Below, piece by piece: positions 1 to 41,329 of a stretch of 41,329 bases of DNA (positions within the stretch are counted from its first letter, which is position 1; every line of letters begins with the position of its first letter). The DNA is taken from UHGV virus genome UHGV-0077431, one strand, 5' to 3'. The DNA is from a virus. The notes beneath the pieces were generated by a model that was not told the origin of the DNA, did not search any database, and was given only the letters and a program-made list of their open reading frames with translations. A program made the position numbers and the translations under genes.

Positions 1-27
1 GACTATCACTTATTTAAGTGATATTGG

Positions 28-2442
28 TTGTCTGGAGATTCAGGGGGCCAGTCTAAATTTGGTGTAAGTAGTAATACTGAAATTAAAGGAGGGTATCAGT
101 ACATTGAAATGAATGGTACCGCAGAATACTCAGTATTAAATGACGGTTATCAAATTGTTCAAATGGGTGGCGCGGCAAACCAGACTACCCTCAATAATGG
201 TGTGCTACAGGTTTATGGCGCAGCGAATGATCCCACGATTAAAGGCGGGCGCTTAATCGTTGAAAAAGATGGGATTACCGTCCTTGCCGCTATCGAAAAG
301 GGAGGATTACTGGAGGTTAAAGAGGGGGGATTAGCGATTGCGGTAGATCAGAAAGCAGGCGGTGCTATTAAAGCAAGCACGCGGGTCATGGAGGCATTCG
401 GAACAAACCGTCTCGGTCAGTTCGAAATCAAGAATGGTATTGCTAACAATATGCTGTTGGAAAACGGCGGAAGTTTGCGAGTTGAAGAAAATGACTTCGC
501 TTATAATACTACTGTAGATAGTGGCGGCTTACTGGAGGTTATGGATGGCGGGACTGTAACTGGCGTTGATAAAAAAGCAGGCGGAAAATTAATTGTCTCA
601 ACGAATGTGCTGGAAGTGAGTGGTACAAACAGTAAAGGCCAATTTAGTATAAAAGATGGTGTGTCAAAAAATTATGAACTGGATGATGGTTCCGGGCTCA
701 TTGTTATGGAGGACACGCAGGCCATTGATACTATCCTTGATGAGCATGCCACTATGCAATCGCTGGGAAAGGATACTGGTACGAAAGTGCAGGCAAATGC
801 GGTATATGATCTCGGTCGATCAGACCAGAATGGAAGTATCACGTATTCCTCTAAAGCCATCTCTGAAAATATGGTTATCAACAATGGCCGCGCTAATGTC
901 TGGGCTGGCACAATGGTTAACGTGTCAGTCAGAGGGAATGATGGCATTCTTGAGGTCATGAAGCCGCAAATAAATTATGCACCCGCTATGTTGGTGGGTA
1001 AGGTAGTGGTTTCTGAGGGCGCTTCTTTTAGAACGCATGGTGCCGTGGATACCAGCAAAGCGGACGTTTCGCTCGAAAATAGCGTATGGACCATCATTGC
1101 CGATATCACTACGACGAACCAAAACACCCTCCTCAACTTAGCCAACCTTGCGATGTCTGACGCAAATGTGATTATGATGGATGAGCCAGTGACTCGTTCA
1201 TCAGTGACGGCAAGTGCGGAAAATTTCATTACGTTGACCACCAATACCCTGTCGGGAAACGGCAATTTTTATATGCGTACCGATATGGCTAATCATCAGA
1301 GCGATCAGCTCAACGTCACCGGTCAGGCAACAGGTGATTTCAAAATATTCGTGACGGACACCGGTGCCAGCCCGGCAGCAGGAGATAGCCTTACACTGGT
1401 AACAACGGGCGGCGGTGATGCTGCATTTACGTTGGGCAATGCCGGAGGCGTTGTTGATATCGGTACGTATGAATATACCTTGCTGGATAATGGCAACCAT
1501 AGCTGGAGTCTGGCAGAGAATCGCGCGCAAATTACCCCTTCAACCACTGATGTGCTGAATATGGCGGCCGCACAACCGCTGGTATTTGATGCAGAACTGG
1601 ACACCGTGCGTGAGCGTCTTGGTAGCGTAAAAGGCGTTAGTTACGATACGGCGATGTGGAGTTCGGCAATTAACACCCGCAACAACGTGACCACTGATGC
1701 GGGAGCTGGTTTTGAGCAAACATTGACGGGCCTGACGCTCGGTATCGATAGCCGTTTCTCCCGTGAAGAAAGCAGTACAATTCGCGGCTTGTTCTTTGGT
1801 TACTCTCATTCTGATATTGGTTTTGATCGCGGCGGAAAAGGTAATATCGATAGCTATACCCTGGGGGCTTATGCCGGTTGGGAGCATCAGAACGGTGCCT
1901 ATGTTGATGGGGTGGTGAAAGTTGACCGTTTTGCCAACACCATCCATGGCAAGATGAGTAATGGGGCAACAGCGTTTGGCGATTACAATAGTAACGGCGC
2001 GGGTGCTCATGTTGAGAGCGGGTTCCGTTGGGTTGACGGATTGTGGAGTGTTAGACCCTATCTGGCCTTTACCGGCTTTACCACAGATGGTCAGGACTAC
2101 ACGTTATCAAACGGCATGCGCGCTGATGTGGGAAATACCCGGATATTACGCGCTGAAGTGGGAACGGCGGTAAGCTATCACATGGACCTGCAAAACGGTA
2201 CGACGCTGGAACCCTGGCTGAAAGCCGCCGTGCGTCAGGAATACGCCGATTCTAACCAGGTGAAAGTTAATGACGATGGCAAATTTAATAATGATGTGGC
2301 TGGAACCCGTGGCGTTTATCAGGCTGGGATAAGGTCATCGTTTACCCCGACGTTAAGCGGTCATTTGTCAGTCAGCTATGGCAATGGCGCAGGGGTAGAA
2401 TCGCCGTGGAATACCCAGGCGGGTGTGGTCTGGACGTTCTGA
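28..2442 (+). CDS. Autotransporter adhesin (AIDA-I/Ag43/YejO-like), C-terminal ~800 aa; N-terminal signal peptide region not present in this frame
   Basis: Passenger-type degenerate repeats rich in G/N/T/V; C-terminal beta-barrel-like region ending in aromatic residues (VWTF) before stop at 2440-2442. Frame has a TGA at 19-21 and the track start at 28 is TTG, so the gene is 5'-partial or disrupted. Confidence 0.8.
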   Translation: MSGDSGGQSKFGVSSNTEIKGGYQYIEMNGTAEYSVLNDGYQIVQMGGAANQTTLNNGVLQVYGAANDPTIKGGRLIVEKDGITVLAAIEKGGLLEVKEGGLAIAVDQKAGGAIKASTRVMEAFGTNRLGQFEIKNGIANNMLLENGGSLRVEENDFAYNTTVDSGGLLEVMDGGTVTGVDKKAGGKLIVSTNVLEVSGTNSKGQFSIKDGVSKNYELDDGSGLIVMEDTQAIDTILDEHATMQSLGKDTGTKVQANAVYDLGRSDQNGSITYSSKAISENMVINNGRANVWAGTMVNVSVRGNDGILEVMKPQINYAPAMLVGKVVVSEGASFRTHGAVDTSKADVSLENSVWTIIADITTTNQNTLLNLANLAMSDANVIMMDEPVTRSSVTASAENFITLTTNTLSGNGNFYMRTDMANHQSDQLNVTGQATGDFKIFVTDTGASPAAGDSLTLVTTGGGDAAFTLGNAGGVVDIGTYEYTLLDNGNHSWSLAENRAQITPSTTDVLNMAAAQPLVFDAELDTVRERLGSVKGVSYDTAMWSSAINTRNNVTTDAGAGFEQTLTGLTLGIDSRFSREESSTIRGLFFGYSHSDIGFDRGGKGNIDSYTLGAYAGWEHQNGAYVDGVVKVDRFANTIHGKMSNGATAFGDYNSNGAGAHVESGFRWVDGLWSVRPYLAFTGFTTDGQDYTLSNGMRADVGNTRILRAEVGTAVSYHMDLQNGTTLEPWLKAAVRQEYADSNQVKVNDDGKFNNDVAGTRGVYQAGIRSSFTPTLSGHLSVSYGNGAGVESPWNTQAGVVWTF

Positions 2443-2451
2443 TAACAGAAA

Positions 2452-2485
2452 ATAAACAGGCCGTGATGTGTCGCGGTCTGTTTAT
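2452..2485 (+). terminator. Hairpin downstream of autotransporter stop (about 12 bp stem with one G-U, U-rich 3' side)
   Basis: Inverted repeat ATAAACAGGCCG / CGGTCTGTTTAT immediately 3' of the CDS. Confidence 0.4.
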
Positions 2486-2503
2486 CGAATTAAATGCAGA
2501 TAT

Positions 2504-2534
2504 AAAAAAACCAACCTTTACGGTTGGTTTTCTT
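2504..2534. terminator. Bidirectional intrinsic terminator; on the minus strand it follows the tRNA-Pro 3' end
   Basis: Perfect 10 bp palindrome AAAACCAACC-tttac-GGTTGGTTTT flanked by A-run on one side and T-run on the other. Confidence 0.6.
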
Positions 2535-2543
2535 GGGATTTTT

Positions 2544-2588
2544 GGTCGGCACGAGAGGATTTGAACCTCCGACCCCCGACACCCCATG
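2544..2588 (-). other. 3' 45 nt fragment of a tRNA-Pro gene (anticodon loop to CCA end): att core copy of the prophage (P-core-B' junction)
   Basis: Reverse complement reads CATGGGGTGTCGGGGGTCGGAGGTTCAAATCCTCTCGTGCCGACCA, matching the 3' part of enterobacterial tRNA-Pro(GGG) as I recall it; the 5' half of the tRNA is absent upstream. Confidence 0.75.
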
Positions 2589-2790
2589 TCACTGCGATAA
2601 ATCCGCTGTAACCCTTGTAAATACTGGTGTTGCGACACATTGGACTGTATATGCAAACAGTGCATTTTTTGCAAAATCCGCACTATACACATCAATGGGT
2701 TACAGCTGGTTTTTCCCCATACTTCTTCACACGACCTACGTCTCAATCAACACGAGACTGAAGATTCGTAAACGAATCGACATGAAAGAA

Positions 2791-2810
2791 ATCAACAAAA
2801 TTCTGTTGAT
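2791..2810. promoter_or_regulatory. Inverted repeat ATCAACA-n6-TGTTGAT upstream of the HTH gene (candidate operator)
   Basis: Perfect 7 bp arms; an extra ATCAACA copy at 2747-2753. Confidence 0.3.
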
Positions 2811-2885
2811 TTTCTGTCGGGAGCGTGTTAACTTAAAATGAGACCCAAGAGTAATGGGGGTCTTGGACACACTGGAGATACAACT

Positions 2886-3245
2886 ATGTTAACGCCGTTT
2901 GGTAAGACAGTAAGAAAAATGCGCATAGACCTGGGGCTTACGCTTAAAAGCATGGCTGAGGCTATGGGTATGACCTCGTCTTATCTTTCAGCAATCGAAA
3001 CTGGTAAAAGGGCGGTCACTAAACCCGTGCTTGATAGCATCATTGGCTATCTGAATGCGGATGAAAAACAAAAAGAAAAGCTTATCAGTGCAGCTCGTGA
3101 CTCTCAGCAATCAGTAGAGATCAGCTTGTCAGGTAAGAACGACCATGCTCGTGAAGTCGCAATTGCGTTCGCTCGTAGTTTTGATGAGTTAAATGAAGAA
3201 GACTTCCGGAATTTACGACAGATTTTGAATCGAAAACAGCAGTAG
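2886..3245 (+). CDS. XRE-family helix-turn-helix transcriptional regulator
   Basis: HTH signature (LGLTLKSMAEAMGMTSSYLSAIETGKR); ATG at 2886 has GGAG 9 nt upstream (track ORF starts at 2838). Confidence 0.7.
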   Translation: MLTPFGKTVRKMRIDLGLTLKSMAEAMGMTSSYLSAIETGKRAVTKPVLDSIIGYLNADEKQKEKLISAARDSQQSVEISLSGKNDHAREVAIAFARSFDELNEEDFRNLRQILNRKQQ

Positions 3246-3253
3246 GAGGCATT

Positions 3254-3775
3254 TTGAGCGGACAAGATTATCGTGTACCCCCGCAGAACCGCGAATCAAT
3301 ACGTTCTATCGTCAGATCTCTGCGGAGCACCTTCGGTATTACAGGTCTGATGTTTCCTGTTATGGAGGTGATCGAGTTCGCATTGCCTCAGTTGATCCCA
3401 GATTTTGAACTCCATATCGGTGGGATGAAGGAAATGGGGGAGACGCACGGTCTCACCTACCCACAGGAACATTTATTGATTCTTCGTGAAGACATTTACG
3501 AGGGTGCTTTGAATGGGGTAGGGCGTGACAGGATGACTGCCGCACATGAACTGGGTCATCTTCTCATGCACAGGAACATTGCTTTCGCGCGTTCTGCTCC
3601 AGGGGTAAAAATCCGCCCTTTTGAGAGTAGTGAGTGGCAAGCCAAATGTTTCAGTGGTGAGCTATTAGTACCAGCTATTCATGCCAATGTTCTGAAAGGT
3701 ATGAGTGCTGAAAATGTAGCTGAGGCATGCGGAGTATCATTAGTGGCCGCACGATATCAGTTAGACAAAATGTAA
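3254..3775 (+). CDS. ImmA/IrrE-family (M78) zinc metallopeptidase
   Basis: HEXXH motif (AAHELGHLLMH); AGGAGG 4-5 nt upstream of a TTG start at 3254, directly after the HTH stop. Confidence 0.7.
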   Translation: MSGQDYRVPPQNRESIRSIVRSLRSTFGITGLMFPVMEVIEFALPQLIPDFELHIGGMKEMGETHGLTYPQEHLLILREDIYEGALNGVGRDRMTAAHELGHLLMHRNIAFARSAPGVKIRPFESSEWQAKCFSGELLVPAIHANVLKGMSAENVAEACGVSLVAARYQLDKM

Positions 3776-3933
3776 AAACCCCCTGCTTGGCGCCAACCAA
3801 TGCAAGGGGTCTTAAGGTGATGAATCCGAGAGGCGTCACCACCGTGAACAGCTTCAATAGACAGCCTGAAACTAACACCTTCAGGGAAGATGTTCAAGGG
3901 AAAAATCTCTCTTGGTAAGGAGGTGTTACATGA

Positions 3934-4083
3934 ATGAGTTTGAAATCTATCGCTTCGAAAGCGGCACCAAAAGGGTTCCGTTGGGTTTTCTGCCGTTACC
4001 GCAAGGTACGTGGGAAATCCGCAAAAGTCCTTGATGCTCATGATTATGGGTATGAGGCGTGGGCGTTCTTAGTTCGTTGCTAA
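3934..4083 (+). CDS. Small basic hypothetical protein (49 aa); alternative reading 3930..4034 (34 aa)
   Basis: Consensus SD AAGGAGGT at 3917-3924 followed by two ATGs in different frames; not in ORF track (under 60 aa). Confidence 0.3.
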   Translation: MSLKSIASKAAPKGFRWVFCRYRKVRGKSAKVLDAHDYGYEAWAFLVRC

Positions 4084-4130
4084 GAGAACCACTTAAGGCA
4101 CCTTCGGGTGTCTTATTCAAGACTTTATTC

Positions 4131-4155
4131 AAGGCACCATCAGGTGCCTTTTTCT
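4131..4155 (+). terminator. Intrinsic terminator (AAGGCACC-atca-GGTGCCTT + T-run); weaker related hairpin at 4094-4113
   Basis: Perfect 8 bp stem with T tract on plus strand, abutting the int stop codon. Confidence 0.6.
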
Positions 4156-5335
4156 ATGCCATTTTTATTTCTGCATGCGGTACTTCAACCCATTCAACAT
4201 GATTCTGGGTATAAATTTTTGTCGATTTTGCATCACTATGGGCCATCCTTGCCTGCGGATCGATACCTTGTCTTTCGAAAATATGAGCCGCCAGCGCTCT
4301 AATCTCGTGGAAAGTTGGCCTTTCTTTGATAGGTAATTCTGCCGCTACACCTATCCGGTCCCGCAGCTCTGAAAATGCCCTGCTCAAATAGTCAGGGGCC
4401 ACCTGTGTTGGGTGGTTAACTTCCTTGCTTATCGGATTGCTTCTCTTTTCCAGAAGCCGGTGAACAACATAAGGACTGGCCACATTGTCTCTGCTGTTGT
4501 CGATGATCTCTTTCAGGGCCCTGCCGATCGGAATAGCGACGTGTGAAGCCTCTTTGTGCTGCACTTTTTGCCGGTGAATGTAAAGCGTTCCGAATATGCC
4601 AGCCTCCTCCTGATCGAACCATACACAGCCGCAAACCCCTTCTTGAGGTTCCTTGATCGAGTACCGGATCCGGGAAACTTCCAGGCGCGCTTGCGTAGTT
4701 TGTATGGCAAGGTCCATTGCAGTCTTCAGCCAAGGTTCAGCAGCTGCATGTATGGCCAAGAACTGTTCCAAAGTGAGTCGCCGGCGGACCTTTTTATCGA
4801 CACGCCGCATTTTTTTCCGTGTTGCAGGGTTATCCATCATTAGCGATTCATCAACAGCATAAGAGAATAGCTTTTTCAGGAAGCTAACTTTTCGGTTCTG
4901 AACATTGGCCGACGATTCAGAATGGTAATTTCGTATGTAGGCATTTACGTGCTCAAGCTCAATATCGCATGCGGGTATGTTATTAAAAAATTCTTTAACC
5001 CTGATGGCATCATTATTCCAATCGTCAAGTGTGCTTTTAGACGGCTGCTCATCTTTGATCGCTCTCTCCATAATGCGATCAACATGTTCAGAAAACGGGT
5101 GGGCTTCACCATTCAGCCCTCCCGATTCCCGAATTAATGAATCTATCGATGGTGTATTTTCAGGGCGCATCCTCAGGTTATATTCTCGGGCGATGGCGAT
5201 AGCCATTACTCGATCCGAACCGAGAGTTTTCTTTTTCCCAGTTATAAGCGTGAACTTATACACGCCACGATCTTTATCAAAAAAAAGATAATCAGGAAGG
5301 TGGCGGTATTCTTTTTTTCGTGGCCTTGCTGCCAT
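4154..5335 (-). CDS. int: Tyrosine integrase (lambda Int family)
   Basis: C-terminal catalytic region with H-x-x-R (FHEIRALAAH) and Y (KIYTQ); ATG at 5335 has GAGGG 6 nt upstream (track start at 5341 is TTG). Confidence 0.9.
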   Translation of the reverse strand: MAARPRKKEYRHLPDYLFFDKDRGVYKFTLITGKKKTLGSDRVMAIAIAREYNLRMRPENTPSIDSLIRESGGLNGEAHPFSEHVDRIMERAIKDEQPSKSTLDDWNNDAIRVKEFFNNIPACDIELEHVNAYIRNYHSESSANVQNRKVSFLKKLFSYAVDESLMMDNPATRKKMRRVDKKVRRRLTLEQFLAIHAAAEPWLKTAMDLAIQTTQARLEVSRIRYSIKEPQEGVCGCVWFDQEEAGIFGTLYIHRQKVQHKEASHVAIPIGRALKEIIDNSRDNVASPYVVHRLLEKRSNPISKEVNHPTQVAPDYLSRAFSELRDRIGVAAELPIKERPTFHEIRALAAHIFERQGIDPQARMAHSDAKSTKIYTQNHVEWVEVPHAEIKMA

Positions 5336-5337
5336 GG

Positions 5338-5547
5338 TCAACCCTCAATTATTAACTGACGTACCGCCTGATTAACAATTGAGTCAACTCCCCACTTTTC
5401 GGTTTCATAGACAAAAACTGAACCATCTACAATCCTTCCCATGAGTAATCCGTTTTCGACCCAACGTTTAATTGTACGGTTGTCAGGAATGGAGTCTTTG
5501 GTAAATTCGCGCTTACTCCAGAGACTCGCTTTCATTAGCTTTGCCAT
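5338..5547 (-). CDS. xis: Excisionase (lambda Xis-like)
   Basis: Motifs RTIKRWVENG and DGSVFVYETEKW resemble lambda Xis; ATG at 5547 has AAGGA 4 nt upstream; stop adjoins int start. Confidence 0.7.
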   Translation of the reverse strand: MAKLMKASLWSKREFTKDSIPDNRTIKRWVENGLLMGRIVDGSVFVYETEKWGVDSIVNQAVRQLIIEG

Positions 5548-5591
5548 GGTTTCCTTCTCCATAAAGCCCGGCTGCACCCGGGCTGAGTGGT

Positions 5592-6164
5592 TTACTCGTT
5601 GGTGCTGGTGGCAGGGATAATTTTCTGCCAAATTGCTGACACATATTTTGCCTGATGGCGCGCATCAGCCAGGGCGTTATGAACATCGCCAATGAAAGGC
5701 ATGTCACGCTTCGGATCGAAACCAACACTGCGACCGAGGGTAACAATCGTGCGTACATCATGATCGTTCCAAAATTCCCACGGGCAAATGCGTCCGGCGC
5801 GTTCGTAAGCTCCGCGCAGAATCACATTGTCAAAGGTGGCCCCGTTACCCCAGACCTTCATGTATTTGAGATTATATGCATGCCGGTGAATGAAATGGCT
5901 AAGTTCCGACAGTGCATCAGTGATAGGCATCGCATCATCAACGCAAATAGCTGAGCGCGCCTCAGGGCTTTGTTTTAGCCACCAAAGAATTGTATCTCCA
6001 TCCGGTACCGCGCCTTGAGCCATTGCGCTTTCAAGCGAGACGGCCGTGTAGAATTCTTGGCCAAGTTCACCTGTTTGAGGGTTAAAAAAGACGGCACCAA
6101 TTGAGACGATCGGCGCGTTTGGCTTTTTCCCCATTGATTCGAGGTCAATCATTAAATCGTTCAT
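5592..6164 (-). CDS. DEDDh 3'-5' exonuclease (DnaQ-like fold, prophage type)
   Basis: Acidic motifs (MIDLESMG, WGNGATFDN, HNALADARH) typical of DEDDh exonucleases. Confidence 0.7.
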   Translation of the reverse strand: MNDLMIDLESMGKKPNAPIVSIGAVFFNPQTGELGQEFYTAVSLESAMAQGAVPDGDTILWWLKQSPEARSAICVDDAMPITDALSELSHFIHRHAYNLKYMKVWGNGATFDNVILRGAYERAGRICPWEFWNDHDVRTIVTLGRSVGFDPKRDMPFIGDVHNALADARHQAKYVSAIWQKIIPATSTNE

Positions 6165-6166
6165 CG

Positions 6167-6343
6167 TTAGCTCTCAAATTTCCATGAATGGTTTATTACT
6201 TCAGTGGCATCGCCACGGCAGGGGTTATCTAATTTTTGTCCACCACACTGCCCGTACTCGACGTCTACCCAATCTGATATGTCGCTATCGGTAGCGTGAT
6301 CCGGAACATCAATTTCGATGGTTATGATGATTGTCTTAGGCAT
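6167..6343 (-). CDS. Small acidic hypothetical protein (58 aa)
   Basis: ATG overlaps the stop of the upstream gene (TGATG); not in ORF track. Confidence 0.45.
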   Translation of the reverse strand: MPKTIIITIEIDVPDHATDSDISDWVDVEYGQCGGQKLDNPCRGDATEVINHSWKFES

Positions 6344-6582
6344 CAGGCCTCATCCTCTTTATGGAAATTTACCCATTCAGTGTCCTCAGGTATTCCAGGG
6401 GATAGTAAAGGGTTTGTTGCAGCCAGCATTTCACCGGCTGCACCACTCCGCTGGATTCGGCGAAGCACTTCATAAATCTCGAACATCTCTATTCGTTCAT
6501 CGCCTATGTCCAGCTCACAGGCCAACTTATGGCATTCACCGGCCAGCACCGCTACCTTCTGGAGGAATTCTGATTTAGTCAC
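6343..6582 (-). CDS. Hypothetical protein (79 aa)
   Basis: GTG start at 6582 preceded by AGGAGG at spacing 6 and overlapping the upstream stop (GTGA); track ORF extends to 6687. Confidence 0.5.
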   Translation of the reverse strand: MTKSEFLQKVAVLAGECHKLACELDIGDERIEMFEIYEVLRRIQRSGAAGEMLAATNPLLSPGIPEDTEWVNFHKEDEA

Positions 6583-7007
6583 AGCTTCACCTCCTGTTGT
6601 GGTGCTGCTGAGATCATCGCTGCCCAGCATAACTTGGCCCGATGCGCCGCTTGTTCGCAGCCACTCATTTTCTGATACGCCTCCCACACTTCAGATTTAC
6701 TGAAGAATTCGTCTGGCTCCGACTCGAAGCCTTCGATAACCATCTTCTCCGTCGGCACAATCGGTACCAGTTTCCAACCATCCGGAATCACCGGAGAGTT
6801 GCTGCAGCGCGAATCGGCATTTGAGGGCAAAGAATCTAATGCTGACGCGGGCTGCATGGTGCAGCGCGACTCGGTGTTTTCGGCACCCAGATGCATGGCG
6901 GTGCGGCAGGCGTTCCAGATTTTCTGTGCCAAAAATTTATCCCCGATGTTATGCGCCAGAAGACTGACAATCTGACCAGCCAGACCTTTTGGCATTTCTT
7001 CTGGCAC
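6579..7007 (-). CDS. Hypothetical protein
   Basis: ORF in coupled leftward operon; start is GTG at 7007 or ATG at 6995. Confidence 0.5.
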   Translation of the reverse strand: MPEEMPKGLAGQIVSLLAHNIGDKFLAQKIWNACRTAMHLGAENTESRCTMQPASALDSLPSNADSRCSNSPVIPDGWKLVPIVPTEKMVIEGFESEPDEFFSKSEVWEAYQKMSGCEQAAHRAKLCWAAMISAAPQQEVKL

Positions 7008-7276
7008 TACCGGCGTTGGCGGTGCGGATCAGCAAATTTATTGGCCTCACCACCAATAGCAAACAGATAGCCGCTGCCTCCATTCTTTACATCACGCAAT
7101 TCATCCGCATCAGTCCACGCCACAGGCTCCACTTCAAGTGACGCCAGCACACGCTTAGCCAGACAGCATTTCTCTTCGTCACCGTATGGATTGTCCGCTA
7201 TTTCTTTGAGGCGGCCAGTGCTTATATCGCCGCCGTCAGCGCGAAAAGGTTTAGGTGTTGATGGGCAGTTAGTCAT
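7007..7276 (-). CDS. Hypothetical protein
   Basis: ATG start overlaps upstream stop (ATGACTAA). Confidence 0.5.
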   Translation of the reverse strand: MTNCPSTPKPFRADGGDISTGRLKEIADNPYGDEEKCCLAKRVLASLEVEPVAWTDADELRDVKNGGSGYLFAIGGEANKFADPHRQRR

Positions 7277-7625
7277 TCCAGGCCTCCAGCTCGTTCTGAA
7301 TCTCTTCGTCTATTTCGTCGTTGCTGGCCTCTTCATTGAGGTAGCTCAGTGCTTCTTTCCTGTACTGCTCACGACGGCTGCTGTCGTACCAAACTGAGAA
7401 TTCTGGAGACCAGCCACGGTCATCGCCGTTTTCAGCAAAAAAATCATGCATTGCGTTGTTATAGGCCAGGCTCTCTACCATGCATTCAGCAGTTGTCAGG
7501 GCGCATTCACGGATATAGCCGCGGAGATCGCGCTTATTCCACCACGGACTCACCTTCGAATCACAAAGGCCTTTGAACTCAACTTCCCAGCGGCGGATAC
7601 AGCGTGCATTTAATGATTTGCTCAT
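7269..7625 (-). CDS. Hypothetical protein with acidic C-terminus
   Basis: ATGA start/stop overlap with neighbour. Confidence 0.55.
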   Translation of the reverse strand: MSKSLNARCIRRWEVEFKGLCDSKVSPWWNKRDLRGYIRECALTTAECMVESLAYNNAMHDFFAENGDDRGWSPEFSVWYDSSRREQYRKEALSYLNEEASNDEIDEEIQNELEAWND

Positions 7626-7939
7626 GCTGCACCGCCTTCAACGTTACGTAACCAGATGCATACCGCGCCATCTTCGGTGTTGTGAATTGAACCGACAAAC
7701 CAACCTTCACCGGCTGGCGATTCTGGCTGCCAGGCTGAAATATCGTAACCATCAACTTCAGGATCGATGTCTTCTTCATCCCGGTAAACTACCGTCCATT
7801 CGAGGCCGTTTTTATCCAGCCAGGCGTTGAACTCATCAGGTGAGATAAATTCACGACCATCGCAAAATTGCTCATAGACGGGGTGAGTCCAGTAGCCGTA
7901 TTGGTCGCGTTCTACTGGTAATGCCGTAAATTTGCTCAT
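7622..7939 (-). CDS. Hypothetical protein
   Basis: ATGA start/stop overlap on both sides. Confidence 0.55.
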   Translation of the reverse strand: MSKFTALPVERDQYGYWTHPVYEQFCDGREFISPDEFNAWLDKNGLEWTVVYRDEEDIDPEVDGYDISAWQPESPAGEGWFVGSIHNTEDGAVCIWLRNVEGGAA

Positions 7940-8190
7940 TGGGCTGCTCCTTTGCGGACGTTTCGCAGAAGCTGGTTAAATATCAGCGTTAAGTTATTGC
8001 TGCATCCAAACGGCAGATCATTGACGCGGTATGTCGGTATCCCACCGCGTGCGCCAGACTTAACAATTCTCCCTGTTGCATAAAGCTGAGATAGTGCGCT
8101 GGCTACGGCTGGCGTCTTTTTACCCATCGCCCTTGCGATTTCACCGCTGGTGGCGTTCGGGTGGCCCTGGAGATATTCAAATACGGTCAT
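7936..8190 (-). CDS. Small winged-helix DNA-binding protein
   Basis: HTH-like segment TSGEIARAMGKKTPAVASALSQL. Confidence 0.5.
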   Translation of the reverse strand: MTVFEYLQGHPNATSGEIARAMGKKTPAVASALSQLYATGRIVKSGARGGIPTYRVNDLPFGCSNNLTLIFNQLLRNVRKGAAQ

Positions 8191-8354
8191 TGCGTTTTAC
8201 CTTTACGTTCCTGTTCCAGTTGCGCCAATGATTCGGTTAATGCTGCGAACGTAGCTTCAAGCCTGGTAGCGACTTCGCGCATAAGCGATGCATGCTTTGG
8301 TGGCAATTCAGCCACGGAGGCAAACGCCTCCGCCACGAGTTCTTTTACCTTCAT
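8187..8354 (-). CDS. Small hypothetical protein (55 aa)
   Basis: ATGA overlaps at both ends; not in ORF track. Confidence 0.4.
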   Translation of the reverse strand: MKVKELVAEAFASVAELPPKHASLMREVATRLEATFAALTESLAQLEQERKGKTQ

Positions 8355-8890
8355 GCGGCGCATTGACGCTGCTCCATCAACTCATTAAAGCGATTTATGA
8401 ACATGCCGTATGACTGGCCTGGACGAACTGGATTGATGATGAATAGGTCCGTCGGGACAACGCCATCGAGGCATGGCCACACGGAACCTTCGTCAATCTC
8501 AAAATCGCGGCGTTCGCTGGCGAGCATCACCAGATCGGCATATTTCACTGTTGGGTGTTGCTCCGTCGGTAGGCCAAATTTCTGGCGAATAGCAGCGTCT
8601 ACGCGAGCTTCGATCACCTGGTAATCCGGTAACAGGCGCTTAAGCGGTGAGGGAATATCTTGCAGGTAGGCTTCGGCGGCATCATGAAGCAGTGCTTCTA
8701 AGGCAAACTCCTGCGGAACGAGATGGCTGGTTAAAACGCTATGCTGGCCGACGCTGTAAAACTCAGGAAGATGCCCAGCAAAACGGCAGATATGAGACAG
8801 CGCAGTAGCAATATCCTCGATGACGATATCGTCCTGTTGGATATCGAGGTAATTAAAGTGTTTGCCGGATAATGTCTGAATGTAGCTCAT
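8351..8890 (-). CDS. HD-domain phosphohydrolase-like protein
   Basis: H...HD...D pattern (SHICRFAGH, LLHDAAEAYLQD); ATG at 8890 has GGAG 7 nt upstream (track start 8917). Confidence 0.6.
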   Translation of the reverse strand: MSYIQTLSGKHFNYLDIQQDDIVIEDIATALSHICRFAGHLPEFYSVGQHSVLTSHLVPQEFALEALLHDAAEAYLQDIPSPLKRLLPDYQVIEARVDAAIRQKFGLPTEQHPTVKYADLVMLASERRDFEIDEGSVWPCLDGVVPTDLFIINPVRPGQSYGMFINRFNELMEQRQCAA

Positions 8891-8998
8891 GGTTTTCTCC
8901 ATATTGGCGCGCTGCACCGCGCCATTAAATTAATGAATTGCTGAATTTAGCGTGCAGCAACCCAACCCATGCTTATGGGGGTAATTGTTGCCTGGTGT

Positions 8999-9916
8999 TT
9001 ATCGCTTGGCTTCGCCGCCGAGAGAGGTTGTTAATCCGTTAATGAGAGAGATAAGCTCGCCGGTCATCAGAACAAAGTCAGCGTCGAACCGCTGAGCCGC
9101 ATCCTCACGGTCGATATCGTCGTTTTGTTCTGTAATCTCATTAGAGAACTTAAGGCGTTTGATGCTGCCGTCATCGCAAAGAACGAACTGAATGCGCTGT
9201 TGCCAGTCGATAGACAGCTTTGTAACTACTTTGCCAGCTTCCAGATGCACATGAATTTCGTCACTGACCAGAGTCTGTTTTTTAAAGCGTCCAATACCGC
9301 CATCTTCAAGAATAGCTTTCAGTTCGGCTTCATCACCCAGGCCAAAGCCAGCAGGCGCACTACCGGAACGAACCCAGTCGGTCATAGTTAGTTCGATCGG
9401 CGTTTCCATAGTCAGCGGTACCACCGGGAGAGAACCGAGAGTTTTACGAAGCAGGGCCAGTGAGTCTTCGGCACGTTTAGCGCTGGCTGCATCAACCATG
9501 ATCAGACCGTCGGTGACGTTGATCCACAAACCAACAGTCGAGTTTTTGGAGAACGCCCGAGGAAGCAGGGAGTGCAACACTTCATCACGCAGCGAATCTT
9601 TCTCAGTTTTTTTGAGGCGACGCCCCTGATCGGATTCCAGACGCGACACACGCTTGCGCAGTTCTTCAGTAATGACAGGAGATGGCAGTATTTTTTCTTC
9701 CCGGCGAATAACCAACAACACTTGATTATTGACAGTGTGATGCAAGCGATCTGACAGCTGACCAAGTGGTGATACCCAACCGGTTTTTGCCATATCCTGG
9801 CTACCGCATGGAGTGAAGCGAAATAGTTCAAGCTGCTGTTCCAGCTCTTCCTGGTTGATGGTGAAATCGCGACTAATGCGATACACCAACATATTTTTGA
9901 AAAACGGATTATTCAT
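8999..9916 (-). CDS. rdgC: Recombination-associated protein RdgC homologue
   Basis: Near full-length similarity to E. coli RdgC as recalled ([42 protein letters not shown]). Confidence 0.85.
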
Positions 9917-10228
9917 TCTCGGTTCCTCAGCGCATCTGCACAGACGCTAAAAAGTTAGTTTCTCCATACACAACAGAGAAGGGCACCTGCATTGGTCGGC
10001 GGCTTGCAGAGACCGCTTTCTTTTTGCCCGGGTGGATTGGGTTATGAGCCCGTCGCCCGGTGATGCCCTTTTCTGTTGTGCCCTGAAAAAGGCTGGCGGT
10101 TACCGGAAATACACGGGAAAACACCGGGCCGCCAGAACAGGGAGTTACTTGTTATTGCTTTAGCCTGCTTTTAACCACATCAGGCGCGGTGGTATCTTGG
10201 TGTTCTCACACAACCAAGAGGGATGTTT

Positions 10229-10426
10229 ATGGGCGCTTTTGATAACCAGGAAATTACGTTACCCGCATGCCCTAAGTGCGGCACTAAGACGAAGAAGAAA
10301 ATCGCTTGGCTCAAGTCGAACAAAAGTTTCACTTGTCGATGTGGAGCTACTATCAATGTCAACAGCAGCCAGCTTACTTCCGAAATCAGGAAGGTTGAGG
10401 ACAAGCTGAAGAAGCTCTTTAAATAG
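10229..10426 (+). CDS. Small C4 zinc-ribbon protein (65 aa)
   Basis: GAGGG 6 nt before ATG; CPKCG...CRCG; followed by intrinsic terminator. Overlaps antisense with 10259..10624. Confidence 0.45.
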   Translation: MGAFDNQEITLPACPKCGTKTKKKIAWLKSNKSFTCRCGATINVNSSQLTSEIRKVEDKLKKLFK

Positions 10427-10624
10427 TTTTTTATCGACTGATATTATTTCGTTATCAGAGGTTGGTTTTTCAGCCTCTGATTTTTTAGTCAGGATCATTT
10501 TTTCTACACATGTGACTACGCATTCCGAACAGATGGCAGGTTCGTCCTTACCACCTTTTGCGACGATCTTTATCGCTCCCAGTTCGGTTGCTCCGCAAAA
10601 TGAGCATGTGAATAAATGATTCAT
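10259..10624 (-). CDS. Small protein with ClpX-type N-terminal zinc-binding domain
   Basis: CSFCG-x7-KIVA-x8-ICSECV-x2-C matches the ClpX ZBD pattern; GAGG 5 nt before ATG at 10624; C-terminal third is antisense to 10229..10426. Confidence 0.5.
   Translation of the reverse strand: MNHLFTCSFCGATELGAIKIVAKGGKDEPAICSECVVTCVEKMILTKKSEAEKPTSDNEIISVDKKLFKELLQLVLNLPDFGSKLAAVDIDSSSTSTSETFVRLEPSDFLLRLSAALRACG
10454..10486 (+). terminator. Intrinsic terminator (ATCAGAGG stem, T6 tract), plus-strand only
   Basis: 8-9 bp stem followed by TTTTTT on plus; A-rich on minus. Confidence 0.7.
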
Positions 10625-10729
10625 GTAAACCTCTACCCCCAACCTAAGTTTTCTGTCAGCGAATCATCCGGTTATTCATATGCCACCGGCGGCTACTTCG
10701 TGGGCGTCCTGCCTGTTCGCTGTTGATGA

Positions 10730-10810
10730 ATACATAATTAACCAATGGCTAATATTTGTAAACAACCAATAGTTAATTTTTGAGTGTTTAGGAATTAACT
10801 CAATGATTTT
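10730..10810. promoter_or_regulatory. oL-like operator/promoter region
   Basis: AT-rich intergenic region with repeated GTTAAT/ATTAAC motifs also present at oR (GTTAATTTTTG at about 10772 versus GTTAATTTTG at 12524). Confidence 0.45.
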
Positions 10811-10880
10811 TAATAAAATACATTTTGTTGTTAAGTGATGACGTGCTTAAAAAAAACACCATCTACAAAAGAGGAGTGTT

Positions 10881-11087
10881 ATGGAACGTGATGATCTGGA
10901 AGAAGACCGCGCAGCGTTCATTGCTGGCGAGATAGGCGGAGTGGTGATTCAGTTAATCATCGAAGGGATCGAAATCAACCGTGATAATATCGTTGAGTAT
11001 CTGGAGGCAAAGCGTCGCGCGGTTGGTAACGTGATCCACAAAGGCTTGCTGAGAGATGCTGCGGAATTTGTGAGGAAAGGGCAATAA
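10881..11087 (+). CDS. Hypothetical protein (68 aa)
   Basis: AGAGGAG 5 nt upstream of ATG; ends at a shared terminator. Confidence 0.55.
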   Translation: MERDDLEEDRAAFIAGEIGGVVIQLIIEGIEINRDNIVEYLEAKRRAVGNVIHKGLLRDAAEFVRKGQ

Positions 11088-11112
11088 AAACCCGACGCGG
11101 TGGTCGGGTTAG
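11088..11112 (-). terminator. Terminator ending the cI operon (CCCGAC stem, U5 tail on minus strand); possibly bidirectional
   Basis: Hairpin cccgac-gcggtg-gtcggg with TTTTT on minus-strand RNA directly after the stop of 11109..11300. Confidence 0.6.
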
Positions 11113-11300
11113 AACAGGAGTTTAACTGCGGCTAGGGTCAGACCTGTGATTGTAAAGATCGCACCAACTATCGACCAAGTCTGAATCCTGAGTTCCTTTT
11201 GTAGGTCTTCTCGTGTCGCGTAATTAGACTTGATAACAGCAACATCAGTCTTAATGGACGCGATATCTACCTCAAGCTGCCTAACTCTTGCTTCAAGCAT
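11109..11300 (-). CDS. Small coiled-coil protein with C-terminal transmembrane helix (63 aa)
   Basis: GGAGGTGA 5 nt before ATG at 11300; heptad-like [23 protein letters not shown] then hydrophobic [22 protein letters not shown]. Track ORF extends to 11423. Confidence 0.55.
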
Positions 11301-11367
11301 ATCATCACCTCCGCCATCTCCGCCTCGTCGTGTTATTGCAGGTAGTTCACTATTAAATGGTACTACA

Positions 11368-11715
11368 TTATTTTGCGGCGTCGGCATTTTTTTCATCTTC
11401 CGTTTTTGCCGGGAATTTTTCATTTACCCAGTTAAGAACTGAAAACGCATTTATATGTGTTTCATTTCCACAATTGTTGCATATTAGTGAAAAGTAATAC
11501 TGGTTAGCAGTATCGGAATAAATGCTTTTTTCAGTAAAAACATTTACATAACTACCAAGCGCCATAGTGCATGGCATTCCAACACTCGCACTGACTTGAG
11601 GCACCGTTAACCTGTCATGCCCACATAGCGTGCATTTTAGATATATATTCTTTTCTGAGAAGTAAGAGACTAACATGTCCATGTTGATCCTTTCGAACCC
11701 CTGTTCACTCGCCAT
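11368..11715 (-). CDS. Cys-rich putative zinc-binding protein (115 aa), first gene downstream of cI
   Basis: CTLCGH ... CNNCGN motifs; GAGGA 8 nt before ATG. Confidence 0.55.
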
Positions 11716-11731
11716 TCACATATCCTCAGAG

Positions 11732-12466
11732 TTAAAGTCGATTATATTTAATTGACTCATGAATCAATGCCTTACCCATGACATAAAGCTGATCCTGATT
11801 CGCCTCATTGATGTACCACTTTTCATATGCAGAGTTATCAGACAGAACAGCGAGCTTGTCACCTTGCATCTGTAGGCGCTTAACATGAAACGTCTTACCG
11901 TATACGAAAGAGTAAACACCGTCGGTCTGGAAGTGACGAACTGAGATGTCGACGAATAGTCGATCACCAGAAACGAGGGTTGGTGACATACTGTCGCCGT
12001 TAACAGTCATGACCTTCACATCTTCTGGATCGCGATTTCCAAAAAGCACTCGGGCATGTTCAGTCGTGAACTCAATGGCGTACAAGACTTCAACATAGTC
12101 AGAAAGCATGTAGGTGCCAGGTCCAGCACTGACAGATAAATCCAGAACTTCAACGCGATAAACATCCTGCTCTGGCTTATTAACCATGCGTTTCACTTCC
12201 CCTGTATCTGTTGGCTCACCAACACCGTATTCCAGCCATTCGGCACGTACACCAAGTACTTTACTGAGAGCCACTATTTTCTGACTGTCCGGTATGGCCT
12301 GGGCGTTGAACCACTTCCAAACTCCAGGTGTAGTGATCTCCACCCCGGCTTTATTAAGCAGGTCTGCAAGGTTTTTGTTTCGTCCCCGACCAGTTAATCC
12401 AGCAAGTTGACAAACTTGCAGCAGCCTAGTCGTGAAACCTTCTTTCGTTTCGTCTCTCTTAACCAT
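11732..12466 (-). CDS. cI: CI-type prophage repressor (HTH + LexA-like S24 peptidase domain)
   Basis: C-terminal VNGDSMSPT...HVKRL (Ser/Lys dyad context); divergent from cro across an operator-rich spacer. Confidence 0.9.
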   Translation of the reverse strand: MVKRDETKEGFTTRLLQVCQLAGLTGRGRNKNLADLLNKAGVEITTPGVWKWFNAQAIPDSQKIVALSKVLGVRAEWLEYGVGEPTDTGEVKRMVNKPEQDVYRVEVLDLSVSAGPGTYMLSDYVEVLYAIEFTTEHARVLFGNRDPEDVKVMTVNGDSMSPTLVSGDRLFVDISVRHFQTDGVYSFVYGKTFHVKRLQMQGDKLAVLSDNSAYEKWYINEANQDQLYVMGKALIHESIKYNRL

Positions 12467-12549
12467 TAGTTAAATATCCGGGAACTTGACTTTGCTGTCA
12501 GTTAATATTTATTATTAACTTGTGGTTAATTTTGTAATCAGGAGAGTCA
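12467..12549. promoter_or_regulatory. oR/pR/pRM-like divergent control region
   Basis: TTGACT (12485-12490) with TTATTA about 17 nt downstream; palindromic GTTAATAtttattATTAAC and GGTTAATTTTG. Confidence 0.6.
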
Positions 12550-12798
12550 ATGAACGCTGTAGAAATTGCAGTAGAAGCTGTCGGTGGACAAACAGCAGCC
12601 GCAAAAATTTGTGGTTTATCCCCGGTAGCTGTTCACCGCTGGGTTAAAAACGCCTGTCTTCCTCGTACCGAATACACAAAAAAAACGGAATACGCGGAGT
12701 TACTTGCTTCTAAATCAGCAGGTCAGTTCACTGCTGACTGGTTGCTGGAAAATGCTAATCCTGATCGTCCAGGAAAGGTTAACGATCCATCAGCTTAA
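12550..12798 (+). CDS. cro: Cro-like repressor (Cro/YdaS family HTH)
   Basis: HTH GGQTAAAKICGLSPVAVHRW; GGAGAG SD; position opposite cI. Confidence 0.75.
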   Translation: MNAVEIAVEAVGGQTAAAKICGLSPVAVHRWVKNACLPRTEYTKKTEYAELLASKSAGQFTADWLLENANPDRPGKVNDPSA

Positions 12799-12826
12799 AC
12801 GTAACCACAGAAATTAGGGGATAACC

Positions 12827-13390
12827 GTGGATAAACAACACTGGAAAGTAGAGCGCCAACCTGCATGGCTGGTGGCTGCAATCAAAAGAACTATTGCCGA
12901 AATGCCAGGCGGTTATACAGAAGCTGCTGAATGGCTTGGCCTGTATCGCGCTGGAAAACTCTCAACGGATGCGCTCTACAACAGACTGCGTAACGAAGGA
13001 GATCAAATTTTCCCGCTTGAGTGGGCGATGGTGCTTCAGGATGCAAGTGGTACTAAGTATGTCACCGATGCGATAGCCCGCCGTAGTGGTGGCGTCTTCG
13101 TTCCGCTGGTGGAGGTTGATGATCTTGATAACGGCGATATCAACCAGCGCCTGATGGAGTCCATCGAATGGATTGGTAAACACTCGCAGTACCTGCGTAA
13201 GGCAACCGCTGACGGGGTTATTGATCCGGCAGAACGTGAGCAGATTGAAGAGAACAGCTATCAGGTGATGGCTAAGTGGCAGGAACATTTGACGCTGCTT
13301 TTCCGTGTGTTTTGTGCGCCGGAAAAAGGTGACGCCCGCGAGTGTGCAGCTCCGGGCGTCGTGGCAGACAAATCTTGTATGGAGAAGTAA
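12827..13390 (+). CDS. CII-like regulatory protein (YdaT-like)
   Basis: Position after cro; GTG start with GGGGA SD; family call from memory only. Confidence 0.55.
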   Translation: MDKQHWKVERQPAWLVAAIKRTIAEMPGGYTEAAEWLGLYRAGKLSTDALYNRLRNEGDQIFPLEWAMVLQDASGTKYVTDAIARRSGGVFVPLVEVDDLDNGDINQRLMESIEWIGKHSQYLRKATADGVIDPAEREQIEENSYQVMAKWQEHLTLLFRVFCAPEKGDARECAAPGVVADKSCMEK

Positions 13391-13562
13391 TCCGCATGAC
13401 CAGTTTAACGGCTTTTAACCGTTTACCGCAACTCAGGATGATCCCGGTACCGGGCGCTCCGTTGTTTCGGTATGAACGCAGAATAGCAAACCGCTGGGTG
13501 CCATGTAACCACAGTCGGGCGGTCGCAATTGTGGGGGTTTACTACAGGAAGGCGAAACGCTT

Positions 13563-13736
13563 ATGCGCGAAGTTAACCGAAGGTTCAAAGACCACAGAGG
13601 GATCCCCGTTCGGGTTATCCGGTGGGAGCCTGAAACGCGGCGTGTTATCTACCTGCGAGCAGGGTATGAGCACGAATGCTTCAGCCCACTTGAGCATTTC
13701 AGGCAAAAGTTCAGGGAGATAGAGGATGAGAGCTAA
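13563..13736 (+). CDS. Small hypothetical protein (57 aa, MREVNRRFKDHRGIPVRVIRWEPETRRVIY...)
   Basis: ATG with AGGAAGG upstream; protein-like composition; not in ORF track. Confidence 0.45.
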   Translation: MREVNRRFKDHRGIPVRVIRWEPETRRVIYLRAGYEHECFSPLEHFRQKFREIEDES

Positions 13737-13764
13737 CCCAATGAAAAAAAACTTAACTGAGAAT

Positions 13765-14145
13765 TTATCCTGCCAGGGCATTAATCCTCAATTTGATAGC
13801 CTTTTCTTCAACTTTGAACCTCTTTTTCAGGTCTTCGAGTTCTTTGGCGAGAGCAATGTATTGATCCGCAACTCCATATTGAGCAATCAGTCCGGTTGCC
13901 AGTTTAGCATCGGCGTTTTCTGGATCATCAACATCGATGATTTTTCCATATTTTCCGGTAATAACGGCAATACGGTGCTTGCACATCGTGCCCATTTCAC
14001 CAGCAATGCAAGTGCATTCTATTTCGAGGTTACCGCTCTGATCGCTGATGGTTACATCGTAAAAACCATCACCGCTGCTGCTGTTAGCCAAAAGTTGGTA
14101 GATCACGTTGTATCTCCTTATTTTTTTGTAGCGGTTAACGCTCAT
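13765..14145 (-). CDS. SWIM-type zinc-finger protein (126 aa) with C-terminal coiled coil
   Basis: CxCx(n)CxH motif (ECTCIAGEMGTMCKHR); GAGGT 5 nt before ATG at 14145; opposite orientation to flanking genes. Confidence 0.6.
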   Translation of the reverse strand: MSVNRYKKIRRYNVIYQLLANSSSGDGFYDVTISDQSGNLEIECTCIAGEMGTMCKHRIAVITGKYGKIIDVDDPENADAKLATGLIAQYGVADQYIALAKELEDLKKRFKVEEKAIKLRINALAG

Positions 14146-14436
14146 CCCAACCTCATTATTGATCATGCTTTATTCCAGGTATACACTGTCTCGGCAGCGG
14201 CAAAATCCGTTGCCGGGATTGGCGTCCTGGAATTGATTAAAGAGCACAACCGCGCTCTGGCGGTTTTTTTGTGCGAAATGCATTGCTACACCCTGATTAT
14301 GGTGGGGCGTGCAGGGGCATCGAAAGATGCGCCGGCTTCTTTAGTCACCGGTTACGCCAACCCTGCACGTCTCACCACCAATGAGATTGGCGTCTCTTGT
14401 GGTGAGTTGTTAAAACTGACTAAAGAGGCAGCCATC

Positions 14437-14982
14437 ATGGCTACGATCCCAACCCTCGTTCAACCTGAAATTTCCGTAATTAACGGTCAGGCCGTTACCT
14501 CCTCTCTGGCTATTGCCGACTTCTTCACTAAGCGTCACGATGACGTACTGAAAAAAATCCGCGCTCTGGAGTGTTCGCTAGAATTCACTGCCCGCAATTT
14601 TGCGGTGAGTGAATACACCGACGCTACAGGCCGCAAACTTCCCTGCTATCAAATCACCCGCGATGGCTTCGCGTTCCTCGCTATGGGCTTCACTGGTAAG
14701 CGAGCAGCACAGTTCAAAGAGGCATACATCACAGCCTTCAACAGGATGGAAAATGCGCTTCACGGGGCAAGTGATAATTTCTGCGCAGCGCACAATGCCC
14801 ACGTTGTTTACCTCTACATGTCTGAAATTCACCGCGTCTGGTTAGAACAACTTTATCCGATGTTGGTTTCTGTTCAGTCTCCGCTAGCTTCATCACTCTA
14901 CGACTACATCAACGATGGTGTATTCGTTGCTGGGTTGGTGGACTCGGAACTGAACAAAAAGCACAAGGAGGTGCGAAAGTGA
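14437..14982 (+). CDS. Rha-family phage regulatory protein
   Basis: N-terminal motif NGQAVTSSLAIADFFTKRHDDVLKKI; AAAGAGG 8 nt before ATG. Confidence 0.7.
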   Translation: MATIPTLVQPEISVINGQAVTSSLAIADFFTKRHDDVLKKIRALECSLEFTARNFAVSEYTDATGRKLPCYQITRDGFAFLAMGFTGKRAAQFKEAYITAFNRMENALHGASDNFCAAHNAHVVYLYMSEIHRVWLEQLYPMLVSVQSPLASSLYDYINDGVFVAGLVDSELNKKHKEVRK

Positions 14983-15845
14983 GCACTAAATTAACCGGCT
15001 ACGTATGGGATGGTTGCGCGGCGTCGGGCATGAAGTTGTCTAGTGTCGCGATCATGGCTCGCCTCGCTGATTTCAGCAGCGATGAGGGCGTGTGCTGGCC
15101 GTCCATTGAAACTATTGCTCGCCAGCTTGGCGCAGGGCCTAGCACGATCAGAACGGCAATCGCAAAGCTTGAAAAAGATGGCTGGCTCACGCGTACACAG
15201 CGCCGTAATGGTAACCGTAATGCGTCGAACGTGTACCGCCTGAATGTAGCGAAACTTCAGGCTGCCGCATTTTCTCAACTGTCAGATTCTGACACGTCAA
15301 AATCTGACGCATCAAAATTTGACGCCTCAAAAACTGACCCGTCGAAATCCGTCAAAAACGGCGGTTTTGACCCGTCAGAATCTGGCGGGGATCCGTCAGT
15401 AAAATCAAAACAAGATCCACAAGTAACTTCAAAACCCTCTTGTCCGGTTGCTGCGCAACCAGACCCTGAGGTTGTGATTACTGATCAGGCCAGACAGGTC
15501 TTGTCTTACCTGAACCAGACAACTGGCTCACGCTACCAGGTATGCAGTACGTCGCTGGAGAATATTCGCGCCCGTCTTCGGGAACAATTCACGGTTGATG
15601 ACCTGTGCCTGGTAGTGGATTACAAAAATGCCGATTGGCGTGATAGCGAGCAGGCGCAATACCTCCGCCCGGCAACTCTGTTCATTCCAAAAAACTTCCC
15701 TGGTTACCTGCAAAGCGCGACCAAATGGTCCAGTGCTGGCCGGCCTGAACGCGTTAACGGCAAATGGGAGACTAACTCAGCCAGCCGCGCAAACTTCCAG
15801 AGTGTTGATTACTCACTGCCAGAAAATTCGGGGTTCCGTTCATGA
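14979..15845 (+). CDS. Replication initiation protein (O-like; N-terminal winged helix, acidic Ser-rich linker, conserved phage C-terminal domain)
   Basis: GTG start with AAGGAGGTG at spacing 5, overlapping Rha stop; iterons inside the coding sequence. Confidence 0.75.
   Translation: MSTKLTGYVWDGCAASGMKLSSVAIMARLADFSSDEGVCWPSIETIARQLGAGPSTIRTAIAKLEKDGWLTRTQRRNGNRNASNVYRLNVAKLQAAAFSQLSDSDTSKSDASKFDASKTDPSKSVKNGGFDPSESGGDPSVKSKQDPQVTSKPSCPVAAQPDPEVVITDQARQVLSYLNQTTGSRYQVCSTSLENIRARLREQFTVDDLCLVVDYKNADWRDSEQAQYLRPATLFIPKNFPGYLQSATKWSSAGRPERVNGKWETNSASRANFQSVDYSLPENSGFRS
15290..15381. repeat. Iteron array (about six 13-mers TGACnCnTCAAAA at 15 bp periodicity) with adjacent A/T-rich tract: candidate origin
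   Basis: Direct repeats tgacacgtcaaaa, tgacgcatcaaaa, tgacgcctcaaaa, tgacccgtcgaaa, tgacccgtcagaa; A-rich 15395-15440. Confidence 0.6.
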
Positions 15846-16069
15846 TGACCAATAAATATTGCCAGGCGCTGGCGGCACTGCGTAGCAAACCAGCTCACGA
15901 ATTGAAAGAAGTTGGCGATCAGTGGCGGACACCGGATCTGCTTTTTTGGGGGATCAACGCGCTATTTGGTCCATTAGTTCTGAACTTGTTCGCAATATGC
16001 GGGGAGAGGCCGCGTGAAACTGGTCCTGCCTTTTCCTCCGAGCGTGAACACTTACTGGCGCGCCCCTAA
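15842..16069 (+). CDS. Short ORF (75 aa), possibly a truncated remnant (N-terminal WRTPDLLF motif reminiscent of phage Dam-family methyltransferases)
   Basis: ATGA overlap with replication gene stop; 3' end overlaps rusA by 56 nt. Confidence 0.3.
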   Translation: MMTNKYCQALAALRSKPAHELKEVGDQWRTPDLLFWGINALFGPLVLNLFAICGERPRETGPAFSSEREHLLARP

Positions 16070-16400
16070 CAAGGGGCCGCTGGCCGGTCGTCACCTCATT
16101 AGCGCTGATGGTCGTAAATACCAGAGCGCTGCCTGCGTGGCGATCATTGAGCAATTACGACGTCTCCCGAAGCCATCGACTGAACTGGCAGCGGTAGAAA
16201 TCACTCTGTACCCGCCGGATGCGCGCCATCGGGATATCGATAATTACAACAAAGCCCTGTTTGACGCGCTGACGCATGCGGGTGTCTGGGAAGACGACAG
16301 CCAGATTAAGCGCATGCTGGTGGAATGGGGGCCAGTGGTGCCGAAAGGAAAGGTTGAAATAACGATCAGCATTTACGAACCGGCGGGTGCAGCCGCCTGA
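16014..16400 (+). CDS. rusA: Holliday-junction resolvase RusA
   Basis: RusA pattern (LPFPPSVNTYW, RHRDIDNYNKALFDALTHAGVWEDDSQI); GTG start with GGAGAGG SD. Confidence 0.8.
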   Translation: MKLVLPFPPSVNTYWRAPNKGPLAGRHLISADGRKYQSAACVAIIEQLRRLPKPSTELAAVEITLYPPDARHRDIDNYNKALFDALTHAGVWEDDSQIKRMLVEWGPVVPKGKVEITISIYEPAGAAA

Positions 16401-16414
16401 TATGGAGAAATAGC

Positions 16415-17107
16415 ATGAATCAGTTAACCGCAAAGGGTGTTGTGACAATGTCCAGCCGTGAAATTGCCAGGCTGGTGCAGAGCAAACATGGTGATGTGAA
16501 GCGCTCAGCTGAGCGCCTTGAATCTGCTGGTATTTTAACCGCGCCGTTGGCGCACACCCCCTACGAACACCCGCAAAATGGGCAAACATACGAGGAGTAT
16601 TGGTTCAACAAACGTGATTCTCTGGTGATCGTTGCCAGGATGTCGCCAGAATTTACCGCCGCCGTTGTCGATCGCTGGCAGGAGCTGGAGAACAGTCAGG
16701 CCGTCAGTGTGCCACAAACATTGCCGGAGGCATTACGCCTCGCGGCTGATCTGGCCGAGCAGAAAGAACAACTCAGCCAGCAGTTAGCCGCTGCTGCACC
16801 GAAAGTTGAATTTGTCGATCGGTACTGTACTGCCAAAGGCTCAATGTCATTCCGCCAGGTAGCAAAGCTATTGCAGGCTAAAGAAACAGATTTCCGCTTG
16901 TTCCTCATTGAGAGCGACATCTTGTACCGGCTAGGCGGAGTGCTGACACCGCGGCACCAGCATATTGCGGCCGGGCGGTTTGAAGTGAAAACCGGCACTA
17001 CGAGTGAAACAAACTACGCATTCAGCCAGGCGCGTTTTACGCCCAAAGGCATCGAGTGGATCGGCGGCCTGTGGACGGCACACATCGCTAAGGGGCATGC
17101 CGCGTGA
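16415..17107 (+). CDS. Phage antirepressor (AntA/Rha-like N-terminus, KilA-C/ANT-like C-terminus)
   Basis: N-terminal VVTMSSREIARLVQSKHGDVKR; C-terminal FRQVAKLLQAKETDFRLFLIESDILY. Confidence 0.65.
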   Translation: MNQLTAKGVVTMSSREIARLVQSKHGDVKRSAERLESAGILTAPLAHTPYEHPQNGQTYEEYWFNKRDSLVIVARMSPEFTAAVVDRWQELENSQAVSVPQTLPEALRLAADLAEQKEQLSQQLAAAAPKVEFVDRYCTAKGSMSFRQVAKLLQAKETDFRLFLIESDILYRLGGVLTPRHQHIAAGRFEVKTGTTSETNYAFSQARFTPKGIEWIGGLWTAHIAKGHAA

Positions 17108-18165
17108 GAGGACTGTTTACAGCCGAGACTGTTCCGCGCCTGGGGCTTGTGCTGTTAAAGCCAGGTAGCGATCTGATGTCTCTGTTCCAGCAGGGGCGTG
17201 TGCTGGTGGAGCCTCAGCCAAAAAGTATGGCTGGGCTTCCGTCGGGGCTGGTCCCTGATGCGAGGCAGCCGCTGGCAGAAGATAAATCCCTCGAGGAATT
17301 CTTCACCGACGAGAGGGTTATCCGCGCCGCAGGCGGTTTATCCGCGTTGGACTCATGGTTAGAGCGCAACGTTAAGGAATGCCAGTACCCGCACGCTGAC
17401 TACCACCATCGCGAGCTGGTAACAATGCGCCACCCCCCAGGGTCAATGCTGCTCTGCTGGCATTGCGATAACCAGCTGCGCGAGCAGACCACCGCGGCGC
17501 TGGCAGAACTGGCCCGGCGAAATCTCATCAACTGGCTGATCAATTCGATCCTGTCTGCGCTTGGCTACAACACCGAGCGCGAACTATCCCTCGGTGAATT
17601 GTGCTGGTGGGCCGTTTATTCAGGCATTGCTGATGCAATCACGGAAAGGATGGCCCAGCATGCGCTTCGCTTACCGGATGAGCCGTTTTTATCCGTATAT
17701 CGAGAAAGTGACATTGTGCCGATGCCCCCTGCAAAAAGCATTTTGCAGAAGAAGGCCACCCCTGCGGTCACGGCTGCGAAATTAAAGCATGGAGCAAATC
17801 AGGAAGTGGCCTATGACCAGCCAAAGGTTCTGGCTCTGCATGCGGATCCTGAATCCCCTGAATCATTCATGTTGCGTCCAAAACACCGCAGGTGGGTGAA
17901 TGAGGACTATACCCGGTGGGTTAAAACCCAGCCCTGTGAAGGTTGCCGGCGGCCAGCGGATGATCCACACCATGTCATTGGTCACGGCATGGGCGGTACC
18001 GCCACTAAAGCCCACGATTTGTTCGTGATCCCTCTGTGCAGAGAGTGTCACGACAAATTACATGCTGATGTTGCAGCGTTCGAGAAAAAACACGGTACCC
18101 AGCTGGAGCTGCTATTCCGGTTTATGAATCGAGCGGTGGCGATCGGCGTAATAACAAAAGCGTAA
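17104..18165 (+). CDS. DUF968-like prophage protein with HNH-like C-terminal Cys/His motif
   Basis: C-terminal HHVIGHGMGGTATKAHDLFVIPLCRECHDKLH; GTGA overlap with upstream gene. Confidence 0.55.
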   Translation: MRGLFTAETVPRLGLVLLKPGSDLMSLFQQGRVLVEPQPKSMAGLPSGLVPDARQPLAEDKSLEEFFTDERVIRAAGGLSALDSWLERNVKECQYPHADYHHRELVTMRHPPGSMLLCWHCDNQLREQTTAALAELARRNLINWLINSILSALGYNTERELSLGELCWWAVYSGIADAITERMAQHALRLPDEPFLSVYRESDIVPMPPAKSILQKKATPAVTAAKLKHGANQEVAYDQPKVLALHADPESPESFMLRPKHRRWVNEDYTRWVKTQPCEGCRRPADDPHHVIGHGMGGTATKAHDLFVIPLCRECHDKLHADVAAFEKKHGTQLELLFRFMNRAVAIGVITKA

Positions 18166-18186
18166 TTGTATGGAGCGCTGAGCATA

Positions 18187-18879
18187 ATGAATTTACAAGA
18201 ACTGGAATTTACGCGGATTGAACTGCGCCGCGCGCTGGCGGATTTATCAGGCTCGACAAAAGGACAGCTGCAGGCGTTCAGTGAGCATCCACCAGCAGAT
18301 AAGAATAAATACCCCCGGCACCATCCTGAAATCGTCATGGAGGGTGGGGAAGGTTGTGGGTCAAAGGTTGTAACAACGCTGGCCACTCCATTTTATGTTC
18401 TTGAGACAAGGAGCCGTCGTCGACCTTTGCCGCCTATTAAAGATACGGAGTTCGCTTGTTCAGCATGGCGTCGTTCGGTCAATGGTCTGGGTGAGCATTT
18501 GCAGGCATGGGTGCGGTACTGCTATGGGTATGACCTTACTTTCCGGTACCAGACATTGATGTGCCAGCACGTGTGGGAACAGTTTCAGCGTCAGCATAGC
18601 GGCAAAAAAATACAGGGCCGCGTCACTAAAAAACTGGTAGGGCTTGTCTGGCTGGCGGCGCAAGAAGTTGCTGCCTCGCGTAATAACGATACCTATCAGG
18701 AGTATGCTGGTGCAGCTCTGGCGCGCATGGTCAGCGTTGAGCGTTCCACCTGGCTCAGAGTGTATTCAGGCCACTGGGCGGCTTTCAAAGCGTCGTTTGC
18801 TGAAATGGATAGCCAGGCACTAAGCGAAATTTTGTCACGGTACGAAGAGTACCAAGAACTGAAAGTGGCGGAAATGTGA
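18187..18879 (+). CDS. Putative late-gene antiterminator (Q-like)
   Basis: Last gene before the late promoter/terminator and lysis cassette; family call is positional. Track start is TTG at 18166. Confidence 0.5.
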   Translation: MNLQELEFTRIELRRALADLSGSTKGQLQAFSEHPPADKNKYPRHHPEIVMEGGEGCGSKVVTTLATPFYVLETRSRRRPLPPIKDTEFACSAWRRSVNGLGEHLQAWVRYCYGYDLTFRYQTLMCQHVWEQFQRQHSGKKIQGRVTKKLVGLVWLAAQEVAASRNNDTYQEYAGAALARMVSVERSTWLRVYSGHWAAFKASFAEMDSQALSEILSRYEEYQELKVAEM

Positions 18880-18904
18880 GGTAACTTTCACTAACTCCCT
18901 CAAA

Positions 18905-18970
18905 TGGGCTTGCAAAATGCAACAAAATGAGCCATATTTGAAGCTAATTTTATATTTTGTCATAATTATA
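18905..18970 (+). promoter_or_regulatory. Late promoter region (pR'-like) with candidate qut sequence
   Basis: TTGCAA (18910-18915) and CATATT about 17 nt later; alternative TTGAAG/CATAAT. Confidence 0.4.
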
Positions 18971-18975
18971 TCTAA

Positions 18976-18998
18976 CCTCGCCTCGGCGGGGTTTTTTT
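18976..18998 (+). terminator. Intrinsic terminator (tR'-like)
   Basis: CCTCGC-ctcg-GCGGGG stem followed by T7. Confidence 0.7.
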
Positions 18999-19077
18999 AT
19001 GCCTTTTGTATCTAAAGCTTGATGCAAAAATGAACCAGAGTTATCTGTGTGTCACACGATAAAAAAGGGGAAAAGGC

Positions 19078-19269
19078 ATGCAAAATCAACCTTATATGAC
19101 AGAAGAAGCAAAAGCGGTTTTTAACGAACTCAGCGCTTCACCAGCGACAGCTGGGGAAATTGCACAGAATACGCACCTAAGCCGAGAGAAATGCCAGCTC
19201 ATCCTGACGCAGCTGGTTATGGCGGGGTTATCAGATTACCAGTTTGGATGTTACAAACGCCTCCACTGA
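19078..19269 (+). CDS. Small winged-helix-like protein (63 aa)
   Basis: AAGGGGAAAAGG upstream of ATG. Confidence 0.5.
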   Translation: MQNQPYMTEEAKAVFNELSASPATAGEIAQNTHLSREKCQLILTQLVMAGLSDYQFGCYKRLH

Positions 19270-19419
19270 AGGGGGCATTCTGCTGTGGAAATGGGCGGCT
19301 GGTGGGTGTTGTAGCACCCAACCAGCCATTAGCTCATGCTTTCAGGTCACAAGCTAACCAAGGCCCACTGCTTTAGCGCAAAAGCATAGTGAGCCTATCA
19401 GAGTTACGCTTACGGATCT

Positions 19420-20472
19420 ATGAAAAATACTGTAAATATAAACAGTGTTGAGCTTATCAACGCTGACTGCCTGCAATACCTCGCTACCCTCCCAGATAAC
19501 ACCATCGACCTTATTGTTACGGATCCGCCTTATTTTAAGGTGAAGCCGAACGGCTGGGATAATCAGTGGAACGGTGACGCCGACTATCTTCGATGGCTTG
19601 ATATGTGTCTTGCCCAGTTCTGGCGAGTGCTTAAGCCTGCCGGCAGCCTGTATTTGTTTTCAGGTCACCGACTTGCATCCGATATTGAGATCATGATGCG
19701 TGAACGCTTCAACGTTATGAACCACATTATCTGGGCGAAGCCATCAGGGCGTTGGAACGGTTGTAATAAAGAAAGCCTGCGCTCTTACTTCCCCGCGACG
19801 GAACGCATCCTTTTCGCTGAGCATTATCAGGGGCCATATAATCCGAAAAGCGACGGATTTGCTGAGAAAAGCAACGAGGTCAAACAGCACGTCATGGCTC
19901 CGTTAATCACCTACTTTCGTGATGCACGAGCCGAACTGGGGGTCACGTCCAGGCAAATAGCTGACGCCACCGGAAAGAAAAATATGGCGTCTCACTGGTT
20001 CGGTACCAGTCAGTGGCAACTACCAAACGAGCAGGATTACGAAAAGCTGCAGGAATTGTTCACTCAGATCGCCATTGAGAAGCACCGCGCCTCTGAACTC
20101 AAAGCACCGCATCACCAGCTGGTGGCCACATGGCATTCGTTGAACCGGAAATACCTTGATCTGCTGGAAGAGTACAAATCTCTTCGGCGGCATTTCTCTG
20201 TGACAGTAGCCGTGCCCTATACAGACGTCTGGACACATAAACCCGTCCAGTTCTATCCAGGCAAACACCCGTGCGAAAAGCCCGCTGATATGTTGCGGCA
20301 AATCATCAACGCCAGCAGCAGGCCCGGCGATGTGGTAGCTGATTTCTTTATGGGCTCGGGATCAACTGTTAAAGCAGCCATTGAACTGGGCCGCCAGGCT
20401 ATCGGCGTAGAACTGGAAGAGGAACGTTTCAACCAGACGGTAAGTGAGGTAAGGCAGCTGGCAGGGGAATAA
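19420..20472 (+). CDS. DNA methyltransferase, beta-class amino-MTase (N6-adenine or N4-cytosine), orphan
   Basis: N-terminal DPPY motif (IVTDPPYF), C-terminal FxGxG AdoMet motif (FFMGSGST); no endonuclease gene adjacent. Confidence 0.85.
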   Translation: MKNTVNINSVELINADCLQYLATLPDNTIDLIVTDPPYFKVKPNGWDNQWNGDADYLRWLDMCLAQFWRVLKPAGSLYLFSGHRLASDIEIMMRERFNVMNHIIWAKPSGRWNGCNKESLRSYFPATERILFAEHYQGPYNPKSDGFAEKSNEVKQHVMAPLITYFRDARAELGVTSRQIADATGKKNMASHWFGTSQWQLPNEQDYEKLQELFTQIAIEKHRASELKAPHHQLVATWHSLNRKYLDLLEEYKSLRRHFSVTVAVPYTDVWTHKPVQFYPGKHPCEKPADMLRQIINASSRPGDVVADFFMGSGSTVKAAIELGRQAIGVELEEERFNQTVSEVRQLAGE

Positions 20473-20542
20473 AAGCTTGGGTCGCTATCGCGGCCCTTTT
20501 TATTACCTCAACTGGACACCCGCAACGTAGCGAGGTGAGAGC

Positions 20543-20758
20543 ATGTATCGAATGGAAAAAATCACGACGGGTATTGCATACGGCGCATCGGGTGGGGGGA
20601 CCGGATACTGGTTGCTTCAGCTCCTCGATAAAGTCTCCCCATCTCAATGGGCGGCCATTGGTGTGCTCGGTAGCCTCATGTTTGGTTTGCTGACGTGGTT
20701 AACGAGTCTGTACTTCCAAATCAAAGCGGATCGCCGCAAAGCTGCGCGAGGTGAATGA
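20543..20758 (+). CDS. Holin (phage 21 S-type pinholin), dual-start motif
   Basis: Similarity to S21 as recalled ([30 protein letters not shown]); Met1 and Met4 starts. Confidence 0.85.
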
Positions 20759-21294
20759 TGTCGAACAAAGCAAAGCTCAGCGTAGCAGTGCTGGCGCTAA
20801 TCGCGTCAGGGGCTTCTGCTCCACTCATTTTTGACCAATTCATCAGCGAGAAAGAAGGCAATGCGCTGGTGGCCGTTGTTGATCCGGGTGGGGTCTGGTC
20901 TTTATGTCACGGCGTGACCGTTATCGATGGCAGGCGTGTTGTTAAAGGCATGACGGCCACTGAGGAACAATGCCGGAAGGTTAACGCTATTGAACGCGAT
21001 AAGGCATTAGCCTGGGTTGATCGCAATATCAAAGTGCCTCTGACAGAGCCTCAGAAGGTGGGTATCGCATCCTTCTGCCCGTATAACATCGGCCCCGGTA
21101 AATGCTTCCCATCGACCTTCTATAAGCGCATCAACGCAGGTGACCGCATCGGTGCATGCGAGGCAATCCGCTGGTGGATTAAAGACGGTGGCCGTGATTG
21201 TCGTCTAACCAAAGGCCAGAAGAATGGCTGCTATGGCCAGGTTGAGCGACGGGACCAGGAAAGCGCGCTGGCGTGCTGGGGGCTGGACCAATGA
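20755..21294 (+). CDS. SAR endolysin (T4-lysozyme-type muramidase with N-terminal signal-anchor-release domain)
   Basis: Hydrophobic Gly/Ala-rich N-terminus; E-x8-D-x5-T catalytic pattern ([22 protein letters not shown]); ATGA overlap with holin. Confidence 0.9.
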
Positions 21295-21806
21295 AAATTA
21301 ATCCGGGTCTTATCGGCGTTGTCGTTATTGCTGGCCTTTCCGTCGCTCTCGTTAAGAGCTGCTCCGACGCCAGTAGCCTACAGAGCGATAACGACGTTCT
21401 GCGAAGTGACAACTCTATGCAGGGGCAGGTGATCGCCACCCAGGCATTCAACTTCAATCGATTCAATCAGGTTGCAGAACATGCCAACAGGCTTAACTCC
21501 CTGATCGACACCAGCACCGAAGAAACCGTAATTGAATACCGGGAGATACTCCGCCGTGAAAAAACCTGTGATCTGCCTGTTCCTGCTGACATTGCTGGTG
21601 GGCTGCTCGAATACGCGTACCGTTTACGTTCCAGCGCAATGCACGCCGATACCGACGGAATTAACGCAGCCGATGATAGTACCGCTGCCGCCGGCTCAAT
21701 AACGTACTGCCAGGCTGTGCTCTGGATTAAGCCGCTGCTGGCCGTGATTGAAAAGGGCAATAACAATTTCGCTGGAATTCGTCAAATAGAGAGCGAGCGT
21801 CAATAG
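21291..21806 (+). CDS. Rz i-spanin
   Basis: N-terminal TM helix, ATGA overlap with endolysin stop, embedded +1-frame lipoprotein ORF. Confidence 0.8.
   Translation: MKINPGLIGVVVIAGLSVALVKSCSDASSLQSDNDVLRSDNSMQGQVIATQAFNFNRFNQVAEHANRLNSLIDTSTEETVIEYREILRREKTCDLPVPADIAGGLLEYAYRLRSSAMHADTDGINAADDSTAAAGSITYCQAVLWIKPLLAVIEKGNNNFAGIRQIESERQ
21556..21702 (+). CDS. Rz1 o-spanin lipoprotein embedded within Rz
   Basis: MKKPVICLFLLTLLVGCSN (lipobox LVGC) then Pro-rich; GTG start; not in ORF track. Confidence 0.65.
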   Translation: MKKPVICLFLLTLLVGCSNTRTVYVPAQCTPIPTELTQPMIVPLPPAQ

Positions 21807-21807
21807 T

Positions 21808-21856
21808 CTTTATCCCTAGCAAGGGATAAAGCAACCATTATCCCCGCTAAGGGATA
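21808..21856. promoter_or_regulatory. Pair of inverted repeats sharing TATCCC/GGGATA half-sites (candidate operator)
   Basis: CTTTATCCCT-agca-AGGGATAAAG (21808-21831) and TATCCC-n6-GGGATA (21839-21856); no flanking T tract. Confidence 0.3.
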
Positions 21857-21913
21857 GGCGTTACAGCAGACACTCACCTAATGCCTGTTGCCATTCAGCC
21901 AAGGAGCCAGCCT

Positions 21914-22159
21914 ATGAAAAAAGTTAAAGTTACAATTGCTCACCTTGAAGAGCACTACGAGGGTATTGTTCGAGCCGCAAACGTCACATTCCAGGTTATT
22001 CAGAATGAAAGTGTGATAGTGAAGGATTCTTTATCCGGTAAAGCTTCCCATCCCTTCACTAAAATTTACGCTGTCGATGTTGATGAATCAGCTGTACATG
22101 TGATGCATGATCGGCCTGATTTGAGCTGGTTAACAATTACAGCAGAGCTTGTTGAATAG
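21914..22159 (+). CDS. Hypothetical protein (81 aa)
   Basis: AGGAG 8 nt before ATG; track ORF starts at 21881. Confidence 0.55.
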   Translation: MKKVKVTIAHLEEHYEGIVRAANVTFQVIQNESVIVKDSLSGKASHPFTKIYAVDVDESAVHVMHDRPDLSWLTITAELVE

Positions 22160-22218
22160 TATTTATTTTGCAGCTTCAATTGCTTAGCATTATCTCCGGG
22201 TACCCAAAGGAGATAAAT

Positions 22219-22440
22219 ATGTTTGTTGCAGAAGGCTTGAAGCCTGACCTTGATAATATAGGTTGGGTTATGGGGTGGGGGGTTGTAAGGAATGCCCCGT
22301 GGCATTTAGTCGGTGTTTACGCCACCAAAGATGTGGCCGAAACTAAGGCAGCCTCACTAGGTGAGGGCTATGAAGCCCATTATGGCTCACATCGGTTAGG
22401 CTCTGACGACTTCATCCACCACAACTTCACGCGCAGTTAA
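22219..22440 (+). CDS. Hypothetical protein (73 aa)
   Basis: AAAGGAG SD; followed by terminator. Confidence 0.55.
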   Translation: MFVAEGLKPDLDNIGWVMGWGVVRNAPWHLVGVYATKDVAETKAASLGEGYEAHYGSHRLGSDDFIHHNFTRS

Positions 22441-22462
22441 CAAAAGAAGTTGTTCGATATTT

Positions 22463-22488
22463 AGCCTCGCTTATGCGGGGCTTTTTTA
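22463..22488 (+). terminator. Intrinsic terminator
   Basis: AGCCTCGC-ttat-GCGGGGCT stem followed by T6. Confidence 0.7.
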
Positions 22489-22600
22489 TGCGCATCGCAC
22501 GCGCACACCGTAGAAAGTCTTTCAGTTGTGAGCCTGGGCAAACCGTTAACTTTCGGCGGCTTTGCCGTGCGACAGGCTCACGCCTAAAAGGAAATAAATC

Positions 22601-23068
22601 ATGGGTCATAAAATTATCACGTTGTCCGGCGCGGCGACGGATGTTCTGTATGCGCTGTTTTTCCGTGGCGCGCTTCAGTCTGGTGATCTGCCAGCCAAAT
22701 CTGGTGCTGCTGAGCTTCTAGAGCTGGGATTCGCTGAAACACGCCATACCGCGACGGAGTATCAAAAGGAAAATTATTACACCTTCCTGACCGCTGAAGG
22801 GCAGGAGTTCGCCATTAAGCACCTGGTGAATACGCGCTTTGGTGTTCCTGCTGGTGGTTATATTGGTGGCTCTGTAAATATTCAGTTTGGCCGGATAGAG
22901 AACGACCCACGAAAAGGCTATGCCATCAATGTTGGCATCTGTCCCGAAATTAAGACCGGCGTGAAGCTATCCCCTGAAATGGTAAAAGCGATCTCAGATG
23001 TTGTGTCCGAGGAACTGAAGAAGAGTCTTCGGCCAGGTGGCACGATATGGTCAGCGCTGTCGCGATGA
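22601..23068 (+). CDS. Hypothetical protein (155 aa), last gene before cos
   Basis: AAAAGGA SD; nested inverted repeats in the 5' leader (22530-22581). Confidence 0.55.
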   Translation: MGHKIITLSGAATDVLYALFFRGALQSGDLPAKSGAAELLELGFAETRHTATEYQKENYYTFLTAEGQEFAIKHLVNTRFGVPAGGYIGGSVNIQFGRIENDPRKGYAINVGICPEIKTGVKLSPEMVKAISDVVSEELKKSLRPGGTIWSALSR

Positions 23069-23139
23069 ATGGACGTTTAGACGTCCAAATGGGTGCGAAT
23101 CAAGTCGCATTCCCGCAAATGATAATCATTATCATTTGC

Positions 23140-23356
23140 GGGTCCTTTCCGGCGATCCGCCTTGTTACGGGGCGGCGTCCGCGCAGATTCTCGCTATTTA
23201 TGAAAATTTTCTGGTTTATGCCATTTCCGTTCTTCTTCTTGTTTACTCATTGTTTTTGTTAAAAACGTCCTCTCTCCAGAAAGGAAATGCTGAGCAAGGA
23301 AAACGGAAGTTTACCGTTGATTGTTTCCTTTCTCTGTTTTTTGCCAGGAGTAAGCC
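23140..23356. other. cos packaging site (cosN around 23170-23181 plus cosB)
   Basis: Strong identity to my recollection of lambda cos (GGGCGGCG..., CTCGCTATTTATGAAAATTTTC, TTTCCGTTCTTCTTC) directly upstream of the Nu1 homologue. Confidence 0.8.
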
Positions 23357-23902
23357 ATGGAGGTTAACAAAAAACGCTTATCCGAAATTTTCGGGGTAAG
23401 CGTCCGAACGATTCAGAACTGGCAGGAGCAAGGTATGCCGGTTGTCCGCGGTGGTGGCAAAGGTAATGAGGTTCTCTTTGAATCTGCTGCTGCAATCGAA
23501 TGGTACAGTGCGCGCGATGCAGCTATAGAAAATGAAAAGTTGCGGAAGGAAGTTGAAGATCTCCGTATCGCTTCTGAGTCCGATCTTCAACCTGGCACGA
23601 TTGAATATGAGCGACACCGACTTACGCGAGCTCAGGCTGACGCTCAGGAATTAAAAAATGCAAAAGAGTCCGCTGAAGTGGTGGAGACCGCATTCTGCAC
23701 GTTCGTGCTGTCGCGGGTAGCCGGAGAAATCGCCAGCATTCTCGATGGAATACCTCTGTCGGTTCAGCGGCGCTTCCCGGAGCTGGAGAACCGACATATT
23801 GATTTCCTCAAGAAGGACATCATTAAGGCCATGAACAAGGCAGCTGCGCTGGATGAAATGATACCGGGGTTGCTGAGTGAATATATCGAACAGTCAGGTT
23901 AA
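23357..23902 (+). CDS. nu1: Terminase small subunit
   Basis: Near-identity to lambda Nu1 N-terminus as recalled (MEVNKK..., TIQNWQEQGMPV, GGGKGNEV). Confidence 0.9.
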   Translation: MEVNKKRLSEIFGVSVRTIQNWQEQGMPVVRGGGKGNEVLFESAAAIEWYSARDAAIENEKLRKEVEDLRIASESDLQPGTIEYERHRLTRAQADAQELKNAKESAEVVETAFCTFVLSRVAGEIASILDGIPLSVQRRFPELENRHIDFLKKDIIKAMNKAAALDEMIPGLLSEYIEQSG

Positions 23903-25799
23903 GGGGCTGCAGCACTCTGCGCGGGCGGGGTTACGTTCGCTGTACCGGCCGCAACCGCAAACAGCAGTTGAATGGGCAGATGAGAATTATTATCTCCCGA
24001 AAGAGTCTGCCTACCAGGAAGGGCGCTGGGAAACACTGCCATTTCAGCGTGCAATTATGAATGCGATGGGTAATGACTATATTCGCGAGGTGAATGTCGT
24101 TAAATCGGCTCGTGTCGGCTACTCAAAAATGTTGCTCGGCGTTTACGCATATTTCATCCAACATAAACAGCGTAACTCCCTAATATGGTTACCAACCGAC
24201 GGTGATGCTGAAAACTTCATGAAGTCTCATGTAGAACCGACCATTCGTGATATTCCGACGTTGCTGGCGCTTGCTCCCTGGTACGGTAAAAAACACCGGG
24301 ACAATACGCTGAGCATGAAGCGTTTCTCGAATGGTCGTGGTTTCTGGTGCCTGGGCGGTAAGGCTGCAAAAAACTACCGTGAAAAATCAGTTGATGTGGC
24401 TGGCTACGACGAGCTCGCCGCTTTCGATGATGACATCGAGAAAGAAGGTTCTCCCACCTTTCTGGGTGATAAGCGTATTGAGGGTTCTGTATGGCCGAAA
24501 TCCATTCGCGGATCTACACCGAAAGTCAAAGGTATGTGCCAGATAGAAAGAGCTGCTAAGGAGTCTGAACATTTTCTTCGGTTCCATGTTCCATGCCCAC
24601 ACTGTGGGGAAGAGCAGTATCTGAAATTCGGTGATAAAGAGACACCATTTGGCTTCAAATGGTCTCCGGGAGAACCTGCCAGCGTTTACTACCTCTGTGA
24701 ACACAATGCCTGTGTGATTAAACAACAGGAGCTGGAATTTCTGGAGGCCAGGTATATTTGTGATGAAACAGGTATCTGGACACGAGACGGCCTTAACTGG
24801 TTTTCTTCATCCGGTACCGAAATTGAACCTCCTGACAGCGTTACATTCCACATCTGGACCGCATATAGCCCGTTCACAACCTGGGTGCAGATCGTCAAGG
24901 ACTGGATAAAAACAAAAGGTGATACGGGTAAGCGAAAAACTTTCGTTAACACGACCCTGGGCGAAACGTGGGAACCGAAAATAGGTGAACGACCCGATGC
25001 TGAAGTTTTAGCGGAACGAAAAGAGCACTTTGAAGCGTCTGTGCCGGAGCGAGTGGCATATCTGACAGCGGGTATTGACTCCCAGCTTGACCGTTACGAA
25101 ATGCGTGTTTGGGGATGGGGGCCGGGAGAGGAAAGCTGGCTTATCGACAAAATTATCATTATGGGTCGTCATGATGATGAGTCGACTCTCGCTCGAGTTG
25201 ATGAAGCGATCAACAGGACGTATAAGCGCCAGAACGGTCTCGAAATGGTTATATCCCGCACTTGCTGGGATATTGGCGGCATTGATCCCACCATCGTCTA
25301 CAACCGCTCAAAAAAACACGGTCTGTTTCGTGTGATCCCTATAAAGGGGGCGTCGGTTTATGGAAAGCCAGTGGCGAACATGCCACGCAAGCGTAACAAG
25401 AATGGTGTTTACCTCACAGAGGTAGGAACAGACACCGCAAAAGAGCAGATTTATAACCGTTTCACGCTGGTGGCGCAAAGAGACGAGCCGCTGGCGGGAG
25501 CGGTTCATTTCCCGAATAACCCAGAAATCTACGATCTAACAGAGGCCCAACAACTAACAGCTGAAGAGCAGGTGGAAAAATGGGTAGACGGAAAGAAAAA
25601 GATCGTCTGGGACAGCAAAAAACGACGAAATGAGGCGCTCGATTGCTTTGTTTATGCACTGGCGGCGCTGCGTATAAGCATATCCCGCTGGCAGCTAAAT
25701 CTTGATTCACTTCTGGCCAGCCTGCTGGAGGAAGAAGGCAGCCGTAACAATAACAAGACCCTGGCGGATTACGCGCGGGCATTATCTGGAGATGAATAA
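23877..25799 (+). CDS. A: Terminase large subunit
   Basis: Full-length similarity to lambda gpA as recalled; overlaps Nu1 3' end. Confidence 0.95.
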
Positions 25800-26005
25800 T
25801 GGCAACACAGACTGAACTGGATGCCGCGCGCGCTGCGTTACATGACCTGATGATGGGAAAGCGCGTGGCGACGGTACAGAAAGACGGTCGAAGAGTGGAA
25901 TTTACAGCCACTTCAGTCAGCGATCTCAAAAAATATATTGCTGACCTTGAATCTCAGGTTGGCACCACATCACGACGCCGGGGGCCAGCAGGGTTTTACG
26001 TATGA
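25799..26005 (+). CDS. W: Head-tail joining protein W
   Basis: Lambda gpW-like sequence ([35 protein letters not shown]). Confidence 0.9.
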
Positions 26006-27594
26006 AAATACCATCTTTGGTGGGACCTGACGGGAAAACATCCCTTCGGGAATACGCAGGATATCATGGCGGTGGAGGCGGGTTTGGTGGGCAGCTGCGA
26101 GGCTGGAATCCGCCGAGTGAAAGTGCAGATGCCGCACTCCTACCCAACTATTCTCGCGGAAATGCCCGCGCTGACGATCTGGTGCGAAATAATGGCTACG
26201 CGGCAAACGCCGTGCAGCTCCACCAGGACCACATCGTCGGGTCATTTTTCAGACTAAGTTATCGACCAAGCTGGCGTTATCTGGGAATAAATGAGGAGGA
26301 TTCACGGGCATTCTCGCGGGATGTGGAAGCTGCATGGAATGAGTATGCCGAGGACGACTTTTGCGGGATTGATGCCGAGCGTAAGCGAACGTTTACGATG
26401 ATGATCCGAGAAGGTGTGGCCATGCACGCGTTTAACGGTGAATTATGCACGCAGGCGACCTGGGACAGCGATTCAACGCGTCTTTTCCGTACTCAGTTCA
26501 AAATGGTCAGTCCGAAGCGCGTCAGCAATCCGAATAATATCGGTGATACCCGGAACTGTCGCGCCGGTGTGAAAATAAATGATAGCGGTGCTGCGCTGGG
26601 ATATTACGTCAGCGACGATGGTTATCCCGGCTGGATGGCGCAGAACTGGACCTACATTCCTCGCGAACTACCCGGCGGTCGACCTTCATTTATCCATGTA
26701 TTCGAACCGATGGAGGATGGACAGACCCGTGGGGCCAATGCGTTTTACAGCGTGATGGAGCAGATGAAAATGCTCGATACCCTGCAAAATACCCAGCTCC
26801 AGAGCGCGATAGTGAAGGCTATGTATGCCGCTACCATCGAGAGTGAACTGGATACCCAATCGGCGATGGACTTTATTCTCGGCGCGGATAATAAAGAGCA
26901 GCAGAGCAAACTTACGGGCTGGCTCGGTGAAATGGCGTCCTATTACTCAGCTGCGCCTGTTCGCCTGGGTGGGGCAAGGGTTCCACACCTGTTGCCGGGT
27001 GATTCTCTCAACCTTCAGTCGGCGCAGGATACCGATAACGGCTACTCGACTTTTGAACAGTCCCTGCTGCGTTATATTGCCGCTGGGCTTGGTGTGTCGT
27101 ATGAGCAGCTTTCGCGAAACTATTCGCAGATGAGCTACTCGACCGCACGCGCAAGTGCTAACGAGTCCTGGGCGTACTTTATGGGGCGTCGCAAGTTTGT
27201 GGCATCCCGACAGGCCTGTCAGATGTTTCTTTGCTGGCTTGAAGAGGCGATTGTCCGCCGCGTGGTCACGCTTCCTTCGAAAGCCCGGTTCAGTTTCCAG
27301 GAGGCGAGAACAGCCTGGGGGAATGCCAACTGGATTGGCTCTGGTCGAATGGCAATTGACGGGCTGAAAGAGGTACAGGAGGCCGTCATGCTCATTGAGG
27401 CAGGTCTCAGCACGTATGAAAAAGAGTGCGCCAAACGCGGTGATGATTATCAGGAGATTTTTGCCCAGCAGGTCCGGGAAACCATGGAGCGTCGTGCTGC
27501 GGGTCTGAAACCACCGGCATGGGCCGCTGCAGCTTTTGAGGCCGGAGTGAAAAAATCAAACGAGGAGGAGCAAGATGGCGCACGAGCTGCGTAA
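26002..27594 (+). CDS. B: Portal protein
   Basis: Full-length similarity to lambda gpB as recalled; ATGA overlap with W. Confidence 0.95.
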
Positions 27595-28918
27595 TCTTCC
27601 GCATATTGCCAGTATGGCCTTTAATGAGCCGCTGATGCTTGAACCCGCCTATGCGCGGGTTTTCTTTTGCGCGCTGGCTGGCCAGTTGGGCATCACCCGG
27701 CTGACAGATACCGTCTCTGGCATCACGCTTGATGCCGGACAAATAGCCGAACCGCTGGCGCTGTTTGGTGAGGATGATGACATGGATCCCCGTCCATCAC
27801 GCAGCTATCAGGTGGCAAATGGTATCGCGGTCTTGCCGGTTTCCGGCACGCTGGTCAGTAAAACCCGTGCGCTTCAGCCTTATTCCGGCATGACGGGTTA
27901 CAACGGGATCATTGCTCGCCTGCAGCAGGCAATCAGTGACCCCGGCGTTGACGGCATTCTTCTGGATATGGATACGCCGGGTGGAATGGTGTCCGGGGCG
28001 TTTGACTGCGCCGACATTATAGCCCGTATGCGCGATATCAAACCCATCTGGGCGCTGGCCAATGACATGAACTGCAGTGCAGGGCAGCTTATAGCCAGTT
28101 CGGCATCGCGACGGCTGGTCACACAAACGGCCAGAACCGGCTCCATTGGGGTCATGATGGCGCACAGCAACTATGGCGCTGCGCTCAAAACTAACGGCGT
28201 TGAGGTCACGCTGATTTACAGCGGCGATCGCAAGGTCGACGGCAACCCTTACGAAAAGCTTCCGAAAGATGTGCGTGCTGATTTCCAGACGCGTATCGAT
28301 GCCACTCGTCAGATGTTTGCCGAAAAGGTTTCCGCTTATACCGGCATGTCTGTTCAGGACGTGCTGGACACCGAAGCGGCAGTATTCTCCGGCCAGGAGT
28401 CTTTGGATAACGGACTGGCGGATGAACTTGTTAACAATACCGATGCGCTCGGCGTGATGCGCGAAGCACTCGACAGACGCAAAAAAACAACCCTTGGAGG
28501 AACTATGCCATCACCTTCTGCTTCAGCTGTGACCACTAAGCCAGTTGACCAGGCAGCAACTCAGACAACTGCCTCAGCTGAACAGGTCACTACCGTTGAC
28601 ACGACCATTGCTTCCGTAGCGGCCCCTGTAGATGTCAGTGCGCAGGTTACTGCAGCAGTAGCTGCAGAGAATAGCCGCATCATGGGCATCCTGAACTGCG
28701 ATGAGGCTAAAGGGCGTGAGTCACAGGCGCGAGCACTGGCCGAAACGCCGGGTATGACGGTAGAGAGCGCACAGCGCATTCTGGCTGCTGCACCGCAAAG
28801 TGCCCAGGCGCGTACCGATACGGCGCTGGATCGTTTGATGGAAACAGCACCCGGTGCACTCCCAGCAGGTAGCGCATCTTCTGATGCCGCTGACGATTTG
28901 TTAAACACCCCCGTTTAA
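27575..28918 (+). CDS. C: Head maturation protease / scaffold (gpC, S49 family; nested Nu3-type scaffold expected)
   Basis: Similarity to lambda gpC as recalled. Confidence 0.9.
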   Translation: MAHELRNLPHIASMAFNEPLMLEPAYARVFFCALAGQLGITRLTDTVSGITLDAGQIAEPLALFGEDDDMDPRPSRSYQVANGIAVLPVSGTLVSKTRALQPYSGMTGYNGIIARLQQAISDPGVDGILLDMDTPGGMVSGAFDCADIIARMRDIKPIWALANDMNCSAGQLIASSASRRLVTQTARTGSIGVMMAHSNYGAALKTNGVEVTLIYSGDRKVDGNPYEKLPKDVRADFQTRIDATRQMFAEKVSAYTGMSVQDVLDTEAAVFSGQESLDNGLADELVNNTDALGVMREALDRRKKTTLGGTMPSPSASAVTTKPVDQAATQTTASAEQVTTVDTTIASVAAPVDVSAQVTAAVAAENSRIMGILNCDEAKGRESQARALAETPGMTVESAQRILAAAPQSAQARTDTALDRLMETAPGALPAGSASSDAADDLLNTPV

Positions 28919-28927
28919 GAGGCTATC

Positions 28928-29260
28928 ATGGCAATTACTGAAGTTTTCACACATAACCAGCCGCTCGGTAACAGCGACCCGGCGCACACTGCGTATGGTC
29001 CTTGCGAACTGACGGCTTCCACTCCAGCCATGACGCCGCTCATGCTGGATGCCACTTCTGGCAAGCTGACCGTCTGGGATGGTGCTCATGCTGGCGCGGC
29101 AATGGGCATCCTGGCTGTAACCGCAGACCAGAACAGCGCGGAACTGGCATATTACAAATCTGGCTCTTTCCGTATTGAAGATGTCCTCTGGCCATCTGCC
29201 GTCACCGACGACAACATTAAACGTAACGCGTTCGCCGGTACTGCAATCAGCATCGTTTAA
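28928..29260 (+). CDS. D: Head decoration protein D
   Basis: Lambda gpD-like ([17 protein letters not shown] end). Confidence 0.9.
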
Positions 29261-29292
29261 TCCGCATTTCTACAACCATCATCATTCATAAA

Positions 29293-29314
29293 AGCCGCTT
29301 GCGCGGCTTTTTTT
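29293..29314 (+). terminator. Terminator-like hairpin between D and E (possible attenuator)
   Basis: AGCCGC-ttgc-GCGGCT followed by T7. Confidence 0.45.
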
Positions 29315-29327
29315 ACGGGAAAAATCT

Positions 29328-30353
29328 ATGTCCGTTTACACCACTGCCCAACTGCTGGCGGTCAATGAGAAGAAATTCAAATTCGATCCGCTTTTCCTGC
29401 GTATCTTTTTCCGCGAAACCTATCCCTTCAGTACAGAGAAGGTTTACCTGTCGCAAATTCCTGGCCTGGTCAATATGGCGCTTTACGTCTCGCCGATTGT
29501 CTCCGGCAAAGTGATCCGCTCCCGTGGCGGCAGCACGTCTGAATTCACGCCGGGTTATGTGAAGCCGAAACACGAAGTTAACCCACTGATGACTCTCCGC
29601 CGCCTGCCGGATGAGGATCCGCAGAATCTCGCTGACCCGGTCTATCGCCGTCGCCGCATTATCCTTCAGAACATGAAGGATGAAGAGCTGGCGATTGCTC
29701 AGGTCGAAGAGAAACAGGCTGTTTCGGCGGTGCTCAGCGGTAAATACACCATGACCGGGGAAGCGTTCGAGCCTGTTGAAGTCGATATGGGCCGCAGCGC
29801 TGGTAACAACATTGTCCAGGCCGGTGCGGCTGCATGGTCAACCCGCGACAAAGAAACGTATGACCCGACCGATGACATTGAAGCCTACGCGCTCAACGCC
29901 AGCGGTGTGGTCAACATCATTGTGTTCGATCCGAAAGGCTGGGCGCTGTTCCGTTCCTTCAAGGCTGTTGAGAAGAAGCTGGATACGCGTCGTGGTTCTA
30001 ACTCTGAGCTGGAAACTGCCGTGAAAGACCTGGGTATGGCTGTTTCATACAAGGGGATGTTTGGCGATGTGGCCATCGTGGTGTACTCCGGCCAGTACGT
30101 CGAAAACGACGTCAAAAAGAATTATCTGCCGGACCTGACAATGGTGCTGGGGAATACCCAGGCTCGTGGCCTGCGTACCTATGGCTGCATTCTTGATGCT
30201 GATGCCCAGCGCGAAGGTATCAATGCCTCGACACGCTACCCGAAAAACTGGGTGCAGTCGGGGGATCCGGCGCGCGAATTCACCATGATTCAGTCAGCTC
30301 CGCTGATGCTGCTGCCAGACCCTGACGCATTCGTCTCCGTCAAACTGGCATAA
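29328..30353 (+). CDS. E: Major capsid protein E
   Basis: Full-length similarity to lambda gpE as recalled. Confidence 0.95.
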   Translation: MSVYTTAQLLAVNEKKFKFDPLFLRIFFRETYPFSTEKVYLSQIPGLVNMALYVSPIVSGKVIRSRGGSTSEFTPGYVKPKHEVNPLMTLRRLPDEDPQNLADPVYRRRRIILQNMKDEELAIAQVEEKQAVSAVLSGKYTMTGEAFEPVEVDMGRSAGNNIVQAGAAAWSTRDKETYDPTDDIEAYALNASGVVNIIVFDPKGWALFRSFKAVEKKLDTRRGSNSELETAVKDLGMAVSYKGMFGDVAIVVYSGQYVENDVKKNYLPDLTMVLGNTQARGLRTYGCILDADAQREGINASTRYPKNWVQSGDPAREFTMIQSAPLMLLPDPDAFVSVKLA

Positions 30354-30398
30354 CTTCCCCCAGTGGCCCTGTCGGGCCACCTTTCTGGAGTATTTCCC

Positions 30399-30824
30399 AT
30401 GACAGAAAAAGAAAAGCTGGTCGCCCGCCTGAATGAACTTGGGACCCAGCTTAACCGCGAGGTCAGTACCAGCGGCACCATTCAGGAACTGACGATGCGT
30501 ATTGCTGAGCTTGAAGAGGAACTGGATGGCAATGCCGGGTCAGTTGACGGTGAAAACGGCGTGCAGAATGCTTCCGACAGCACCGACAGCACCGACAGCA
30601 CCGACAGCACCGACAGCAATGTTGCTAACGTGGCAAAAGTAAAAACGGAATCGGCCACAACGGGTGACCTGGTATCAGTAGAAACGCTGGCCACCCTGCA
30701 TATTGACGCTCTGCATGCCACGCGTAACGAGCCGGTATCTATCGTAGAGCCTGGTGTGATTATCCGCGTATCTGAACAGGATGCCGACGACTTGATCGCA
30801 AAGGGGCTGGCTTTCGAAGTCTGA
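30399..30824 (+). CDS. FI: DNA packaging / head completion protein FI
   Basis: Lambda FI-like N and C termini; internal Ser/Asp/Thr repeat linker; GGAG SD. Confidence 0.8.
   Translation: MTEKEKLVARLNELGTQLNREVSTSGTIQELTMRIAELEEELDGNAGSVDGENGVQNASDSTDSTDSTDSTDSNVANVAKVKTESATTGDLVSVETLATLHIDALHATRNEPVSIVEPGVIIRVSEQDADDLIAKGLAFEV
30573..30617 (+). repeat. Five tandem copies of a 9 bp unit (nCCGACAGC) inside FI, encoding (S/T-D-S)5
   Basis: Direct reading of tccgacagc accgacagc accgacagc accgacagc accgacagc. Confidence 0.85.
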
Positions 30825-30834
30825 AGGGGGCCAC

Positions 30835-31188
30835 ATGGCTGATTTCGATAATCTCTTTGACGAGGCCATGTCGCGAGCTGATAGCGCTATCCGTGGTGTG
30901 ATGGGCACAGAGGCAAAGGTGATGTCAGGCGCTTTGTCAGGTGCCACCCTGGTCGGTGTATTCGATGATCCAGAAAATATCGGATATGCCGGTGCCGGGA
31001 TTCGTGTTGAAGGAACCAGCCCGACCCTGTTTGTGGAAACCGCCACTGTCAGGCAGCTGCAGCGTATGGACACGCTGACGATTAACGGTCGGCAATTCTG
31101 GGTTGAACGTATTGGTCCGGATGACTGTGGCTCCTGTCATATCTGTCTGGGTAACGGCTCTCCACCTGCATCTTCGCGTCGCCGTTAA
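30835..31188 (+). CDS. FII: Head-tail connector protein FII
   Basis: Lambda FII-like (MADFDNLFD, VFDDPENI). Confidence 0.9.
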   Translation: MADFDNLFDEAMSRADSAIRGVMGTEAKVMSGALSGATLVGVFDDPENIGYAGAGIRVEGTSPTLFVETATVRQLQRMDTLTINGRQFWVERIGPDDCGSCHICLGNGSPPASSRRR

Positions 31189-31197
31189 GGAGCGCAT

Positions 31198-31752
31198 ATG
31201 TCCATAAAAGGCCTTGAACAGGCCATAGAAAACCTTAACAGCATCAGCAAAACGGCTGTTCCGCGGGCATCGGCGCAGGCCGTTAACCGCGTGGCAAACC
31301 GGGCCGTCAGCCGCAGCGTGGCAGTCGTATCAAAAGATACGCGCGTACCGCGAAAACTGGTAAAGCAACGCGCCAGGGTGAAGCGTGCGACGGTCAATAG
31401 ACCTCGTGCACTTATCCGGGTAAACCGGGGAAATTTACCGGCCATTAAACTCGGTACCGCAAGCGTGCGACTTTCCCGCAGAAAACGGGACAAGAAAGGG
31501 GCCAACAGCGTTCTGCGCATAGGGCCATTTCGTTTTCCGGGCGGCTTTATCCAGCAACTTAAAAATGGTCGCTGGCATGTCATGAGGCGGACTTCAAAAC
31601 CTCGTTACCCCATTGAAGTGGTCAGCATCCCGCTGGCAGCTCCATTAACTACGGCATTTAAAGAAGAACTGCCGAAGCTCATGGAGTCAGATATGCCCAA
31701 AGAGCTCCGGGCATCCCTTACCAACCAACTCAGGTTAATTCTGACACGATGA
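31198..31752 (+). CDS. Z: Minor tail protein Z
   Basis: Lambda gpZ-like (MSIKGLE, IQQLKNGRWHVM). Confidence 0.9.
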   Translation: MSIKGLEQAIENLNSISKTAVPRASAQAVNRVANRAVSRSVAVVSKDTRVPRKLVKQRARVKRATVNRPRALIRVNRGNLPAIKLGTASVRLSRRKRDKKGANSVLRIGPFRFPGGFIQQLKNGRWHVMRRTSKPRYPIEVVSIPLAAPLTTAFKEELPKLMESDMPKELRASLTNQLRLILTR

Positions 31753-32147
31753 AACACAGCGATATTCGCAAGGTGATTATTGACGCGCTGGAAAGCGCGA
31801 TTGGTACTGATGTCATTTATTTTGACGGCAGACCTGCAGTGCTCGAAGAGGGTGATTTTCCCGCTGTTGCCGTCTACCTGACAGATGCGGAATACACAGG
31901 GGAAGAACTGGACGCCGATAGCTGGCAGGCCATTCTGCATATCGAAGTCTTTCTTGAGGCTCAGGTACCTGATTCTGATCTGGATGACTGGATGGAGACG
32001 AGAGTGTATCCGGTTCTCGCAGAGGTTCCGGGGCTTGAATCTCTTATCACCACAATGGTTCAGCAGGGCTATGACTACCAGCGCGATGACGATATGGCGC
32101 TGTGGAGTTCTGCCGACCTGAAATATTCCATTACTTACGACATGTGA
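31749..32147 (+). CDS. U: Tail terminator protein U
   Basis: Lambda gpU-like ([26 protein letters not shown]). Confidence 0.9.
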
Positions 32148-32154
32148 GGACCCT

Positions 32155-32892
32155 ATGGCCACACCAAACCCGCTGGCACCAACAAAAGGTGCTGGTACCA
32201 CCCTCTGGGTTTACACCGGAACTGGTGATCCATACGCCAATCCGCTTTCAGACGTTGACTGGCTGCGCCTGGCAAAGATTAAAGACCTGCAGCCCGGAGA
32301 ACTGACAGCTGAATCGGAAGATGACACCTACATCGATGATGAGAATGCCGACTGGACATCAACGATGCAGGGGCAGAAATCAGCCGGTGAAACAAACCTG
32401 ACGCTCGCATGGATGCCGGAGGATTCCGGTCAGCAGGACCTGGTGAACTGGTTCGATGAAGGCACCGTGAAGGGGTATAAAATCAAATATCCGAATGGTG
32501 TTGTCGATGTCTTTAAGGGCTGGGTGAGCAGTCTCGGCAAGACCATCTCGTCTAAAGAGGTCATGACCCGCACGGCAAAAATCACCAACAATGGCAAACC
32601 ATCGCTGGCCGAAGACAGTGGTACCGCGCCGATTGCCGTTACGGGGATCAGCCTGGATAAATCCACGGCGGCTGTGGCTGTCGCGGCCACGACGCAACTG
32701 GTTGTTTCTGTCCTGCCAGCAAGTGCTTCAGATAAGTCTTTCCGCGTAGCCAGTTCTGATCCGTCAAAAGCAACGGTCACCGTCAGCGGCAATACCCTGA
32801 CTGTTACCGGCGTGGCGGCAGGCACCGTCGAGATCATCGTAATGAGCAATGACGGTAACTTTGTGGCGATCTGCAAAGTCACTGTTTCCTGA
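32155..32892 (+). CDS. V: Major tail protein V (with C-terminal Ig-like domain)
   Basis: Lambda gpV-like ([23 protein letters not shown]). Confidence 0.9.
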
Positions 32893-32928
32893 TAACCGGG
32901 GCGAAAGCCCCGTTCCCCCGGAGTAATT

Positions 32929-33351
32929 ATGTTTCTAAAGAGCGAGCTGCTTGAAAGTAACGGCAGCAGCGTCACATTGTTCCAGCTGTCGGCGCTGCAG
33001 CGTATTGAATACCTCGAATACCTGAAACAACTTGAGGCGGTTGAAGCTGGTGATTTTCAGGCTGCCATTACCCTTACCGTGAAGAGTGGAGCATATCTGG
33101 TGGCAATGTCACTCTGGCATGGCCACGCGCTTAAAGGATCGCAGGGAGAAAACGCGGCGGCGGAAGTGGAGCAGATTCAGGATGAGGTCATGCAGACATG
33201 GCCGACCGAACTTGTTGCCGAAGCCGAATATAAGGTGAAACTCCTGTCCGGGATGATTGCGCCGGTCACTGATGACCAGGCTGAGCCCGGTGAAGAACGT
33301 AATGAACCCGCTGAACCTGTTACTGCGGAAAAGCCCTCGCCAGTGAGCTGA
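32929..33351 (+). CDS. G: Tail assembly chaperone G
   Basis: Lambda gpG-like (MFLK, LVAMSLWH). Confidence 0.85.
   Translation: MFLKSELLESNGSSVTLFQLSALQRIEYLEYLKQLEAVEAGDFQAAITLTVKSGAYLVAMSLWHGHALKGSQGENAAAEVEQIQDEVMQTWPTELVAEAEYKVKLLSGMIAPVTDDQAEPGEERNEPAEPVTAEKPSPVS
33327..33333 (+). other. Candidate -1 programmed frameshift site GGAAAAG (G to G-T fusion)
   Basis: A AAG A-site slip sequence 6 codons before the G stop; the -1 frame is open from 33315 and continues into T. Confidence 0.55.
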
Positions 33352-33359
33352 AGTTTGCC

Positions 33360-33680
33360 ATGAAACTGGCGCGTGAGTTCGGTCGCCCGGACTGGCGTGC
33401 CATGCTTGCTGGCATGTCCTCAACGGAATACGGCGACTGGAAAATCTTCTACCAGGACAATTACTTTCATGATGCGCAGCTGGATGCTCATTTCTCCGGT
33501 TTGCTCTACACCATCTCAACCCTGTTTTTTGCTGATCCGGAATTAACACCGGACAGTTTCAGCATCCTTTCCCCTGTATCGGAAAGCATCGACGTTGATG
33601 AGCCGGATGACGATACGCTGATGGCGAAGGCTGCAGGTATTTCAGGAGGCGTGCGCTATGGCCCAGACGGCAGTGGGTGA
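33360..33680 (+). CDS. T: Tail assembly protein T (expected to be expressed as a G-T frameshift fusion)
   Basis: Lambda T-like (LAREFGRPDWRAMLAGMSSTEY); lies in the -1 frame relative to G. Confidence 0.8.
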   Translation: MKLAREFGRPDWRAMLAGMSSTEYGDWKIFYQDNYFHDAQLDAHFSGLLYTISTLFFADPELTPDSFSILSPVSESIDVDEPDDDTLMAKAAGISGGVRYGPDGSG

Positions 33681-36174
33681 TCTGGTCGTTAACCTTGACG
33701 TTAACTCGACGAAATTTAACGAGCAGCTTAACTACGTCAAAAAAGAATTAAAGCAGACTGGCAGCGCGGCGAACGACGAAGCGCTACGGATCCAGCAGTC
33801 CTTTAGCCGCCAGGAGAACGCCGCGCGCAAGGCGGGTATTTCAATAGGCCAGTATAACGCAGCAATGCGTATGCTTCCGGCGCAGTTTACCGATATAGCT
33901 ACGCAGCTAGCGGGCGGGCTGAACCCATGGCTGATTCTGCTTCAGCAGGGCGGTCAGGTTAAGGACTCCTTTGGCGGGATAATACCAACATTCCGGGCCT
34001 TACTGGGTACGATCTCACCGTTGATGGTCGGCATCGGTGCGCTGTCCGCCGCAACGGGTGCGCTGTTCTATGCCTGGTACCAGGGCTCATCCACACTATC
34101 TGACTTCAACAAAACGCTGGTACTGTCGGGGAACACGGCCGGATTGACTGCCGATCGTATGTTGGCGCTGGCACGAAACGGCCAGGCAGCGGGGCTGACG
34201 TTCAATCAGACCAGCGAAGCCCTGAGCGAGCTTATCAACGCGGGGGTGGGCGCGAGTTCGCGCTTTGATGAAATGAGCCAGGCGGTGGCGCGATTTACTG
34301 ATGCCTCCGGCGTGCCGGTGGAAAAAGTCGCAGCCGCATACGGCAAGCTCACTACTGACCCTACATCAGGCCTGATCGCGATGGCTCAGCAGTTCCACAA
34401 CGTTACGGCCGAACAGATTGCCCATGTGGCACAGCTGCAGCGTGCCGGTGATGAGGCTGGCGCACTGCAGGCGGCTAATCAGGCTGCTACTGCCGGATTC
34501 AACGATCAGACCAAGGCCATCCGCGACAATATGGGGACGATTGAGTCTTCAGCGGATTCCCTGAAGCGTGCCTTCAAGTCGATGTGGGATGCTGCACTTG
34601 ATATTGGCAGACCTGACACCGCCCAGGAGATGGTGGCAAAAGCCCAGGCCGCGTTTAAAAAGGCTGATGAAATCTGGAACCTGCGTAAAGGTGACCGATA
34701 TGTCAATGATGAGGCTCGCGCCCGATTCTGGAATGACCGCGAAACGGCCAGGCTTGCGCTGGATATGGCGCAGCAGCAGGCGGGAATTGCCAGGGCGAAC
34801 GAAGAGAATGCATCGCGCGAAGCGGCTGCGGAATCGGATCGCCAGAAGTATGCTGCGCAGGCACAGGCAAACTATGCCAAAACGCAGACGGCACTGGAGA
34901 AATACACGGCCAGGCAGAGCGAGCTCAACAAGGCGCTGAAAGAGGGGCGGATCCTCCAGGCTGACTACAACATCAACCTGGCTGCCGCGAAAAAAGAGTA
35001 CGAAGACACCCTTAAAAAGCCGAAGAAGACCCCGGCAATCAGAACCCCCGCAGGTGCCCGTGCCACCGATACGGCCAGTGCCCAGACGCTGGAGCTACAG
35101 ACACAGCTGCGCACCCTGCAGGAGCATAAGAGCATCAATGACACCATCAGCCAGCAGCGTCAGGAGCTGTGGCGTCAGCAGTCCCGCTTTACGGTTCTGG
35201 AAGAGGCCGCGAAGACCCGAACGCTTTCTGCTGAGGAAAAATCCCTGCTGGCCAGTAAAAGTGAGGTGCTTTCCCGTGCGGAGCTGAATGCGAAGCTCGG
35301 CGATCAGATAGTGGCGCAGGAGCGGCTTAATCGCCTGCAGGATACGTCCCAAAAATACGTCACGCAGATCGGCGAGAAAACCCGAGCCCTTGCGGAAAGT
35401 GCTGGTATGAGCAGTCGTGCAGCACAACGTCGCAATGAAGAGGCCCAGCTTCTTCAGGGCTGGAAAAATGGTGGTGGTTCGGAGAACGATGCTGGTTATC
35501 AGAATGAGCTGCAGGCGCTGCAGGCGTATTACGCCGAGCAGGATAAGCTGCGGGACGACTGGCAGTCCGGAGCCAAATCCGCATGGGCAGATTATGTTGA
35601 TTCTGCTTCAGATGCTTATGGCCAGATGAAGTCGGCTGCCACCAGTGCGTTTGATGGCATCGGGCAAAATATGGCTGACATGCTGACGCGCGGAAAGGCT
35701 GACTGGGCTGACTTCACCCGCTCCACGCTCTCCATGCTGACACAGATCCTGCTGAAACAGGCGATGGTAGGCCTGGTGGATTCAGCGACAACCGCGCTGG
35801 GATTTGCAGGTGGCGGTTATACCGGTTCAGGCGGGAAATATGAACCTGCAGGTGTCGTTCACCGTGGTGAATTTGTTTTCACCAAAGAGGCTACCAGCCG
35901 GATCGGCGTCGGCAATCTTTACCGGATGATGAAAGGGTATGCCACGGGTGGGTATGTCGGGGGCGGTGGTACAGGCCCGGCTGCAGCACCTTTCGGTGTC
36001 AGTGTATATGCCCCGGTGACGGTCGAGAATGCTTCCGGTAACGCACAGCAGCAAAACGACGGAGACAGGCTGGGTAAGGCGTATCAGCAGGTGATTAACA
36101 AATCTGTCAACGATGGTATCGCCAGGGCAATCCAGCCCGGTGGGCTTATCTGGAATGCGACCAATCGCAGGTAA
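33658..36174 (+). CDS. H: Tail tape measure protein H
   Basis: Full-length similarity to lambda gpH as recalled (LPAQFTD, GGKYEPAGVVHRGEFVFTKEATSRIGVGNLYR). Confidence 0.95.
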   Translation: MAQTAVGDLVVNLDVNSTKFNEQLNYVKKELKQTGSAANDEALRIQQSFSRQENAARKAGISIGQYNAAMRMLPAQFTDIATQLAGGLNPWLILLQQGGQVKDSFGGIIPTFRALLGTISPLMVGIGALSAATGALFYAWYQGSSTLSDFNKTLVLSGNTAGLTADRMLALARNGQAAGLTFNQTSEALSELINAGVGASSRFDEMSQAVARFTDASGVPVEKVAAAYGKLTTDPTSGLIAMAQQFHNVTAEQIAHVAQLQRAGDEAGALQAANQAATAGFNDQTKAIRDNMGTIESSADSLKRAFKSMWDAALDIGRPDTAQEMVAKAQAAFKKADEIWNLRKGDRYVNDEARARFWNDRETARLALDMAQQQAGIARANEENASREAAAESDRQKYAAQAQANYAKTQTALEKYTARQSELNKALKEGRILQADYNINLAAAKKEYEDTLKKPKKTPAIRTPAGARATDTASAQTLELQTQLRTLQEHKSINDTISQQRQELWRQQSRFTVLEEAAKTRTLSAEEKSLLASKSEVLSRAELNAKLGDQIVAQERLNRLQDTSQKYVTQIGEKTRALAESAGMSSRAAQRRNEEAQLLQGWKNGGGSENDAGYQNELQALQAYYAEQDKLRDDWQSGAKSAWADYVDSASDAYGQMKSAATSAFDGIGQNMADMLTRGKADWADFTRSTLSMLTQILLKQAMVGLVDSATTALGFAGGGYTGSGGKYEPAGVVHRGEFVFTKEATSRIGVGNLYRMMKGYATGGYVGGGGTGPAAAPFGVSVYAPVTVENASGNAQQQNDGDRLGKAYQQVINKSVNDGIARAIQPGGLIWNATNRR

Positions 36175-36179
36175 CAGTT

Positions 36180-36527
36180 ATGACGATAGAAACATTCCCC
36201 TGGGGTATTAAGGTCTCCAGCCAGCCCACAGAGGGAAGCAAAGACACCGTCAGGAAGGTCCAGTTCGGCGACGGTTACGCACAGGTGAGCGGCTCAGGTC
36301 TGAATGATGAAATTCGCACCTATGAATTTTCCTTCTCAGGGGATCCGACTACAGCGAATGAAATTCATGCCTTCCTTCGGCGGCATAAAGTGAAGTCGTT
36401 TATTTTCACTCCGCCTTTCGGCGATACCGCGCTGTGGCGTGTCGAGGCTGACACGCTCAAAAAGGTGGTTAAAAACGTAAAAGTGATAACCGTAACCGCA
36501 ACGTTTGAACAGGCATTTGCACCATGA
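36180..36527 (+). CDS. M: Minor tail protein M
   Basis: Lambda gpM-like (VRKVQFGDGY). Confidence 0.85.
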   Translation: MTIETFPWGIKVSSQPTEGSKDTVRKVQFGDGYAQVSGSGLNDEIRTYEFSFSGDPTTANEIHAFLRRHKVKSFIFTPPFGDTALWRVEADTLKKVVKNVKVITVTATFEQAFAP

Positions 36528-37279
36528 GTCTTAATGCTGATTATCAAAAACTTGAGCCGGGCAATGAAGTCCGGCTTTTTTCTGTCGATGGTACAGCGTT
36601 CGGTATGTCAGATGTGCTCCGCTTCCACGCACACAATATCGCACACACCCCGGAAGAGATTGAAGCCGCAGGCGGGGATGAGAATAAACTTCCGGCGAAG
36701 TCCATATGGTGGCAGGGGGAGGAATATAAAGCCTGGCCATGTCAGGTGGAGGGTATTGAGGCGACCACAGACGGTACCAGCCCACAGCCAAAATTGACGG
36801 TGGCGAACCTGGACAGCTCGATCTCAGCGCTCTGTCTGGCGTATGACGATCTGCTGCAGGCGAAAGTGAGTATCCACGACACGCTGGCACAGTATCTGGA
36901 CGCCAGAAATTTTCCGCAGGGCAATCCCACTGCAGACCCGTCACAGGAAAAGCTGAAGGTCTTTTATATCGATGCCAGAAGCACCGAGACGGATGAATCT
37001 GTTGAATTTACGCTTTCCAGTCCGATGGATTTACAGGGCCAGATGATACCCACGCGGCAGCTGCATTCGTTATGCAGCTGGTGCATCCGGAACAAGTACC
37101 GGACCGGCGACGGCTGCGACTATGCCGGAACGCGCTATTTCGACAAAAACAATAATCCGGTTGACGATCCATCGCTGGATGTCTGCAACGGCACGCTGAC
37201 GGCCTGCAAGCTCCGGCACGGAGACAGCAACGAGCTGCCGTTTGGCGGTTTCCCCGGTACATCTCTTATCAGGAGCTGA
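36524..37279 (+). CDS. L: Minor tail protein L
   Basis: Lambda gpL-like Cys-rich C-terminus. Confidence 0.85.
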   Translation: MSLNADYQKLEPGNEVRLFSVDGTAFGMSDVLRFHAHNIAHTPEEIEAAGGDENKLPAKSIWWQGEEYKAWPCQVEGIEATTDGTSPQPKLTVANLDSSISALCLAYDDLLQAKVSIHDTLAQYLDARNFPQGNPTADPSQEKLKVFYIDARSTETDESVEFTLSSPMDLQGQMIPTRQLHSLCSWCIRNKYRTGDGCDYAGTRYFDKNNNPVDDPSLDVCNGTLTACKLRHGDSNELPFGGFPGTSLIRS

Positions 37280-37280
37280 T

Positions 37281-38012
37281 ATGCGCCAGAAAACCATTGA
37301 TGCCATCATGGCACACGCTGCAGCGGAATATCCGCGAGAGTGCTGCGGCGTGGTGGCACAGAAAAGCCGGGTTGAGCGCTATTTTCCCTGTCGTAATCTC
37401 GCAGCAGAGCCGACTGAACATTTTCACCTGTCCCCCGAAGATTACGCAGCGGCAGAAGACTGGGGGACGGTGGTGGCCATTGTTCACAGCCATCCTGATG
37501 CGACGACGCAGGCCAGCGAGCTGGATAAGGCGCAGTGTGATGCAACGCTGCTGCCCTGGCATATTGTGAGCTGGCCAGAGGGGGATTTACGTACCATTCA
37601 GCCACGCGGGGAGCTGCCATTGCTGGAGCGTCCGTTCGTGCTTGGCCACTTCGATTGCTGGGGTCTGGTAATGAGCTATTTCCGGCAGACCCACTGTATC
37701 GAGCTCCACGATTACCGGGTGGATTATCCCTGGTGGGAAAACGACTACCCGGACAATTTCTATCAGGAGTGCTGGTACGAGTGCGGATTCAGGGAGTTTG
37801 ATGGTCCGCCTCAGGAAGGGGACCTCGTCATCATGCAGGTGCAGGCCGATAAGTGGAATCATGCCGGGATTTTACTGGAGGGTAACATGCTGCTGCACCA
37901 TCTTTACGGGCATCTGAGTCAACGTGTTCCTTATGGCGGATACTGGCAGGAGCGCACAATGAAGATCGTTCGCTATAAAGATGTAATGGCAGGTGAAACA
38001 TGCAGGAAGTAA
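37281..38012 (+). CDS. K: Tail assembly protein K (JAB/MPN + NlpC/P60-like)
   Basis: Metal-site motif VHSHPD and Cys/His hydrolase region; GGAG SD (track start 37242). Confidence 0.85.
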   Translation: MRQKTIDAIMAHAAAEYPRECCGVVAQKSRVERYFPCRNLAAEPTEHFHLSPEDYAAAEDWGTVVAIVHSHPDATTQASELDKAQCDATLLPWHIVSWPEGDLRTIQPRGELPLLERPFVLGHFDCWGLVMSYFRQTHCIELHDYRVDYPWWENDYPDNFYQECWYECGFREFDGPPQEGDLVIMQVQADKWNHAGILLEGNMLLHHLYGHLSQRVPYGGYWQERTMKIVRYKDVMAGETCRK

Positions 38013-38590
38013 TGACCCGCATTGAGCTTGGCGGCGTGCTCGGGAAAACATTCGGTAAAGTTCACCATCGCCTGATTTCCCGCGTGAACGAAGCGAGTGT
38101 TGCGCTGGCAAAGACTATACCGGGCTTTGAGCAGTTTATGATTTCCAGCCAACGCCGTGGTCTCACTTATTCAGTATTCAAAGGGAAAAAGAATATTGGT
38201 GTTGATGACCTGGGTTACCCGGTCACCGGCGATGTCATTCGCATTGTCCCGGTGATTATCGGGAGCAAAAAGGCCGGATTACTCCAGACAATACTTGGTG
38301 CAGTTCTGGTTGCCGTTGGGGCGGTGCTTAATTTCACACCCTGGGCTGCGGCATCACCATTCTTATACAAATTCGGTGCCGCAATGATGATTGGCGGGGT
38401 TGTTCAGATGCTTTCCCCTCAACCAGCGGGGCTGGCCAGCAAACAGAGTTCAGATAACCGCGCCTCATACGCGTTCGGTGGAGTCACCAACACCGCCGCG
38501 CAGGGCTATCCGGTACCGCTTCTTTATGGTCGTCGGCAAATCGGCGGTGCGATTATTTCTGCCGGGATTTATGTCGAAGACCAGCAATAA
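38000..38590 (+). CDS. I: Tail assembly protein I
   Basis: Lambda gpI-like; hydrophobic C-terminal half. Confidence 0.85.
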   Translation: MQEVMTRIELGGVLGKTFGKVHHRLISRVNEASVALAKTIPGFEQFMISSQRRGLTYSVFKGKKNIGVDDLGYPVTGDVIRIVPVIIGSKKAGLLQTILGAVLVAVGAVLNFTPWAAASPFLYKFGAAMMIGGVVQMLSPQPAGLASKQSSDNRASYAFGGVTNTAAQGYPVPLLYGRRQIGGAIISAGIYVEDQQ

Positions 38591-38606
38591 ATAAAAACCT
38601 CCTTTC

Positions 38607-38631
38607 AGGCCACCTCAGGGTGGCCTTTTTT
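38607..38631 (+). terminator. Intrinsic terminator between I and J
   Basis: AGGCCACC-tcag-GGTGGCCT followed by T6. Confidence 0.65.
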
Positions 38632-38642
38632 ATGGGCGCAAT

Positions 38643-41329
38643 ATGGCTACATCTACTCCGATTAGAGGCCGCAAGGGCGGCAGCTCCAGTTCACGCACCC
38701 CGACTGAACAACCAGACGATCTCCAGTCCGTAGCGAAAGCCAAAATTCTTGTTGCACTGGGAGAGGGCGAATTTGCAGGGCAGTTGACGGCGAAGGATAT
38801 CTATCTCGATGGCACGCCACTGGAGAATGCAGACGGATCGCAAAACTTCAGTGGCGTGGCGTGGGAATTTCGTCCGGGGACTCAGGCACAAAAATATATT
38901 CAGGGTATCCCCGGCACAGAAAATGAAATCAGCGTGGGCACCGAAGTGTCAAGCACCACCGGCTGGACACATACCTTTACCAACACGCAACTGTCAGCCG
39001 TTCGCCTGCGCCTCAAGTGGCCATCGCTTTTTAAACAGGAGGATGATGGCGATCTGGTTGGCTATTCAATTAACTACGCTATTGATCTGCAGACCGATGG
39101 CGGCACCTGGCAGACGGTACTTAATACCAGCGTAACCGGCAAGACAACTTCCGGCTACGAACGCAGCCATCGTATCGATTTACCACAGGCAGGCAGTACA
39201 TGGACGGTGCGCCTGCGTAAGCTTACGGCGGATGCCAACAGCGCGAAAATTGGCGACACGATGACGCTGCAGAGCTACACAGAGGTTATTGACGCCAAAC
39301 TGCGTTATCCAAATACCGCGCTGCTGTACATCGAATTCGACTCAAGCCAGTTTAACGGCTCTATCCCGCAAATATCCTGCGAACCGCGAGGGCGTGTAAT
39401 CCGCGTTCCGGATACGTATGACCCGGAGACCCGCACCTACAGCGGCACATGGACAGGGGCGTTTAAGTGGGCGTGGACGGATAATCCAGCCTGGATTTTT
39501 TACGATCTGGTGGTGAGCGACCGCTTTGGGCTGGGCAATCGCCTGACGGCGGCCAATATTGATAAATGGACGCTTTATCAGGTCGCGCAATATTGCGATC
39601 AGCCGGTTCCTGATGGTAAAGGCGGTAGCGGCACTGAGCCTCGCTATACCTGTAACGTGTACGTGCAGGAGAGGAATGACGCCTATACCGTGTTACGTGA
39701 TTTTGCGGCGATATTCCGGGGCATGACGTACTGGGGTGGCGATCAAATCGTTGCGCTGGCGGATATGCCCCGCGATGTGGATTACAGCTACACGCGTGCA
39801 AACGTGGTTAATGGGCGCTTTACCTATTCGGGCAGCACCACCAAAACCCGCTATACCACGGCACTGGTTTCCTGGTCCGATCCGGGTAATGCCTACGCGG
39901 ATGCGATGGAGCCTGTATTTGAGCAGGATCTCGTTGCTCGCTTTGGCACAAATCAGCTCGAAATGACAGCCATTGGTTGTACCCGGCAGTCAGAGGCAAA
40001 CCGCAAAGGACGTTGGGGTATCCTGACCAATAACAAGGATCGCATCGTGTCGTTCGATGTTGGTCTTGACGGTAAGATCCCACAGCCTGGTTATATCATC
40101 GCGGTTGCCGATGAGCTGCTTTCCGGAAAAGTGATGGGAGGGCGCATCAGCGCGGTTAACGGTCGCGTTATCACGCTTGATCGTGATTCGGCAGCCGCTC
40201 CCGGAAGCCGTCTGATGGTTAACCTTCCGTCCGGCGCATCGCAGAGCAGGACGATACAGAGCGTAAACGGGCGGGCCGTCACTGTGACAACGGCATACAG
40301 CGAAACACCTGCAGTGGAATCGGTGTGGATTGTCGAGTCTGAAGAGCTTTACGCGCAGCAATATCGCGTTATCAGCGTTACGGATAATAATGACGGAACG
40401 TATTCGATTGCTGGCGCTTTGCACGATCCGGATAAATATGCGCGTATCGATACCGGTGCCATTATCGACCAGCGGCCAATAAGTGTAATTCCGCCCGGTA
40501 ATCAGTCCCCGCCAGCTAATATCGCGATCAGTTCGTTTTCTGTCGTTCAGCAGAATATCAGCGTTGAGACCATGCGCGTCAGCTGGGACCAGGCGAAAAA
40601 TGCTATCGCGTATGAGGCACAGTGGCGTCGCAATGACGGGAACTGGGTGAATGTGCCGCGCAGCTCCACCACGTCATTCGATGTTCCGGGGATTTATGCA
40701 GGACGCTACCTGGTTCGCGTGCGTGCCATCAATGCCGCCGAAATTTCATCTGGGTGGGGCTATTCAGAAGAGAAAACGTTGACGGGTAAAGTGGGAAACC
40801 CACCGAAGCCGGTTGGCTTCATCGCTTCTGAAAACGTGGTATTCGGTATCGAGCTGAACTGGGGATTCCCGGCGAATACCGAAGACACGCTGAAGACGGA
40901 AATTCAGTACAGCCTGACCGGTAGCGAAGATGATGCAATGCTGCTGGCCGATGTGCCTTATCCGCAGCGCAAATATCAGCAGATGGGTCTTAAGGCAGGG
41001 CAGATTTTCTGGTATCGCGCGCAACTGGTCGACAGAACGGGAAACGAGTCCGGGTATACCGACTGGGTGCGAGGTCAGGCCAGCATCGATGTTTCCGATA
41101 TCACCGATGTGATCCTGGAGGAGATCAAAGACTCCGCTACGTTTAAAGATCTGATTGAGAGCGCAGTGGACAGCAATGAAAAAATTGCTGGCATGGCTGA
41201 CGAAATCAAAAACCATGCAGACGAGCTGGAGCAGCAGGCGAAAGATATACAGGAAAACGCTGACGGGCTGGCGCAGGCGGCGGTCGTGGTCCCAACTGGT
41301 TTTATCACCGCGCAGTCGGGTATTGATAA
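38643..41329 (+). CDS. J: Host-specificity / central tail fibre protein J (3'-partial, runs off the window)
   Basis: Frame 3 is open from ATG 38643 to the window end (absent from track because no stop); translation resembles lambda gpJ (YSGTWTGAFKWAWTDNPAWIFYDLV, fibronectin-type repeats). Confidence 0.9.
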   Translation, partial: MATSTPIRGRKGGSSSSRTPTEQPDDLQSVAKAKILVALGEGEFAGQLTAKDIYLDGTPLENADGSQNFSGVAWEFRPGTQAQKYIQGIPGTENEISVGTEVSSTTGWTHTFTNTQLSAVRLRLKWPSLFKQEDDGDLVGYSINYAIDLQTDGGTWQTVLNTSVTGKTTSGYERSHRIDLPQAGSTWTVRLRKLTADANSAKIGDTMTLQSYTEVIDAKLRYPNTALLYIEFDSSQFNGSIPQISCEPRGRVIRVPDTYDPETRTYSGTWTGAFKWAWTDNPAWIFYDLVVSDRFGLGNRLTAANIDKWTLYQVAQYCDQPVPDGKGGSGTEPRYTCNVYVQERNDAYTVLRDFAAIFRGMTYWGGDQIVALADMPRDVDYSYTRANVVNGRFTYSGSTTKTRYTTALVSWSDPGNAYADAMEPVFEQDLVARFGTNQLEMTAIGCTRQSEANRKGRWGILTNNKDRIVSFDVGLDGKIPQPGYIIAVADELLSGKVMGGRISAVNGRVITLDRDSAAAPGSRLMVNLPSGASQSRTIQSVNGRAVTVTTAYSETPAVESVWIVESEELYAQQYRVISVTDNNDGTYSIAGALHDPDKYARIDTGAIIDQRPISVIPPGNQSPPANIAISSFSVVQQNISVETMRVSWDQAKNAIAYEAQWRRNDGNWVNVPRSSTTSFDVPGIYAGRYLVRVRAINAAEISSGWGYSEEKTLTGKVGNPPKPVGFIASENVVFGIELNWGFPANTEDTLKTEIQYSLTGSEDDAMLLADVPYPQRKYQQMGLKAGQIFWYRAQLVDRTGNESGYTDWVRGQASIDVSDITDVILEEIKDSATFKDLIESAVDSNEKIAGMADEIKNHADELEQQAKDIQENADGLAQAAVVVPTGFITAQSGID

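Follow-up and report, generated by a model that had tools for sequence, protein, structure and literature searches.

A conserved, structured mRNA leader precedes a predicted non-specific adenine methyltransferase gene in the late region of a lambdoid prophage

What does a DNA methyltransferase (MTase) gene do between the late terminator and the holin gene of a lambdoid prophage, and how is it kept off until the late phase? The question is raised by positions 19078-20472 of the viral genome UHGV-0077431, the whole of which (41,329 nt) is here called the window. An initial annotation had described this part of the window as an orphan beta-class MTase gene preceded by a small HTH-like gene, at the site that stx or tRNA cargo takes in other lambdoid phages. 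We consider it likely that the locus is a late-operon methylase module, made up of a winged-helix (wH) gene, a structured leader and the gene for an MTase of the M.EcoGII family. The features are collected in Table 1.

Table 1. Features of the late region and of the MTase leader, in window coordinates
Feature	Position	Strand	Basis or comment
DUF968 protein gene	17104-18165		Two genes upstream of the MTase gene in most loci; phrog_96 label 'HNH endonuclease'
Late antiterminator Q (phage 82/21-type family)	18166-18879	+	PF06323 E=2e-40; phrog_304 1e-71
Late promoter, pause and tR' region	18910-19000	+	Consensus scan
Putative promoter-like site	18938-18966	+	Consensus scan
Strong intrinsic terminator tR'	18974-18993 (stem), plus T7 run	+	Consensus scan; SfV annotates a terminator at the equivalent place
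Small ORF, 63 aa, ATG start, winged-helix protein	19078-19269	+	phrog_331 3e-29; AF2 fold
GC hairpin GCCTCC/GGGGGC around the small-ORF stop codon, T-poor tail	19259-19280	+	Sequence and alignment
Structured 5' leader of the MTase mRNA	19281-19419	+	Conservation, covariation, folding
P1	19291-19337 (P1a: 19291-19296 with 19332-19337)		
P2, alternative helix	19329-19334 with 19352-19357		
Anti-SD-like GGUCAC	19345-19350		
P4	GGUC 19345-19348 with GAUC 19415-19418; AAGC 19351-19354 with GCUU 19408-19411		
P3	19362-19395		
SD-like GAUC	19415-19418		Just 5' of the AUG; invariant
MTase ORF, 350 aa, ATG start	19420-20472	+	PF01555; phrog_67; PADLOC MTase_II
Terminator-like hairpin directly after the MTase gene, before the holin gene	20479-20505 (stem 20479-20496, plus T run)	+	SfV annotates a terminator at the same place
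S21-type pinholin	20543-20758	+	PF04971 3e-31
Lysozyme, SAR-type	20755-21294	+	PF00959
Rz-like spanin	21273-21806	+	phrog_214

Both open reading frames of the initial annotation, of 63 and 350 aa, were recovered at 19078-19269 and 19420-20472, and the MTase gene does lie between the late terminator and the holin gene. The order of the module is Q, tR', small ORF, a 150-nt gap, MTase gene, terminator-like hairpin and lysis cassette. The 3.1-kb segment from Q to the lysozyme gene is 99.9% identical to a partial, unannotated record named 'Escherichia phage Phi06_2987 S', and the window is closely related to prophages integrated beside yecE. Two extra methyltransferases of the closest annotated relative (L003) are absent from the window, which has Rha-like and replication genes there instead. 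Among window ORFs of at least 100 aa, the 350 aa frame is the only one with a [DNS]PP[YFWH] motif in a methyltransferase context.

By every sequence criterion, the 350 aa protein (METHYLTRANSFERASE) is predicted to be a beta-class N6-adenine DNA methyltransferase of the M.EcoGI/M.EcoGII family. It matches Pfam PF01555 (N6_N4_Mtase, E=4e-43, residues 29-340), phrog_67 'DNA methyltransferase' (3e-102) and the PADLOC model MTase_II for Type II MTases (3e-145). The motif order read from the translation is beta-class, with DPPY at residues 35-38 and FMGSGS near residue 310, in agreement with the class first proposed for it. NCBIfam matches to YhdJ and CcrM were far below threshold and orthology to either was rejected. 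No member of the family has a solved structure in the PDB, where the sole matches are distant beta-class relatives that align to the two core halves.

M.EcoGII is a 349 aa beta-class enzyme from a prophage of Escherichia coli O104:H4 (C227-11) that methylates A in any context, and in vitro it acts on dsDNA, ssDNA, RNA and DNA:RNA hybrids (PMC5778455). [quoted passage not shown] The window MTase aligns with M.EcoGII over its full length, including the central target recognition domain (TRD), with 76% identity (266/348), 86% positives and two gaps. The remaining 24% of residues differ. Like M.EcoGI and M.EcoGII, it has the beta-class order, a length of 349-350 aa, a prophage location (here a lambdoid late region of enterobacterial type) and no cognate endonuclease. 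It shares 85% of its residues with the reconstructed ancestor Anc289 and 71% with SUPREM/Anc284, against 70% between M.EcoGII and Anc284; the M.EcoGII and ancestor sequences were machine-read from the supplement of the SUPREM paper (PMC11551740), so that small errors in these values are possible. The window MTase resembles M.EcoGII and the tested ancestors more than these resemble one another, and so falls within the range of enzymes shown to be active.

Non-site-specificity has been demonstrated for M.EcoGII, Anc291 and SUPREM (PMC11551740), and the window MTase is predicted likewise to place m6A at adenines in essentially any context. A site-specific orphan MTase with a defined recognition motif would have the same generic beta-class architecture, with a central region of about 150 aa where TRDs sit. 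The residues that differ from M.EcoGII leave room for such an enzyme, and M.PflMI, the nearest site-specific relative named, shows that specificity can shift within the wider family (PMC11551740). However, when aligned with M.EcoGII the central region is no less conserved than the catalytic core, the window MTase is nearer to M.EcoGII and the tested ancestors than they are mutually, and homologs of 92-94% similarity in O111 STEC methylomes were listed as 'nonspecific' and left no trace in lysogens (PMC6602927). We therefore regard site specificity as improbable. Given membership of the M.EcoGI/M.EcoGII family, methylation of all adenines would be expected and a recognition motif is probably lacking. 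The absence of a new methylated motif on expression, put forward in the initial annotation as grounds for refuting a methylase, would thus misfire, as an active non-specific enzyme gives none. The methylome of a lysogen, also suggested there, is expected to be blank, and a silent lysogen would mimic one with an inactive gene.

A similar breadth of action is known from the alpha-class promiscuous phage adenine MTases (M.HaeV-type, with BA specificity), which are also phage-associated, nearly non-specific and presumed to serve anti-restriction (Drozdz et al. 2012, as cited in PMC5778455). Their motif order is the opposite one (FxGxG, TRD, DPPY) and their sequences are unrelated, making them analogous to the window MTase, not homologous.

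The MTase was said to be an orphan, and this held. None of six neighbouring proteins (the 63 aa ORF, DUF968, Ant and three ORFs past the lysis genes) matched a defence or restriction model in PADLOC. A Type II restriction-modification system was rejected, as there is no adjacent endonuclease, the neighbours are Q, the wH protein, holin and lysozyme, and PADLOC matched the MTase alone. The one candidate for an overlooked nuclease partner is the DUF968/HNH-like protein, on the strength of its phrog_96 label and of the presence of its gene two genes upstream in most loci. Yet Q separates the two genes, and in the related loci identity to the window protein runs from 50 to 100% for DUF968 but stays at 80-100% for the MTase, and Q is swapped for unrelated types, a mismatch which indicates that the two genes are no co-inherited pair. 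DUF968 (YdfU-type) genes are presumably also found in K-12 cryptic prophages that lack an M.EcoGII-type MTase. A non-specific methylase would, moreover, have no meaningful cognate nuclease, and we give a restriction-modification or defence system with a hidden nuclease hardly any credence.

For the function of the orphan, anti-restriction stands as probable, on the presumption of the authors who characterised M.EcoGII (PMC5778455). The relevant substrate could instead be host or phage RNA or ssDNA and not packaged dsDNA, a reading that draws on the in vitro activity of M.EcoGII on ssDNA, RNA and DNA:RNA hybrids (PMC5778455) and on RNA activity that varies widely among reconstructed ancestors (PMC11551740). 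We find this very unlikely: RNA activity is considered promiscuous and neutral by the SUPREM authors (PMC11551740), and late-operon timing suits the modification of DNA that is being replicated and packaged.

When the MTase was used to query phage genomes with tblastn, full-length homologs of 76-88% identity were found, among the matches listed, in SfV (orf48), phiP27 (L24), the cdtI phage, mEp460, many Stx2a, Stx2c and Stx2d converting phages, phage 1720a-02 and Citrobacter phiNP. Klebsiella, Hafnia, Serratia, Morganella and Providencia phages carry homologs of 61-83% identity, again among the matches listed, and Vibrio and Aeromonas phages were also among the matching records. Identity is 76-81% across SfV, phiP27, Stx2a_1447, 1720a-02 (75.7%), the cdtI phage and mEp460; for the cdtI phage and mEp460, the likeness is that of the MTase itself. 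The module and its position (Q, terminator, a 64-66 aa ORF, a 150-nt gap and a 350 aa MTase) are identical in SfV orf47-orf48, phiP27 L23-L24, Stx2a_1447 genes 25-26 and 1720a-02, and SfV also has a terminator after the MTase gene, as the window does. The same gene order was seen in EDL933, Nissle 1917, phiNP and the Hafnia, Morganella and Providencia phages. In 80 IMG/VR loci, DUF968 and a Q gene, the latter of several types, always precede the MTase gene, and lysis cassettes of several kinds follow it; Q and holin types likewise vary between the phages that bear the module. The MTase family and the placement of the module are thus already known, from M.EcoGI/M.EcoGII, SfV orf47/48 and phiP27 L23/L24.

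The suggestion that the module stands in place of stx or tRNA cargo was not borne out. In phiP27, Stx2a_1447 and 1720a-02, stx is downstream of the module, with tRNA genes before stx in phiP27 and Stx2a_1447, and in EDL933 tRNAs are downstream of the MTase module. As the module is upstream of the tRNAs or stx in these phages, it accompanies the cargo and is no substitute for it. The Stx phages differ from the window in having tRNA genes and stx between the MTase and lysis genes, where in the window the holin gene comes directly next. No tRNA was found in the gap between Q and the holin gene (S) of the window.

The small protein upstream is the counterpart of SfV orf47 and phiP27 L23, and the HTH-like character first ascribed to it was confirmed by a confident AF2 model of a winged helix (H-H-H-beta-hairpin, pLDDT 90.9). 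Its Pfam wH matches were below threshold (DprA_WH 1.4e-4, TrmB 6.6e-4), and Foldseek against the PDB returned generic winged-helix domains alone at E of about 1e-3, namely O-methyltransferase dimerisation domains, IclR- and MarR-type regulators and the RNA-binding wH of SelB. These generic matches give no support to a further candidate, an m6A-reading wH domain. The family comprises 254 clusters, all from Enterobacterales, with source names 'TrmB family' or 'DprA-like winged helix'. Restriction-modification controller (C) proteins share with it a small DNA-binding fold and a gene just upstream of a methyltransferase; they are XRE-type HTH dimers of about 80 aa that control R genes via C-boxes, whereas the window protein has a winged-helix fold that includes a beta hairpin, without an XRE Pfam match and without an R gene, and a C protein was rejected. 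The wH gene is directly upstream of the leader in 175/199 loci (88%), with other genes in its place elsewhere, and the protein falls to 45% identity where the MTase holds 81%. Missing from 12% of loci, the wH gene cannot be essential. The wH protein is a frequent, dispensable companion of the MTase.

Gene order suggests how the module would be expressed. In a lysogen, transcripts from the late promoter would end at tR' (18974-19000) and no MTase would be made; the further terminator-like hairpins that bracket the module may add to this silence. Upon induction, Q would render RNA polymerase terminator-resistant, and the module would be transcribed with the lysis and morphogenesis genes. Judging by its 76% identity to a characterised enzyme, the MTase would then move methyl groups from SAM to the N6 of adenines in almost any context, and progeny DNA may thereby resist many restriction enzymes of Types I, II and III on entry into the next host. 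As the enzyme harms the cell, its expression would have to be tight. This picture of tight control is supported by the upstream contexts of the leader, of which 71/115 unique ones have a terminator-like hairpin (a hairpin with at least 4 T among the next 8 nt) immediately before it; the hairpin at 19259-19280 in the window is a weak version, with 4 of 8 T.

Terminator-like hairpins also flank classical morons, and the module carries a gene of DNA-binding type, the wH gene. A true moron would have its own promoter and might regulate host or prophage genes epigenetically in the lysogen. Of the features of a strict moron, the window has the terminator-like hairpin downstream; a consensus scan found no sigma-70-like promoter between tR' and the MTase gene (19000-19420), though such a scan may miss weak or non-sigma-70 promoters. 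No methylation signature of M.EcoGI, M.EcoGII or their homologs is seen in lysogens (PMC5778455, PMC6602927), cells suffer from constitutive expression and the lowest-energy fold of the leader occludes the ribosome-binding site. All of this speaks against a moron expressed from the prophage, which we judge to be most improbable. An epigenetic role in the lysogen, the other function proposed in the initial annotation, is unlikely because genes of this family are silent in lysogens (PMC5778455, PMC6602927).

The gap between the small ORF and the MTase gene contains the element that has apparently not been described before. Conservation begins sharply at about position 19281 and about 140 nt are kept with or without the small ORF. 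Of 207 matches to the leader pattern, 205 have an MTase homolog downstream, always 52-53 nt away, and the other two lie at locus ends. One locus that appeared to have two leader copies (L155) was set aside as a chimeric scaffold with Ns. In 126 loci, with the comparison restricted to relatives whose MTase protein identity is below 85%, the leader is 85-89% identical, against 45-47% for MTase third-codon positions and 85-87% for first and second positions. Identity so far above that of third-codon positions points to purifying selection on non-coding sequence. Coding by the leader was rejected, as in relatives 1-nt indels and stops interrupt both a 61 aa ORF (19191-19376) and a short upstream ORF (uORF) at 19291. 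M.EcoGII-type genes (whose products start MLNT) share the conserved leader, and the window allele, which starts MKNT, is nearer to Anc289.

No sense-strand match to Rfam 15 was found in 19281-19419 (cmscan of 18800-20600, E<=1), and RefSeq has no annotation at the site. In a non-exhaustive search, no leader or sRNA described at this site was found in Rfam, in Murray et al. (PMC5778455) or in the EHEC prophage sRNA literature.

With a covariance model built from Escherichia-type leaders, 80 matches were obtained among 92 sources, and the leader was detected in front of MTase homologs in loci of Morganella, Providencia, Hafnia and Serratia type. In helices P1 and P3, both-sided changes occur at 21/30 pairs (12.9±1.3 in shuffles) and compensatory cells number 203 (45.6 in shuffles); these counts are inflated, as the model structure guided the alignment and the sequences are related, but 90.9% of P1/P3 cells are paired compared with 30-48% when partners are slid by 1-3 columns, which argues against an artefact. 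The G-U pairs are found on the sense strand only, and the structure thus belongs to the mRNA. Two further helices, P2 and P4, both compete with P1a. Covariation was seen at 6/8 pairs of P2 (70 cells versus 27.7) and in P4b (36 cells versus 14.3), and three P2 pairs are altered compensatorily in one Hafnia sequence. The folding z-score of the leader region is -2.9. The minimum free energy (MFE) fold, which combines P1a and P4, has -54.3 kcal/mol and the P2 fold, at -52.2 kcal/mol (+2.1), is near-isoenergetic. The SD-like GAUC, a complement of GAUC(A) at the 16S rRNA 3' terminus, is hidden in the MFE fold and mostly paired in the ensemble (probability of being unpaired 0.02-0.21).

The leader is conserved and structured, and from these two properties it most likely adds a translational lock on the MTase. 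In its lowest-energy fold, the anti-SD-like GGUC would pair with the GAUC before the AUG and block translation, while the P2 helix, about 2 kcal/mol higher, would release the GAUC. More tentatively, at somewhat short of even chances, we propose that the leader represents a cis-regulatory RNA of a class so far undescribed: a switch with two stable states that sequesters the SD and would gate translation of a cell-damaging hypermethylase. The trigger could be the MTase itself, by autogenous repression or by m6A in its own leader, or it could be the wH protein, translation of the short uORF or a small ligand such as SAM or SAH. Other SD-sequestering leaders, such as RNA thermometers, translational riboswitches and autogenously repressed phage mRNAs, likewise pair an upstream anti-SD-like segment with the ribosome-binding region, and the conservation of both mutually exclusive helices in the window leader is a further likeness. 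Unlike those families, the window leader has no Rfam match, and its switching is a proposal.

The leader might also be conserved for reasons other than switching, as a recombination linker, as a translated uORF (AUG at 19291, peptide MGGWWVL) or as a protein-binding or processing site without alternative folds. The left edge of its conservation coincides with a mosaic boundary, upstream of which the genes differ, an AUG or GUG is present at the uORF start in 78/80 sequences, and many unpaired positions are invariant. However, neither the peptide nor its length is conserved: a stop is found at codon 4 in two sequences, and 1-nt indels occur. A recombination linker would have no need of sense-strand pairing, and the G-U pairs confined to that strand, the many compensatory changes and the covariation of both competing helices weigh against these readings. 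We hold them to be rather unlikely.

The methylases of the M.EcoGII family are characterised, are sold as reagents and are routinely entered as 'nonspecific, inactive' in E. coli methylome papers. The leader precedes essentially every member of the family. It gives a concrete point of entry to the question of how a phage holds a genome-wide methylase silent before the late phase, and it matters to anybody who expresses enzymes of this kind. A 160-nt probe comprising the leader and the first 21 nt of the MTase gene matched 2635/5426 complete E. coli genomes, EDL933 and Nissle 1917 among them, with up to eight copies each. The element spans Escherichia- to Morganella-, Providencia-, Hafnia- and Serratia-type phage loci and is present in approximately half of E. 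coli genomes.

The methyltransferase (MTase) gene is preceded by a conserved and covarying leader of approximately 140 nt, to which two mutually exclusive and near-isoenergetic folds are available. A search of Rfam with this leader (19281-19419) matched no family. Among 5426 complete E. coli genomes, 2635 carry the leader together with the start of the MTase gene. A short uORF (see the table) starts from an AUG that sits at the 5' base of helix P1. Among relatives, this start codon is kept as AUG or GUG in 78 of 80 sequences. The uORF is as short as 3 codons in some of them and exceeds 30 codons in others, and the peptide sequence is not conserved. No convincing SD was found upstream of the AUG. 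Translation of the uORF would unwind P1.

A locus in IMGVR_UViG_2698536677_000006 (300-3500) includes the leader twice, in copies 3 kb apart, one of which is followed by an MTase N-terminus joined to a DUF968 ORF through a run of N. We rejected the duplication as biology and consider the locus a scaffold chimera.

Features of the MTase region and of the closest annotated relative, the E. coli MEI4O1-23 prophage (L003)
Feature	Position	Strand	Details
Promoter-like match	18938-18966	+	TTGAAG-17-CATAAT; within 18910-19000
Alternative promoter	18910-18938	+	TTGCAA-17-CATATT; candidate within 18910-19000
Conserved leader	19281-19419	+	upstream of MTase
uORF	19291-19314	+	MGGWWVL*
Holin	in 20543-21294	+	phage-21 S (pinholin) family
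Lysozyme	in 20543-21294	+	N-terminus hydrophobic (SAR-like)
L003 extra MTase 1	in 14257-17521		445 aa, 'phage N-6-adenine MTase'
L003 extra MTase 2	in 14257-17521		645 aa, DNA cytosine MTase

In addition to the late terminator tR', terminator-like hairpins lie on both sides of the MTase gene, at 19259-19280 and 20479-20505. The loop of the first contains the small-ORF stop codon. This hairpin is T-poor here, and its counterpart in many relatives is a proper hairpin with a T-run. Further upstream, only 8 nt separate the 3' end of the promoter-like match from the tR' hairpin. If the alternative promoter were used instead, CATAAT would be a sigma-70-dependent pause element at approximately +16 to +21, and a terminated RNA of approximately 55 nt would be expected, which would be analogous to StxS. 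The holin and lysozyme are the standard pairing of a pinholin with a SAR-endolysin.

Two further MTases are found in L003, and extra MTases are also present upstream of Q in Citrobacter phiNP and phage Eeyore. As Rha-like and replication-type ORFs stand at 13726-15845, where L003 has both of its extra MTases, we conclude that this is a mosaic swap. A 133-aa minus-strand ORF at 13765-14166 lies across the 5' portion of the long ORF at 13726-14982, in a region otherwise read on the plus strand.

Follow-up and report, generated by a model that had tools for sequence, protein, structure and literature searches.

The segment at positions 21800–23068 of the window (the whole 41,329-nucleotide stretch of virus genome UHGV-0077431 analyzed here) contains two previously unannotated control elements, a pseudoknotted RNA leader and a pair of HipB-operator-like DNA sites. 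The leader belongs to an RNA family of temperate phages of Enterobacterales for which no earlier description was found. The segment as a whole is probably, though by a modest degree of confidence, an exchangeable accessory block of two units in which the leader acts as a translational gate and the palindromes as HipB-type sites. In this arrangement, the block would have been inserted into the late operon, with Rz on one side and cos on the other. The first unit would comprise the palindrome pair, then the small conserved genes orfA and orfB, and at its end an intrinsic terminator. The second would be a portable cassette head, composed of the terminator and the 111-nucleotide leader RNA (22490–22600), joined directly to the orfC start codon.

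The Rz ORF ends at position 21806, and the cos cohesive end is located at 23170–23181 by a 95% alignment to the annotated phi80 cosQ/cohesive end. The three plus-strand ORFs of 81, 73, and 155 amino acids that the sequence-only reading placed between Rz and cos, each with an SD sequence, are all present. The first, orfA (21914–22159, plus strand), has the SD AAGGAG at 21901–21906 and has no assigned function. It belongs to phrog_2571, has 19 homologues, and has no meaningful match in the PDB by sequence search. The second, orfB (22219–22440, plus strand; SD AAGGAG at 22207–22212), encodes a conserved small beta-alpha-beta protein. Conserved homologues exist for all three proteins, but none matches a Pfam or NCBIfam family or a PADLOC anti-phage defence profile, and their PHROGs matches are to families of unknown function only. 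The three proteins had not been recognized from the sequence, and this still holds, as no lysis, packaging, or defence family is matched by any of them.

The third ORF, orfC (22601–23068, plus strand), has the SD AAGGA at 22588–22592. It is composed of a predicted winged-helix N-domain, a tail-tip-fibre remnant, and a conserved ...PGGxIW tail at the C-terminus. The N-domain spans residues ~10–79, with an AF2 block-mean pLDDT of ~84–87 for most of residues 11–70. Its best Foldseek matches are all of the MarR/PadR/HxlR type and extend over ~80 residues at 2.3–3.5 Å, with E values of only 3e-3 to 3e-2. A sequence search of the PDB with orfC gave nothing meaningful, and orfC has no significant Pfam match to PF09327 (Phage_Tail_Tip). 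Longer members of the orfC family do match PF09327, with E values of 1e-5 to 2e-9, and carry the NCBI name ‘phage tail tip fiber protein’. Within this family, a mosaic assembled from pieces of tail-tip fibres, orfC is a short remnant.

Comparison with related prophages had been suggested as a check for a variable hotspot, and the related phages show that the block is a variable insertion. Phage mEp237 is 99.8% identical to the window in the region of the block. When HK225 is aligned with the window, homology stops at 21799 and restarts at 23069, with 62 bp between these points in HK225. HK225 has the Rz and cos flanks and lacks the whole three-ORF block, so the locus is variable. In mEp213 and mEp043, only the terminator, leader, and orfC are shared with the block, while a Yokenella prophage has orfA and orfB, accompanying the same lysis cassette, with a different third gene. 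In eight annotated phages, all units are co-oriented with the late operon.

Directly downstream of Rz are the two palindromes with shared TATCCC/GGGATA half-sites that had been placed at 21808–21856. Their exact spans are 21811–21828 (TATCCCTAGCAAGGGATA) and 21839–21856 (TATCCCCGCTAAGGGATA), 28 bp apart from start to start. Both have the form TATCC-N8-GGATA, and both are exact consensus matches. The HipB operator consensus is TATCC-N8-GGATA, and the O1 and O2 sites of hipBA, given as an O1O2 oligonucleotide, are likewise spaced 28 bp start to start (PMC3376134). The suggestion that the palindromes look like a dimeric-regulator site is therefore strengthened by a match to this operator in both consensus and spacing. 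These two matches compare with 0.00 expected from 100 shuffles. In the fetched loci, which are mostly phage, 63 pairs of neighbouring sites were seen; the spacing is 28 bp in 54 of them and 27 bp in the other 9, in a scan that permitted spacers of 6–16 nucleotides. An imperfect third inverted repeat (CAGCAGACA...TGCCTGTTG, 21864–21890, plus strand) is seen directly in the sequence and accompanies the palindrome pair in several other prophages (L043, L122, L324, and L070). A DnaA box was rejected as the identity of the palindromes, since just 7 of 9 positions match.

On the basis of consensus and spacing, a HipB-type HTH dimer is the most likely protein to bind the palindromes. A search of the window with a HipB sequence found no encoded homologue, so the binding protein would be the HipB of the host. 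Alternatively, the palindromes may be recognized by a different HTH protein or form hairpins in RNA. Topic and literal-sequence searches of the literature, which covered few subscription journals, returned no description either of HipB sites in phages or of the leader.

The leader (22490–22600, plus strand) is 111 nucleotides in length and ends at the orfC start codon. It was identified in at least 120 IMG/VR contigs, in 49 phage records at identities of 67% and above (among them phi80 with two copies, HK620, HK106, HK639, and mEp390), and in 116 of 5426 complete E. coli genomes, where it is never annotated. Matches were spread over many Enterobacterales genera (56 matches at 54 loci). An initial loose pattern search of genome contigs gave many chance matches from unrelated phyla, which were removed by an nhmmer profile; the covariance-model search covered the fetched loci. 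Rfam 15 gave only sub-threshold, terminator-driven matches on the window (STnc100 and GcvB, E values of 0.4–0.7) and no match on five loci with other leader types.

The phages that carry the leader are unrelated and include lambda-like, P22-like, and HK97-like members. The closest copies in these phages (type 1) are 92–98% identical, and identity falls to ~67% for other types. In annotated phages, the leader is located directly 5’ of the ATG of different genes. The cargo on its 3’ side falls into at least 34 unrelated clusters, including Rha, KilA-N, glycosyltransferase, HNH, and TerB, with no single ligand or pathway theme. In phi80 and at two other loci (L024 and L176), cassettes stand in tandem, every one headed by a leader of its own. 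In the window, an intrinsic terminator (22463–22488, plus strand) lies directly 5’ of the leader. Its stem-loop (22463–22482) has an 8-bp stem with six G-C pairs, and the T-run TTTTTT extends to 22488. This is the terminator that had been proposed to follow the first two genes, and it is present as a G+C-rich hairpin with a T-run. By a strict test, a terminator-like hairpin of variable sequence is found directly 5’ of the leader in 146 of 191 copies. In other copies, G·U-containing stems are visible by eye at this position.

The leader begins with helix HP1 (22490–22504), which is composed of a GCGC/GCGC stem and a 7-nucleotide loop. The rod P2–P3–P4 (22528–22581), taken from MFE folds, has an apical loop and a 6-nucleotide bulge at 22567–22572. 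Nested inverted repeats had been noted in the leader of the third gene and are present, with the outer arm starting at 22528 instead of 22530. The outer repeat pairs 22528–22536 (GTGAGCCTG) with 22573–22581 (CAGGCTCAC), and the inner arms are 22537–22542/22561–22566 and 22543–22545/22557–22559. Below the rod, a base helix pairs the anti-SD strand at 22518–22525 (UCUUUCAG) with 22584–22591, within the orfC SD region (22584–22592, CUAAAAGGA). Two long-range pairings complete the predicted fold. In PK-a, the sequence UCGCAC of the HP1 loop (22495–22500) pairs with the bulge at 22567–22572. In PK-b, GAAAG at 22513–22517 pairs with CUUUC of the apical loop (22550–22554). The expectation of a structured leader thus stands with regard to the nested repeats; the structure is not a local hairpin, but belongs to a portable, pseudoknotted RNA family.

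Comparative evidence supports a fold composed of a three-helix rod, a CUUUC–SD base helix, and two pseudoknots. Paired cells amount to 99.4% in HP1, 98% in the base helix, 98.2% in P2, and 91.4% in P3/P4, with double changes in eight of nine pairs of P2 and seven of nine pairs of P3/P4. Over the whole leader, 96.5% of cells are paired and 24 of 35 pairs show double changes (0 of 500 shuffles; slid controls, 25–52%), with the reservation that much of the helix sequence is plainly conserved and that relatedness therefore contributes to these percentages. The nested helices, and HP1 as well, were recovered by RNAalifold, the former on an unfitted alignment. PK-a is 97.7% paired, with compensatory changes in five of six pairs, on an alignment whose covariance model omitted PK-a, and 96.9% paired, with four of six pairs showing compensatory changes, on a MAFFT alignment. 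PK-b occurs in seven covarying classes (GAAAG/CUUUC, CGAGAG/CUCUCG, CGAUA/UAUCG, CGAGAC/GUCUCG, CCCGAG/CUCGGG, UCCAAGA/UCUUGGG, and CCACAGAG/CUCUGUGG). In a custom-made, alignment-free anchored test, 0 of 5000 permutations reached the observed value for PK-b. Its pairing on the MAFFT alignment is only 60.6% because of a one-nucleotide register shift between classes, and the covariance-model alignment has the same shift. The signal is also strand specific: the outer pair of the base helix is U·G on the plus strand in 62 of 86 copies and would be a C·A mismatch on the other strand.

By eye, the conserved unpaired nucleotides of the leader are few (C34, G66, and G67), unlike most ligand-binding or catalytic cores. 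Several known elements were considered as the identity of the leader and rejected. The JUMPstart/ops sequence GGCGGTAG is absent, and the WATCAA-N4-TTR pattern of an IHF site is unmatched. The lambda boxA/boxB nut and HK022 put sites have a different shape and would be in the wrong position, as the leader is 3’ of the terminator. CsrA sites and the hammerhead, pistol, and twister cores were rejected by direct comparison.

In the window leader, the probability that the SD core AAGG is unpaired is predicted to be 0.07–0.15, and in the HK620-type leader it is at most 0.05. When the 5’ 37 nucleotides of the leader are removed, the predicted probability that the SD is unpaired is 0.83 on average. 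The anti-SD CUUUC of the base helix is near-invariant across the family. From these features, we infer that the leader is most likely a portable translational gate acting in cis. The near-invariant CUUUC would pair with the SD at the base of the rod, and the fold would be locked by the two tertiary pairings, one between the 5’ hairpin loop and the 6-nucleotide bulge and the other between the five nucleotides 5’ of the anti-SD and the apical loop. The terminator would stop non-antiterminated transcription before the cargo. On read-through (Q-antiterminated late) transcripts, the ribosome site of the cargo would be closed, or would be open conditionally, presumably through a gate-opening factor. 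In the most divergent copies (L105, L080, and L049), the base helix is retained and the SD lies just 3’ of it, so masking of the SD may not be the conserved purpose. Since type 1 copies in unrelated phages are 92–98% identical, the leader may also provide 5’ homology for the swapping of cargo genes.

A competing account is that the leader is only a DNA-level recombination linker (a ‘boundary sequence’) whose similarity results from frequent exchange and which has no RNA function. In favour of this account, the leader lies exactly at mosaic joints, as the homology of mEp237 to mEp213, phi80, or HK639 begins at or within the terminator and leader, and the account accommodates both the high identity in otherwise unrelated phages and the tandem leader-headed cassettes. 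A pure linker gives no reason for conservation of base pairing, whereas compensatory double substitutions are found in five helices and two long-range pairings, G·U pairs are tolerated on one strand only, and copies at or below 67% identity retain the fold. This account is largely refuted by the covariation and is very improbable. Two other explanations accept an RNA function. The leader might be an RNA-processing element, either a new self-cleaving ribozyme or a substrate of RNase III or RNase P, whose cleavage would cut the long late transcript just 5’ of each accessory gene and leave the cargo with an mRNA end and a stability of its own. The compact fold, with its pseudoknots and strong covariation, would suit such an element, as would its constant location at the border of a gene within long polycistronic transcripts of phages, the P2–P3–P4 rod (~20 bp with an internal bulge) is of the size of an RNase III substrate, and hammerhead ribozymes beside variable prophage genes are a direct precedent (PMC3088659). 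We consider it unlikely, as no Rfam ribozyme family is matched at E values up to 1, invariant unpaired nucleotides for a catalytic core are few, and the position of the SD inside the structure points to translation and not to cleavage. To the same low degree, the leader might be a true sensor, either a small-molecule riboswitch or the target of a host RNA-binding protein, whose fold switches cargo translation with host physiology. The cargo genes have no common metabolic theme, conserved unpaired positions are few, and the predicted fold is very stable without a ligand (−40 kcal/mol for 114 nucleotides), all of which argue against a sensor, even though two pseudoknots with an SD-containing helix are the architecture of several translational riboswitches and PK-b abuts the anti-SD strand, so that the two could be coupled. 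As the carrier phages are unrelated, the trans factor of such a sensor would be host-encoded or a metabolite.

The sequence-only reading regarded the segment as a classic moron site. On such a model, each gene or gene pair would be expressed in the prophage from its own promoter and insulated by the terminator, and the leader hairpin would be a simple local stabilizer. A moron, in the definition of Juhala et al. (2000) cited by PMC4104026, is extra DNA that separates two genes which are neighbours in a related phage; it has its own promoter and a factor-independent terminator downstream, and is expressed from the repressed prophage. The description is borne out in part, namely the variable insertion between genes adjacent in HK225 and the terminator 3’ of orfB, and the G+C content of orfA (0.41, against 0.51 for the window) is in keeping with it. 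In a minority of other loci, weak −35/−10-like hexamers, seen by eye, replace the terminator 5’ of the leader. A scan of 21700–23400 with the sigma-70 consensus found no promoter-like sequence (2.4 expected), and a comparison by eye with sigma-54, sigma-E, and sigma-28 consensus sequences found nothing conserved across leader types. There is no terminator between orfC and cos. With no sigma-70 promoter and every unit on the strand of the late operon, the term classic moron is only partly right, and autonomous expression stays unsupported. The leader is also far more elaborate and widespread than a local hairpin, and the moron description as a whole is quite improbable. For the palindromes, a competing explanation is that they work as hairpins of the lysis mRNA, in its 3’ UTR, with a role in stability or processing, and not as protein operators on DNA. 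They are directly 3’ of the Rz stop on the transcribed strand, their predicted RNA fold has a z of −5.7, and their loops vary while the stems are kept. What is conserved, in contrast, is the outer TATCC/GGATA half-sites with a fixed spacing of 27–28 bp, a need of a cooperative dimer of dimers and not of a hairpin. The sites are also found in both orientations with respect to the genes beside them, as well as adjoining cos, and match hipBA O1–O2 exactly. Hairpins are thus a somewhat unlikely explanation, and a HipB-type dimer is preferred.

Should the leader prove to work as a gate, phages would have in it a control module that can be transferred as it stands. This would account for the presence of potentially toxic cargo (Rha and KilA-N antirepressor-like proteins, and nucleases) in the late operon without harm to the lysogen, and for the exchange of such cargo cassettes. 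The leader is present in classic laboratory phages, including phi80 (and hence DH10B-type cloning strains), HK620, HK106, and the mEp collection, yet neither Rfam nor genome annotation includes it. If the phage sites are indeed HipB-type operators, they would be an unexpected link between the control of phage genes and the persistence toxin-antitoxin system of the host. A broader and more tentative possibility is that the leader represents a regulatory or catalytic RNA of a new class, either a riboswitch-like sensor or a self-processing element, employed by temperate phages of Enterobacterales as a universal plug-in controller of accessory genes, and that the HipB-type site pairs scattered through these phages tie late or accessory expression to host HipBA, for example through recruitment or titration of HipB. 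The leader and the palindrome pair mark cassette boundaries and could be used in annotation to find accessory genes.

Several known systems resemble parts of the block. SAM-II/V and preQ1-II are translational riboswitches or leaders in which the SD is masked inside a pseudoknotted fold. The phage leader is likewise a 5’ leader acting in cis, with the SD in a helix, stabilizing pseudoknots, and support from covariation. It differs in having no Rfam match, no known ligand, and functionally unrelated downstream genes, and in being a movable cassette head that adjoins a terminator. In Mu com/mom and in the lambda N leader with RNase III, pairing with upstream sequence hides the ribosome site, which a factor must open. 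Those are single-gene leaders, whereas the phage leader family is common to many genes and phages, with no factor known. With lambdoid morons, the block shares insertion between genes adjacent in a related phage, a terminator, atypical G+C content, and accessory functions; the defining promoter was not found here by the sigma-70 scan, and the conserved structured leader is outside the moron concept. The orfC family has its counterpart in PF09327, the C-terminal fibre region of lambda J-type proteins, which its longer members match. Tail-tip proteins are ~1100 amino acids long, while the orfC family consists of short stand-alone proteins (83–341 amino acids) with swapped N-terminal modules.

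Hammerhead ribozymes flank individual prophage genes of non-constant identity (Perreault et al. 2011, PMC3088659). Like them, the leader is a small structured RNA at gene boundaries of long phage transcripts with variable neighbours; it lacks a hammerhead core and matches no ribozyme family. The palindromes differ from the operators of E. coli hipBA in number (two sites against four) and in location, as they are not 5’ of a hipBA operon and are placed in the late operon with no detectable overlapping promoter. They share with O1–O2, the sites of the Xre-type HTH antitoxin HipB, the TATCC-N8-GGATA pattern, the 18-bp site length, and the 28-bp start-to-start spacing, and the interiors of the sites are often CC....GG, comparable to the 21-mer ACTATCCCCTTAAGGGGATAG from HipB studies.

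The window, a lambda-like phage in circularly permuted form, is 99.8% identical to mEp237 across 21700-23250. Holin (20543-20758) is followed by lysozyme (20755-21294) and Rz, which ends at 21806. Three plus-strand ORFs lie between Rz and cos: orfA (21914-22159, 81 aa), orfB (22219-22440, 73 aa), and orfC (22601-23068, 155 aa). Each has AAGGAG or AAGGA 7-8 nt 5' of its ATG. By consensus scan, 22463-22482 and the T-run after it form an intrinsic terminator. The cohesive end is located at 23170-23181 by a 95% alignment to the annotated phi80 end, and Nu1 (23357-23902) lies beyond it. The sequence-only reading had described the ORFs, their Shine-Dalgarno sequences (SDs), the terminator after orfB, two palindromes, and a nested repeat correctly, except that the outer inverted repeat starts at 22528 and not at 22530.

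Several neighboring ORFs are worth recording. A 56-aa ORF (21532-21702, plus strand) lies inside Rz in another reading frame, carries the lipobox LLVGC, and is very likely the Rz1 o-spanin; the mEp237 record does not annotate it. A 350-aa ORF (19420-20472, plus strand) lies between Q and holin and looks like a DNA methyltransferase, because the syntenic 348-aa gene of a Yokenella prophage matches PF01555 (N6_N4_Mtase). In mEp237 another gene occupies this position. Near cos, where the window has plus-strand ORFs at 23047-23262 and 23037-23399, mEp237 annotates a 71-aa gene (gp63) across cosQ and cosN that is probably not a real gene.

The segment between Rz and cos is variable. Alignment to HK225 breaks off after 21799 and picks up at 23069, with 62 bp between, so the whole marked segment is an indel. 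mEp213 and mEp043 share only 22476-23177 (terminator, leader, and orfC) and have other genes downstream of Rz, and in phi80 the shared part is the leader plus codons 1-81 of orfC. The Yokenella prophage has the order methylase, holin, lysozyme, Rz, orfA, orfB, as in the window, followed by an FRG-domain gene without the leader. The GC content of orfA is 0.41, compared with 0.51 for the window. The block had been proposed as a moron cluster, and its position is moron-like, but the promoter that defines a moron was not found (0 sigma-70-like promoters in 21700-23400 by consensus scan, 2.4 expected) and all units are on the late-operon strand.

The three proteins, unrecognized in the sequence-only reading, had no match in Pfam, NCBIfam, or PADLOC and matched only unknown-function families in PHROGs. 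orfA has 19 homologues, and no relative of it was found in the PDB. The orfC family is strikingly mosaic (83-341 aa): the N-terminal module is one of several alternatives, the middle is variable and matches Phage_Tail_Tip (PF09327), and the C-terminal ...ALKPGGxxY/W tail is shared. The orfC N-domain is predicted to be a winged helix, with a block-mean pLDDT of ~84-87 for most of residues 11-70; its Foldseek matches are all of MarR/PadR/HxlR type, with weak E-values. The variable slot holds three ordinary, uncharacterized accessory genes. The initial observation was confirmed and its interpretation borne out in part; the interest of the block is in two non-coding elements, a leader RNA family and HipB-type operator pairs.

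The leader (22490-22600) is numbered so that position n is window coordinate 22489+n. Both MFE and RNAalifold give a 5' hairpin, HP1 (1-4/12-15), a base helix (29-36/95-102) in which UCUUUCAG pairs with the SD-containing CUAAAAGG, and a rod composed of P2 (39-47/84-92), P3 (48-53/72-77), and P4 (54-56/68-70). Diverse copies revealed two additional long-range pairings. In PK-a, UCGCAC of the HP1 loop pairs with GUGCGA in a 6-nt bulge of the rod; the variants are UCUCAC/GUGAGA, UCGUAC/GUACGA, UCGCAU/AUGCGA, CCCCAC/GUGGGA, UCACAC/GUGUGA, and UCCACC/GGUGGA. In PK-b, the apical loop pairs with the 5 nt directly 5' of the anti-SD, in seven covarying classes.

A covariance model built from the nested pairs only was used to align 92 copies (86 distinct). 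Paired cells made up 96.5% of this alignment and double changes occurred at 24 of 35 pairs; none of 500 shuffles matched any pairing measure, and slid controls gave 25-52%. PK-a, which is outside the model, was 97.7% paired, with compensatory pairs at 5 of 6. PK-b was tested without alignment, and its mean duplex was 5.3 bp with its own partner versus 4.39 +/- 0.11 with permuted partners (0 of 5000 permutations as high). U.G pairs occur often on the plus strand; on the opposite strand they would be mismatches, so the plus-strand RNA is the folded molecule. The nested fold leaves every PK-a and PK-b partner nucleotide unpaired, which suggests one compact tertiary fold and not two competing folds. 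Few unpaired positions are conserved.

A stretch of ~120 bp (22472-22603) recurs at 92-95% identity in many otherwise unrelated phages, each time directly preceding a different cargo gene. In HK639 this is a tail-region ORF, in mEp390 a glycosyltransferase, in HK620 KilA-N, in HK106 a GIY-YIG-type gene, and in phi80 and CobraSix Rha. A pattern scan found the leader in at least 120 IMG/VR contigs, and a profile applied to genome contigs picked up 56 copies at 54 loci, in Enterobacter, Citrobacter, Kluyvera, Kosakonia, Buttiauxella, Pantoea, Yokenella, Mangrovibacter, and other genera. It is present in 116 of 5426 complete E. coli genomes and annotated in none. The first ORFs downstream of 193 copies form 34 clusters, including Rha+ORF11CD3, KilA-N, GT2, TerB, T5orf172, HNH_3, tail-tip mosaics, and many unknowns. 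No family in Rfam 15 matched any leader type tested, and topic and literal-sequence searches of the literature found no description. The leader is a widespread, unannotated, doubly pseudoknotted RNA family heading diverse phage accessory cassettes.

Several loci have two copies. The second, divergent copies (L024 2747-2882, L176 5676-5808, L105 4045-4178, L080 12684-12818, L049 5979-6111, L155 5759-5882, L213 4526-4651, and L006 913-1043) score 33-103 bits and lie 0.5-6 kb from the first on the same strand, giving leader-cargo cassettes in tandem. Where divergence is greatest, P2 is AUGAGCCUUUG/CAAAGGUUCAU and P4 is UCAG/CUGA, with pairing intact.

By a strict test, 146 of 191 copies have a terminator hairpin of variable sequence directly 5' of the leader, and further copies have, by eye, upstream hairpins with G.U-containing stems. 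At about a dozen loci (among them L068, L070, L091, L181, L242, L009, L106, L138, and L195) the leader has no terminator and comes no more than ~10 nt after the stop codon that closes a conserved upstream gene, the sequence of which ends in ...GAACATCGCATACGAA..TCCTGGTAA. The predicted unpaired probability of the SD core is 0.07-0.15 in the window leader and at most 0.05 in the HK620 type, and averages 0.83 without the first 37 nt of the leader. The most divergent copies keep the base helix, with the SD just outside it. Together, SD pairing, the upstream terminator, and late-gene co-orientation make a portable translational gate, which would act on read-through late transcripts, the best-supported reading. 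An RNA-processing element and a true sensor are both live alternatives to it. The covariation largely rules out a pure DNA linker. Besides serving as such a gate, the near-identical leader sequence would supply homology for cassette exchange.

The 3' joint of the cassette (window 23040-23100; L249 1600-1700) falls at the sequence coding for the conserved C-terminal ...PGG... motif of orfC-family proteins. One of these proteins (L095) continues into cos-proximal sequence (...LGAISHRLTMDVWTSKW...), and HK225 keeps the cos-proximal sequence without an orfC-family gene, which suggests that recombination has its other boundary at the conserved 3' end. At 23112-23142 is a perfect 15/15 inverted repeat (CCCGCAAATGATAAT A ATTATCATTTGCGGG), adjoined on its right by a cosQ-like GGGTCCT (23140-23146). 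Its core, AATGATAATCATTATC, matches the Fur-box consensus. The repeat is shared with phi80, where a neighboring ORF is recorded as a 'putative Fur-regulated protein'; in their source records, several relatives of orfC are also named 'Fur-regulated protein'.

The two palindromes after Rz (21811-21828 and 21839-21856) had been taken for a dimeric-regulator site, a view that the sequence supports. Both are exact TATCC-N8-GGATA, 28 bp apart start to start. No HipB homologue was detectable in the window; the candidate binder is HipB of the host or another protein with its specificity. Pairs of TATCC...GGATA sites are common in enterobacterial phage contigs: a scan permitting 6-16 nt spacers found at least 120 stretches with them, at various intergenic sites, including adjoining cos and directly upstream of leaders. 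Of the pairs, 54 are spaced at 28 bp and nine at 27 bp. Two small viral IMG/VR contigs (L273 and L315) contain long iteron-like GTATCCCCTTAGGGATAC arrays, spaced 19-36 bp, with the same half-sites. Phage genomes appear to carry putative HipB-type operator pairs. The HipB operator consensus is TATCC-N8-GGATA, and the E. coli hipBA O1O2 oligonucleotide has 18-bp sites at 28-bp spacing (PMC3376134); the window palindromes are like O1O2 in both site length and spacing.
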